The notes below the pieces were generated by a model. The model was given only the letters and a program-made list of their open reading frames with translations. It ran no database searches and was not told the origin of the DNA. From Candidatus Vampirococcus lugosii (GTDB lineage: Bacteria > Patescibacteriota > Gracilibacteria > Absconditabacterales > Absconditicoccaceae): a stretch of DNA of 26,300 bases. Of the stretch, positions 1 through 26,300 are shown in pieces. The translations under genes were made by a program, and so were the position numbers. The stretch spans positions 1-26,300 of the forward strand of contig NZ_JAEDAM010000005.1 in assembly GCF_018420025.1 (NCBI RefSeq). Direction: 5' to 3'. Positions within the stretch are counted from its first letter, which is position 1. Each line of letters begins with the position of its first letter.

Positions 1-297
1 TGGCAAAACAATAATCCAGAATGATGGTTCAAAAGTTTCATAGGAATGTTTTTGAAATTAAATACAATACAATATTATGGAGAGGTAGAGAATTTGAAAT
101 GAAGAAAAGATTTAGTGATACCGATAAATAACAAGTATTACATAATAGAGGCGAAAGTAAATAATAGTGCAAAAAAAGCGATAGAACAAATAAATAAAAA
201 ATATTTACCACAGTTTAGCGAAGATGACGAGATAGTAAAAATATGAATAAATTGGAATAAAAAATGATGAGAATTTGATGTTGTTTATGAAAAATAA
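1..297 (+). CDS. PD-(D/E)XK nuclease-family protein, C-terminal fragment (PDDEXK_9-like; 5' end outside window)
   Basis: Frame 1 is open from the window edge with TGA=Gly. Translation: ..YYGEVENLKGRKDLVIPINNKYYIIEAKVNNSAKKAIEQINKKYLPQF..VKIGINWNKKGGEFDVVYEK*. The E-x-GR-D / IIEAK core and the AIEQI..KKY..kiGinf tail are typical of the restriction-endonuclease-like domain at the C-terminus of AAA-ATPase-like/PDDEXK_9 proteins. TAA at 295-297. Confidence 0.7.
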
Positions 298-462
298 TTA
301 ATTTAAACTCATTTTTATAGACTAAAATTTAAAAATCCTTGATTTAATAAAGTATTTACAAGAAAATAAAAACAAATTTATGTACCACACAAATTTTATA
401 ATCTTATTTTAAATATTTTTTGTTGAAGCTCATTTATTTGTTCTAATTTAATTTTTATGGAA

Positions 463-518
463 ATAAAAAAAATAAGAGACAAAATAATTATACTTTATTT
501 TGTCTCTTATTTTTTTTA
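463..518. terminator. Bidirectional rho-independent terminator between convergent genes
   Basis: Perfect 15-bp stem (472-486 ataagagacaaaata / 496-510 tattttgtctcttat) with a 9-nt loop. It is flanked by an A-run upstream and a T-run downstream, and sits between the stops at 295-297 (+) and 528-530 (-). Confidence 0.75.
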
Positions 519-527
519 AATTAATTT

Positions 528-1901
528 TTATGGTACTCTAAGACATCATTTTCCGTCAAAACAATATCAAGCATTTGAACCATGTGCTACCATTTTTCAA
601 TCTATACTAAGAGCAGTATCTGGAGATCCACTTGTATGAGGTGCCATACCTATACCAACTCATTTTTCAACTTCCAACCGTTTAAAATCTACTGGTTCAG
701 TAACTATCAATGTTCAATCTATAAAAACATCTCAATCTACATTAGTATTTTTTAAATTTGTATTTCATCAAACTGTTAAATGTTGATTTAAAGTTGTATC
801 TCATCAAACTGTTAAATCTTGATTTAAATTTGTATCTCAATCTACTTGTAAATCATTCTTCAAATGTGTATTTTCTTCAACAGTTAAATCTTGATTTAAA
901 TTTGTATCTCATAAAACTGTTAAATTTTTATCTAAAGTTGTATTTTCAGTTACATTCAATGTACCATCTATATTTGTATTCTTTAAATTTGTATCTCATA
1001 AAACTGTTAAATTTTTATCTAAAGTTGTATTTTCAGTTACATCCAATGTACCATCTATATTTGTATTTCAATCTACTTGTAAGTTTCACTTTATTGTTGT
1101 AAGTTCAGATGGGTCACTTATATTTACAGTACCTCTAATATTTGAACTATCAGACGGACTATTTCATAAAGTAGTATTTCATCAAACTCTTAAATTTTTA
1201 TCTAAAGTTGTATTTTGAGTTACATCCAATGTACCATCTATATTAGTATCTCAATCTACTTGTAAATCATTCTTCAAATGTGTAAAATCTTCTACAGTTA
1301 ATGTTCAACTCATTGTTGTATTTTCATCAACATGTAAATTATCCTTCAAATGTGTAAAATCTTCTACAGTTAATGTTCAACTCATTGTTGAATTTTCTTG
1401 TACATGAAGATTTTGTCTTAAATTAGTATCTCAATCTACTTGTAAATTATCCTTCAAATGTGTTTTTTTAGTTACATCCAATGTACCATCTATATTTGTA
1501 TTTCAATCTACTTGTAAATCATCCTTCAAATGTGTTTTTTTAGTTACATCCAATGTACCATCTATATTTGTATCTCTATCTACTTGTAAATCTCTACCAA
1601 TATATGTATCACCACTATCAGCACTTATACCAAAAGTTCTATTATAAGTACCACTACTAGTACCAGTAAATGTTTGAAAAGTTTCATAATTTGATCAACT
1701 TCAAGCATTTATTTCAAGTCTTGTATTTCAATCAATTCTTCAATTATGTTGGAAAAACATATGTTTTATATATGCCTTTGTATTATCAATATGCTGTTTA
1801 ATTGTTAAATCAGCAGAAAAAGATATCGCAAATATCAAAAAAGAAGATACTCAAAATCATAATATATACTTATAGTTATTACTATTTATTTTTGTTTTCA
1901 T
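528..1901 (-). CDS. Secreted/anchored repeat protein, 457 aa; octapeptide (L/V-x-V-x-G/E-N/D-T-x) beta-helix/fibre-like repeats
   Basis: ATG at 1901, TAA at 528-530, length 1374 nt (a multiple of 3), open only with TGA=Gly. The N-terminus has a hydrophobic signal/anchor (YILGFGVSSFLIFAISFSA). The body is repeats such as THLKDDLQVDGNTNIDGTLDVTKK and NLTVLGDTNLKNTNIDGTLNVTENTTLDK. C-terminus: ..VGIGMAPHTSGSPDTALSIDGKMVAHGSNAGYCFDGKGCLRVP*. Confidence 0.8.
901..1067 (-). repeat. In-frame tandem repeat, 80-bp unit with 87-bp period (29 codons)
   Basis: 901-980 and 988-1067 are identical except for one base (tacatTcaat vs tacatCcaat). Both lie inside the 528-1901 CDS. Confidence 0.9.
1272..1390 (-). 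repeat. In-frame tandem repeat, 72-bp period (24 codons)
   Basis: The 47-bp string cttcaaatgtgtaaaatcttctacagttaatgttcaactcattgttg occurs identically at 1272-1318 and 1344-1390. Confidence 0.9.
1431..1573 (-). repeat. In-frame tandem repeat, 72-bp period (24 codons)
   Basis: 1431-1501 and 1503-1573 match over 71 bp with one mismatch. They encode duplicated THLKD(D/N)LQVDGNTNIDGTLDVTKK. Confidence 0.9.
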
Positions 1902-2076
1902 ATTTTTTTATTTTTATATATATAAAATATTATTTTTTAATAAAATAATTAAATACAACAATATTATATAAACTTTTTTTTATTTGTCAAACTATTTTTA
2001 AACTTTTTTGTAATAAAATTAAATTTTAAATAATATGTATAAATAGAATTAATTTTAAAACTGTTTTACACTTTTT

Positions 2077-2604
2077 TTATACTAATTTAAATAAATTATC
2101 TTTTAAAGATTTTCTCAATAAGTTTATTATTTCATTTAAAGATCAATAAAAAATTTCTTTTTCTTTATCATTACAAAAACTCATTTTTAAATTTTCAGGC
2201 ATAAAATCAATTATAGATGAATCAACTCAATCAAAAAAAGATTTATCAAAAACTTCATCTTCATACATTATATATTCCAAAAAAATTTTAAATTCTTGAT
2301 TTGTATTTTCAAGATTTGACATATTAATTCAAAATTGATTTGTTTTTTCTATATAAGGCATTATAGAAAATAATAAATCATTAATAATTTCAATATTTAT
2401 TTTTCATTCATCATTCAATAAATTTTTTATATATGGAACTATACAATTACAATTATGTAAATTTATATAAAACCATAATTTTATAAATTCACATTTAAAT
2501 TTTTTTAATTCCAAATTATCTTCCAATTCAGAAGAAAAAATTTTTATCAATCAATGATATTTTATTTTTTTTAAATTATTATCTTCATTCATAATCTCTT
2601 CCAT
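2077..2604 (-). CDS. Hypothetical protein, 175 aa (last gene of the four-gene cassette)
   Basis: ATG at 2604, TAA at 2077-2079, 528 nt, open with TGA=Gly. It starts 12 nt after the stop of the upstream 738-aa gene. Translation: MEEIMNEDNNLKKIKYHGLIKIF...KCEFIKLWFYINLHNCNCIVPYIKN...LRKSLKDNLFKLV*. I recognise no family. There is a small C/H cluster (C-x11-H-x-C-x-C). Confidence 0.6.
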
Positions 2605-2616
2605 TTTTTTTAATAA

Positions 2617-4833
2617 TTATTTAAATGTAATATGTAAACCAAAATTTCTTTTTTGAAATATGATACTAAATCAATCAATATCTAATTCATAAACTTTATT
2701 AAATACATCAGATGTAAACAATCAAATAATTATATTTTCAATATTTTCAGATATTTTTTGATTTATAAAATCTATGTATTCCATATAATTTATATTATTA
2801 GATTTCATATAAAATGATATATTATTTAAATATCAAAATTTATATGCTTTTATAAAATTTTCTTCTAATTTTTGATTTAATCATACTATTCATTTACTAA
2901 CTTTATTAAAATATATATCCAAATTCTCTTCTACAGATTTTATTATTAATGTATTTAATTCCAATGAATTATATAATTCATATGAATCATCAACTTCTTG
3001 ATAAGATAATGATAATCTTCATTTCATACCAGATTCTTTTAATGATTTATCTACTTTTTTAATTGTACTAAATACAAATTTTGTTCATCTTATGAAAATA
3101 TATAATTCATCTCATCAAGCACTTAATTCTATATTATCTCAAATTTTATCAGAAAGAGATTTTATAAAATAATTAAATTGTGATGTAACTAATGATCAAG
3201 TTGATAATAATATATCTTCATCTTTATTGATTTTATAATCTTTTATAGTATTTTTAAAATCAGAAAAATTCATAATTCACATATCTTTTATATCTACAAA
3301 TATTGAAATTCAATTTTGTGATTCTATATTTTGCATAAATTTATCTTTTGATAACATTCATTTATGAGAATGTGTTTGCAAAAATTCTATTCTTTTTATT
3401 TCTTCTTCATTTATTTCTTTTCATTTAAGATATGAATCTAATATTTCATTATCTCTATTTGCATCTTGTAAACTTTTATTTATATTTTCTCATCAAGGAA
3501 AAATAAAATCAAATCAATTATTTAATCCAAGCAAATATTGTTCTATATACCAATTTAAATAAAAATTTTTTGATTTAATTTCTTTTCATTTTCTTTTAGC
3601 TCTTATCAAAGCTGGATTTATAACTTTTTCTCAATCAATTTTTTGAGAAATTACAGGAAAAGTTTGTCAATCTAATTCAAATTCCTCTCATTCAAGTAAA
3701 AATATTTCTTGTTGAAAATAATCAAATTTTCTCATATTCTTTTCTATAATATCATAATTAGTATATTTTATAGGATATTTATTTGAATTTTTGGAAGCTA
3801 ATTCTGCTTGTCTAATTGCATGAACTTTTTCAGTATCTTTATTTAAAGAAGCTATATTTGTATATCAAATTCAAATATCTATTTTTCTCAATACTTTTTT
3901 TATTTTTATTTTTTCTCATTCGGGTAATATATTTAATAACTTATCTGATTTTATTACTTGATTTATTATTTGTTCTCTAGAATCATAAAATAATTGCAAT
4001 ATTTTATTTTCACAATTATTACTCTTTATATTAATTACAAGATTTTTGTAATCATTTTTTATTGTAATATAATTTTTTTGAAATTTCATTTCTATTTTTT
4101 GATAAATATGTTCTTTGATAATATCCATAAAAATATCTACAAAATTTTGTCAAAGATTATCATTCAAATATTTTATATTTTTGAAACTAAATCAAATCAA
4201 TACAGAATTTTCCTTTATTTTCATTATTGATAATAGAGGATGTAATTTTTCTATATTTTTTTTTATTTCTATTTTATCATTTAAATTTTCTTGTCAGTAT
4301 TCTTGTTCAGATTTTAAATCTTCTTCTTCATAGTTATCAATTAAATTTTCATTACTTGAATTTTTAAATCTTTTAAAATTTTTTGAAGTTTTATATTTTA
4401 TATTGGCAGAAAATTTTGATAATTTATAATTAAGTTGCATACTTCATCTTATAATTCATAATCAAGCAAATGGGATTGTTAATATAGAGGATATACTTGA
4501 AACTAATCATCAAGCAGTCCGATTTTCTTTATTTCTAAATAATTTTAATATATCTATTACATTTTCATTTGTTTCTTTATCAGTAATTATATTCATCAAT
4601 CAAATAATTGGATGCATTTTTCCTAATTCTTGTTTTTTTATATCAAATTCATATCAATTTTTAATTCTATAATATAAATATTGTGGTAAAGTTTTGATAA
4701 GTAATGGTATATCAGCAATAATTTTCAATATATCTTCAGCTAATTCAGGTGCTTCAAGTGATATTGCTAACAAAACTCATTTTCAAAATCATTTTTCTCA
4801 ATATTTTTTATTTAAAAAAATGTTTAGATTCAT
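2617..4833 (-). CDS. 738-aa protein with tandem GGDEF/Cas10-like palm modules (first degenerate, second with intact D...GGDE motif); putative nucleotide cyclase
   Basis: ATG at 4833 (in-frame stop upstream at 4858-4860), TAA at 2617-2619, 2217 nt. The standard-code ORF 3916-4128 lies in the same frame. Module 2 reads ISIFVDIKDMGIMN (D codon 3292-3294) ... NIELSAGGDELYIFIRG (GGDEL at 3103-3117) ... GRLSLSY. Module 1 (about 3760-4200) reads VLIGFSFKNIKYLNDNLGQNFVDIFM ... YITIKNDYKNLVINI ... KIDIGIGYTNIA..KVHAIRQAELASKNSNKYPIKY. It keeps the FKxxNDxxG...D...L and SiGiG...A..AK..G frame of GGDEF domains but lacks the catalytic D and GGDEF residues. Confidence 0.7.
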
Positions 4834-5347
4834 CACTAGATAATTTTGAATTAGACTTTAACATAGCTTGTTTTATAGTTTCTCATCATCTTATATTTTT
4901 TATCCATTTGCTAGGACTTGCAAAATAAATAAAATTTAGATCTCTATCTACACTTTCAAATTTATCTAATCATCATAAATTTATAATATCTATTATTCAT
5001 TTATTTAAATATTCAATATAATTTTGAAAATCATTTATTAATATTTTTCATTCTCTATTCATAAAATTATTTATATTAAATTGATTTATATATCAATTTT
5101 TATTTGAATCTAAATTAAAACTATTTAAAACAAAATCAATAATATCTTTATTTAAATTTTCTATAAATTCTTTGGAATTATAATAATCCAACGATTCTTC
5201 ATCTTCAAATTTTTTTATTTCATTACTAAAATTTGTTACAATTTTTTTAATTGTATAATAAGCTTCTTGTTTTGTTATAATCTCAGGATTTTGTTCATCA
5301 TTTTCTATAAAATTTAATCAATTTTTTATTTTATTTATTGAATTCAT
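4808..5347 (-). CDS. Hypothetical protein, 179 aa (second gene of the cassette)
   Basis: ATG at 5347, TAA at 4808-4810, 540 nt, open with TGA=Gly. Its 3' end overlaps the start of the 738-aa gene by 26 nt. Translation: MNSINKIKNGLNFIENDEQNPEIITKQEAYYTIKK...NLGGLDKFESVDRDLNFIYFASPSKWIKNIRGGETIKQAML...*. No family recognised. Confidence 0.6.
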
Positions 5348-5372
5348 TTTAATTTCACAAAATTATTTAAAT

Positions 5373-5552
5373 TTATTTTTTATTTTTGATTAATTTTTTA
5401 TTTAAATCATCACTTTCATTTATCATTTCAATAATATTTGTTTTTTGAAAATCTGATAATTTATGCCAATTTTGTAAAATTAAATTTTTTACTTCATTTT
5501 TTATAATTATAGATTTATTAATTTTTTCAATAATTTCATTATTAAGCTCCAT
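5373..5552 (-). CDS. Small hypothetical protein, 59 aa (possible first gene of the cassette)
   Basis: ATG at 5552, TAA at 5373-5375, 25 nt upstream of the next gene on the same strand. Translation: MELNNEIIEKINKSIIIKNEVKNLILQNWHKLSDFQKTNIIEMINESDDLNKKLIKNKK*. It is short and low-complexity, so the coding status is uncertain. Confidence 0.4.
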   Translation of the reverse strand: MELNNEIIEKINKSIIIKNEVKNLILQNWHKLSDFQKTNIIEMINESDDLNKKLIKNKK

Positions 5553-5899
5553 AACAAAAAGTTACTACATAAATTTCAATTATTATAATGATTTTTTTAA
5601 TTTTTTCAAATATATATTATCTAATCATAATATATTTATTAAAAATAAATAAAAAAACTTATATTACTCATTGAACATAAAAGCAAAAATATTCTATTAA
5701 AATTACTTGAAACAAATTGGTTAAATAAAATAAATTGATAATGATATTTGAAAATTATTGTTTTTGATAGTTTATAACTAGCTTTTTTAATATTTTTCTT
5801 TTTTTTTTATAAAAACTTAGATATAGATGTCTTGATTTTTTAGATTAAAACTATATAAGTTTATATATTTTATATATTAATTTTAAAAAAACAAATATT

Positions 5900-8017
5900 A
5901 TGATAAATAAATTACAAATAAATGAAATTTCAAAAAGTATATTGTGGGAATGAAAACAATTTGAAATAAAAACTTGAAAACTTGCAAGTCAAGCTGATGG
6001 ATCGGTTGTAGTTAAAATATGAGATACTTCCGTTTTGGCGACAGCAGTAATAAATAAAAATCCAGATGAAAATAAAGATTTTATGCCACTAACTATAGAT
6101 TGTAGAGAATCTTTTTATGCTGGTGGTAAAATTTGATGAGCTCTTTATATAAGAAGAGAATGAAGACCATCCGAACAAACTATACTTACAGCTCGTCTTA
6201 CTGATAGACCTATAAGACCTATGTTTCCAGAATGAATGATAAATGATGTAGTAATTGCAATTACTCCTTTGAGTGTAGATAAAGAAAATTGAATATGAAT
6301 TCCTAGTATTATTTGAGCAAGTTTAGCAATAAATTTAGCTTGAATACCTTTTGAATCTGAAGTTTGAGCTGTAAAAATTTGATATAAAGATTGAAATTAT
6401 ATAATAAATCCAACTTATCAAGAAGTAAAAGAATGAATATTAGAACTTACATTAGCTTGAACAAAAGATGCAATTACAATGGTAGAATGTTCTGCAAATG
6501 AAGTTTGTGATGAAATATTATTGGAAGCTTTTAGAATATGACAAGAAGAAATAAGAAAAAATTGCGAATTACAAAATGAATTTTTGAAAAATTTTGAAAT
6601 AGAAAAAAAAGAAATAATAACTAATAAACCTAGTAAAGAACTTATTGAAAAAATAGAAAACTGTTTAAAAATTGAAGAATTAAATAAATTAATACCATCT
6701 AGCAAAAAAGAATTTAATAATCAATCAGAAATTATAAAAAATATAATATTTGAAAATTTTAAAAATGAATTGGAAGATGAAAATAATAAAGAAATAACAA
6801 AAATTAAATTATGATCTTGAGTTTTTAAAGTTATAAAAAATTTTATTAGAAAAAAAATACTAGAAGAAGAAAAAAGAGTTGATTGAAGAAAACTTGATCA
6901 AATAAGACCTCTATATTGTGAAACTTGATTATGAAATAATAGAATTCATTGAATATGACTTTTTCAAAGATGAGAAACACAAGTTTTCAGTGCAACTACA
7001 TTATGAGCACCTTGAGATATTTTATTAGTAGATGATATGGAATCTGATGCTATAGAACAAAGATTTATGCATCATTACAATATGCCTTGATTTAGTACAA
7101 ATGAAGCAAAATCATCAAGATGAGCTAGTAGAAGAGAAATTTGACATTGAAAATTAGCAGAAAAAGCATTGGAAGCAATGATACCAAGTGAAGAAGATTT
7201 TCCTTATACATTAAGAGTAGTTAGTGAAGTTTTCAGTTGTAATTGAAGTACATCTATGGCAAGTGTATGTGCAACTACCCTATCATTGATGGATGCATGA
7301 GTTCCTATCAAAAATCCTGTAAGTTGAATAGCAATGTGATTAATTACTGATTGAGAAAAATTTAAAATTTTGACTGATATACAGTGAGTAGAAGATTTTA
7401 CATGAGATATGGATTTTAAAGTTGCTTGAACTAAAAATTGAATTACTGCTCTACAAATGGATATGAAAATAAAATGATTAAGTTTGGAAATAATAAAACA
7501 AGCAATACAAAAAGCAAATACTGCAAGATTAGATATTTTGGATTTTATGTTGCAAACTATTGATAAACCAAATGAAGAATTAAGTATTTATGCACCCAAA
7601 ATTACAAAAATAAAACTTAAAGCTAGTCAAATTAGAGAAGTTATATGATCAGGTTGAGCAAATATTAATGAAATCACAAAAGAAACTTGAGTTAAAATAG
7701 ATTTTAAAGAAGATTGAACAACAATAATTACTGCAAAAGACACAAAATCTTGAGAAGAAGCTATTAAAATGATACAAGAAAGTATATGGTCTCCTGAAAT
7801 ATGACAAATCATAGAATGAAAAATCACTAGAATAGAACAATATTGATTATTTGTTGATATTGGAAAAAATAAATCATGATTATGTCATGTAAAAAATATT
7901 TGAAAATCTTTTGTAAGTGATCTAAAAACTATGTACAAAGAATGACAAAAAATTAGAGTTAAAATTATATGAATTGATGATAATAATGGTAAAATTGACC
8001 TTAGAAAAGAGGATTAA
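5900..8017 (+). CDS. pnp: Polyribonucleotide nucleotidyltransferase (PNPase), 705 aa
   Basis: ATG at 5900, TAA at 8015-8017. With TGA=Gly the translation gives [104 protein letters not shown], and a C-terminal KH/S1 region (GSGGANINEI..; [16 protein letters not shown]). Confidence 0.95.
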
Positions 8018-8047
8018 TTTTTAATAAATTAAATAATTAATTATAAA

Positions 8048-8353
8048 ATGAATACAATATTTGAAATATTTAAAATAATATTTTTTATTCTTTCTATTAT
8101 TATATGATCATTTTTTTTGAGATGAAATTATTATTTTGATAATAATAGCTTTGAAACTATATGAATGATATTAATGCCATTATATTTATTGATAGTTTGA
8201 GTTATGATATGATATATAATAGCAAGTTTTTTGATTGTAAAAAATGATTTGGAAAAATGAGATTCATCCGAAAATAAAATTTATATACAAGGTTTTGTAA
8301 TATGAACAATTATTTGAGTATGAATAGCGATTTTGTATTTAGTAATGTGATAA
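8048..8353 (+). CDS. Small integral membrane protein, 101 aa
   Basis: ATG at 8048, TAA at 8351-8353. It has three hydrophobic segments (IFKIIFFILSIIIGSFFL; IGMILMPLYLLIVGVMIGYIIASFLIV; GFVIGTIIGVGIAILYLVMG). It lies 30 nt after pnp. Confidence 0.65.
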
Positions 8354-8359
8354 ATATTT

Positions 8360-8908
8360 ATGAAAAAAATATTTTTATATATAATCTTATTATCTTTACC
8401 TTTTTTGACATGATGTTTTGAGTCTGAAAATAATCAAACAGTAGAATTTGATTGATTTGTTATGGAAATAAATGAACATTTCATCCCTATATCAAGTGGA
8501 ACATTTGATTGACAACAAATACAAAATAAAATAATAGCAAGTTACAAAATTGATAGTCTTGAAGACATATACAAAGATAATTTAATAATAAGTAAAAATA
8601 AATTAAATAATAAAATAGATCTGGAAACATATACACAAGCAAATTATAATAAATTAAATAAATGAATTACAACATTAAATAGTATAGAAAACATAAAAAA
8701 ACTTGATTTTGAATGTAAAAATGATAAAATAGATTGATATTATTCAAAATATGAAGTATATGATTCTATTTTTGATGAAGATACAAAATATTATATATTA
8801 CAATATTATTTTATAAAAGATGATAATTGATATATATTATCTTTTAGTTCATGAGAAGATAGATTCTCAGAATTTATAAAAAATATTTGAACAATTTCTT
8901 GTAATTAA
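8360..8908 (+). CDS. Lipoprotein, 182 aa
   Basis: ATG at 8360, TAA at 8906-8908. The N-terminus MKKIFLYIILLSLPFLTGCFE has a lipobox L-T-G-C, where the G is a TGA codon (8411-8413). Confidence 0.75.
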
Positions 8909-8932
8909 TTTTATTATAAATATATAATTATT

Positions 8933-9703
8933 ATGCAAAACAATATTATTATAGAACCAAATAATCCTACTTGAATGTCAATATTACGAAAATGAATAAT
9001 GTGAATTATAGTATGATTGATGCTTGCATTTTTTATTTTCATTATGTATACAGTTTTTTCTTGAGTATTTAGTACAGCATTATCTTCTACTATGAGTGAA
9101 AATTGATGAGCAAATCCACTTTTATCATTAATAATAATGATTATCTGATTTTTCTCAGCAATAATAGGTAATATGATTATATTGATAATGTATAATTTAT
9201 TTTTCTCAAATAAATATTATGATTTATGAAAAATGATTAGTTTATCTTTAATTACAAATATATTTTTATTTTTTTCTATATCTATAATTTATATATTATT
9301 CAATAAGGAACCACAAACATTACTTTTAATACTAGCATTTCATATTATCTTTGCAAATTTTTTATCTTATATAATAATAGAAATATTTACAAATCCAAAT
9401 TATTCAGGTGTACATTTGATAGGTTGAACAATATGAATTAGTCTTACAATAATAATTTTTTTAGTGATTTATAATTTAAATAGTATATGACCATCTTGAG
9501 ATTGAGCACATATATTAATAATAGTACCTCCTATTTTAGTATATACTATATTACCAGTTTTTCATACCATATGGGAAAAATTATATTATAAATTTTATGA
9601 AACTTGAAATAATTTTTTGTATATACCTAGTATAGATGAAGTATTAGTAGATGAAGATGAAATTGAAGATGTAAATGTAGAAGATATTAATGTAGATAAT
9701 TAA
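8933..9703 (+). CDS. Polytopic membrane protein with acidic C-terminal tail, 256 aa
   Basis: ATG at 8933, TAA at 9701-9703. The standard-code ORF 9233-9427 is in the same frame. It has at least six hydrophobic segments. The tail reads ..SIDEVLVDEDEIEDVNVEDINVDN*. Confidence 0.75.
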
Positions 9704-9744
9704 TTAAATACTAAATAAATTTAAAACATAATATAATATAATAT

Positions 9745-10110
9745 ATGTTATTTTATCATATATGATCTTTGATTAAAATTATAATTGGTTTTGCAATATT
9801 ATATATAATATATAATTATATAAATGTTTACCAAGATCCTATAATTGGACTTGGTTTTTGATTTTTTTGATTATTCTTGATATCATGGTGAATTAGTTTT
9901 TATATTTTTTTTATATGATATAAAATATTTTCAAAAAAAGATAATATTTTAATATCATCAAAAAGTTATAAAACTTCATTATTATTTTGATTTTATATAA
10001 TTATAAATACATCTTTAATAATAATGGAAAATCGAACACAAACTATATGAATTGTAACAATAGTAATATTTTTATTTTTACATATATTAACAATATTGGA
10101 AAATGAATAA
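9745..10110 (+). CDS. Small membrane protein, 121 aa
   Basis: ATG at 9745, TAA at 10108-10110. It has four hydrophobic segments. The stop overlaps the next gene's start (ATGAATAA). Confidence 0.6.
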
Positions 10111-10402
10111 ATTTGAAATAATAGAAGATTTATTGCAAGAAGTATATGATCCAGATTTTCCTGCTATAGATATATATAATTTATGACTTATTCGTGATAT
10201 AAAAATAGAAGAAAATTATATACAAATAATAATGACACTTACAACTCCTGCATGTCCTTCAGCAGATTTAATTATGAATTTAGTAGAACAAGCTATAAAT
10301 GATGAATACCCAAAAGATAAAGTAGAAGTAGAATTAACATTTGATCCACTTTGGTCACCAGATATGATTAAAGATGAAGATTTAAAAAGAATGTTTGAAT
10401 AA
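10103..10402 (+). CDS. DUF59/MIP18-family Fe-S cluster assembly protein (SufT/PaaD-like), 99 aa
   Basis: Translation: MNKFEIIEDLLQEVYDPDFPAIDIYNLGLIRDIKIEENYIQIIMTLTTPACPSADLIMNLVEQAI...FDPLWSPDMI. The V.DPE.p.di..LGLi and T.T.p.CP motifs are diagnostic of DUF59. Confidence 0.85.
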
Positions 10403-10431
10403 AAAATTTTAAATTAAAATTATCAATATTT

Positions 10432-11103
10432 ATGGACAAAAAACAAATAGATAAATCTATATGATTAATACAATGATATTATAAATTTTTATATTTATGA
10501 TTATTTTTGGAAAATATAATAAAAGAAAATGATATTAGTCAATTTGCAAAAGATATAAATATAAAAACTTGAACAAAAACTAGTTTTAAACTAAACGAAA
10601 AAACTATTCAAAAATTATTAAAAGAAATTTATAATAATCCTGATAAACAAAATATATTTTGATATTTTACTGAATTAACAATGTTTAGATGAATTTCATC
10701 AACTATGAAAGAATTATTGGATAACAACAACGAATTTAAATATTTTATAAAAGAAAGACTTTGAAATAACTATTTTCATTTTGATCAAATAATAAGATTT
10801 ATAAGAAATGTACTTTCTCATAATATAGATACAAATATACTTATCAAAACTGAAGATTATGAAAGTCAAAAAATATATTTATTGTACAATCAATGACCAT
10901 TAATTAATTTTGATTTTAAATATAAAAAAAGTTTTGATAAATACCGAAAATGAAATAAAGATTATTGATTAAAAATAAAAATTAATTTCAAAAAACTCTC
11001 TCATAATGATAAATTCTTTAATATAATATCTATACATGATTTATTTATGATTTCAGAATTATGTTATAATATGATAGAAATATATAAATATGAATATAAA
11101 TAA
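10432..11103 (+). CDS. Hypothetical protein with HEPN-like R-N-x3-H motif (Abi-like), 223 aa
   Basis: ATG at 10432, TAA at 11101-11103, open with TGA=Gly. The central segment is FDQIIRFIRNVLSHNIDTN (RNVLSH = Rx4H). The rest is helical and lysine-rich. Confidence 0.6.
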
Positions 11104-11200
11104 AAATAAGTCAAATAATTTATATACAAAAATATTAGTTGAATTTCTTTTTTTAATTTATAATATATGGAATATCTTTTATATTTATAATATATAATTT

Positions 11201-11677
11201 ATGTTTAAATTGGTTTTATGAAATTTAATAAAGGTTATTAAATCACCTTTTCCTATGTTTTTATGAATTATTGCTTGAATTACAATATACTTTGTAATTA
11301 ATCATTTTATGGATTATATGCATATATTGGGAAATCAATGATTGCTTTATGCAAATATTGAATATTATTGAAATTATGTAATAGCAGTATTATTTGGGTT
11401 AATTTTTGCTTCAAGTTCTTATAAAATATTTTATTTTGGTTCATTTAATGCAAAAGAAAATAGTTCAAGTATATTATGAAGTTTCTTAAGTCTTATATCA
11501 ATATGATGTCCAGCTTGTTGAATTACTATCGCTTCATATATTTGACTATCATGATTAATATTATCTCTTCCATACTCTTGAATTGAATTGAAAATATTAT
11601 GAATATTAATTATGTTAATATCATTATTTTTTACATTAAAAAATCTAGAAGTTTGCAAAATGAAGAAAAAGAAATAA
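11201..11677 (+). CDS. Membrane protein with intramembrane CPAC (CxxC) motif, 158 aa
   Basis: ATG at 11201, TAA at 11675-11677. It has four hydrophobic segments, with SLISIGCPACGITIASYIGL in the third. The antisense standard-code ORF 11431-11658 is an artefact. Confidence 0.7.
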
Positions 11678-11725
11678 TTTTTAATACTAAAATTTTTGGC
11701 ATTAAATTATGACTTGTAAATTTTT

Positions 11726-11760
11726 GATAACAATCAAGATAAAGATTGTTATTTTTTTAT
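11726..11760. terminator. Hairpin terminator shared by convergent genes
   Basis: 9-bp stem (ataacaatc 11727-11735 / gattgttat 11744-11752) followed by T7. It lies 50 nt after the + strand stop at 11677 and overlaps the minus-strand stop codon at 11749-11751. Confidence 0.55.
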
Positions 11761-12705
11761 AAATTCTTCATATAAAATATATAATATAGCAAAACTTAAA
11801 TACATATCTGCAAAATTAAATATCGGGAAATCTAATATAGAAATAAAATCCCTTACTCCACCAAGATAAAGTCTATCAATTAAATTTCATATAGTACCAG
11901 CAAATAAAAGAACAAAAATAAAACTAGAAATCCAATTTTTTTTAAGTAAAAATATAAAAAATATTGTACTAAAAAAAGTTAAAAAATAAACTATACTATA
12001 ATTAACGGATATTCACCAAGATATTCATTCATTAAATGCTTGTTTTATGAAAGGCAAAAATTGAAAATATCACAAATCATAAAAAATATATTTTGTAAAT
12101 AAATCTAAAATTACCAATAAAAAAATAAATATAATACTATAACAAATAGGAATATATTCTATTTTTCTTTTAATATACAAATAAATTTCTTTAATAGATT
12201 TCAATTTTCATATTTTTTTTAAATCGTCTATATCTAAATATTTTTGATTTTTTAGCCATTGGGAAAATGATCTCATATTTTTTCAAGTAAAATCTCATAT
12301 AGTTCATCTTTCAAAATCTATAATATTAATATTATTTTTTTTATCTACCAAAATATTTGAAAAAGGTCTTATCATTTCACCATGAATTACTCATAATTTA
12401 TCCAAAATATAAATTTTTTGCAATAAAGATTTAATTAATTTCTTTTTCTTAAAATTAGTTGATTTATCAAATATTTTATCAAAAGACTCCCCTTCAATAT
12501 ATTGATATTCAAAATAATTTTCTCAAATAGATTCTATTTGTGGAACAAATTTTATTCAATTATTATTTAATTTCTTTATTATATCTATTTCTTTTAATAT
12601 ACTTGCTTTTTTAGTTTGATCTAAAGCAATTTTTTTTGCAATTTTTTTATTTCATTTTTCATAAATATAAACTTCTCATCTTCGTCATTGTCATATTTTT
12701 TCCAT
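11749..12705 (-). CDS. lspA: Fusion protein: atypical small protein-kinase-like domain (Bud32/RIO/COG2112-like) + lipoprotein signal peptidase II, 318 aa
   Basis: A single uninterrupted frame runs from ATG 12705 to TAA 11749-11751 (957 nt). N-terminal half: MEKIGQGRRGEVYIYEKGNKKIAKKI...GVIHGEMIRPFSNILVDKKNNINIIDFERG. C-terminal half: ..IIFIFLLVILDLFTKYIF...GTIGNLIDRLYLGGVRDFISILDFPIFNFADMYL (the LspA motifs GN.iDR and FN.AD). Confidence 0.8.
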
Positions 12706-13029
12706 ATTTTATATAATTTATAATATATAATAAATAATTTGTTATAATTAATTAGTACAAATTTTGCAAGTAAATTTTATAACTAAATTAGATATAAAAG
12801 CTAGATGATTTAAAAATTAAAAATATTTCAAAAATATTATTTATATTAGATTATGAAAATTAAATTTATCTTCTATTAATCCTCTTTTATTAAGTTTACT
12901 TACTCAATTTATTGAAGAACCTTTTAATGACAATTTAAGATTGTAGGCACAATTAGAAGAATTTGCTATTGAAAATAATTATTAAATGATTATATTGTAC
13001 AAGCTAATTTGTTTTATTAAAATATAAAT

Positions 13030-13230
13030 ATGAGTAAAAAACTTTTTACAGATAGTGAATCTTGTATATGATGTTGAGTATGTGTAGCTATTGCTCCAGA
13101 ATTTTTTGATTTTAATAAAAATTGAAAAGCATTTACTACTAATCAACCTGAAAATAAAGAACAATGGGATGAAGTAAAGAATGCATGTGATTCTTGTCCA
13201 GTTTCTGTTATTCATATTTCAAATGATTAA
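13030..13230 (+). CDS. Small ferredoxin, 66 aa
   Basis: Translation: MSKKLFTDSESCIGCGVCVAIAPEFFDFNKNGKAF...VKNACDSCPVSVIHISND*. It shows the C-x2-C-x2-C ... C-P cluster-binding pattern, with the first G of CIGCG encoded by TGA. Confidence 0.85.
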
Positions 13231-13330
13231 TAAAATTATATTAATATTTGATATATTAAAAAGTTTTTTATTATTAATAATAAAACTAATTTAAAGTTTA
13301 ATAAAGTTTTAAATCAATAAATAAAATATT

Positions 13331-13795
13331 ATGAGCGAAAGAACACTGATTATTCTTAAACCTGATACAGTTACTAGATGATTGTTAGGTAAAGTTATTT
13401 CAAGATTTGAAGAAAAATGATTGAAATTAGTATGATGTAAAATGATTGAATTAAATAATGAAGTTTTGGAAAAACATTATGATCATCTAAAAGATAAACC
13501 ATTTTTTCCTTCAATAGTTTCATATATGACATCATCTCCAGTTTTGGTACAAGCTTGGGAATGAGTTGAAGCAGTTGATGTTGTGAGACTTATGATAGGT
13601 GTTACAAATTCAAGACAAGCACAACCTTGAACTGTAAGATGAGATTTTGCTATGAGTATAGGTAGAAATATAGTTCATGCATCAGAAGATATTGATGCGG
13701 CAAAAGTTGAGTTAGAAAGATTTTTTGATCAAAATGAATTATATTCTTATACTAGAGCAGATGAAGATAAAATTTATGAAGATGATGAAAAATAA
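13331..13795 (+). CDS. ndk: Nucleoside diphosphate kinase, 154 aa
   Basis: Translation: [38 protein letters not shown]...[35 protein letters not shown]...PGTVRGDFA...RNIVHASED. Confidence 0.95.
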
Positions 13796-13822
13796 TTTAT
13801 ATAAATAAATATTATTAAATAG

Positions 13823-14050
13823 ATGCAAAAAGAAATACACCCTATGTACAACAAAGAAGTAGAAGTTCAATGTATTTGTTGAAATAAATTTAATATCAAT
13901 AGTGTATCAAAATGACCTATAAAGGTTGAATCTTGTCCAGCTTGCCACCCTACTTATACTGGTAAACAAGAAACAAGAGTTGTTAAAGGTAGGATGGAAA
14001 AGTTTTTGGAAAAGAAAAAAAGAATGGAAAGTATAAAATCTAAAAAATAG
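13823..14050 (+). CDS. rpmE: 50S ribosomal protein L31, 75 aa
   Basis: Translation: MQKEIHPMYNKEVEVQCICGNKFNI...VESCPACHPTYTGKQ. It ends in TAG (14048-14050), one of only two TAG stops I see. Confidence 0.9.
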
Positions 14051-14065
14051 TAAAATAATTATAAA

Positions 14066-14671
14066 ATGTTCTTAAAAGAAAAAGTAATACTTAATACTTT
14101 ATGAGATGTTAATATTAAATATATCATATGACATGATATATTTAGTTATATGAAAATGTTAATAAAATACTTTTTTTTTATTATAATTATTTTGTTTTCA
14201 TATCGTTTTATTAATGATTATTTTGTTATAGATTTATCTTTTGTGTTTTGATCTATAGGTTTATTGATTTATTGAATGTATATAGTAAGTTTTTTGGATA
14301 TTTATTTGGATAGTGTAGTATTGACAGATAAATGAATATATATATATGTACGAGATTGATTTTTGGATCAAAATACTGAATATATATCATGGAATTCTAT
14401 ACAAAGTGTATATGATGAACAAAATTGAATTTTAGATCTTGTTTTTAACAAGTGAAATATTAAAATAAAAAGACAAGATGAAATATATATATTTAATAAT
14501 GTTGATAAACCTTGAGATGTTACTAACAAAATAATATCTATAAAAGATGATATTTTAACAAAAAATGCTCAAGAAGAACAGGAAGAAGAGGAAGAAAATC
14601 CTAACAATTTTGATACTCTTGTAGAAACTCTTTGAGAAGTTATTTCACAACATGTTAGTAAAAAAAAATAA
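14066..14671 (+). CDS. Membrane protein with bacterial PH (bPH_2/YdbT-like) domain, 201 aa
   Basis: Two N-terminal TM helices are followed by VVLTDKGIYIYVRDGFLDQNTEYISWNSIQSVYDEQNGILDLVFNKGNIKIKRQDEIYIFNNVDKP. The C-terminus has an acidic stretch (QEEQEEEEEN). Confidence 0.7.
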
Positions 14672-14700
14672 TTTTTTATTGATTGTGTTTTATTTAAAGT

Positions 14701-14752
14701 GTGCTTAGTGCATTGAATATTTGAATTCTAAGCACTTAAGTGCTTTTTTTTA
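14701..14752 (+). terminator. Terminator region with two overlapping alternative hairpins
   Basis: Hairpin A is gtgcttag 14701-14708 / ctaagcac 14728-14735. Hairpin B is agcac 14731-14735 / gtgct 14741-14745, followed by a T-run. The two share 14731-14735. Confidence 0.55.
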
Positions 14753-14776
14753 TTTTTAATAGATAATTTTTAAATA

Positions 14777-15574
14777 ATGAATCCTATAGTTCTTATAGTA
14801 CATGATATAATATATCGTCCTATATTTAATTTACTAATACTATTTTTGGCAATATTTGATTTAAATTTATGAATATCAATTATACTTTTGACAATTGTTA
14901 TTAGATTAATTCTTCTGAAACCTGCACTTGCATGAAATGAAATGCAAAAACAAATGACTGATCTGCAACCAAAACTTAAAGAAATACAAGAAAAATATAA
15001 AGATGATCAACAAAAAATGGCTGATGAAACTATGAAAATTTTGAAAACAAAATGAGCTTGACCACTTAAATGATGTTTAATGCTTTTAATTCAAATGCCA
15101 GTTTTTATATGATTATTTTTTGTTGTAAGAACACTTTCAGAAACAGAATGAATAATTGATATGTCAAGTTTATATAGTTTCTTGGAATTATTAAATTTGT
15201 GATGATTAGAAATAAGTCAAGTAAATACACAATTTCTTTGATTAGAGTTATTGAATTCTTGAGAAATTATTTTATCATTGATAGCATGAATATTAATTTT
15301 TACTCAAATGAAATTAGCAACTTTAAATAGACAAGCACCAACTATACCAAATATACCATGAGCATGAGCAAATATTCCAGATTTAAATAAAGTTATGAAG
15401 TTTATGAATATATTTTTGGCTTTAATTATGATGAGTTTCGTTTATAGTATGCCTTCTTGAATATGATTATATATTGTTACTACTACTACATTTAGTATAA
15501 TACAATTTACAATTCAATATAAAGAAATTATAAAAATTAAATTAAAATCATTAACTCAAAAAACTAAAAATTAA
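14777..15574 (+). CDS. yidC: Membrane protein insertase YidC/Oxa1 family (short form), 265 aa
   Basis: Translation: ..LGISIILLTIVIRLILLKPALAGNEMQKQMTDLQPKLKEIQEKYKDDQQKMADETMKILKTKGAGPLKGCLMLLIQMPVFIGLF...SMPSGIGLYIVTTTTFSIIQ. Confidence 0.9.
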
Positions 15575-15582
15575 ATTTAAAA

Positions 15583-15615
15583 ACAAAAAAGCTTGGCTAT
15601 GCCAAGCTTTTTTGT
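15583..15615. terminator. Strong rho-independent terminator after yidC
   Basis: GC-containing stem (gcttggc 15591-15597 / gccaagc 15601-15607) with a 3-nt loop. It is extended by an A6/T6 pairing and followed by a T-rich tail. Confidence 0.8.
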
Positions 15616-15848
15616 TTTTGTATAATTATACTCAAGTATCTATCATTTTGTTTTTGTTTAGATATCTAAAAGCCCTTTTTTGTTTTTGTTTTTATAAGGG
15701 TATATATAATATATATATTTTAGATAAAAAGTCAATAAAAAATTAATAAAAAATATTAAAAGTAATATATAAATAAGTATAAAATAAAATGATATTTTAT
15801 ATAATATTGAAGTAAAATAATTCAATTTACTACTACAAAATTAATTAC

Positions 15849-15880
15849 AAAAAAAGCACTGACCAAATACAGCCAGTGCT
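15849..15880 (-). terminator. Terminator of the minus-strand small gene
   Basis: 7-bp stem (agcactg 15855-15861 / cagtgct 15874-15880). The A7 run at 15849-15855 reads as T7 on the minus strand. It lies 24 nt after the stop at 15904. Confidence 0.6.
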
Positions 15881-15903
15881 TAAATTTATATCAAGTCTAC
15901 TTA

Positions 15904-16104
15904 TTAGTCATCTTCAAGTCTATAAAGTGCAAAAGACACAAAAATCCAAATAAGGAAAAAAAACAAAGAATAACTTGGATCAGCATCTACATATACACCA
16001 GTTTGTAAAAACTTAATATAACTCTGTATACTATGAAGTAATGGGAACCCCAAGATCCATATAACAAATGGTAAATTATTCATGATAATAAACTCCTGTA
16101 CCAT
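15904..16104 (-). CDS. Small two-helix membrane protein, 66 aa (or 59 aa from the internal ATG at 16083)
   Basis: This ORF is intact even in the standard code: MVQEFIIMNNLPFVIWILGFPLLHSIQSYIKFLQTGVYVDADPSYSLFFFLIWIFVSFALYRLEDD*. It does not extend upstream (stop at 16129-16131) and has its own terminator. AGGAG (16093-16097, minus strand) lies 9 nt before the internal ATG. Confidence 0.5.
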   Translation of the reverse strand: MVQEFIIMNNLPFVIWILGFPLLHSIQSYIKFLQTGVYVDADPSYSLFFFLIWIFVSFALYRLEDD

Positions 16105-16260
16105 TAAGGTACTTGTTGGTGAATGATTTTATGTTGTGAAAAATAGTAATAATAATTTAAATCAATTTCAGTATAACCAAAATATATTTTCAAAATCACA
16201 ACAATAGCAATATAATCAAAATTAGTTTAAAGTCAACACCTTTTATTATATTTTTTACTT

Positions 16261-17622
16261 TTATATATTTTCTTTAATTTTACTATGTAAATCTCAAGCA
16301 CTAAAAACTATTAATATATCATTTTTTTGATAAGTATCCAAATATTCCTTTATTTTTTCTGTATAAAATCAATTTATTTGTTTAGCAAAAACTGTTGATA
16401 AATCTTTTGTACAATTAATTTTTATTCATTTCTTTTTTCAATAAGATATTATTTCAGCTTCATTTTCTCTTGCTGTATAAGTTTTATATACTATACAATT
16501 TTTATCTTTTAGTATATTTTTAAATTCTTCCCAAAATTGTATTAATCTTTTGGATTGATGTCATTGAAAAATAATTTTTATATTTTTGTTATTAAATTTA
16601 TTTTGAAATCATTCTATAGTAGTATTTAATTCATTTGGATGATGTCCATAGTCCAAATATATTTTTGCTCAATTTTTATTTTCTCAAATATATTCAGCTC
16701 TCCTTCATATTCATCAAAATTTTTGTAAATACTGTATTATTTCTTTTTTATCTTTTGAAGTAATATATGAAATTATATTTGTAGATAAATTTCAATTTTT
16801 TTGATTATGTTCTCATCGTATATTTTCAAAATTAATTAAATTTTCTTCTATATTTGTTCATTTATTATTTATTTTTTCTTGATCAAATTCGTTTGACAAA
16901 AATATTTTATCATTTACTTTTTTTGTAAAATCTTCAAATATTTTGTAATATAATTCTTGTGTTTTGAATACATCTACATGATCCAATTCTATATTTGTAA
17001 TTCATGCAATATAAGTATCCAAATACAAAAAATGTTCATTAAATTCATCAGCTTCTACAATCATATAAAATTTTTTTATTAGATTTTCATCTATATAAGT
17101 TTGTTTATTATTTGTAATATAATTAATAACTTGTCATAAGAAATCTTTATTTTGCTCTCCTATTACAAAACTTTCATTATCAAAATCATTTAAACTAGCT
17201 CATACTATTCATAATCCAAAATCATAACAAAACTTTTTCGCCAAGTATACACACATAGCTGTACTTGTGCTTTTCCCATGTGTTCAAGCTATACTAATAG
17301 TCTTGTAAAACTTACTAATTTCTCATAAAAATTCAAAATAAGAATAATTTTTATGATATTTTTTAAAATCAAATTCCATATTTTTGGAGTCAATCACTTC
17401 TTTGGTATTTTCGGCTGCATCAGAATATATTACAATATCTTCTTTTTGTATTTCATATTTTCAATGTCATATTATTGTTTTGATACCTTTATCAACAAGT
17501 TTTTTTGTGTTTTCACTGTCATATTTATCAATACAAATTAAATTTTGATATCAAAATTGAAAAAATAAATTTGCAATATTATTAAGTCAAGTTCATCAAG
17601 CTCAAACTATTATTATATTCAT
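16261..17622 (-). CDS. murC: UDP-N-acetylmuramate--L-alanine ligase, 453 aa
   Basis: ATG at 17622, TAA at 16261-16263, 1362 nt. Translation: MNIIIVGAGGTGLNNIANLFFQFGY..., ISIAGTHGKSTSTAM, VEADEFNEHFL, TNIELDHVD, GGIGRRAEYIGE, DYGHHPNE. The glycines in GAGGTG are TGA codons (17587-17607). Confidence 0.9.
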
Positions 17623-18533
17623 TAATTTATTAGTAAGAAATTAGTTATTAAAAATCATCATCATATTACCAAAACTCATATAAAAATATATATTATATTT
17701 CTTTTTAAATTTGTCAAAGTATTTTCATCATCAGGTTTTACCAACAATAAATATGTTTGAAATATTATTATTATTAATATAATAAATGCAGTAAATCATA
17801 AAATCCAGTTGATAATAGTTGTAATAAAACCTATATTTGTTTCACTTGGTAATATTGCTCATCATATTTCTCCAACTTCTCATGCACTATTAATAGAACT
17901 TTCTCATTCTCAGTATACTAATTGAACAATTTCACTAGCAAACAAAATAGTTAATATTCAAACTATATTTCGTACAAATATCATTCTTGCACTTTTTGCA
18001 GATTCATCTTGATTTGTAGTTAACATTTTGATACCCTGTATCAACAATATTACAAATAAAAATCATACTGCCAAATATGCAAATATTTTAATAAACGGAT
18101 AAGCAATATCATTATAAAGTTGACTTGCCAAATCTATTCATTTTATTTCTTCAAATTCTGTACCTGCTTCTCATATTACTGTATCAGTTATGAATAATGC
18201 AGATATCATTATTAATATTCATACCGTTCATCGCACCATAAAAGATATTCATTTTTTTTGCTCTTCTTCACTATCTTTACCAAACATTAATTTATAAAAT
18301 CAAAAAATTGCTACTATTATTCATACTAATATAAGTATAGGAATTATTATATCTTTTCATACATAAAATATAAGATCTCTAACTCATTCTATATTATAAT
18401 TAACTATTCAACGATCAGTAACATTTTGTAATTGTTTATTAGATTGATTAAGTTCACCGTCAAATCTTCCTTGTGCAAAAGTATTTGATATTAAAAATAA
18501 TGTTAACAATATTAAAATTATTATTTTTTTCAT
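17622..18533 (-). CDS. Secreted polytopic protein built of three TrbC/VirB2-type pilin-like helical-hairpin modules, 303 aa
   Basis: ATG at 18533, TAA at 17622-17624, overlapping the murC ATG (TAATG). Signal peptide: MKKIIILILLTLFLISNTFAQG. Three hairpins (TM, charged loop, TM) follow. Hairpin 1: IIIPILILVGIIVAIFGFYKLMFGKDSEEEQKKGISFMVRGTVGILIMISALFI. Hairpin 2: FIKIFAYLAVGFLFVILLIQGIKMLTTNQDESAKSARMIFVRNIVGILTILFA. Hairpin 3: IINWILGFTAFIILIIIIFQTYLLLVKPDDENTLTNLKRNIIYIFIGVLVIGGGFLI. Confidence 0.6.
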
Positions 18534-18535
18534 TT

Positions 18536-19597
18536 TTATTTTTTATTTTTATTTATAAAATCTGCTACAAGATTAATTAAATCTACTATTTCTTTAAATA
18601 TAGGAATATTGATAATCTTTTTTTTATATATCATATAAAGATATCTTATAATCACAAAAAAATATCATAAATATAATATATTGGATATAGAATTAAATTT
18701 AATTATAGTATTTATATAAATAATATTTGATAAAACTAAAGCAAAAACAAAAGCTATCAAATATTGTAAAAATATATCTTTGTATTTAATAATATTTTCT
18801 TTATCATATTTATCAATATTTAATATATATCAATATTCATTTTTATATTTTTCCAAATCTACAAAATATTCTTTTTTATTAGTATCAGTATCTTTAATTT
18901 TTTTGTAAAAAAATATTATCATAGATTTAATATAAGAAAATATTTCTTCTGGATTCGTATCATATAATTTATCTATTTTTTCTTTATATTTATCTGGTAT
19001 AATATCTATATTGAAAACTAAAGACACAGTTCTAACAAAAATTAATGACAAAAGAACTAATGATAAAGGTATATTTAATGTAATTATAGTAAATACAGCC
19101 CACAAATACCACCACAAAAAACTTTCTTTTACCCACCAATATTTATTTATATCAGGATTATTGTACCATATATGAAAATTATTTATAGGCAAGAAATAAA
19201 AAGCTATATCTATAGAATTTACATTTATTTTTTTATATTTGATATCAACAATATCAATTTTTGACTGAAATATTTGTTTATCTTGAAATATAAGAAAAAA
19301 TCATGCAATTATCATTAATACTGCAATTGTAGCAATTAAACTTGACAATCAAGTAAAAAAATAAACATATAAATTTATTGATATTGATACAATATAAATA
19401 ATTAATGAAAAAATTAATAATCATAAAATAATTAATCAATATCTAATATATCACATAATAAATTGTTTATCTTCATCAGATATATTATTATCATTTTTTC
19501 AATTTAGTAAAAAATATACTCAAGGAGCAAAGAATAATATTGAAACAAGACTATAAGTATGTTTATCTTCAAATTTAAAATCTTTATTTTCTTCCAT
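18536..19597 (-). CDS. Polytopic membrane protein of the T4SS-like operon (possible VirB6/TrbL-type channel component), 353 aa
   Basis: ATG at 19597, TAA at 18536-18538, only 2 nt before the next start. The standard-code ORF 18830-19192 is in the same frame. It has about seven hydrophobic segments and a Trp-rich stretch (HIWYNNPDINKYWWVKESFLWWYLW). The function is inferred from context only. Confidence 0.55.
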
Positions 19598-19628
19598 TAA
19601 ATATATTATTTTATTTTATATAAATATT

Positions 19629-21701
19629 TTATTTAACATTAGTTTCTATAAATTCTTTTTCATAAGGAGAAGCTAATATTTTCATTGCAACATGTTGGTT
19701 TCAAGCAAAGAATAATCATTCTCATATATTTGAAGAAACTAATTTTTGTTTTTCTGCTTCAGATAAACCAAAAACAGTATTTAATGCTTTTATAGAAGAA
19801 GTAGATTGTTTTAATAATAAATTAACTGCAGAGTTTGCAACTATAGGTTTACCATAAGGACTTCTTACAAAATCTTCTACATCTTGTGAAATAGTTGTAA
19901 CTCAAAGTCAATATTTCCTAGCTCTTTTAATAAGTCAAAATAAAAAATTAGCAGACATATCATGTTGCATCATAATCCAAGCTTCATCTATAATTAATAA
20001 TCTTTTTTTCTTATTTGATCTTACTTTTGTCCAGATAAAATTAAGCACATTAAACATTGCTGGAGTTTTTAATGATTCATCAAGATCCCTTATACTAAAT
20101 ACAGTAAGTCATGTATCCAAATCTACATTAGTAGGATTATTAAATAATTTTGAAAATGTTCATGTTACATATTTACTAATTTTTAATCAAAGAGTTGCTC
20201 ATCATTCCATTCATTCCAAAATATGCAATAAATCTTCAAGTAGTGGAACAGTTTTTCATTCTGGTGTTTCATCATCAAATGTTATATCTTTTATAGAATA
20301 AGTAGATTGTAATGCTGTATCAAGTATTGCCTCTTCTTCTACAGATAATCATCAGACTAAAACTCATATAAGTCATATCAAATTCATTACCTGTGATCTA
20401 AGAAGATCTCATTTTCAATATTCTACATCTTCTATTTTTGGTGGCAAATCAAATGGATTAATATTTTCAGAAGAATTTACTGCTATATTAATATATGTTC
20501 ATCATACACTATTTATCAATGTTTTATATTCATTTTCTGGATCTATAACAATTACATCAATTCATAAAATAAGATATCTCAAAATTTCTAATTTTACAGT
20601 AAAAGATTTACCAGCTCAAGAAGTTGCCAATACTGTACTATTTGCATTTGCAAGTTTTGGAGAAAATCTATCAAAAATTATTAATCATCAAGTATGAAGA
20701 TTTATTCAATATAATATTCATTTATTATCTACTAAATCACTTGATATAAAAGGGAAAGATCAAGCAATAGAACTTGTTAACATACTTCTTGATATTCCTA
20801 ATTCGTCCAAACATAAAGGATTTATAGATTTGTATCACTCATCCATCCTTCGTATACAAGGTTTTACTTTAATTCAATTTCATCAAATTTTTTGTTCAAA
20901 TTTTTTGGATTCTTCATTTAATTTTTCTTCATTATCTGCATATATTGTAGTATAATAAGATGCTTGAAAATACCTTTCTTCTCTAGTAGCTAATTTTTGT
21001 CTTATTGATTCAACATCTTTATATTCCAATTCTATTTCTGAATCCAAAGTTATTCATTTATTCATAGATTCTGAAATTTCGGCTTTAAGTTGTGTAGCTC
21101 TTCTTTTCAACATTCATTGCATAGATGCATCATCTGATGGATATATAAACCATGTCATATCCCATTTACTATGGAAAGACAATGTATCTCTAGTCCATAA
21201 CATATCTAAATATGAAGGATATCATATTGCATAATATGTTCTTCACATAACTCAACTTATATTAAAATTTCATGATTTCAATTCCCAATACGATGCCGCT
21301 ATATGAGATTTATAATCTGAAAAATTTTCTATATATTCTTTTTCTATTTTATTAATATGCTCTCTAAGTTTTGATGTCAATAAACTATCTTTATATTTTT
21401 CATCTGGTAAATTTATTAAATATCTTAATTGATCTTGTAAAGATTTGTTTTCTACAGGACTTTTTCAATCTATTTCTTTAGAGTTTTTTCATTTCTTATT
21501 TTTACTATTTGTTCATCATGTTCAAAACATCATATTAAAAATACTATCAAAAAATCCTACTTTTTTAGTATCTCAAGATTTTTTTCATTGTTTACTTATA
21601 TTTTGTATTTTTTCAATATCAATTTTGATTCAACCTCATCTTTGAATATATCAAGTATAATTTGAATCATAAACAACATCTTTACAATTATTTAAACTCA
21701 T
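19629..21701 (-). CDS. virB4: VirB4/TrbE/CagE-family type IV secretion ATPase, 690 aa
   Basis: ATG at 21701, TAA at 19629-19631, 2073 nt. Walker A: NSTVLATSGAGKSFTVKLEI (20604-20621). Walker B: KKRLLIIDEAWIMM. Then RKYGLGVTTISQDVEDF and a C-terminal ..GEGLFFAGNQHVAMKILASPYE. The N-terminal ~110 aa is a non-canonical Gly/Lys-rich region. Confidence 0.9.
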
Positions 21702-21800
21702 TTTAATAATTTTTTAATAAAAATTTAAATTCTGTTGAATTATACATATTTTTATTTATATTTCAATCTAATATTATTTATTTAATTTAATAAATAAATT

Positions 21801-22601
21801 ATGCAAATCGATCTTGAAACTATTTATTATGCACTAATTATAACATTTTTTGCATGACTTTCAACTAGTATTTGAGCAATTATTGCCTTTTTTTTCAAAA
21901 AAGAAAGTTATACATTTTTATCATTTTGATTATGATTTTCTGCTTGAGTTATGATATATTTATCTTTTATTGAAATAATTCCAGAAAGTTTAAGTTTTTT
22001 TGAAAATTATTTTGTATCTGAAGTTCCTGCTTGAGTTTGGTCATTAATTTTTCTTTCTGTTTGAATATTATTTATGATATTTGTAGATTATATTTTATGA
22101 GAAAAATTTAATCCTGATGAACCAAATTTTTTGGAATGAGTAATTAATAAAAATAATTTATTTAAAGTTGGTGTTTTGACTGCTGTAGCTTTATCTTTAC
22201 ATAATATTCCCGAATGACTTGCAACTTTTGTCTCTTGAGTTGTTAGTATAGAAGTTGGATTTGCAATTGCTATTGCATTAGCTTTACATAATATTCCCGA
22301 ATGAATGTCAGTCGCTTTACCAATATATTATGCGACAGGTAGTAAACTTAAATCTTTTATATATGCAAGTTTAGCTTGAATGTTTAATTTAATTTGAGCA
22401 ATTTTTTGAATTATATTTGTTTACTATTTTTATAGTGAATTTATAATGTGAGCTATGTTTTCTTTTGTAGCTTGAATTATGCTTTTTGTATCTTTTCATC
22501 AATTATTGCCAACGGCAGCAGTTTACAAAAAACATCATTCTGAAGTATTTTGAGTTTTATTTTGAATGTTATCAGTTTGATTTATAATGTTGTTTTTATA
22601 A
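21801..22601 (+). CDS. zupT: ZIP-family zinc transporter ZupT, 266 aa
   Basis: The HNIPEG motif is duplicated (ALSLHNIPEGLATF and ALALHNIPEGMSVALP, with the G encoded by TGA). There are eight hydrophobic segments. ATG at 21801, TAA at 22599-22601. Confidence 0.9.
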
Positions 22602-22604
22602 AAA

Positions 22605-23675
22605 ATGTTAACTTATTTTTTGATATTTACATTTGCATTATTTATTTGATTTTTTTGAATTTTTATTTTCAAAAAATTATCTATATTGGATAAACCATGA
22701 CCTGATATAATTCCCGCTAGGAATCCAGTTCCAAATATACAATGAATTTTTTTGTTTATTTGAATACTGTCTTCCGTTTTTATTTTTTTCCCGAATTATT
22801 TTTTTCAAAAAGAAATATTAATACTTTTTATATCTTGATCTTTATTAGTTATTATTTCTTTAATTGATGCATTCAAAAATCTTAATCCTAAAATTAGACT
22901 TTTGGTACAAGTTTTGGTAGTATCAATTACTTTTTTCTTTGCTTGAGTTGGTATATTTGAAATTTCACTTCCTATTATCTGAGAAGTACAATTTCCTATA
23001 ATTATATCTTTAATATTAACTATTATATGGTTTATAGGTTTTATTAATGCTATCAATTGGTTTGACTGAGTAAATTCTTTGGCAAGTTGAGTTAGTTCTA
23101 TTTGATTTTTGAGTATTATTTTATTATTACAATATGTTGTAATTCCTCATTATACTTGAATATCACAAGAAAATTTGGAAACATTAAAAATGGTGATAAA
23201 TATATCTTATATATTTTTTATATTTTCATTAGTTTATACATTTATTGAATTTAAACCTTTTTGAATTTTGAGAGATGTTGGTGTTATGTTTTTATGATTT
23301 AGTTTGGCTTATTTATCATTGCTTTGATGAGCTAAAATATGAACTATAATAGTAGCTTTATCATTAGTTGTATTTGATTCTATTTGGGTATTTATTCATA
23401 GAATGTTTATTATCAAAAAAAATCCTTTGAAATGAGATTATACACATTTGCATTATAGATTAATGTCCTTAAAATGGTCAAGAACAGAAGTTAGAGTTTG
23501 TATTCGATCTTGGTCTTTATTTTTAATGATTGTTATGATATTGCTTTGAACAGATAGAGAATGAAAATTAATAATATTTGCTATTATGTTTTTATTTTTC
23601 TTCTCAATTAATTCTTATTTATTTTGGTACAAAAAAATTCCTTGTGAATATTTACAAAAAAACAAAAATAGTTAA
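22605..23675 (+). CDS. Polyprenyl-phosphate N-acetylhexosamine-1-phosphate transferase (glycosyltransferase family 4, WecA/TagO/MraY family), 356 aa
   Basis: Translation: LSILDKPGPDIIPARNPVPNIQG, FINAINWFDGVNSLASG, ILRDVGVMFLGFSLA, GDYTHLHYRLMSLKWS. It starts 3 nt after the zupT stop. The antisense ORF 22805-23056 is an artefact. Confidence 0.85.
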
Positions 23676-23705
23676 ATAAATTTTACTTAAAATTACAAAA
23701 TAAAA

Positions 23706-25187
23706 ATGATTATTAATAATAATTATCTTGATGAAATAGAAAAAATATTGGAAAATAAAAATGAATTGGAAGATTTTAAAAGATATTGCACACTCCCTCT
23801 GAAAAAAAGTATTAAAATAAATTTACATAAAATAAATTTAGATAAATTTAGAAAATTAATATCAAATTGGTGATGGAAAATAATAGATCCTTGATTTATA
23901 GAGAAATGAAATATTGAAAATGATAGTTTTTATATAGATAGAGAAGAAATTGATTTTGCATTATGAAAATCTTTTTTGCATATGTCAGGAATTTTTTATA
24001 TACAAGAAATAGCAGCAGGTATGCCAGCTAGATTTTTGGACATAAAAGAATGAGATAAAATATTAGATATAAGTTCGGCACCTTGATGAAAAAGTACTCA
24101 AATATGAGATTATTTATTGTCTTATAAAAATAGACCTTGAATAGTAGTTGCAAATGATGTTAATTGAAAAAGATTACAAACAACTGCTCATAATTTAAAT
24201 AGAATGTGAATTTATAATTCTATGTTAACCAAATTAAATTGATTTGTTTTTGGTAAAAATTTATGAGAAGTATTTGATCATGTTTTGGTAGATGCACCCT
24301 GTTCTGGAGAATGAACATGATTTAAATCTGATTTTTCATTAAAAATTTGGAAAAGGCAAGAAATAAATAAAATATGTGGTACACAATTTCAATTGTTAGT
24401 GTCGGCAATAAAATCTTGTAAACAATGATGAACTATAGTTTATAGTACTTGTACTATGAATCCTTATGAAAATGAAGAAAATGTTTCCAAAATATTAGAT
24501 TTTTTTAAATGAGCAATAGAATTGGAAAATGTAGATATAAAAAATAAATCTATTTGAATAACAGAAATTGAAATTGATAATGAAACAAAACAAATACTTA
24601 GCGAACAAGATGCAGAAAAATTAGCAAGATTTTGGCCACATAAACAAAAAACATGATGATTTTTTATTGCAAAATTTAAAAAAGTAAAAACTCTACAAGA
24701 AAAATATCCAAATAAAGAAAACAAAATAGCACCAAAAAATCCTTTCAAAATTGATACTTCCAAATCTTTACAAAAACAAGTTTCAAATTTTATTCAAGAA
24801 CAATATTGAATAAAAGTAGATAAATCTAAATATTTATTTTTTGCTACTTCCAAAAAAATTTATCTTACTAGTCCAGAATTTTTGGAATTTAAAGATATAC
24901 TAGAATTTGAAAAAGTATGAGTACCGATTATGAAATTTGGATGAGAACATAAATTCATACCTTTGCATTCTTTTGGTACTACGATTTGATGAGAAACTAA
25001 TAAAAAATACATAAATCTAAATCAAGATGATATGCAAAAATATTCAAATTTGGAAGATATAAAAATAGAAAATCTTGATTGAAAATATAAAGATAGAGAA
25101 TATGTTGTAATTAAATTTGAATGAATATGAATGTGAGTTGGTAAAATTATAGATGGTAAAATAAAAAATAAATTTATTAAAGCATAA
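23706..25187 (+). CDS. rRNA cytosine-C5 methyltransferase, NOL1/NOP2/Sun (RsmB/RsmF) family, 493 aa
   Basis: Translation: GIFYIQEIAAGMPARFL, ILDISSAPGGKSTQI (24078-24092), VLVDAPCSGEGTGFK, GGTIVYSTCTMNPYENE, RFWPHKQKTGGFFIAKF. A ~200-aa RsmF-like C-terminal extension follows. The antisense ORF 24464-24763 is an artefact. Confidence 0.85.
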
Positions 25188-25439
25188 AATAATAGATTTT
25201 CAAATGATTAAATTGTTTATTAAGATATTCTCAATTAAAATTTTTTACTATTGATTTTTTTAATAAAATATATGAATGTTTCATATTAAATCTATATAAT
25301 TTTATTTTTATATTAATAAAAATTTTGAACTTTTTTTTAAATATTAATCAAATTGCTATAAAAAGTAATTTTGATAAAATCAATAATAAAAATCAACTCA
25401 TTCAGCCACACACTTTTATTATTAAAACCAAATTATAAT

Positions 25440-25955
25440 ATGATAAAAACTAATTTTACAATAATAATTACAATAATAATTGTTATTGCAATTATAGTAA
25501 TTTGATTATTATTTTTTTATTTTAAAAGATTAACAGAAGAAACTCCAAGTATTATTTGAAATAATTATGATAAAAATATTAAATTAGAATATACCCAAAA
25601 TAAAATTAAAGATCTTAAAGTTGTTTACAGTTTTAAAATAAAGAATTGTAATAAATTAATAATTCAAGATTACCTACATGCAAAGCAATCAAAACCAAAT
25701 AAAGAGATTATTATAGATGATAAAAATATAATTGATAATCTCACTAAACTGTTTAATAAATTACCTGAAAAATGAGATATGTATATTAAATTATCATGAG
25801 AGGTATCTTATAAAAGATTATTTTTTATATGTGATAATAATAATAATATTTATAAAATAGAAATTTATAATAATTTAATAAAAACACCTTGAACTTCTTT
25901 TTTGGGAAATAATAAAATAGAAAAACAAATCCTTGATATAATAACAAAATTATAA
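25440..25955 (+). CDS. N-terminally membrane-anchored hypothetical protein, 171 aa
   Basis: ATG at 25440, TAA at 25953-25955. It begins MIKTNFTIIITIIIVIAIIVIGLLFFYF and continues with a soluble Lys/Asn-rich domain. No family recognised. Confidence 0.6.
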
Positions 25956-26017
25956 TAAGGAATAAAAATCTGATGTAATATATACTAAATTTAGATATTC
26001 ATAGCAATTGAAACTGT

Positions 26018-26299
26018 CTACTGATTTGATATATTTTGATTGTCTTTTTTAATAAACTTAAGTTTTTCAAAATATATAAATGAAGTTTTACATTTTTTTT
26101 CAAAAAACTCTTTTTCCATAATGACTTTATTATAGCTGTGAATACAACTTTGTCCCACTTTGTAATTGATTTTAAATATAAATCTTTCTTTTAATTCATT
26201 TACTTTTGATTGTAGTGTAGATTTATCATTTATATTTCATTCCAATATTTCTACACTTATAGGATATCAATTAGTATCTGTTACTAATCATATATTTAC
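26018..26299 (-). CDS. IS4/IS1634-family transposase-like ORF, C-terminal part (5' end outside window); possibly truncated/degenerate
   Basis: The minus frame is open from the window edge to TAG at 26018-26020. Translation: VNIGLVTDTNGYPISVEILEGNINDKSTLQSKVNELKERFIFKINYKVGQSCIHSYNKVIMEKEFF..KKDNQNISNQ*. The segment GL.vd..G.Pi..e...GN.nD..tl......l..rf matches the region around the second catalytic Asp of IS1634-type DDE transposases. The expected v.DrG is replaced by VGQS, and the ORF ends before the E-containing region. Confidence 0.45.
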
Positions 26300-26300
26300 T

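Follow-up and report, generated by a model that had tools for sequence, protein, structure and literature searches.

Four closely packed minus-strand ORFs of Candidatus Vampirococcus lugosii, arranged around an uncharacterized cyclase-like protein, raise the question of whether this bacterium carries an undescribed nucleotide-based conflict system or an enzyme that serves its own signaling. The ORFs lie within a window of 26,300 nucleotides (the whole stretch of DNA that was analyzed), and the original prediction had read them as a four-gene cassette resembling cyclic-nucleotide defense systems. With moderate confidence, we regard the locus as a two-gene module, composed of a nucleotide-signal synthase and one small partner, that acts in the cell's own signaling and is typical of those CPR bacteria (Absconditabacteria, Gracilibacteria) in which TGA is recoded.

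Gene structure of the locus

The genome was obtained from MDA/MALBAC-amplified DNA (PMC8080830). Reading TGA as a sense codon placed 31 kb in long ORFs, as compared with 3.6 kb under table 11. Translation with table 25 (TGA = Gly), as originally proposed, was verified on the adjacent PNPase, where masked TGA positions compared with the solved PNPase 5yjj were almost all glycine and never tryptophan. The features of the locus were as follows.

2077 to 2604, minus strand: 175-aa partner gene (ORF 2604-2077), 12 nt downstream of the large gene, from a fast-evolving family encoded directly after the large gene
2617 to 5347, minus strand: single gene for a tandem-palm GGDEF-like protein of 909 aa, appearing in the assembly as a 179-aa ORF (5347-4808) and a 738-aa ORF (4833-2617)
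4814 to 4820, minus strand: T7 homopolymer, T6 in an independent assembly, which creates an apparent frameshift and a 26-nt overlap
5373 to 5552, minus strand: 59-aa ORF (5552-5373), a doubtful gene outside the conserved module
5582 to 5609, minus strand: sigma-70-like promoter match (11/12) upstream of the 59-aa ORF
5900 to 8017: pnp, beside the module

The four ORFs are present in the assembly with the sizes and junctions (25, -26 and 12 nt) that had been described, but the count falls to at most three, as the 179-aa and 738-aa "genes" together make up a single gene of 909 aa. When Logan contig SRR13241708_96 was compared with positions 1598-10602 of the window, the T6/T7 run was the sole difference in 9,004 aligned bases, and the T6 version encoded a single 909-aa ORF (P0002). 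Homologs of about 1000-1060 aa (1005-1058 aa), as well as standard-code relatives, aligned through the 179/738-aa junction. The -26-nt overlap, which had been taken to suggest translational coupling, is a frameshift in the T7 run and thus no evidence for such coupling. Should the T7 run prove genuine, the gene in Vampirococcus may be broken in two or undergoing decay.

Of the three small proteins that had been taken for partners, one is the enzyme's own N-terminus and another, of 59 aa, is not conserved. Random regions matched in composition contain an ORF of at least this length in 5.6% of cases, and the 59-aa ORF had no counterpart in 13 related loci and no family match. The sigma-70-like match at 5582-5609 is possibly, on slight evidence, the operon promoter; promoter matches across the region equaled the shuffled expectation, which leaves this one as a positional hint, and the promoter and terminator scan was uninformative since the DNA is too AT-rich. 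An RNA family search of the window and 9 loci found no riboswitches.

The third, the 175-aa gene, is a real partner, conserved in position. A same-strand, closely spaced gene follows the large gene in 12 of the 13 related loci (relative L014 lacks it), and the groups formed by these partners are congruent with the clades of the large protein, showing that the pair is co-inherited. The 175-aa protein matched the corresponding downstream protein of Absconditicoccus praedator (BLASTP E = 1e-7; hhalign 94.6%, E = 7e-8). As sole query against 5.8 billion proteins it found only itself, with no Pfam match, and comparison with the main downstream family by HMM and hhalign was not significant. Once it was grouped with L013_d and L015_d, the comparison with that family gave P = 0.011, which is no more than suggestive.

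With respect to the flanking genes, pnp adjoins the cassette as had been stated. The supposed PD-(D/E)XK nuclease fragment is present as an ORF at the start of the window, where it is truncated by the contig end. The neighbor labeled a hypervariable surface-fiber gene encodes a bactofilin/beta-helix-like repeat protein.

Domain architecture and conserved residues

The AF2 model of the 738-aa protein had a pLDDT of 80.5 overall and above 90 over residues 180-738, and its fold was reproduced in a second model. The domains are listed here, with residues in the numbering of the 738-aa protein as elsewhere in the text unless stated.

4339 to 5347, minus strand: N-terminal module of about 335 aa, all-helical, containing the entire "179-aa gene" (alignment, AF2, hydropathy)
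3784 to 4221, minus strand: palm unit 1, residues ~205-350, catalytically degenerate (AF2 topology with pLDDT >90, conservation, DGC motif alignment)
3319 to 3783, minus strand: middle alpha+beta domain, residues ~351-505 (AF2; conserved basic residues)
2884 to 3318, minus strand: palm unit 2, residues ~506-650, predicted catalytic unit (conservation, GGDEF cyclases as top PDB matches, AF2)
3106 to 3117, minus strand: GGDE catalytic motif, TGA-TGA-GAT-GAA (sequence and translation)
2620 to 2883, minus strand: C-terminal alpha/beta domain, residues ~651-738 (AF2 pLDDT 81-92)

Two beta-alpha-beta-beta-alpha-beta units, that is two palms, were seen in the model, and by this AF2 topology both conform to the palm fold of GGDEF cyclases (beta-alpha-alpha-beta-beta-alpha-beta). 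The top Foldseek matches were Cas10, tandem class III cyclases and GGDEF domains, and single GGDEF domains (3mtk, 6eib) superposed at TMt 0.53-0.65. Together with GGDEF profile matches and residues that are near-invariant in 76 homologs, these results bear out the description of a tandem-palm cyclase-like protein with a GGDEF/Cas10-type motif. A first PDB alignment had suggested one GGDEF domain with an insertion of ~300 residues; this was rejected, as palm 2 is complete in topology and carries a beta-1 Asp of its own.

The key residues of palm 2 are D514, D517, N522, G573-G574-D575-E576, R606, K632 and E635. Conservation was nearly complete at D514, N522, G574 and E576 (75/76 each), D575 (76/76), R606 (72/74) and K632 (72/72). 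The G573-G574-D575-E576 motif was kept in 72-76 of 76 homologs, its fifth residue being I, V or L and not F. Near-invariance of the metal Asp and GGDE among homologs that are only ~20-30% identical is the pattern expected of an active, not a decayed, site. N522 is kept, but position 551, equivalent to the base-reading (specificity) Asp, is variable.

Palm 1 is conserved in a different set of residues: K221 (64/64), N224 (64/65), D233 (65/67), and Y262 and K263 (63/70). It aligns exactly to the DGC motif 'DxDxFKxiNDxxGHxxGD' (E = 0.016); in the window protein Ser occupies the metal-Asp positions, and 'D-Y-K' stands in place of GGDEF. The Asn and Asp/Ser of this motif have roles in base reading in GGDEF cyclases (PMC6456294), and the canonical guanine-reading pair, N224/D233, sits in the non-catalytic palm. 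Profile comparison of palm 1 with palm 2 detected no homology, so that the evidence for the palm fold of unit 1 consists of the AF2 model and this short motif alignment. In the middle domain, for which no sequence relatives were found in the PDB, R414 (69/74), K415 (73/74) and K491 (76/76) are conserved.

The N-terminal module was modeled by AF2 as helical at low confidence (pLDDT 40-68). It has two conserved hydrophobic segments by hydropathy, at residues ~202-220 and ~281-299 of the fused protein, through which it probably tethers the enzyme to the membrane; it may also be a sensor or scaffold. In other proteins the same module is fused to FHA, PP2C or Metallophos signaling domains. A polymorphic-toxin layout (conserved N-terminus, variable C-terminus, downstream immunity gene) was considered and dropped, the variable C-termini being these signaling domains. 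A profile search of a word-indexed database with the module matched only the 179-aa ORF. Relatives carry an EF-hand-like loop in this module, 'DIDGEKGLDKFE', which is degenerate in the window copy. An EF-hand identity, suggested by the UniRef name of the 179-aa ORF and by motif resemblance, was rejected when 10 N-modules gave no EF-hand Pfam match at E <= 1.

The large protein belongs to an unannotated family that comprises 163 representative clusters. Most of these come from CPR bacteria with TGA recoding; members occur in Gracilibacteria MAGs, Absconditicoccus praedator and Peregrinibacteria, and the full-length forms include P0004, P0005, P0007, P0011 and P0096. In most database copies TGA has been mistranslated, which leaves W-rich sequences. 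None of the four window proteins had a significant match in Pfam, PADLOC or NCBIfam, and the 738-aa protein is assigned to no Pfam or NCBIfam family.

Relation to known palm enzymes

GGDEF diguanylate cyclases (PleD, DosC, the Hypr GGDEF GacA; PF00990, TIGR00254) were the sole family matched by sequence profiles, and PDB profile searches of the large protein returned GGDEF cyclases only and no Cas10. These matches lie under the curated thresholds: TIGR00254 scores of correctly translated homologs were sub-threshold, at 17.8-24.1 bits against a cut-off of 37.4, and PF00990 was reached by one of 15 homologs (E = 3e-5). A search of viral structures gave generic palm and GGDEF matches only. As in GGDEF cyclases, the fold is a palm, palm 2 combines the beta-1 metal Asp and the G-G-D-E hairpin in one domain, and palm 1 has the Lys, Asn and Asp of 'FKxxNDxxGHxxGD'. 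Canonical c-di-GMP synthesis requires a homodimer of two GTP-loaded GGDEF domains. Unlike such single homodimerizing domains, the protein has two palms per chain with a domain of ~155 residues between them, and its catalytic and base-reading motifs are divided over the two units; the guanine-reading Asn with an Asp nine residues later, which GGDEF cyclases carry in the catalytic domain, is absent as a pair from palm 2. The protein further differs in lacking an RxxD I-site, in the replacement of the F of GGDEF, and in carrying an N-module and a C-terminal domain particular to its family.

Cas10 (Csm1/Cmr2) gave the best Foldseek matches, over ~590-670 aligned columns (3w2w, E = 2e-5), although with TM-scores of just 0.15-0.19. 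The likeness is one of architecture only: a degenerate palm, an intervening domain, a catalytic GGDx palm and a C-terminal domain, with the catalytic centre in one palm. Most Cas10 proteins have an N-terminal HD domain, and none was found in the large protein. Nor was there sequence similarity or a PADLOC or NCBIfam match to Cas10, or any cas gene or CRISPR array near the gene in 14 loci. Vampirococcus does encode a type III system, separately and at a different place in its genome (PMC8080830). Tandem class III cyclases (soluble adenylyl cyclase and the C1-C2 membrane adenylyl cyclases), which are single-chain pseudo-heterodimers with one active and one degenerate site, were also among the top fold matches (4cm0, 9u3p, 8bv5, 6yii); unlike them, the protein has a motif set of the GGDEF type, and it shows no sequence match to class III enzymes.

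Residue conservation and the structural model suggest that the tandem palms form a single-chain pseudo-heterodimer of GGDEF-type domains in which palm 2 would be the catalytic half. Palm 1, without metal ligands but with the guanine-reading Asn and Asp retained, is therefore most likely the binding site of an allosteric GTP or of the second (acceptor) nucleotide, by analogy with the non-catalytic palm of Cas10 and with C1-C2 adenylyl cyclases. In degenerate GGDEF domains such as that of Caulobacter PdeA/CC3396, catalysis is lost and allosteric GTP binding controls a neighboring EAL phosphodiesterase. Palm 1 may plausibly be likened to these, the regulated domain here being the second palm and not an EAL domain. 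The enzyme would join nucleotides into a signaling di- or oligonucleotide, probably containing guanine, although the specificity-equivalent position of palm 2 is variable. The likeliest role of the 175-aa protein, a small helical partner that evolves faster than the enzyme, is that of a regulator or of the signal's first receiver.

Genomic context and role of the module

The pair was found among differing housekeeping genes in the 13 related loci, including ftsA-ftsZ, RNase R, recJ, S1, serS, an ABC-F ATPase and CorA. The neighborhood is conserved for the large gene and its downstream partner, but the wider neighbors differ between genomes. A recurring phosphohydrolase neighbor (pnp, RNase R, recJ, HD, EAL) had been considered and was dropped, as other loci carry S1, serS, ABC-F or CorA. 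No receptor or dedicated phosphodiesterase for the signal was found.

This context bears on whether the palm enzyme makes its signal upon infection, with the small proteins as sensors or effectors of an anti-phage or conflict system. A palm synthase laid out in two palms like Cas10 and tightly linked to a quickly diverging small partner would suit such a system, rapid divergence being common in conflict systems, and the partners have no known function. As in mCpol/Panoptes and CBASS, a palm-type or nucleotidyltransferase signal synthase lies beside a small partner; mCpol itself is a small single-palm protein with a membrane effector (PMC12657218, PMC12657230). Unlike those systems, the module goes unmatched by PADLOC, whether the query is a window protein or a correctly translated homolog, and it has no effector domain: nuclease, TIR, pore, protease, CARF and SAVED-like domains were absent from every partner, in keeping with the earlier remark that no canonical effector or sensor is recognizable. 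Two of the three supposed partners drop out, and neither cas genes, a CRISPR array nor other defense genes adjoin the pair in the window or the 13 loci, so the accessory, defense-like setting that had been proposed finds no support. Co-inheritance of the pair within large-protein clades looks like vertical descent and not like a mobile island, and signaling proteins with FHA or PP2C domains carry the same N-module. We consider a defense role improbable; it is unsupported by these data, and the best reading is that the module belongs to the cell's own signaling.

A slightly less improbable alternative, still an unlikely one, is that the palms carry out another chemistry on nucleotides or RNA, as a template-independent nucleotidyltransferase or ligase, a Thg1-like 3'-5' adder or a GTP cyclohydrolase III-like hydrolase. 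The palm fold is common to such enzymes, GTP cyclohydrolase III (2qv6) and polymerases/reverse transcriptases were among the weaker fold matches, and the conserved basic residues R414, K415, K491, R606 and K632 might serve to bind a polyanionic substrate. In several loci the pair has RNA-metabolism genes as neighbors (pnp, RNase R, S1, Tex), but inconsistently so; moreover, the sequence profiles single out GGDEF cyclases, and palm 1 keeps exactly the nucleobase-reading Asn and Asp of diguanylate cyclases. Least probable of all is a non-catalytic nucleotide receptor or scaffold comparable to the degenerate GGDEF domains of LapD, PelD and FimX. LapD was among the fold matches, palm 1 is degenerate yet retains its nucleotide-reading residues, and the F of GGDEF is replaced, but retention of the metal Asp and G-G-D-E of palm 2 across the 76 homologs, at such low overall identity, is difficult to reconcile with loss of catalysis.

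A more far-reaching reading can be put forward as speculation, to which we give a low probability, if a higher one than to any of these alternatives. Here the protein would be a CRISPR-independent enzyme with a Cas10-like layout (a dead guanine-reading palm and a live palm) and a GGDEF-like sequence. Its product would be an undescribed signaling nucleotide, such as a di- or oligonucleotide that is linear or of mixed bases, made in CPR bacteria that have recoded TGA, among them both characterized predatory Absconditabacteria. The membrane-tethered N-module and the partner would couple envelope or host-contact cues to the signal, and the enzyme would represent a living intermediate between homodimeric GGDEF cyclases and Cas10.

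Signaling machinery is believed to be very sparse in CPR bacteria, and to our knowledge nothing is known of nucleotide second messengers in Absconditabacteria or Gracilibacteria. Pfam, NCBIfam and PADLOC all miss the family, in part because most database copies are mistranslated; both GGDE glycines here are TGA codons. The deposited annotation divides one gene at a homopolymer, and apparent small uncharacterized partners in such genomes need a comparative check before a system is called. An active enzyme would mean that this lineage has a signal synthase of its own, one that the two known predators of the group both carry. The occurrence of one dead and one live palm in a single chain bears on the origin of two-palm enzymes such as Cas10 from cyclase-type domains.

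Gene structure and genetic code

The four minus-strand ORFs of the original prediction were recovered exactly as claimed, separated in order by 25, -26 and 12 nt:

5552-5373 (-), 59-aa ORF
5347-4808 (-), 179-aa ORF
4833-2617 (-), 738-aa ORF
2604-2077 (-), 175-aa gene (product D175)

The -26-nt overlap had been taken as the mark of two coupled genes, a reading overturned by the Logan assembly of run SRR13241708. When its 9,004-nt contig was compared with window positions 1598-10602, a single base differed, T6 for T7 at 4814-4820, and T6 joins the 179-aa and 738-aa ORFs into a single 909-aa ORF (P0002). Alignment of the fused protein with a 1005-aa homologue produced a single HSP spanning the junction (residues 63-332 vs 65-351, E = 4e-10), and in a curated alignment the junction "SSDESKHF·LNKKYGEKGFGKGVLLAISLEAPELAEDIL" paired column by column with unbroken ORFs of standard-code relatives. 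Many full-length homologues measure 1031-1058 aa, and these comparisons show fusion to be the rule in the family. As the Vampirococcus genome was assembled from DNA amplified by MDA and MALBAC (PMC8080830), T7 is most simply explained as a homopolymer miscall. While the tract could possibly be a true frameshift, perhaps rescued by slippage, we consider it likely that the large gene is intact in Vampirococcus.

The 59-aa ORF had no family in Pfam, PADLOC or NCBIfam scans and no counterpart upstream of the large gene in 13 related loci, the apparent upstream ORF of one locus being a tRNA gene. ORFs of at least 59 aa arose in 5.6% of Markov-1 simulations of the region with equal length and composition. 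This ORF lies outside any conserved unit and may be no gene. The proposed four-gene cassette, with two of its ORFs forming one gene, thus fails against its relatives.

With respect to the genetic code, long ORFs were nearly absent from the window under table 11, and 31 kb was covered once TGA was read as sense. When the 53 TGA codons of the neighbouring PNPase gene were masked and the product aligned to solved PNPases, nearly all fell on Gly (for example in "REGRP", "GDMDFKVAGTKDG" and "REIGHG") and none on Trp; table 25, also applied in the genome paper (PMC8080830), is therefore correct. The GGDE codons at 3106-3117 (-) read TGA-TGA-GAT-GAA, stop-stop in the standard code. Table 4, used for most database copies of the large-protein family, turns GGDE into WWDE, which helps explain the invisibility of the family to domain libraries. 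An NCBI entry from Candidatus Vampirococcus lugosii, a "hypothetical protein", shares 100% identity with the 738-aa protein, which UniRef names "GGDEF domain-containing protein".

Fold, active site and family of the large protein

The tandem-palm enzyme with its GGDEF/Cas10-type motif, unannotated so far, proved to be real. AlphaFold2 modelling of the 738-aa protein with a 76-sequence alignment gave a mean pLDDT of 80.5 and pTM of 0.77, with pLDDT >90 across nearly all of residues 180-738. The predicted palm fold was found twice, residues 210-348 (palm 1) and 507-646 (palm 2) each forming one beta-alpha(-alpha)-beta-beta-alpha-beta-alpha unit, separated by an alpha+beta domain (351-505) and followed by a small alpha/beta domain (651-738). 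A model of the full 909 aa, whose sequence carried W at TGA codons, recovered this core, with the first ~340 residues helical at low confidence. GGDEF cyclases were the only matches at the sequence level. They were retrieved from the PDB by a profile of the whole core (E = 4.5e-4) and by profiles of palm 1 (E = 0.016) and palm 2 (E = 0.05) taken singly. PF00990 matched 1 of 15 family members, TIGR00254 scores of homologues were below threshold, and profile comparison detected no similarity between palm 1 and palm 2.

Conservation was counted over 76 homologues of only ~20-30% identity (residues numbered on the 738-aa protein). Palm 2 keeps D514 (75/76), D517 (62/76) and N522 (75/76), a near-invariant GGDE (G573 72/76, G574 75/76, D575 76/76, E576 75/76), R606 (72/74), K632 (72/72) and E635 (70/72); R414, K415 and K491 of the middle domain are also conserved. 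This is the pattern expected of a working active site, and palm 2 looks like the catalytic centre; its base-specifying position, 551, is not conserved. Palm 1 matches the cyclase motif "DxDxFKxiNDxxGHxxGD" residue by residue, with essentially invariant K221, N224 and D233. Asp is missing from its two metal-binding positions, which in the window protein are S216 and S218, and a conserved D-Y-K stands where GGDEF would be. In GGDEF enzymes the Asn reads the sugar face of the base and the residue nine positions on reads the Watson-Crick face, Asp at this second position giving GTP specificity (PMC6456294). Since N224 and D233 are kept and the metal Asp residues lost, palm 1 resembles a binding pocket for guanine nucleotides that lacks the ligands for catalytic metal.

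An exhaustive HMMER search seeded with three sequences produced a family of 163 representative clusters, 52 at E < 1e-30. Most members contain 5-8% Trp and <1% Gly, the mark left when table 4 is applied to organisms with TGA = Gly; named sources were Gracilibacteria MAGs, Candidatus Absconditicoccus praedator and a Peregrinibacterium. The helical N-terminal ~335 aa (N-module) and the palm-bearing part (C-module) occurred together in 8 proteins, all 8 from recoded organisms, the C-module only in 54 proteins (median 657 aa), and the N-module only, with different C-termini, in 38 representative proteins. Seventeen of these C-termini were scanned, yielding FHA (3), PP2C (1) and calcineurin-like phosphoesterase (1) domains, signalling attachments which oppose a toxin-delivery reading of the N-module. 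Carriers include P0055, P0058, P0060, P0066, P0074-P0076 and P0081, some C-termini are SH3-like, and one carrier is a standard-code Peregrinibacterium protein. Hydropathy shows two hydrophobic stretches conserved in the N-modules of every full-length homologue, which makes membrane tethering of the large protein plausible. The N-module, which contains the '179-aa gene', is an uncharacterised module of CPR signalling proteins, probably associated with the membrane. An EF-hand-like loop, 'FDIDGEKGLDKFEF', is present in relatives of the curated N-module alignment and degenerate in the window copy (~5050-5090, -; fused-protein residues ~90-105); Pfam reported no EF-hand, although UniRef titles the 179-aa ORF 'EF-hand domain-containing'.

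The downstream partner and genomic neighbours

Used as a lone query against 5.8 billion proteins, D175 matched only itself. In A. praedator (L015), whose large gene is the closest characterised relative, a 190-aa gene starts 4 nt past the large gene, and its product matched D175 by BLASTP (E = 1e-7); a profile of this protein and its L013 equivalent matched D175 with 94.6% probability (E = 7e-8, 105 columns). Of the small genes suggested to co-occur with the large one, the 175-aa type held up, a same-strand gene of 126-250 aa lying immediately downstream in 12 of 13 related loci, while the 179-aa ORF is the large gene's own N-terminus. Measured gaps at 10 loci were -22 to +12 nt in 9 and 98 nt in 1; two further loci had gaps of 4 and 11 nt, given an internal ATG as start (from translations). 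The partner is absent from the remaining locus, L014 (L014:3001-6069), whose 752-aa large protein, P0006, is the window protein's best BLAST relative; an extremely acidic ORF on the opposite strand takes the partner's place.

Downstream proteins, none of which matched Pfam, fell into three similarity groups (window, L013, L015; L002, L009, L012, L007, L008, L010; L005, L006). These coincide with large-protein clades, and the pair is therefore co-inherited, the small partner diverging faster than the large protein. Kinship between groups is only suggestive (linkage P = 0.011 vs 0.56 in a reversed control).

Genes neighbouring the pair
Window: pnp
L008: ftsA-ftsZ, pseudouridine synthase
L010: RNase R
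L015 (A. praedator): recJ, prepilin peptidase
L013: GTPase, HD protein, recG
L012: chorismate mutase
L004, L005, L007: ribosomal protein S1, ABC-F ATPase, CorA, serS, Tex, chemoreceptor

Neighbours differ between loci and, against the accessory-looking context that had been supposed, the locus does not have the look of an accessory island. Nor was the defence interpretation borne out: no cas genes, restriction systems or other defence genes adjoined the pair among loci examined, PADLOC gave no matches for window proteins or correctly translated homologues, and the locus is not among the Vampirococcus defence systems listed in the genome paper (PMC8080830). No riboswitches were detected in the window and 9 loci.

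The supposed PD-(D/E)XK fragment at 1-297 (+) matched a family of this type (PDDEXK_9, E = 8e-8). Its reading frame runs off the window start, and the truncation seems due to the contig end, not to decay. The "hypervariable surface fibre" at 528-1901 (-) is a 457-aa protein of 'DGDTNLxQDLxV'-type repeats with a hydrophobic N-terminus, matching Bactofilin at E = 1.2e-12 as well as a left-handed beta-helix model; a 12/12 sigma-70-like promoter match lies upstream at 1990-1963 (-). Past pnp, 8048-11677 (+) holds a run of small ORFs of 99-256 aa, mainly hydrophobic and none confidently assigned to a family, except an FeS-assembly-P-type protein at 10103-10402.

Elsewhere, a standard-code, 58.5% GC homologue with the C-module only (L011:4001-8843, 624 aa) is followed after ~1 kb by a PAS-domain gene and an EAL (c-di-GMP phosphodiesterase) gene, the only locus examined with a cyclic-dinucleotide gene nearby. 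A homologous ~135-aa gene, absent from the window, lies upstream of the large gene at L002:7358-7768 and L009:153-560, in L002 with an oppositely oriented metallo-beta-lactamase-like gene in between. Methyl-accepting chemotaxis-type genes lie close to the pair at L002:14906-16423 and L007:8221-9840, possibly by coincidence, the latter with a PAS domain and, on the opposite strand, directly past the small partner.

Proposed function

The large protein would join two nucleotides, or lengthen an oligonucleotide, at one catalytic centre, with palm 1 holding the acceptor or serving as an allosteric GTP site. A like division of labour is found in Cas10, a single-chain two-palm enzyme, and between the palms of C1-C2 adenylyl cyclases. 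The boldest reading that this evidence would allow is a CRISPR-independent synthase of Cas10-like layout with a new signal molecule as product. The locus is a two-gene module characteristic of TGA-recoded CPR bacteria, comprising a small co-evolving partner and a 909-aa two-palm GGDEF-like protein which belongs with the GGDEF/cyclase palm superfamily and whose N-terminal helical module is probably membrane-associated.

Follow-up and report, generated by a model that had tools for sequence, protein, structure and literature searches.

On the minus strand of a 26,300-nucleotide stretch of DNA (the window) from the predatory bacterium Candidatus Vampirococcus lugosii, we identified a gene whose product is predicted to carry two GGDEF-like modules, one degenerate and one intact, within a single polypeptide. 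A preliminary description of this DNA had proposed such a pair; the folds obtained with AF2 and Foldseek, which give a GGDEF/palm fold for both regions (TMt ~0.6), and the conservation pattern among 52 homologues bear it out. The tandem-GGDEF family is conserved and undescribed. With a little less than even confidence, we tentatively favour a nucleotidyl synthase of tandem-GGDEF type that is specific to its lineage, is probably anchored in the membrane and would function as a single asymmetric unit. The current view of GGDEF enzymes is that they are symmetric dimers in which both domains are live. A conserved family in which a dead GGDEF is hard-wired to a live one would be the third independent case of its kind after Cas10 and mammalian adenylyl cyclase, and could be a sign of a new signalling nucleotide. 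About half of the proteins of V. lugosii lack annotation, and to our knowledge nothing is known of second-messenger signalling in this organism. In the literature we found no account of two GGDEF domains paired within one molecule, nor any publication treating GGDEF together with Gracilibacteria.

Genetic code and gene boundaries

TGA encodes glycine in Candidatus Vampirococcus lugosii. The minus-strand open reading frame 2617-4833 contains 39 in-frame "stops", every one of them TGA, and in the long open reading frames of the window TGA accounts for 5-7% of codons, compared with less than 1% for GGN and about 0.3% for TGG. The genome paper likewise assigns UGA to glycine (PMC8080830). Of the 22 TGA sites that align with a homologue using the standard code (P0039, 58% GC), 12 have glycine in that protein, compared with 24 of 528 other positions, and none has tryptophan; the homologue also has its own GGDE at the corresponding place. 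The GGDE motif discussed below would read WWDE and be lost if TGA meant tryptophan (code 4) or a stop, and public databases do mostly show tryptophan at TGA in these proteins. That the motif is such an artefact of the assumed code has essentially no remaining probability, being already refuted by the codon census, the published code and the standard-code homologue; the AF2 model based on glycine is also highly confident. The practical warning is that most database copies, translated with tryptophan at TGA, hide GGDE from domain searches.

The gene is most likely about 909 residues long. In this assembly it is broken into open reading frames 4808-5347 and 2617-4833, and the preliminary description placed its start at 4833. 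These boundaries were wrong: a Logan assembly of the same organism (L003), which differs by one base across 2731 nucleotides, gives a single 909-residue reading frame (2617-5347), and the alignment with a 1005-residue homologue spans the whole of this length. The start at 4833 is thus most likely an artefact of a one-base difference in an A-run. We also considered a programmed frameshift at this run (4814-4820), which is unlikely given that, in the independent assembly of this organism, the frame stays open across it. The positions first given for the Asp codon and the GGDE codons proved exact when the coordinates were checked. All features are listed in Table 1, with residues numbered on the 909-residue protein.

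Table 1. Positions of the gene, its predicted domains and its partner in the window
Feature	Coordinates	Strand	Basis or remark
Full gene, 909 aa (code 25)	2617..5347	-	Most likely form; Logan assembly and 1005-aa homologue
A7/T7 homopolymer	4814..4820	.	One base more than in the independent assembly; disrupts the frame
N-terminal domain, residues 1 to ~354	4285..5347	-	Profile search; no known family
Conserved hydrophobic segment LVSSISSILTIPFAGLGII, residues 281-299	4450..4506	-	Kyte-Doolittle mean 1.9 over 19 aa
Module 1, predicted degenerate GGDEF-fold domain, residues 375-525	3772..4224	-	AF2, Foldseek, profile alignment
Retained nucleotide-contact motif: K392 (4171-4173), N395 (4162-4164), D404 (4135-4137)	4135..4173	-	52/52 each
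Middle domain, residues 526-675, small beta unit and helices joining the modules	3322..3771	-	AF2 secondary structure
Module 2, predicted intact GGDEF-fold domain, residues 676-820	2887..3321	-	AF2, Foldseek, conservation
D685 (earlier D514), putative metal-binding Asp of FVDIKDMGIMN	3292..3294	-	52/52
G744-G745-D746-E747, codons TGA TGA GAT GAA	3106..3117	-	49/52, 52/52, 52/52, 52/52
C-terminal small alpha/beta domain, residues 821-909, and stop codon	2617..2886	-	AF2, pLDDT 77-91
Downstream helical protein, 175 aa, no known family	2077..2604	-	Co-conserved position

Family and N-terminal domain

A profile search recovered 163 cluster representatives of the family at E<=1e-3 and 121 at E<=1e-10. 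A word-indexed homology search had returned three proteins, since AT-rich low-complexity words swamped the candidates, and its alignment-based repeat did worse. The family is found mostly in candidate-phyla-radiation bacteria that read UGA as glycine (Absconditabacteria and Gracilibacteria), V. lugosii included. All conservation counts given here refer to 52 homologues; the homologues are only 17-36% identical to the query.

Many of the proteins recovered match profile positions 1-300 only, and one of these carries a Metallophos domain. By these matches the N-terminal domain, which has no Pfam match, is a separate module common to proteins with different C-termini, a feature that the preliminary description overlooked. 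That description had instead noted about 190 N-terminal residues with one hydrophobic segment; once the frameshift is corrected, this region proves to be part of a domain of about 350 residues. The equivalents in homologues of the conserved hydrophobic segment (Table 1) have Kyte-Doolittle values of 1.5-2.1, and we regard the segment as probably a membrane helix, with the N-terminal domain inserted in the membrane. Many family members of about 640 residues lack this domain, and no Pfam domain was found in the N-terminal extensions of eight long members.

The degenerate module

The AF2 model of the core (residues 355-909, 555 residues), computed from an alignment of database homologue sequences that contain tryptophan, is compact and confident (pLDDT 92.6, pTM 0.91). 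It places both modules, together with a middle domain that holds the invariant K586 and K662, in what is predicted to be one rigid multidomain unit. Module 1 is modelled with a pLDDT of ~95 and the topology beta-alpha-alpha-beta-beta-alpha-beta-alpha, and Foldseek superposes it on GGDEF structures with TMt 0.55-0.62. When module 1 and the middle domain were modelled alone, the matches comprised only GGDEF structures (6eib_B, TMt 0.62, rmsd 3.7; DosC 4zve, TMt 0.60) and, ranking below them, class III cyclases (TMt 0.38-0.48).

Module 1 was first described as having lost the catalytic Asp and the GGDEF residues, and this loss is consistent across the 52 homologues: the position equivalent to the metal-binding Asp (387) is N, S or T and never D or E, V/I and then R/K take the place of Gly-Gly, and (V/I)(R/K)x(D/N)Y is found where GG(D/E)EF is missing. 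The residues that contact base and phosphate in GGDEF domains (K392, N395, D404 and R427) are kept in the family. A profile alignment sets 'isfsGiKklNDklgqefvD' opposite 'iDvDkFKeINDtwGHntGD' of DosC, so that module 1 carries the GGDEF-specific signature K-x-x-N-D-x-x-G-x-x-x-x-D with canonical spacing. By this spacing K392, N395 and D404 would be the equivalents of PleD K332, N335 and D344. Position 427 is Arg in 49 of the 52 relatives and Ile in V. lugosii itself, and Y433 is kept in 50/52.

The intact module

In the model, D685 closes beta1, at the site of the metal-binding Asp of PleD (D327), and GGDE lies on the beta2-beta3 hairpin, between model strands E385-390 and E393-399. The metal-binding Asp and the GGDE, claimed at the outset to be intact, are so and are conserved throughout the homologues (Table 1), as are N693 and R777 (52/52 each) and K803 (51/52). 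The fifth residue of the motif is I, V or L in 49/52, not F. The whole core superposes on the GGDEF structure 3mtk_B with TMt 0.65 (rmsd 3.7), compared with 0.53 for module 1 alone, which points to module 2 as the matching part.

Module 2 differs from canonical cyclases at the substrate contacts. By a motif alignment that crosses an insertion of 15-40 residues after beta1-alpha1, the invariant N693 corresponds to the guanine-contact Asn of PleD (N335), the K332 equivalent is Gly in 51/52 homologues, the R366 equivalent is mostly S or A, and the D344 equivalent (position 722) is variable (D/K/E/N/Q/S), with a conserved T721 beside it. No RxxD (I-site) occurs upstream of GGDE in the 52-homologue alignment, in agreement with the first reading.

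Sequence scores are far lower than structural ones. The profile of module 2 gave no significant match to PDB sequences (DosC, E=1.2), its top matches being a chance 'GGDE' in beta-hexosaminidase; an hhalign comparison of the two modules found no significant internal repeat; and the V. lugosii protein has no match to the Pfam or NCBIfam GGDEF models at E<=1. Pfam and PADLOC searches of this protein and both flanking open reading frames returned nothing. Among 24 relatives, PF00990 matches 10 (best 2.4e-5) and is the only recurrent Pfam family, while TIGR00254 matches 8 (best 2.2e-4). No class III cyclase model appears among the Pfam families matched by any family member, and the UniRef title of P0001 (100% identity) is 'GGDEF domain-containing protein'.

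Such extreme divergence from GGDEF, the non-significant profile of module 2 and the GGDE[I/V/L] found instead of GGDEF are what would be expected if both modules only bound nucleotides, the protein being a pseudo-enzyme that serves as receptor or scaffold for its downstream partner. We consider this improbable: D685, N693, G745, D746 and E747 are invariant and K803 nearly so at 17-36% identity, and the retention of a full catalytic set at such identity is hard to account for without catalysis.

Relation to Cas10

The pair had first been likened to the pseudo-dimer of Cas10. The architecture of a dead and a live palm is upheld by the top whole-chain PDB matches of the core, which are Cas10 (Cmr2 and Csm1; 3w2w, E=7.6e-6, 668 columns) and the C1-C2 pair of AC9. 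The relative geometry of Cas10 is not: the Foldseek alignments are collinear, but in superpositions of the predicted model the TM-score is ~0.2 (0.17-0.23 for Cas10) with rmsd of 16-26 A, so that one domain superposes at a time. The predicted arrangement of the modules is therefore not that of Cas10 or of class III cyclases.

The same whole-chain matches could suggest genuine homology to Cas10, with the protein as an orphan or degraded subunit of a type III CRISPR effector, and a type III system is present elsewhere in the genome (PMC8080830). We judge this highly improbable. The global TM-score is ~0.2, the motif is GGDE instead of GGDD, the core contains a single Cys, so that there is no cluster for the Cys4 zinc finger of Cas10, the signature of module 1 is GGDEF-specific, and the top 50 matches of module 1 with the middle domain include no Cas10. 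Nor does the context speak for it. As was initially stated, the window has no CRISPR context: it contains no cas gene, and Rfam, applied to the window and to 12 homologous loci, detected no repeat-array-type RNA, c-di-GMP riboswitch or other RNA. The homologous loci annotated with Pfam show no cas family. The tandem modules most likely arose by an independent duplication of GGDEF.

Neighbourhood and partner gene

A same-strand open reading frame of about 175-190 residues (138 in L007) begins within a few bases downstream of the gene in the window. The same holds at 9 of the 10 homologous loci with readable downstream sequence, and again in L017 and L018. This gene went unnoticed in the first reading. 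Seven of these downstream reading frames cluster by BLAST, the copy in the window being too divergent to match. The encoded protein appears to be soluble and helical, with no CARF or transmembrane signal; apart from designed helical bundles, Pfam and PDB searches yielded no relatives.

In the window the neighbours include PNPase, NDK, YidC, a MurC-like protein and T4SS genes, among others, and no tRNA was found; across homologous loci only the small partner gene and PNPase recur. About 1 kb separates the standard-code homologue from PAS/degenerate-GGDEF and EAL genes. A phage origin or a defence island was also considered and rejected, as viral contigs gave no exact-motif match and BFVD returned only single-domain GGDEF or palm matches, none of them at E<0.001.

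Proposed mechanism

In the asymmetric synthase that we tentatively favour, module 2 would be the sole catalytic centre, drawing on the metal-binding Asp of beta1, the GGDE of the beta2-beta3 hairpin and a Lys that would bind phosphate. Module 1 would be a dead GGDEF domain that may still bind a guanine nucleotide through the kept Lys, Asn, Asp and Arg. Packed rigidly against module 2, its non-catalytic site would present or sense one nucleotide, while the live site of module 2 would carry out phosphodiester formation. The expected product is a dinucleotide or oligonucleotide signal, not necessarily c-di-GMP, and the downstream helical protein of about 180 residues would probably read or control the output.

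The loss of residues is reciprocal: module 1 lacks the catalytic residues and module 2 the equivalents of the substrate contacts K332, D344 and R366. This pattern would fit a design of the Cas10 or adenylyl cyclase type, and the absence of these equivalents from module 2 together with their retention in module 1 gives some support to the idea that the product may differ from c-di-GMP. A more specific form of this scheme, which we hold to be possible at most and on balance doubtful, is a GGDEF-derived, CRISPR-independent intramolecular pseudo-dimer in which a guanine-specific dead site and a live site of relaxed specificity would make a messenger other than c-di-GMP (for instance linear pppGpN or a mixed cyclic dinucleotide), to be read by the ~180-residue partner, in a signalling system mainly of candidate-phyla-radiation bacteria that read UGA as glycine.

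A canonical diguanylate cyclase would achieve catalysis in another way, the whole protein forming a homodimer in which module 2 makes c-di-GMP from two GTP and module 1 acts only as an allosteric sensor of guanine nucleotide or c-di-GMP, in the manner of the degenerate domains found in GGDEF-EAL proteins. The metal-binding and GGDE residues are all intact, the sequence resembles GGDEF and not Cas10, the model does not superpose on the Cas10 or adenylyl cyclase pseudo-dimers, and PAS/degenerate-GGDEF and EAL genes lie near the standard-code homologue. Homodimerisation could proceed through the membrane-associated N-terminal domain, a candidate oligomerising domain of the long forms; however, that domain is missing from many members of about 640 residues, and the model shows no stalk or coiled coil ahead of module 2. 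Module 2 moreover lacks counterparts of K332, of D344, which serves guanine readout, and of R366, all of which canonical cyclases keep, and no I-site RxxD was found upstream of GGDE. On this evidence we regard a canonical cyclase as a serious alternative that is nevertheless rather unlikely.

Comparison with known systems

With the GGDEF diguanylate cyclases (PleD, WspR, DosC; PF00990, TIGR00254) both modules share the predicted fold (TM ~0.6); module 2 also shares the beta1 Asp, the GGDE hairpin and the phosphate Lys, and module 1 the K-x-x-N-D signature. The protein described here differs from them in having two folds per chain, one of them dead, packed with middle and C-terminal domains, in lacking an I-site, in its fifth residue (I/V/L), in the insertion of module 2 and in sequence scores that are below threshold or absent. 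A degenerate GGDEF domain is known in GGDEF-EAL proteins (Caulobacter PdeA/CC3396, LapD, FimX), where it is dead, keeps nucleotide-binding residues and regulates its neighbour. In the present protein the dead domain stands beside another GGDEF domain and not beside an EAL phosphodiesterase.

The mCpol protein of the Panoptes anti-phage systems consists of a single minimal palm that works with a membrane (2TM-beta) or CARF effector in defence islands (PMC12657218, PMC12657230). The likeness to the present family lies in a CRISPR-independent palm-domain cyclase that shares a cassette of two genes with a small partner. The present family differs by its two GGDEF folds, its soluble helical partner, its housekeeping neighbours, and the lack of a PADLOC hit and of viral relatives.

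Cas10 (Csm1/Cmr2) offers a parallel in the order of its parts, a dead Palm1 and a catalytic Palm2 with GGD(D/E), with an intervening domain and then a C-terminal domain. The V. lugosii protein differs in lacking an HD domain, a zinc finger, cas partners and a CRISPR array, in its GGDE in place of GGDD, in its affinity to GGDEF sequences and in the orientation of its two palms, which does not superpose. Mammalian adenylyl cyclase C1-C2 and other class III pseudo-heterodimers likewise combine tandem palms, reciprocal loss of residues and a single live site; the present protein lacks motifs of the F-x-D-I-x-G-F-T type and its geometry does not superpose on theirs. In GGDEF domains each nucleotide is bound within one domain and not across the interface, unlike in class III cyclases. 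By analogy, the pseudo-dimer proposed here would represent a design that Cas10 and mammalian adenylyl cyclase have each reached independently.

Genetic code and gene boundaries

Translated with table 11, the target region has no long ORF, and in the minus-strand frame 2617-4833 TGA is the sole interrupting codon. The long ORFs of the window contain 5-7% TGA, less than 1% GGN and about 0.3% TGG, which is the signature of TGA read as glycine (code 25). The V. lugosii genome paper describes UGA as a glycine codon and mentions neither GGDEF nor c-di-GMP (PMC8080830). The code-25 translation was 100% identical to the V. lugosii GenBank protein, whose UniRef name is 'GGDEF domain-containing protein'. 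An independent check came from P0039, a homologue encoded with the standard code at locus L016 (58% GC): glycine was found at 12 of the 22 aligned V. lugosii TGA positions, including both glycines of the GGDE motif, versus 24 of 528 elsewhere, and tryptophan at none of the TGA positions. Most of the family members inspected (database proteins P0002-P0151) are stored with tryptophan at TGA (W 3-10%, G below 2%), so that GGDE reads WWDE, the motif is hidden and domain searches fail. Trp-for-TGA translation is a systematic annotation hazard in code-25 lineages.

Over 2731 nt, the Logan assembly SRR13241708, an independent assembly of the same organism (locus L003), shows a single one-base difference: the A7/T7 homopolymer at 4814-4820 is one base longer in the deposited contig, splitting the gene into ORFs 4808-5347 and 2617-4833. 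With six bases in this run, the upstream ORF is joined to the target and a 909-aa protein results; all 909 residues, upstream part included, can be aligned with a homologue of 1005 aa at 27-29% identity. As L003 reads through and this homologue aligns along the full length, the sequences indicate that the real gene most likely comprises both ORFs, and the start at 4833 adopted in the preliminary description is an assembly or frameshift artefact. Residues are numbered in the 909-aa form; the earlier numbering is lower by 171.

Family members and N-terminal domain

A degenerate DNA pattern for DIKDMG(TGA)IxN, run on species-representative genomes, recovered 11 true homologues, all of them in MAGs of 21-28% GC with Gracilibacteria, Peribacteria or Patescibacteria group as their label; TGA is a sense codon in every one. 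When 1.84 billion representatives were searched exhaustively with a profile, 163 proteins passed E<=1e-3, of which 121 also passed E<=1e-10. The L016 member shows that the family is not confined to recoded lineages; no viral relatives were found.

The family is modular. Its core (profile positions ~340-885) is found with the V. lugosii-type N-terminal domain, with other long N-termini, in which no Pfam domain was detected, or with only ~90 N-terminal residues (~640-aa forms). By profile search, the N-terminal domain (positions 1-300) occurs in dozens of proteins of the same lineages with unrelated C-termini, one being a calcineurin-like phosphoesterase domain. This recurrence and a conserved hydrophobic helix (residues 281-299) suggest a module used in common for membrane anchoring or targeting.

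Genomic context

Within a few bases downstream of the tandem-GGDEF gene an ORF of ~175-190 aa (L007: 138 aa) begins on the same strand. It is present in the window, at 9 of 10 homologous loci whose downstream DNA was readable, and also at L017 and L018. BLAST groups seven of these partner ORFs together; the V. lugosii copy has diverged too far to match them, yet is positionally equivalent. The encoded protein, helical and assigned to no known family, may be a partner or receptor of the tandem-GGDEF protein. Three loci have a PNPase gene beside the pair, in differing orientations. In E. coli, PNPase associates with DosC and DosP, so this proximity could carry meaning or be incidental. The other flanking genes have housekeeping, type IV secretion or pilus functions; at L016, PAS/degenerate-GGDEF and EAL genes lie ~1 kb downstream. 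No Rfam RNAs were detected in the window and 12 homologous loci. The lack of CRISPR context pointed out initially was confirmed: no cas genes occur in the window or at the homologous loci, and the two V. lugosii CRISPR systems are located elsewhere (PMC8080830).

Three further regions of the window were annotated. One ORF fuses, unusually, an N-terminal protein-kinase-like region (Pkinase, E=2e-10) to a C-terminal signal peptidase II (Peptidase_A8, E=1e-18). A 457-aa protein with an N-terminal hydrophobic segment and many 'DGTLDVT..T.LKD.LQVDG.TN'-type repeats is matched by bactofilin and left-handed beta-helix models; it is a possible surface fibre or adhesin. Genes for a 690-aa VirB4/TraG-like P-loop ATPase, a 353-aa polytopic membrane protein and a 303-aa protein with T4SS-pilin/TrbC-like segments form a cluster, which amounts to a type IV secretion or conjugation-like apparatus of this predatory episymbiont.

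Coordinates of features in the window and at loci carrying homologous genes (L numbers)
Feature	Sequence	Position	Strand
Tandem-GGDEF gene (most likely extent)	window	2617-5347	minus
N-terminal domain, ~350 aa	window	4285-5347	minus
A7/T7 homopolymer	window	4814-4820	
Partner ORF, directly downstream	window	2077-2604	minus
Partner ORF	L001	11020-11571	
Partner ORF	L004	4747-5274	
Partner ORF	L006	3752-4291	
Partner ORF	L009	7034-7576	
Partner ORF	L014	3316-3852	
Partner ORF	L015	5943-6485	
Partner ORF	L017	5836-6372	
Partner ORF	L018	7922-8494	
PNPase gene	window	5900-8017	plus
PNPase gene	L014	3864-5930	
PNPase gene	L015	3856-5922	
Region of the standard-code family member	L016	5270-10112	
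Repeat protein, 457 aa	window	528-1901	minus
Kinase-like/signal peptidase II ORF	window	11749-12705	minus
Secretion-like cluster	window	17622-21701	minus

Residue conservation in the two modules

Pfam GGDEF was the sole recurrent family (10 of 24 members, best 2.4e-5), and TIGR00254 matched 8 of the 24. The V. lugosii protein itself had no Pfam match, a module 2-only profile retrieved nothing significant among PDB sequences, and modules 1 and 2 share no detectable sequence similarity.

Conservation was counted over 52 core sequences. In module 2, D685, N693, G745, D746, E747, R777 and L795 are invariant, G690 and K803 are kept in 51 sequences and G744 in 49. The metal-binding aspartate first numbered 514 (D685) and the GGDE loop are thus conserved, and the I-site RxxD, already noted as missing, is absent upstream of GGDE. 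Listed as invariant for module 1 are K392, N395, D404 and P370; Y433 is kept in 50, K434 in 49 and R427 in 49, V. lugosii itself having Ile. The equivalent of the metal Asp, 8 residues before N395, is N, S or T and never D or E, and the Gly-Gly equivalents are V/I then R/K, so that module 1 is degenerate throughout, as proposed.

The module 1 spacing K-x-x-N-D-x-x-G-x-x-x-x-D is that of the GGDEF signature F-K-x-i-N-D-x-x-G-H-x-x-G-D, and HMMER aligns module 1 in this register to DosC and other cyclases. We take K392, N395 and D404 to correspond to the guanine contacts K332, N335 and D344 of PleD, and R427 to R366. In module 2, aligned by motif across an insertion, the K332 position is Gly, the D344 position is variable, beside a conserved T721, and the R366 position is mostly S/A. 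Module 1 has lost metal binding and the GG hairpin and kept the base-contact residues, and module 2 has kept the catalytic set and apparently lost three canonical substrate contacts; judged from these residues, the modules have degenerated reciprocally.

Predicted fold and relation to known two-palm proteins

The AlphaFold2 model of the core (residues 355-909; 50-sequence alignment) had a pLDDT of 92.6 and a pTM of 0.91. It contains two beta-alpha-alpha-beta-beta-alpha-beta-alpha units, a middle beta-plus-helix domain and a C-terminal alpha/beta domain; in module 2, beta1 ends at D685 and GGDE lies on the beta2-beta3 hairpin. A second model, of module 1 and the middle domain (pLDDT 94.6), matched only GGDEF domains in the PDB (6eib, TMt 0.62, rmsd 3.7; DosC, TMt 0.60), with class III cyclases below and no Cas10 among the top 50 matches. 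For the GGDEF domain 3mtk_B, the fit to the whole core (TMt 0.65, rmsd 3.7) is closer than that to isolated module 1 (TMt 0.53, rmsd 5.8), indicating that module 2 also has a GGDEF fold. Both regions are therefore palm/GGDEF-like, as first suggested. The initial observation is thereby confirmed, and both checks that could have overturned it, on the fold and on conservation of D685 and GGDE, left it standing.

With the whole core, the best Foldseek matches in the PDB were Cas10 proteins (Cmr2dHD 3w2w, E=7.6e-6 over 668 columns, then other Cmr2 and Csm1), followed by the single-chain adenylyl cyclase 9 C1-C2 and GGDEF domains. TM-scores to the two-palm proteins Cas10 and AC9 were ~0.2, with rmsd of 16-26 Å, meaning that the match is collinear, but that no more than one domain can be superposed at once.

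The reciprocal residue pattern, a module 1 pocket as strictly conserved as the catalytic site, and rigid packing in the model lead us to favour, tentatively and at somewhat less than even chances, an asymmetric unit in which one site would be live and the other a dead, guanine-binding site. Its main rival, which we rate as less likely, is that the protein is a canonical c-di-GMP cyclase acting as a homodimer, in which module 1 would serve as an allosteric sensor. The low TM-scores to Cas10 and AC9 do not choose between the two, because a productive GGDEF pair has a geometry unlike that of the pairs in Cas10 and class III cyclases, and because only single chains are compared in the PDB search.

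Literature searches yielded no account of a GGDEF-GGDEF pair within one molecule, and no paper combining 'GGDEF' and 'Gracilibacteria'. As far as sequences and models can tell, the tandem-GGDEF architecture is real, conserved and previously undescribed, inside a known superfamily. The Cas10-like pseudo-dimer logic put forward in the preliminary description stands for the architecture, Cas10 providing the best whole-chain matches, and fails for family membership: the GGDEF-type signature, GGDE instead of GGDD, the lack of a zinc finger and of cas partners, and a geometry that does not superpose led us to reject a Cas10 family member. An independent duplication of GGDEF is the best account of the family.

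Follow-up and report, generated by a model that had tools for sequence, protein, structure and literature searches.

The window, that is, the whole stretch of 26,300 nucleotides of Candidatus Vampirococcus lugosii DNA that was analysed, carries on its minus strand, at positions 11749-12705, a single coding sequence of 318 aa plus stop when read with genetic code 25. Its start codon, ATG 12703-12705, aligns with the starts of the orthologues, and an in-frame TAA lies immediately upstream. The product joins an N-terminal ArkI-like kinase domain to a C-terminal lipoprotein signal peptidase, LspA. The features of the gene are as follows:

11749-12705, minus strand: whole coding sequence, ArkI-like kinase fused to LspA (code 25, 318 aa plus stop).
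12154-12705, minus strand: residues 1-184, minimal ePK-fold domain on the cytoplasmic side, of ArkI/Ark1 type (COG2112/AQ578), from AF2, VIA-align, Foldseek and profiles.
12670-12693, minus strand: Gly-rich (P-) loop, G5 to V12, GQGRRGEV, three of its Gly codons being TGA (translation, conservation).
12631-12633, minus strand: K25, the beta3 lysine that binds ATP, corresponding to TkArkI K51 (44/44 fused representatives; alignment to 7VNX).
12589-12591, minus strand: E39, the alphaC glutamate, corresponding to TkArkI E65 (44/44 fused representatives).
12355-12384, minus strand: catalytic loop H108-G-E110...N117, with HGE in place of HRD (alignments, conservation).
12307-12318, minus strand: metal-binding loop D130-F-E-R, with DFE in place of DFG as in ArkI (D130 in 45/45).
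12259-12282, minus strand: subdomain-IX motif K142-N143-M-R-S-F-S-Q149, in which N143 is equivalent to TkArkI N160 and which holds M144 (conservation).
12213-12220, no strand: T8/A8 homopolymer, codons L162-K-K-I165 (frame kept in orthologues with differing DNA).
12148-12195, minus strand: fusion joint, residues 171-186, where alpha7, the final helix of the kinase, and a basic juxtamembrane stretch lead into TM1 (AF2).
11752-12147, minus strand: residues 187-318, LspA (Peptidase_A8), four TM helices plus periplasmic beta elements (Pfam, 6RYO, VIA-align).
11872-11889, minus strand: G273-N-L-I-D277-R, first catalytic Asp motif of LspA, with G273 encoded by TGA (sequence, conservation).
11806-11820, minus strand: F296-N-F-A-D300, second catalytic Asp motif of LspA (45/45; aligned to FNxAD).

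The frame contains 15 TGA codons, all of which are glycine in the table 25 translation. Tables 11 and 4 were tried and rejected: with table 11 the 957-nt minus-strand frame breaks into fragments of at most 44 aa, and with table 4 both domains score lower, Pkinase dropping from 41.0 to 25.6 bits, which is under threshold, and Peptidase_A8 from 68.4 to 51.1 bits. Code 25 is the correct code for this gene because of these domain scores, because TGA encodes the conserved glycine in GNxxDR of LspA and also occurs within the kinase Gly-rich loop, because the genome has a tRNA(UCA) whose acceptor stem, GCGGG/CCCGC-U, is identical to that of tRNA-Gly(UCC), and because the LTGC lipobox of a nearby lipoprotein (window 8360-8908) requires TGA to be Gly. 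The tRNA-Trp of the genome has the anticodon CCA. The 957-nt frame that the first-pass annotation had called stop-free is thus open under code 25, giving the 318 aa, and is broken under table 11; the motifs quoted there (GQGRRGEVY, AKKI, HGEMIRPFSNILV, IIDFERG, LDLFTK, GNLIDRL and FNFADM) are all present. Public annotation labels the fused proteins merely 'signal peptidase II', leaving the kinase half invisible, one reason being that translation with code 4 or code 11 drops its Pfam score under threshold. The genes pnp and ndk are located in the same window. An Rfam scan of the window gave no match, tRNA and terminator searches within it found none, and promoter-like sites were no more frequent in it than in shuffled sequence.

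That the kinase and LspA are fused in frame is virtually certain. Full-length homologues include 11 at 36-57% identity, among them WP_231180836.1 of Ca. Absconditicoccus praedator, and fused homologues persist down to about 30-35% identity. When clustered at 50% identity, the full-length fused proteins gave 45 representatives, all of which keep both catalytic sets. A single open frame is found in at least 12 Absconditabacterales genomes from about 10 genera, complete genomes among them, again with both catalytic sets kept. The fusion is old, having arisen within one sub-clade of the Absconditabacterales (SR1), and both of its active sites are strongly constrained. The earlier description of a minimal kinase-like module fused in frame to a complete LspA is thus upheld, since both domains are over their Pfam thresholds and are kept together in orthologues, which do not always encode two separate genes.

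Two reservations attached to that description fared less well. A frameshift had been suspected at a T8 run given as 12223-12230; the run lies at 12213-12220, and because the orthologues conserve the single frame, in at least 12 independent assemblies with different DNA at the joint, no frameshift is behind the fusion. An internal Met about 70 codons before TM1 had also been proposed as a separate start. The residue in question, M144, is about 43 codons before TM1, switches between M and L among orthologues and is part of a KN(M/L)(R/K) motif inside the kinase; an internal start was accordingly rejected as a conserved feature.

LspA is essential and a drug target. The C-terminal half of the fusion is a complete LspA and a predicted signal peptidase II, the sole copy found in the genome, where PF01252 (Peptidase_A8) has this match only (68.4 bits against a threshold of 25, residues 194-313, model positions 2-139 of 142). 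It is 32% identical to S. aureus LspA and matches 6RYO with E 2e-9, or 8e-20 when a profile is used. VIA-align superimposes it on 6RYP with Z 17.4 (rmsd 2.8 Å over 139 aa) and on P. aeruginosa 5DIR with Z 14.8. The AF2 model, with pLDDT > 90, has helices at 187-210, 236-255, 261-281 and 298-316 and strands at 220-225 and 284-289. The catalytic Asp dyad, D277 and D300, aligns with that of S. aureus and P. aeruginosa LspA and is invariant in 45 fused and 58-59 stand-alone LspAs. D201, K205, N225, N274, D277, R278, D286, N297 and D300 are invariant in all fused representatives; N274, D277 and R278 are so in the 45 fused and 59 stand-alone LspAs together. The score against the TIGR00077 equivalog, 55.5 bits, is under the cut-off of 73.95; this CPR sequence is divergent, and to the same degree as the LspAs that stand alone in the family. 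Lgt is present in the genome (147.6 bits, contig C15), as are 13 lipobox ORFs, one of them inside the window (8360-8908). No fusion-specific conserved residues were found in the cytoplasmic loop or tail of LspA, where conservation is the same with and without the kinase.

We are highly confident that the N-terminal half is homologous to the ArkI/Ark1 family (COG2112/AQ578). Pfam Pkinase matches residues 2-132 with 41 bits against a gathering threshold of 31.7, the match spanning only model positions 5-143 of 263. The AF2 model of the kinase domain, built with a 150-row alignment, has pLDDT 96.9; AF2 run on the single sequence reached pLDDT 45 only. VIA-align places the model closest to 8YV5, the RNA kinase Ark1 of G. 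acetivorans (Z 19.7, rmsd 2.0 Å over 164 aa, 164/173 residues), with Z 16.5 to TkArkI (7VNX), and the best Foldseek match is again 8YV5, with a TM-score normalised to target of 0.79. A kinase-only profile of the fused clade matched 8YV4 with E 3.4e-14, the runner-up being DAPK1 at 9e-7, and an outgroup profile matched 8YV4 at 5.7e-33 and 7VNX at 6.9e-20; hhalign of the one profile against the other gave a probability of 100% and E 1.8e-45. When a profile of the full-length fused proteins was searched against the PDB, LspA and generic CaM kinases were matched, and Ark1 was not at E <= 1e-6.

The fold is that of a minimal ePK, with an N-lobe, catalytic and metal loops and two C-lobe helices in 184 aa, and without subdomains VIII and X. 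TM1 begins 57 residues past the DFE motif. K25, E39, D102, H108, E110, N117, D130 and N143 do not vary among the fused representatives, and R9 and the P-loop Gly positions are conserved in the 45 (W/G in database translations), as are P114 of the catalytic loop alongside H108, E110 and N117 (45/45), and N143 and Q149 of subdomain IX (45/45). All five residues essential for TkArkI activity, K51, E65, H130, D149 and N160, are retained, as K25, E39, H108, D130 and N143; the K51A mutation kills TkArkI activity (PMC9095486). The departures from the canonical motifs are also shared, since TkArkI has HGQ in place of HRD and DFE in place of DFG (PMC9095486); in GaArk1 the HRD position reads KEE.

Two other kinase classes were considered for the domain. 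It is not of the Hanks type, having neither the activation segment (APE) nor a full C-lobe, and having Glu in the catalytic loop. RIO2, RIO1 and Bud32 were rejected as nearest fold (Z 16.1, 15.0 and 13.6, within an overall range of 13.5-16.1, against 19.7 for Ark1), and the NCBIfam models of Bud32 reach 17-19 bits against cut-offs of 174-246. The first-pass annotation had named Bud32, RIO and COG2112-type kinases together: the lower structural Z and the NCBIfam scores far under cut-off speak against the first two, and profile, fold and motif matches bear out the third (PMC9095486). The support for a kinase fold that it had asked of profile and structure searches was found, in the Pkinase score over threshold and the Z of 19.7 to 8YV5. 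No other Pkinase-like gene, Hanks-type included, was found in the V. lugosii genome.

Some ArkI features are altered. The equivalent of TkArkI K137, in the catalytic loop, is S116 here and T (21), K (9), S (8) or N (4) among the 45 fused representatives. The equivalent of T162, a subdomain-IX position where T is found in ArkI and is dominant in the outgroup, is R145 here and R or K in 45/45. The YKR motif of TkArkI, which together with a basic patch at the end of alpha7 serves tRNA binding, could not be placed with confidence, the HMM alignment to 7VNX stopping before it; a basic K-R-K stretch just before TM1 may merely reflect the positive-inside rule. Kinase domains of the fused clade carry net charges between -4 and +15, those of the outgroup between +9 and +24.

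The two halves are also found in other arrangements. In genus g150 (three genomes) kinase and LspA are two genes overlapping by 8 nt; the split falls exactly at the position of the fusion joint, and the LspA begins directly at TM1. Genera g170 and g16 have stand-alone kinases of 176-177 aa; LspA lies on another contig in two of these genomes (G226 and G200), and none was found in a third (G249). An AU test did not discriminate between these kinases branching outside and inside the fused clade (p 0.35), so that they may be older than the fusion or products of its fission. The kinase query had no match in 97/121 family genomes searched; in those family members that were searched for LspA, it occurs without the kinase. 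In the fused proteins the joint has low sequence conservation and its length is variable in other genera, the spacing from kinase motif to LspA motif being 71 to 124 residues, a spread of more than 50 aa in the linker. In another lineage, fusions of about 390-415 aa (P0016, P0098, P0120) join an ArkI-like module to MTQ2/HemK2. The in-frame joining to this unrelated methyltransferase shows that the module is readily fused. The three natural layouts (fused, adjacent and coupled, unlinked) provide built-in controls.

The account that best fits these observations, to which we give a probability of about one half, is that a single code-25 gene encodes a membrane-tethered ArkI-like kinase and an LspA acting as independent enzymes. 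The C-terminal 130 residues, the only LspA found in the genome, have an intact Asp dyad and would cleave prolipoproteins made by Lgt. The N-terminal residues, about 185 in number, form a cytoplasmic ArkI/Ark1-family minimal kinase with an intact ATP-binding and catalytic set, and its last helix continues into TM1 of LspA in the AF2 model, where helices 171-183 and 187-210 meet at the joint. The fusion most probably originated when two adjacent genes of this densely packed genome merged, and would simply anchor the kinase to the membrane. From the conserved residues, both halves are likely to be catalytically active, the kinase half presumably as an ATP-dependent phosphotransferase. For the halves being functionally independent the balance is only slightly favourable. 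Two independent enzymes are favoured by the linker, whose length differs by over 50 aa, and by the lack of conserved residues specific to the fusion in LspA. The stand-alone kinases of g170 and g16, the two genes of g150 and the LspA-alone relatives count on the side of independence; the altered K137 and T162 equivalents, the charge of -4 to +15 and a whole-chain AF2 pTM of 0.88 count against it.

The weakest step in the account of two independent enzymes is the substrate, which would most likely still be RNA, at the tRNA variable loop. ArkI, discovered in 2022, is a tRNA-stabilising kinase found mainly in thermophilic archaea, and Up47 gives tRNA nuclease resistance. U47 is present in 23/23 V. 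lugosii tRNAs having 5-nt variable loops. TrmB, TapT (DTW) and KptA/Tpt1 were not found in the genome, which is 92% complete. Full-length TrmB occurs in 0/22 ArkI-like-positive genomes and is present in 30-32 negative ones, a complementarity that may be pure phylogeny, many genomes being without either gene. These findings are compatible with a tRNA substrate, as is the joining of the module to the translation-factor methyltransferase MTQ2/HemK2 in another lineage. ArkI/Ark1 family kinases phosphorylate the 2'-OH of tRNA U47, and m7G46 and acp3U47 block ArkI (PMC9095486). The variable net charge would fit poorly with a conserved RNA-binding surface in the fused clade, and, judging by the model, the helix entering the membrane could hinder tRNA docking at the site of the ArkI alpha7 patch. 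The prediction that the kinase half acts on tRNA is accordingly tentative.

The main rival to independent enzymes is kinase control of lipoprotein processing, which we regard as unlikely. Here a re-purposed ArkI-like domain would sense ATP, or it would phosphorylate a target at the membrane face, which could be the n-region of prolipoprotein signal peptides on the cytoplasmic side, a hydroxyl group of a lipid or of glycerol, or LspA. Lipoprotein processing would then be adjusted to the energy state or to contact with the host. The persistence of a fusion over wide divergence is a classical hint of functional linkage, and this one, its two active sites unchanged, is still seen at about 30-35% identity. 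The pTM of 0.88, with alpha7 running into TM1, may indicate a defined packing between the domains. ArkI-typical residues are lost (T162 to R/K, K137 variable), basic charge is absent in some members, and no further Pkinase-like gene was found in the genome, which also fits. The Km of TkArkI for ATP, 1.2 mM, is unusually high, and the authors who measured it discuss possible ATP sensing (PMC9095486). However, a soluble stand-alone kinase, unlinked to lspA, survives in g170 and g16, the kinase query is without a match in 97/121 family genomes searched, LspA occurs alone in the family members searched for it, the linker is conserved in neither length nor sequence, the LspA cytoplasmic loop and tail are equally conserved with or without the kinase, and no ArkI-family member is known to act on proteins or lipids. 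The suggestion in the first-pass annotation that the kinase regulates lipoprotein maturation thus gained no positive evidence: the known substrate of the family is tRNA, the genes are separate or unlinked in sister genera, and the LspA-alone relatives, the spacing of 71-124 residues and the lack of fusion-specific LspA positions weaken it further.

It is quite improbable that the N-terminal half is an inert appendage, a pseudokinase or nucleotide-binding scaffold that only docks or stabilises, much like the pseudokinase domain of mycobacterial MviN. The catalytic-base position is Glu rather than Asp, the K137 equivalent is gone in most fused members, and the domain is very small and without an activation segment; but Glu or Gln is usual at that position in active ArkI/Ark1, and the invariance of the P-loop, K25, E39, N117, D130 and N143 across a divergent fused set (45/45) is unexpected for a dead site. 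Finally, although the homopolymer is close to the joint and g150 truly has two overlapping genes, an A8/T8 indel falsely joining two genes or an M144 start yielding a separate LspA can practically be dismissed, given the frame shared by independent and complete assemblies, the 43 kinase C-lobe residues that a start at this variable position within a kinase motif would put on LspA, and the g150 LspA, which starts at TM1 and not at an M144-like site.

The protein is a new domain architecture joining two known families. To our knowledge, and across the literature searched, every description of LspA is of a bare four-helix protease, and an LspA-kinase fusion is not described in that literature. 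The known range of the ArkI family now takes in predatory CPR bacteria that are mesophilic and recoded, where the active site of the domain is fully conserved, and the fusion poses a testable question: whether the domain still places 2'-phosphates on tRNA or has gained a membrane-proximal role. A speculative idea, to which we attach little weight, is that an ArkI-type kinase was recruited to the inner membrane face for a job in predatory scavenging of host RNA and lipids. In one version it would 2'-phosphorylate the cell's own tRNAs, making them nuclease-resistant and distinguishable from imported host RNA, with pnp and ndk in the same window and Up47 known to protect against nucleases; in another it would phosphorylate a substrate of the membrane or lipoprotein pathway, coupling LspA activity to ATP supply. 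If true, either version would give the ArkI family a role not seen in it before and would make this LspA the first to be regulated or bifunctional.

Comparison with known systems places each half near a characterised enzyme. Like ArkI/Ark1 (TkArkI TK2051, 7VNX; GaArk1 8YV4/8YV5), the kinase half has a minimal ePK fold of the kind that spans about 170-220 aa and lacks subdomains VIII and X, has H-G-(Q/E) for HRD and DFE for DFG, and conserves the beta3 Lys, alphaC Glu, metal-binding Asp and subdomain-IX Asn; ArkI/Ark1 is its best match in structure (Z 19.7) and in profile (E 3e-14). Unlike these enzymes it is joined to a membrane protease, in a mesophilic CPR bacterium, and unlike TkArkI it has S116 and R145 for K137 and T162, no YKR that can be recognised with confidence and a basic charge that is not conserved in the clade. 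With LspA (S. aureus 6RYO/6RYP, P. aeruginosa 5DIR) the C-terminal half shares four TM helices, both catalytic Asp and the DxxTK, N, GNxxDR, VxDF and FNxAD motifs. Canonical LspA starts a few residues before TM1, whereas here a cytoplasmic enzyme-type domain of about 185 aa precedes it, and the score is under the TIGR00077 cut-off.

RIO1/RIO2 and Bud32 resemble the kinase half in their truncated ePK fold without activation segment, and RNA- or ribosome-linked functions and HGD-type catalytic loops are further points of likeness to the family; the kinase half differs in having neither the RIO flexible loop nor the winged-helix domain, and in having Glu, not Asp, in the catalytic loop. Mycobacterial MviN/MurJ, whose C-terminal domain is a degenerate Hanks-type pseudokinase regulated by PknB and FhaA, is likewise a polytopic envelope-biogenesis protein with a cytoplasmic ePK-fold module; in V. 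lugosii, by contrast, the module is N-terminal, of ArkI type and has an intact active site. The MTQ2/HemK2-ArkI-like fusions have the same small kinase module and an unrelated enzyme in one frame, but there the partner is an N-terminal soluble methyltransferase of the translation-factor/RNA type, and the kinase belongs to the outgroup clade nearer GaArk1.

Under table 11, only short ORFs were found across the fused-gene region. Positions 11749–12705 of the minus strand are open when TGA is translated, and table 25, which makes the entire window densely coding, yields a protein of 318 aa with 15 TGA codons read as Gly. Code 25 was preferred to code 4 because of the domain scores (Pkinase, 41.0 versus 25.6 bits; Peptidase_A8, 68.4 versus 51.1 bits), the TGA codons at the conserved Gly of GNLIDR and at positions in the kinase Gly-rich loop, a tRNA(UCA) and a TGA-encoded Gly in the lipobox of a nearby ORF:

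8360–8908, plus strand: predicted lipoprotein, 182 aa, lipobox L-T-G-C with the Gly from a TGA codon, needing TGA-Gly
C28:27332–27405 (minus strand), C24:370–443 and C26:6006–6080, outside the window: tRNAs of the organism's own genome that bear on code 25

The tRNA(UCA) is identical to tRNA-Gly(UCC) in its acceptor stem (GCGGG/CCCGC) and discriminator U, and tRNA-Trp has anticodon CCA; this tRNA set directly supports UGA = Gly. All motifs quoted in the first-pass annotation are present in the 318-aa protein, and the T8 run it flagged exists, at 12213–12220, ten bases from the figure given there.

The in-frame kinase–LspA fusion it proposed was confirmed by full-length homologues and by single frames in further genomes. 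Eleven homologues of 316–335 aa aligned end to end at 36–57% identity, including WP_231180836.1 of Ca. Absconditicoccus praedator, annotated just as 'signal peptidase II', and an exhaustive representative search gave about 45 fused full-length cluster representatives. Invariant in 45/45 of these were kinase residues K25, E39, D102, H108, E110, P114, N117, D130, N143 and Q149, and LspA residues D201, K205, N225, N274, D277, R278, D286, N297 and D300. The kinase module occurred in 22 of 121 sampled genomes of the family (Absconditabacterales/SR1), a count that leaves out two marginal matches; 97 had no match to the kinase query, and LspA alone was seen in family members searched for LspA. Among 179 other sampled genomes of the class, outside the family, the module had no confident match and LspA was nearly universal. 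These comparisons indicate a genuine fusion that is old and confined to one clade. The architecture is new, made of two known families and conserved in a sub-clade of SR1; full-text literature searches found no description of an LspA–kinase or LspA–ArkI fusion.

The Pfam protein-kinase match was partial (model positions 5–143 of 263). A profile in which the kinase domain was aligned with the stand-alone homologues that the representative search gave (A3) matched Geoglobus acetivorans Ark1 (GaArk1; PDB 8YV4/8YV5) at E 9e-29 and TkArkI (7VNX) at 1e-14, with ordinary kinases at 5e-9 or weaker. A profile restricted to the Absconditabacterial clade (A4) retained the match to 8YV4 at 3.4e-14, with the next kinase weaker by seven orders of magnitude, and aligned with 100% hhalign probability to an outgroup profile (A5) that matches both Ark structures. 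An AF2 model built on a 150-row alignment (pLDDT 96.9, pTM 0.88) had 'G. acetivorans RNA kinase Ark1' as its top Foldseek rank, and VIA-align gave Z 19.7 against 8YV5 (rmsd 2.0 Å, 164/173 residues), followed by TkArkI (16.5), RIO2 (16.1), RIO1 (15.0) and the remainder (14.8 or less). By profile and predicted fold, the N-terminal half is assigned to the ArkI/Ark1 family, and the earlier COG2112-type guess was right: ArkI is the COG2112/AQ578 kinase, from which tRNA U47 receives a 2′-phosphate (PMC9095486).

The C-terminal half matched PF01252 with 68.4 bits, scored under the strict cut-off of TIGR00077, and matched S. aureus LspA (6RYO) at E 2e-9, which a profile search improved to 8e-20; the elements DxxTK, N225, GNxxDR, VRDF and FNxAD aligned to 6RYO. 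When modelled, it gave Z 17.4 against 6RYP (rmsd 2.8 Å, 139 aa, 32% identity) and Z 14.8 against 5DIR. The fused gene is the sole PF01252 match in a 92%-complete genome that encodes Lgt, and a lipobox pattern search of this genome returned 13 candidate lipoproteins. From these matches, the sole copy, Lgt and the lipobox ORFs, the protease half is predicted to be the cell's working LspA. The 8360–8908 lipoprotein is likely to be a substrate. Its ORF is one of the 13 and the only one of them in the window; the 12 others are spread over the genome.

The fused gene is monocistronic, and an AT-rich spacer of 324 nt separates it from a divergent pair:

11201–11677, plus strand: membrane protein gene, 158 aa, convergent with the fused gene
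13030–13230, plus strand: ferredoxin-like ORF, 66 aa, single-cluster, CIGCGVC ... CDSCP, directly 5′ of ndk
13331–13795, plus strand: ndk, divergent from the fused gene together with the ferredoxin-like ORF
5900–8017, plus strand: pnp

Rfam, tRNA and promoter/terminator scans of the window gave nothing informative. Both pnp and ndk, which figure in a host-RNA-feeding scheme (bioRxiv 10.64898/2026.06.21.733656), lie less than 6 kb from the fused gene; their closeness to an RNA-kinase-like gene is probably coincidence.

Layouts of kinase and LspA, read from loci translated with code 25 (G, genome, G000 being the organism's own; g, genus; L, locus)
One frame: G000, G138, G187, G114, G122, G222, G209, G225, G202, G203, G256, G201
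One frame, ending at a contig edge: G237
Two genes, 8-nt overlap: three genomes of g150 (L024:1501–2491 in G231; also L026, L027)

In the ML tree of kinase domains the Absconditabacterial sequences form one clade (100/99). The g150 split looks like a fission, because these forms nest among the fused ones (97/97). The g150 kinase (194 aa) terminates just past alpha7 and its LspA (137 aa) has TM1 at the start; the lspA frame has no stop for about 70 codons 5′ of the lspA ATG. The fission looks recent, caused by a linker frameshift and with translational coupling retained. Stand-alone kinases of 176–177 aa, with unrelated neighbour genes, occur in two genera, g170 and g16; G226 and G200 encode an LspA of 138–142 aa on a separate contig, and a search of G249 for LspA found none. 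An AU test did not separate unlinked kinases older than the fusion from ones derived from it (p 0.35). The lspA gene commonly shares its transcript with genes of translation or RNA modification (ileS, rluD), which makes a merger of neighbouring genes a plausible origin of the fusion.

The chain would carry two independent enzymes, an ArkI-like kinase and LspA, a reading to which we give a probability of about 0.55. It is favoured over functional coupling because unlinked kinases exist, and retain every catalytic residue; because 97 of the 121 family genomes had no match to the kinase query while LspA alone was seen in family members searched for it; because the DFER-to-DxxTK spacing varies from 71 residues, the value in the organism's own subclade, to 124 across the clade, with a poorly conserved linker; and because no fusion-specific conserved positions were found in the LspA cytoplasmic loop or tail. 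Coupling, which would fit the long life of the fusion, the high whole-chain pTM of the AF2 model, the drift of two ArkI residues and the non-basic charge of the kinase domain in some members, is on this evidence unlikely. While the fusion and the COG2112 assignment of the first-pass annotation stand, its proposal that the kinase regulates LspA is unsupported, given the variable linker, unlinked kinases and lack of fusion-specific LspA residues. Its alternative of an internal start is also unsupported.

A tRNA would be compatible as kinase substrate. Among the organism's tRNAs with five-nt variable loops, U47 is present in 23/23 and G46 in 20/23; searches of its 92%-complete genome for TrmB, TapT and KptA found none. 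ArkI is blocked by m7G46 and acp3U47 (PMC9095486). Full-length TrmB, the m7G46 methyltransferase, occurs in 30–32 of the 121 family genomes (16 genera) and never together with the kinase (0/22 kinase-positive genomes have TrmB, and no TrmB genome has the kinase). This exclusion is a mere lead, because many of the 121 genomes have neither and relatives are not independent; it may reflect phylogenetic inertia or a true either/or at tRNA positions 46/47. Motivated by the proposal that Patescibacteria feed on host RNA through PNPase, Ndk and related enzymes (bioRxiv 10.64898/2026.06.21.733656), one could speculate that a membrane-tethered RNA 2′-kinase serves to shield or label tRNA belonging to the cell itself.

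In another lineage the same module is joined to an MTQ2/HemK2-type methyltransferase, a second undescribed architecture of this small kinase module; here too its context is related to translation. These fusions (proteins P0016, P0098, P0120, also P0129, P0142, P0157 and P0169; not in the window) are about 390–415 aa long, with an archaeal-type (NPPY) methyltransferase and a C-terminal ArkI-like kinase.

Residue equivalences of TkArkI and the fused protein, mapped by alignment to 7VNX
K51: K25, kept
E65: E39, kept
H130: H108, kept
Q132: E110, Glu as in GaArk1
D149: D130, kept
N160: N143, kept
K137: S116, changed
T162: R145, changed

An equivalent of TkArkI's YKR motif could not be placed in the fused kinase, as the 7VNX alignment stops short of it. 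In ArkI, HRD is replaced by HGQ and DFG by DFE (PMC9095486); GaArk1 has KEE and DFER, and the fused kinase combines HGE with DFE(R).

Follow-up and report, generated by a model that had tools for sequence, protein, structure and literature searches.

The type IV secretion systems (T4SS) of Patescibacteria form an MPF-FATA-related clade that is chromosomal, mostly devoid of relaxases and accompanied by VirB2-like pilins near virB4 (Quinonero-Coronel et al. 2025, Microb Genom, PMC12102498). In Southlakia epibionticum, Tn-seq identified the T4SS and its pilin array as essential for epibiotic growth (Wang et al. 2023, as cited in PMC12857230), and the peptidase and lysozyme genes adjoining virB4 are essential as well (PMC12102498); comEC, in the account given in PMC12857230, is not. 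No T4SS before that of Patescibacteria had been shown to be indispensable to the cell that carries it. The 2025 survey reports VirB6 as absent in Gracilibacteria, and its main text and two supplementary files make no mention of Mur or FemAB neighbours (PMC12102498).

The window analysed here is an entire 26.3-kb contig of Candidatus Vampirococcus lugosii, an ultra-small, predatory member of the Absconditabacteria. Translation table 11 yields short ORFs only, and long-ORF coverage rises from 3.7 kb to 31 kb once TGA is read as a sense codon. Aligned with 60 code-11 homologues, the TGA codons of virB4 coincide with glycine in 19 of 22 strongly conserved columns and never with tryptophan; this alignment, together with 159 TGA against 24 GGN codons, indicates that the window uses genetic code 25 (UGA = Gly). 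Under this code the arrangement proposed in a preliminary description is recovered: four minus-strand genes, head to tail, with gaps of 31, 2 and -1 nt in gene order. The ORF ends agree with NCBI protein records, by 100% matches for VirB4 and MurC and by exact look-up for the pilin and the polytopic protein. The features of the locus are the following.

21801..23675, plus strand: ZIP metal transporter and GT4 (WecA/MraY-family) polyprenyl-phosphate sugar-phosphate transferase, divergent neighbours
21739..21766, minus strand: sigma-70-like promoter candidate upstream of virB4, TTGAAA-16-TATAAT, 11/12, best match
21701-19629, minus strand: virB4, 690-aa VirB4-family ATPase of CD1110 / MPF-FATA-related type, Walker A SGAGKS and Walker B LLIIDEAW intact
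19597-18536, minus strand: polytopic membrane protein, 353 aa, 31-nt gap after virB4, about 7 TM helices and a cytoplasmic helical insert
18533-17622, minus strand: pilin-repeat protein, 303 aa, 2-nt gap, signal peptide and three tandem VirB2/TrbC-like helical hairpins
17624-17620, minus strand: TAATG, 1-nt overlap of the pilin stop codon with the murC start codon
17622-16261, minus strand: murC, 453-aa UDP-N-acetylmuramate--L-alanine ligase, divergent, catalytic motifs intact
15904..16104, minus strand: orphan ORF for a small 2-TM protein, 66 aa, between murC and the first terminator
15881-15854, minus strand: first terminator-like hairpin past the operon, stem of 12 bp, then a T-run

The ATPase scores 339.5 bits against the NCBIfam CD1110 family (cutoff 325) and 271 bits against a Mycoplasma ICE VirB4 model, and matches P-loop_TraG (88 bits), AAA_10 and DUF87 in Pfam. 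Walker A residues K365 and S366 and Walker B residues D572 and E573 are invariant, as expected for the intact VirB4-family ATPase first described; the homologues scored numbered 7919. By profile it belongs with the true VirB4 proteins of the Firmicutes/ICE (CD1110, MPF-FATA) type and not with FtsK or HerA, the alternative clade to be checked.

Pfam scans of the window's called proteins, which passed over a few small or partial ORFs (e.g., 158-aa and 172-aa membrane proteins and two contig-end fragments), returned no VirD4, relaxase, VirB1, VirB8, VirB9, VirB10 or integrase, as the preliminary description had it; nor did any scanned protein match a VirB3-like or VirB8-like inner-membrane component in Pfam or NCBIfam. 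Of the elements that identify a T4SS, a VirB4-family ATPase with intact Walker motifs and a VirB2/TrbC-type pilin are present, whereas those of a conjugative element (relaxase, VirD4-type coupling protein, integrase or oriT) were not found among the scanned proteins of the 26.3-kb contig. The initial reading holds: the set is T4SS-like and minimal, and it is no classical conjugative module. The module is chromosomal and vertically inherited, with a pilin near virB4 and an MPF-FATA-type VirB4 by profile match. Judged from these sequence features, it is the known chromosomal, relaxase-less, MPF-FATA-derived Patescibacteria T4SS in its Absconditabacteria form, and the system itself is not new.

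With the rest of that clade the locus shares its housekeeping contexts, VirB2-like pilins beside virB4 in a monoderm and a presumed role in epibiosis, not conjugation. It differs in having no recognisable VirB3, VirB6, VirB8, TrsD, VirB1 or T4CP near virB4, and three features are lineage-specific: an orphan 7-TM protein as the constant partner, a pilin array in one fused triple-hairpin ORF instead of 2-11 separate genes, and, in one Absconditabacteria sub-clade, murC as the terminal cistron. Beside virB4 in one member of that sub-clade, L088, stands a T4CP-like gene (TraG-D_C 22.9, cutoff 22; TrwB_AAD_bind 21.2, cutoff 20.5), of which the window contains no homologue. Compared with the MPF-FATA / CD1110-type systems of Firmicutes and Mycoplasma ICEs, the likeness lies in a VirB4 above the CD1110 equivalog cutoff and in a match of the pilin to the NCBIfam Mbov_0395 pilin-like family, albeit at 37.6 bits, below the cutoff of 40. 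Unlike those conjugative systems, the window system comes with no relaxase, T4CP, VirB1-type hydrolase, VirB8-like protein, integrase or oriT context and is not mobile; vertical inheritance is indicated by a VirB4 that is 60-73% identical across Absconditabacteria in varying housekeeping contexts.

The polytopic protein gave an AF2 model (pLDDT 89, pTM 0.73) with no Foldseek match in the PDB, and none of 81 family members matched Pfam; by the same searches no relation to VirB6 or VirB3 is detectable. The family is narrow (202 clusters among 1.84 billion representatives), and its gene adjoins virB4 in about 20 Absconditabacteria loci. The protein is a lineage-restricted VirB4 partner and a possible VirB6/VirB3 analogue. 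Four loci encode a partner of only about 110 aa that corresponds to its N-terminal three helices; the size of this short form is VirB3-like, homology to VirB3 being unproven. The third gene product, early on called a pilin-repeat protein, matches PF18895 (T4SS_pilin) in three stretches (39.8 bits for the whole protein, cutoff 26.6) and TrbC (28.8 bits, cutoff 27.9), and each repeat taken alone has T4SS_pilin as its best match and TrbC as its second. With hairpins at residues 48-122, 132-207 and 231-302, the 303-aa protein is, on its predicted architecture, a pilin array fused into one ORF. This pilin module is kept full-length in 21 loci, and in relatives the N-terminus is extended by as much as about 680 aa.

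For the ligase, murC is the best NCBIfam model, although at 184.8 bits (3e-54) the match stays under the equivalog cutoff of 335, and all 13 of 13 PDB sequence matches are MurC, which upholds the original annotation. Pfam finds Mur_ligase_M and Mur_ligase_C and does not detect the N-terminal domain PF01225, and the MurC motifs GTHGKST, EADE, NxExDH, GxHN, GRR and DYGHHP are aligned. The gene is predicted to encode a bona fide single-function MurC, as does the murC of a dcw cluster, but in the window it stands apart from all other mur and fts genes, behind a secretion-system pilin gene; a related Absconditabacterium, L091, retains the canonical murG-murC pairing, in line with the suggested displacement from a dcw-type context. 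MurC orthologues fall into one Absconditabacteria group and therefore show no sign of horizontal transfer, and the gene appears to be the housekeeping copy of the cell.

Synteny upholds the proposed block only in part. The virB4-polytopic-pilin trio is kept in about 20 of 26 Absconditabacteria loci, but murC follows it only in the window, L001, L005, L006, L087 and L088, six loci that form one clade in a VirB4 NJ tree (Vampirococcus, Absconditicoccus and relatives); a variant gene order with murC occurs in L089, and the adjacency is missing from 19 other loci. Database clusters give at least 12 VirB4/MurC cluster pairs on a common contig. The four-gene block has at least four different upstream and at least four different downstream contexts, and the ZIP and GT4 genes are kept beside it in the three closest loci only. 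Most trio loci have no adjoining wall gene, their neighbours being SecG/SBP, MscL, AP endonuclease, UPF0114 or a nuclease. The gene directly after the trio encodes a different cytoplasmic wall enzyme, of the FemAB family (54.6 bits), in a second sub-clade (L015, L016, L018 and L019), and the trio and murC of L088 are directly followed, on the same strand, by an M23 peptidoglycan hydrolase (107.7 bits); these two arrangements fit pure hitchhiking less well and keep a functional link with the wall in play. In Peribacteria, genes for FemAB and for a wall deacetylase are found no more than 6 kb away from virB4.

The TAATG overlap was initially read as translational coupling; comparison with the rest of the contig gives no evidence that any such coupling is special. 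A Shine-Dalgarno core precedes 0 of 25 genes on the contig, 7 of 19 same-strand junctions are at most 12 nt, and many junctions fall between -26 and +12 nt, so that with tight junctions and no such motifs genome-wide the overlap is not special. It recurs in L005 and L087, while the pilin-murC gap is 1 nt in L088, 24 nt in L001 and 32 nt in L006. The operon nevertheless has the expected sequence features (same strand, overlapping stop and start, no terminator-like site found within 21701 to 16261), so that its genes may be co-transcribed and coupled.

Taken together, the locus is probably a vertically inherited, non-conjugative T4SS-like system to which murC was added by operon packing in a compact genome. 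The VirB4 ATPase would work with the lineage-specific 7-TM partner and the protein fusing three VirB2-like pilin hairpins and, by analogy with Southlakia, would most likely power the extraction of VirB2-like units and their assembly into a short conduit or pilus across the envelope, serving epibiotic or predatory contact with the host cell and not DNA conjugation. MurC would be an ordinary cytoplasmic peptidoglycan-precursor ligase whose gene left the ancestral murG-murC context in one sub-clade, became a downstream cistron of the T4SS-like operon and was then read from the virB4 promoter; dependence on this promoter may have locked in the adjacency, and this is the proposed reason why the block persists while its flanks reshuffle. 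The linkage would thus amount to operon packing without Shine-Dalgarno use, with at most a co-expression benefit alongside other envelope genes. Between the two readings offered at the outset, coordinated wall synthesis at the apparatus and genome compaction, compaction is favoured, and murC is most likely a packed gene and not part of the machine.

Functional coupling, in which peptidoglycan-precursor supply is co-regulated with the apparatus and wall enzymes are recruited to its operon because a conduit crossing the wall without a dedicated VirB1 hydrolase needs local remodelling or resynthesis, is a possibility that we hold only tentatively. The four-gene block stays intact in at least six divergent lineages whose MurC proteins are only 37-48% identical, with both flanks changing; the FemAB, M23 and Peribacteria neighbours, the GT4 envelope gene as a conserved divergent neighbour (about 900 bp upstream of the operon, on the opposite strand) and the essential Southlakia peptidase and lysozyme genes beside virB4 (PMC12102498) point the same way. 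By a rough post-hoc estimate over contexts that are not fully independent, wall-precursor enzymes make up about 2% of genes but fill 2 of some 9 different downstream contexts (p ~0.01). However, the trio mostly goes without an adjoining wall gene, a lineage with a 64% identical VirB4 lacks the murC link, the gene looks like the housekeeping copy, and MurC acts early, in the cytoplasm and on a soluble precursor, and thus offers no spatial specificity. It is rather unlikely that the conduit and its wall enzymes (MurC, FemAB in another clade, M23 in L088) form a functional unit and that, in addition, the 7-TM protein and triple pilin are a structurally new minimal T4SS core replacing VirB3, VirB6 and VirB8; such a unit would mean that wall resynthesis is coordinated with apparatus insertion in cells without VirB1 or, alternatively, that the apparatus acquires or handles wall precursors from prey.

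Less likely again is an import module, a Ced/ComB-like uptake or "feeding" channel for host DNA or macromolecules with murC as a passenger. V. lugosii needs prey for nearly all building blocks (PMC8080830), the operon shows no evident effector genes, and VirB4 weakly resembles CedB (35.8 bits) and CedD (27 bits), DNA-import ATPases of archaea. These scores, however, lie far under the respective cutoffs (700 and 600) and reflect the common ATPase fold, and the direction of transport is not readable from sequence. Moreover, the organism is already equipped with ComEC, ComEA and type IV pili, for which a role in DNA uptake has been proposed (PMC8080830), and the dispensability of comEC beside an essential T4SS in Southlakia, as given in PMC12857230, also speaks against import. 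That the module is a decayed, non-functional remnant of an integrated conjugative element is hardly credible, even though its VirB4 is of an ICE-associated type, its pilin resembles the Mycoplasma ICE protein, and relaxase, T4CP and integrase are absent from the scanned proteins. Decay is rejected because it is incompatible with strong purifying selection: the catalytic residues are invariant in a VirB4 well conserved across the whole phylum, the trio keeps its gene order in about 20 lineages, amid housekeeping genes, and shows the opposite of a dN/dS near 1 or frequent frameshifts across lineages, the module has no compositional anomaly, and the homologous Southlakia system is essential (in the account of PMC12857230).

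The smallest form of this T4SS may be the one in Absconditabacteria, with an ATPase, a single orphan membrane protein and a single fused triple pilin, and it offers a tractable minimal model because the lineage has a cultivated member, Absconditicoccus praedator. The conserved 7-TM partner identified here may take the place of the VirB6 reported as missing in Gracilibacteria, and a pilin array can, it seems, exist as a single polypeptide; both points limit how the assembly of such a pilus or conduit can be modelled. The murC linkage illustrates how an essential operon can capture a housekeeping gene; on its own it is modest and would gain weight only if the recurrent wall-enzyme neighbours prove functional.

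The promoter assigned to virB4 sits in the 99-nt divergent intergenic region common to the ZIP gene and is a candidate only, since promoter-like matches in this AT-rich region are no commoner than in shuffles (80 vs 78). Further promoter-like sites occur at 17717-17690 (TTGACA-16-TAATAT), 68 nt before the murC start, where it may give murC a promoter of its own and so counts against the operon reading, and at 16236-16209, between murC and the 66-aa ORF. murC is the last gene of the block, as initially described, but the operon need not end there, as the first terminator-like hairpin stands beyond the 66-aa ORF and not directly 3' of murC. This small ORF, which has no homologue in 91 loci and an AGGAG preceding an internal ATG, may be the last cistron or no gene at all, and the transcription unit may run past murC to it and to the first terminator.

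The module on this contig of Candidatus Vampirococcus lugosii is the known Patescibacteria type IV secretion system (T4SS) in a pared-down Absconditabacteria variant. Read with genetic code 25 (UGA = Gly), the four minus-strand genes of the preliminary description are found exactly at the positions it had claimed, and they are followed by a small orphan ORF and a hairpin:

Genes and 3' elements of the virB4–murC block
21701-19629, minus strand: virB4, 690 aa under code 25
19597-18536, minus strand: polytopic protein, 353 aa, after a 31-nt gap from virB4
18533-17622, minus strand: pilin-repeat protein, 303 aa, after a 2-nt gap from the polytopic gene
17622-16261, minus strand: murC (Mur ligase), 453 aa, its ATG overlapping the pilin TAA (TAATG)
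15904-16104, minus strand: orphan two-TM ORF, 66 aa, between murC and the first terminator, with no TGA codon
15881-15854, minus strand: first terminator-like hairpin, beyond the 66-aa ORF 3' of murC

Under the standard bacterial code the longest ORF in the window is at most 120 aa and table-11 calling returns fragments only; long-ORF coverage grows from 3.7 to 31 kb once TGA is allowed as a sense codon. When virB4 is aligned with 60 standard-code homologues, Gly stands opposite its TGA codons in 19 of 22 strongly conserved columns and Trp in none, for which reason code 4 (UGA = Trp) was dropped in favour of code 25. Five window genes use TGA 159 times against 24 GGN codons, and the genome, by this count and the alignment, therefore reads code 25. 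The code-25 ORFs of the four-gene block agree with the deposited V. lugosii proteins. The window spans a whole 26,300-bp contig of this species, and neither tRNA genes nor Rfam families were detected in it. Public Logan/ENA translations of these code-25 genomes (database proteins P0121 and P0409-P0414) carry Trp at every UGA and were therefore translated as code 4; exact look-ups of these records matched only after W replaced G. Such mistranslation depresses the apparent conservation of Gly columns and may conceal these families from sequence searches.

Assignment of the ATPase to the VirB4 family, with Walker A and B intact, is confirmed by a score of 339.5 bits against the NCBIfam CD1110 family of VirB4-like conjugal-transfer ATPases (curated cutoff 325), with FtsK/HerA-type models scoring far lower; Mycoplasma ICE VirB4 and F-type TraC models also match. 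The Walker A Lys/Ser and Walker B Asp/Glu residues are invariant in 14 diverse orthologues, and the protein is unusually conserved across Absconditabacteria (60-73% identity). The reported lack of a coupling protein, relaxase, VirB1-type hydrolase and VirB8/9/10 likewise stands, as neither these nor an integrase occur among the scanned contig proteins, a set comprising all but a few small or partial ORFs.

In the survey of Quinonero-Coronel et al. 2025 (PMC12102498), the VirB4 proteins of Patescibacteria group in a clade allied to MPF-FATA, the systems are chromosomal with relaxases mostly missing, and VirB2-like pilins lie near virB4, in many cases as arrays of 2-11 genes; neither VirB3 nor TrsD is linked to virB4 in Gracilibacteria, where VirB6 is given as “absent, suggesting extreme sequence divergence”. 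Tn-seq in the patescibacterial epibiont Southlakia epibionticum (Wang et al. 2023, via the 2025 review PMC12857230) showed that epibiotic growth requires the T4SS together with its array of six pilin genes, and that comEC is dispensable. The cautious reading in the preliminary description is, as a whole, partly supported. The secretion system itself had been described before; the new elements are its Absconditabacteria architecture, with an orphan 7-TM partner and one fused triple-pilin ORF in place of the surveyed arrays, and the capture of murC, restricted to one clade. The virB4–murC locus goes unmentioned in the V. lugosii genome paper, and the main text and two supplementary files of PMC12102498 are silent on a Mur ligase or FemAB near virB4.

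The 303-aa protein begins with a signal peptide, behind which three helix-loop-helix hairpins are arranged in tandem (residues 48-122, 132-207 and 231-302). As a whole it passes Pfam T4SS_pilin (39.8 bits, cutoff 26.6) and TrbC/VirB2 (28.8 bits, cutoff 27.9); for each repeat scanned alone T4SS_pilin is best, with TrbC weaker and second. A PDB sequence search gave no match, and Foldseek matches of its low-confidence structure model (pLDDT 58) were disregarded as generic helical bundles. The triple-pilin module (~283 aa) is kept full-length across loci, and some lineages lengthen the protein at its N-terminus by as much as ~680 aa. At three relatives' loci (L002:13083-15167, L009:11151-14024, L022:11170-13842) the extension is extracellular, cysteine-rich and 400-680 aa long, which suggests an adhesin-pilin fusion.

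Its polytopic neighbour has no Pfam or NCBIfam match, and 81 members of the family gave none to TrbL/VirB6, VirB3 or any other family. The family comprises 202 clusters (50% identity) among 1.84 billion representatives, most listed members being about 310-350 aa long. A confident AlphaFold model (pLDDT 89, pTM 0.73) displays ~7 TM helices with a helical insert on the cytoplasmic side, and Foldseek retrieved no PDB structure for it. Four loci carry a shorter partner of only ~110 aa, equivalent to the three N-terminal helices.

Conservation was followed across 91 loci (12 via exact-protein look-ups, 80 GTDB species representatives), each translated with its own code. In about 20 of 26 Absconditabacteria loci virB4 is followed by the polytopic gene and then the triple-pilin gene, always amid housekeeping genes that differ between lineages, which points to a vertically inherited chromosomal system. 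A recurrent ~350-aa gene 5' of virB4 in other lineages was rejected as a component, being a PriA C-terminal fragment and hence a housekeeping gene. Among the loci examined, murC lies 3' of the pilin gene only in the window, in L001 (Absconditicoccus praedator) and in L005, L006, L087 and L088, and these six form one clade in the VirB4 neighbour-joining tree. At L089 virB4 is followed by the pilin gene, and a gene for a 501-aa lipoprotein separates the latter from murC. Among database clusters, VirB4 and MurC are found on one contig in at least 12 cases, which take in at least 8 of the 10 nearest relatives of this VirB4; the link is missing from 19 other Absconditabacteria loci, one with a 64% identical VirB4, and no murC lies within 8 kb of virB4 in the code-11 relatives examined (Peregrinibacteria, Peribacteria, Saccharibacteria-labelled). 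Within the murC-linked clade the four genes stay together while their flanks vary widely:

Flanks of the murC-linked clade
Upstream: ZIP + GT4; GatC + EF-G; GT2 + ExoVII; T4CP-like gene
Downstream: small ORF + YidC; 320-aa gene + UvrB; 559-aa gene; M23 peptidase

Several neighbours merit description in their own right. In L088 a VirD4-type coupling-protein candidate (1-2409; TraG-D_C and TrwB_AAD_bind both just over cutoffs) is divergent from the adjoining virB4, and an M23 peptidoglycan hydrolase (8488-10242) lies 3' of murC in the same orientation; the window holds no counterpart of either. In the sub-clade L015, L016, L018 and L019 a FemAB-family peptidoglycan bridge-forming enzyme directly follows the trio (e.g., L016:5888-6736, 54.6 bits) and precedes two conserved genes of ~453 and ~487 aa with no assigned family. 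In the Peribacteria locus L064 (1-7748), DegT aminotransferase, FemAB (117 bits) and SH3 + polysaccharide deacetylase genes lie upstream of virB4 at a distance of no more than 6 kb; scattered among them is a 645-aa gene that by eye looks like an arginyl-tRNA synthetase.

The ligase is identified by sequence as MurC: murC is its best NCBIfam model, with a divergent score under the equivalog cutoff, its 13 PDB sequence matches are MurC without exception, and alignment shows GTHGKST, EADE, NxExDH, GxHN, GRR and DYGHHP in place. Its orthologues cluster as a single Absconditabacteria group (33-48% identity, with a sharp fall beyond), so the gene is native. In a human-associated lineage murC directly follows murG in dcw-type order, which marks the site next to virB4 as derived, the result of a relocation.

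The TAATG overlap is no mark of a special pilin–murC relationship. Same-strand junctions of -26, -8, -1, 2, 3, 6 and 12 nt are common in the window and none of its 25 genes has a Shine-Dalgarno core, so the overlap reflects the general packing of the genome; TAATG recurs in L005 and L087, and the gap is 1 nt in L088, 24 nt in L001 and 32 nt in L006. A/T-rich tracts precede start codons across the window, and the sole SD-like motif seen on the contig is an AGGAG ahead of an internal ATG of the 66-aa ORF, which has no homologue in the 91 loci. No terminator-like hairpin was found inside the four-gene block. At 20% GC, promoter-like matches are about as frequent as chance predicts (80 observed, 78 expected); the scan is therefore uninformative, and murC may have its own promoter inside the operon.

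By analogy, VirB4 would most likely power the building of a conduit or pilus from VirB2-like units, spanning the wall where predator and prey meet, with the 7-TM protein as a putative membrane platform, functionally analogous to VirB6 and/or VirB3. An import or “feeding” role for the channel, which sequence does not distinguish from export, we consider unlikely; a decayed ICE is contradicted by the strong conservation and highly improbable.

As for murC, it is probably a relocated housekeeping gene, which in one sub-clade would have left murG–murC, settled behind the last gene of an essential and presumably constitutive operon, and been retained there because it came to depend on the operon promoter. 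The main rival, true co-regulation of wall-precursor synthesis with the apparatus, appears considerably less probable, although it gains from three unexpected findings, namely the FemAB-family enzyme 3' of the trio in a second sub-clade, the M23 hydrolase directly 3' of murC in L088 and the wall-related genes within 6 kb of virB4 in Peribacteria. Against it, most trio-bearing lineages have unrelated neighbours there, and MurC catalyses an early cytoplasmic step for which such placement has no spatial logic.

Elsewhere on the contig, GC skew switches with gene strand (at about 5.5, 12-13, 15.5 and 22 kb) and carries no replication signal. A 738-aa protein without a Pfam match (2617-4833, minus strand) bears the UniRef label “GGDEF domain-containing” and overlaps the next gene by 26 nt. 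A 457-aa membrane-anchored protein (528-1901, minus strand) with many tandem beta-helix-like repeats (DGTLDVT..NT.L) and a bactofilin match of 48 bits may form fibres at the surface or in the cytoskeleton. In one fused ORF (11749-12705, minus strand) signal peptidase II / LspA (68 bits) carries a protein-kinase-like domain at its N-terminus (Pkinase, 41 bits), an unusual architecture for a lipoprotein signal peptidase.
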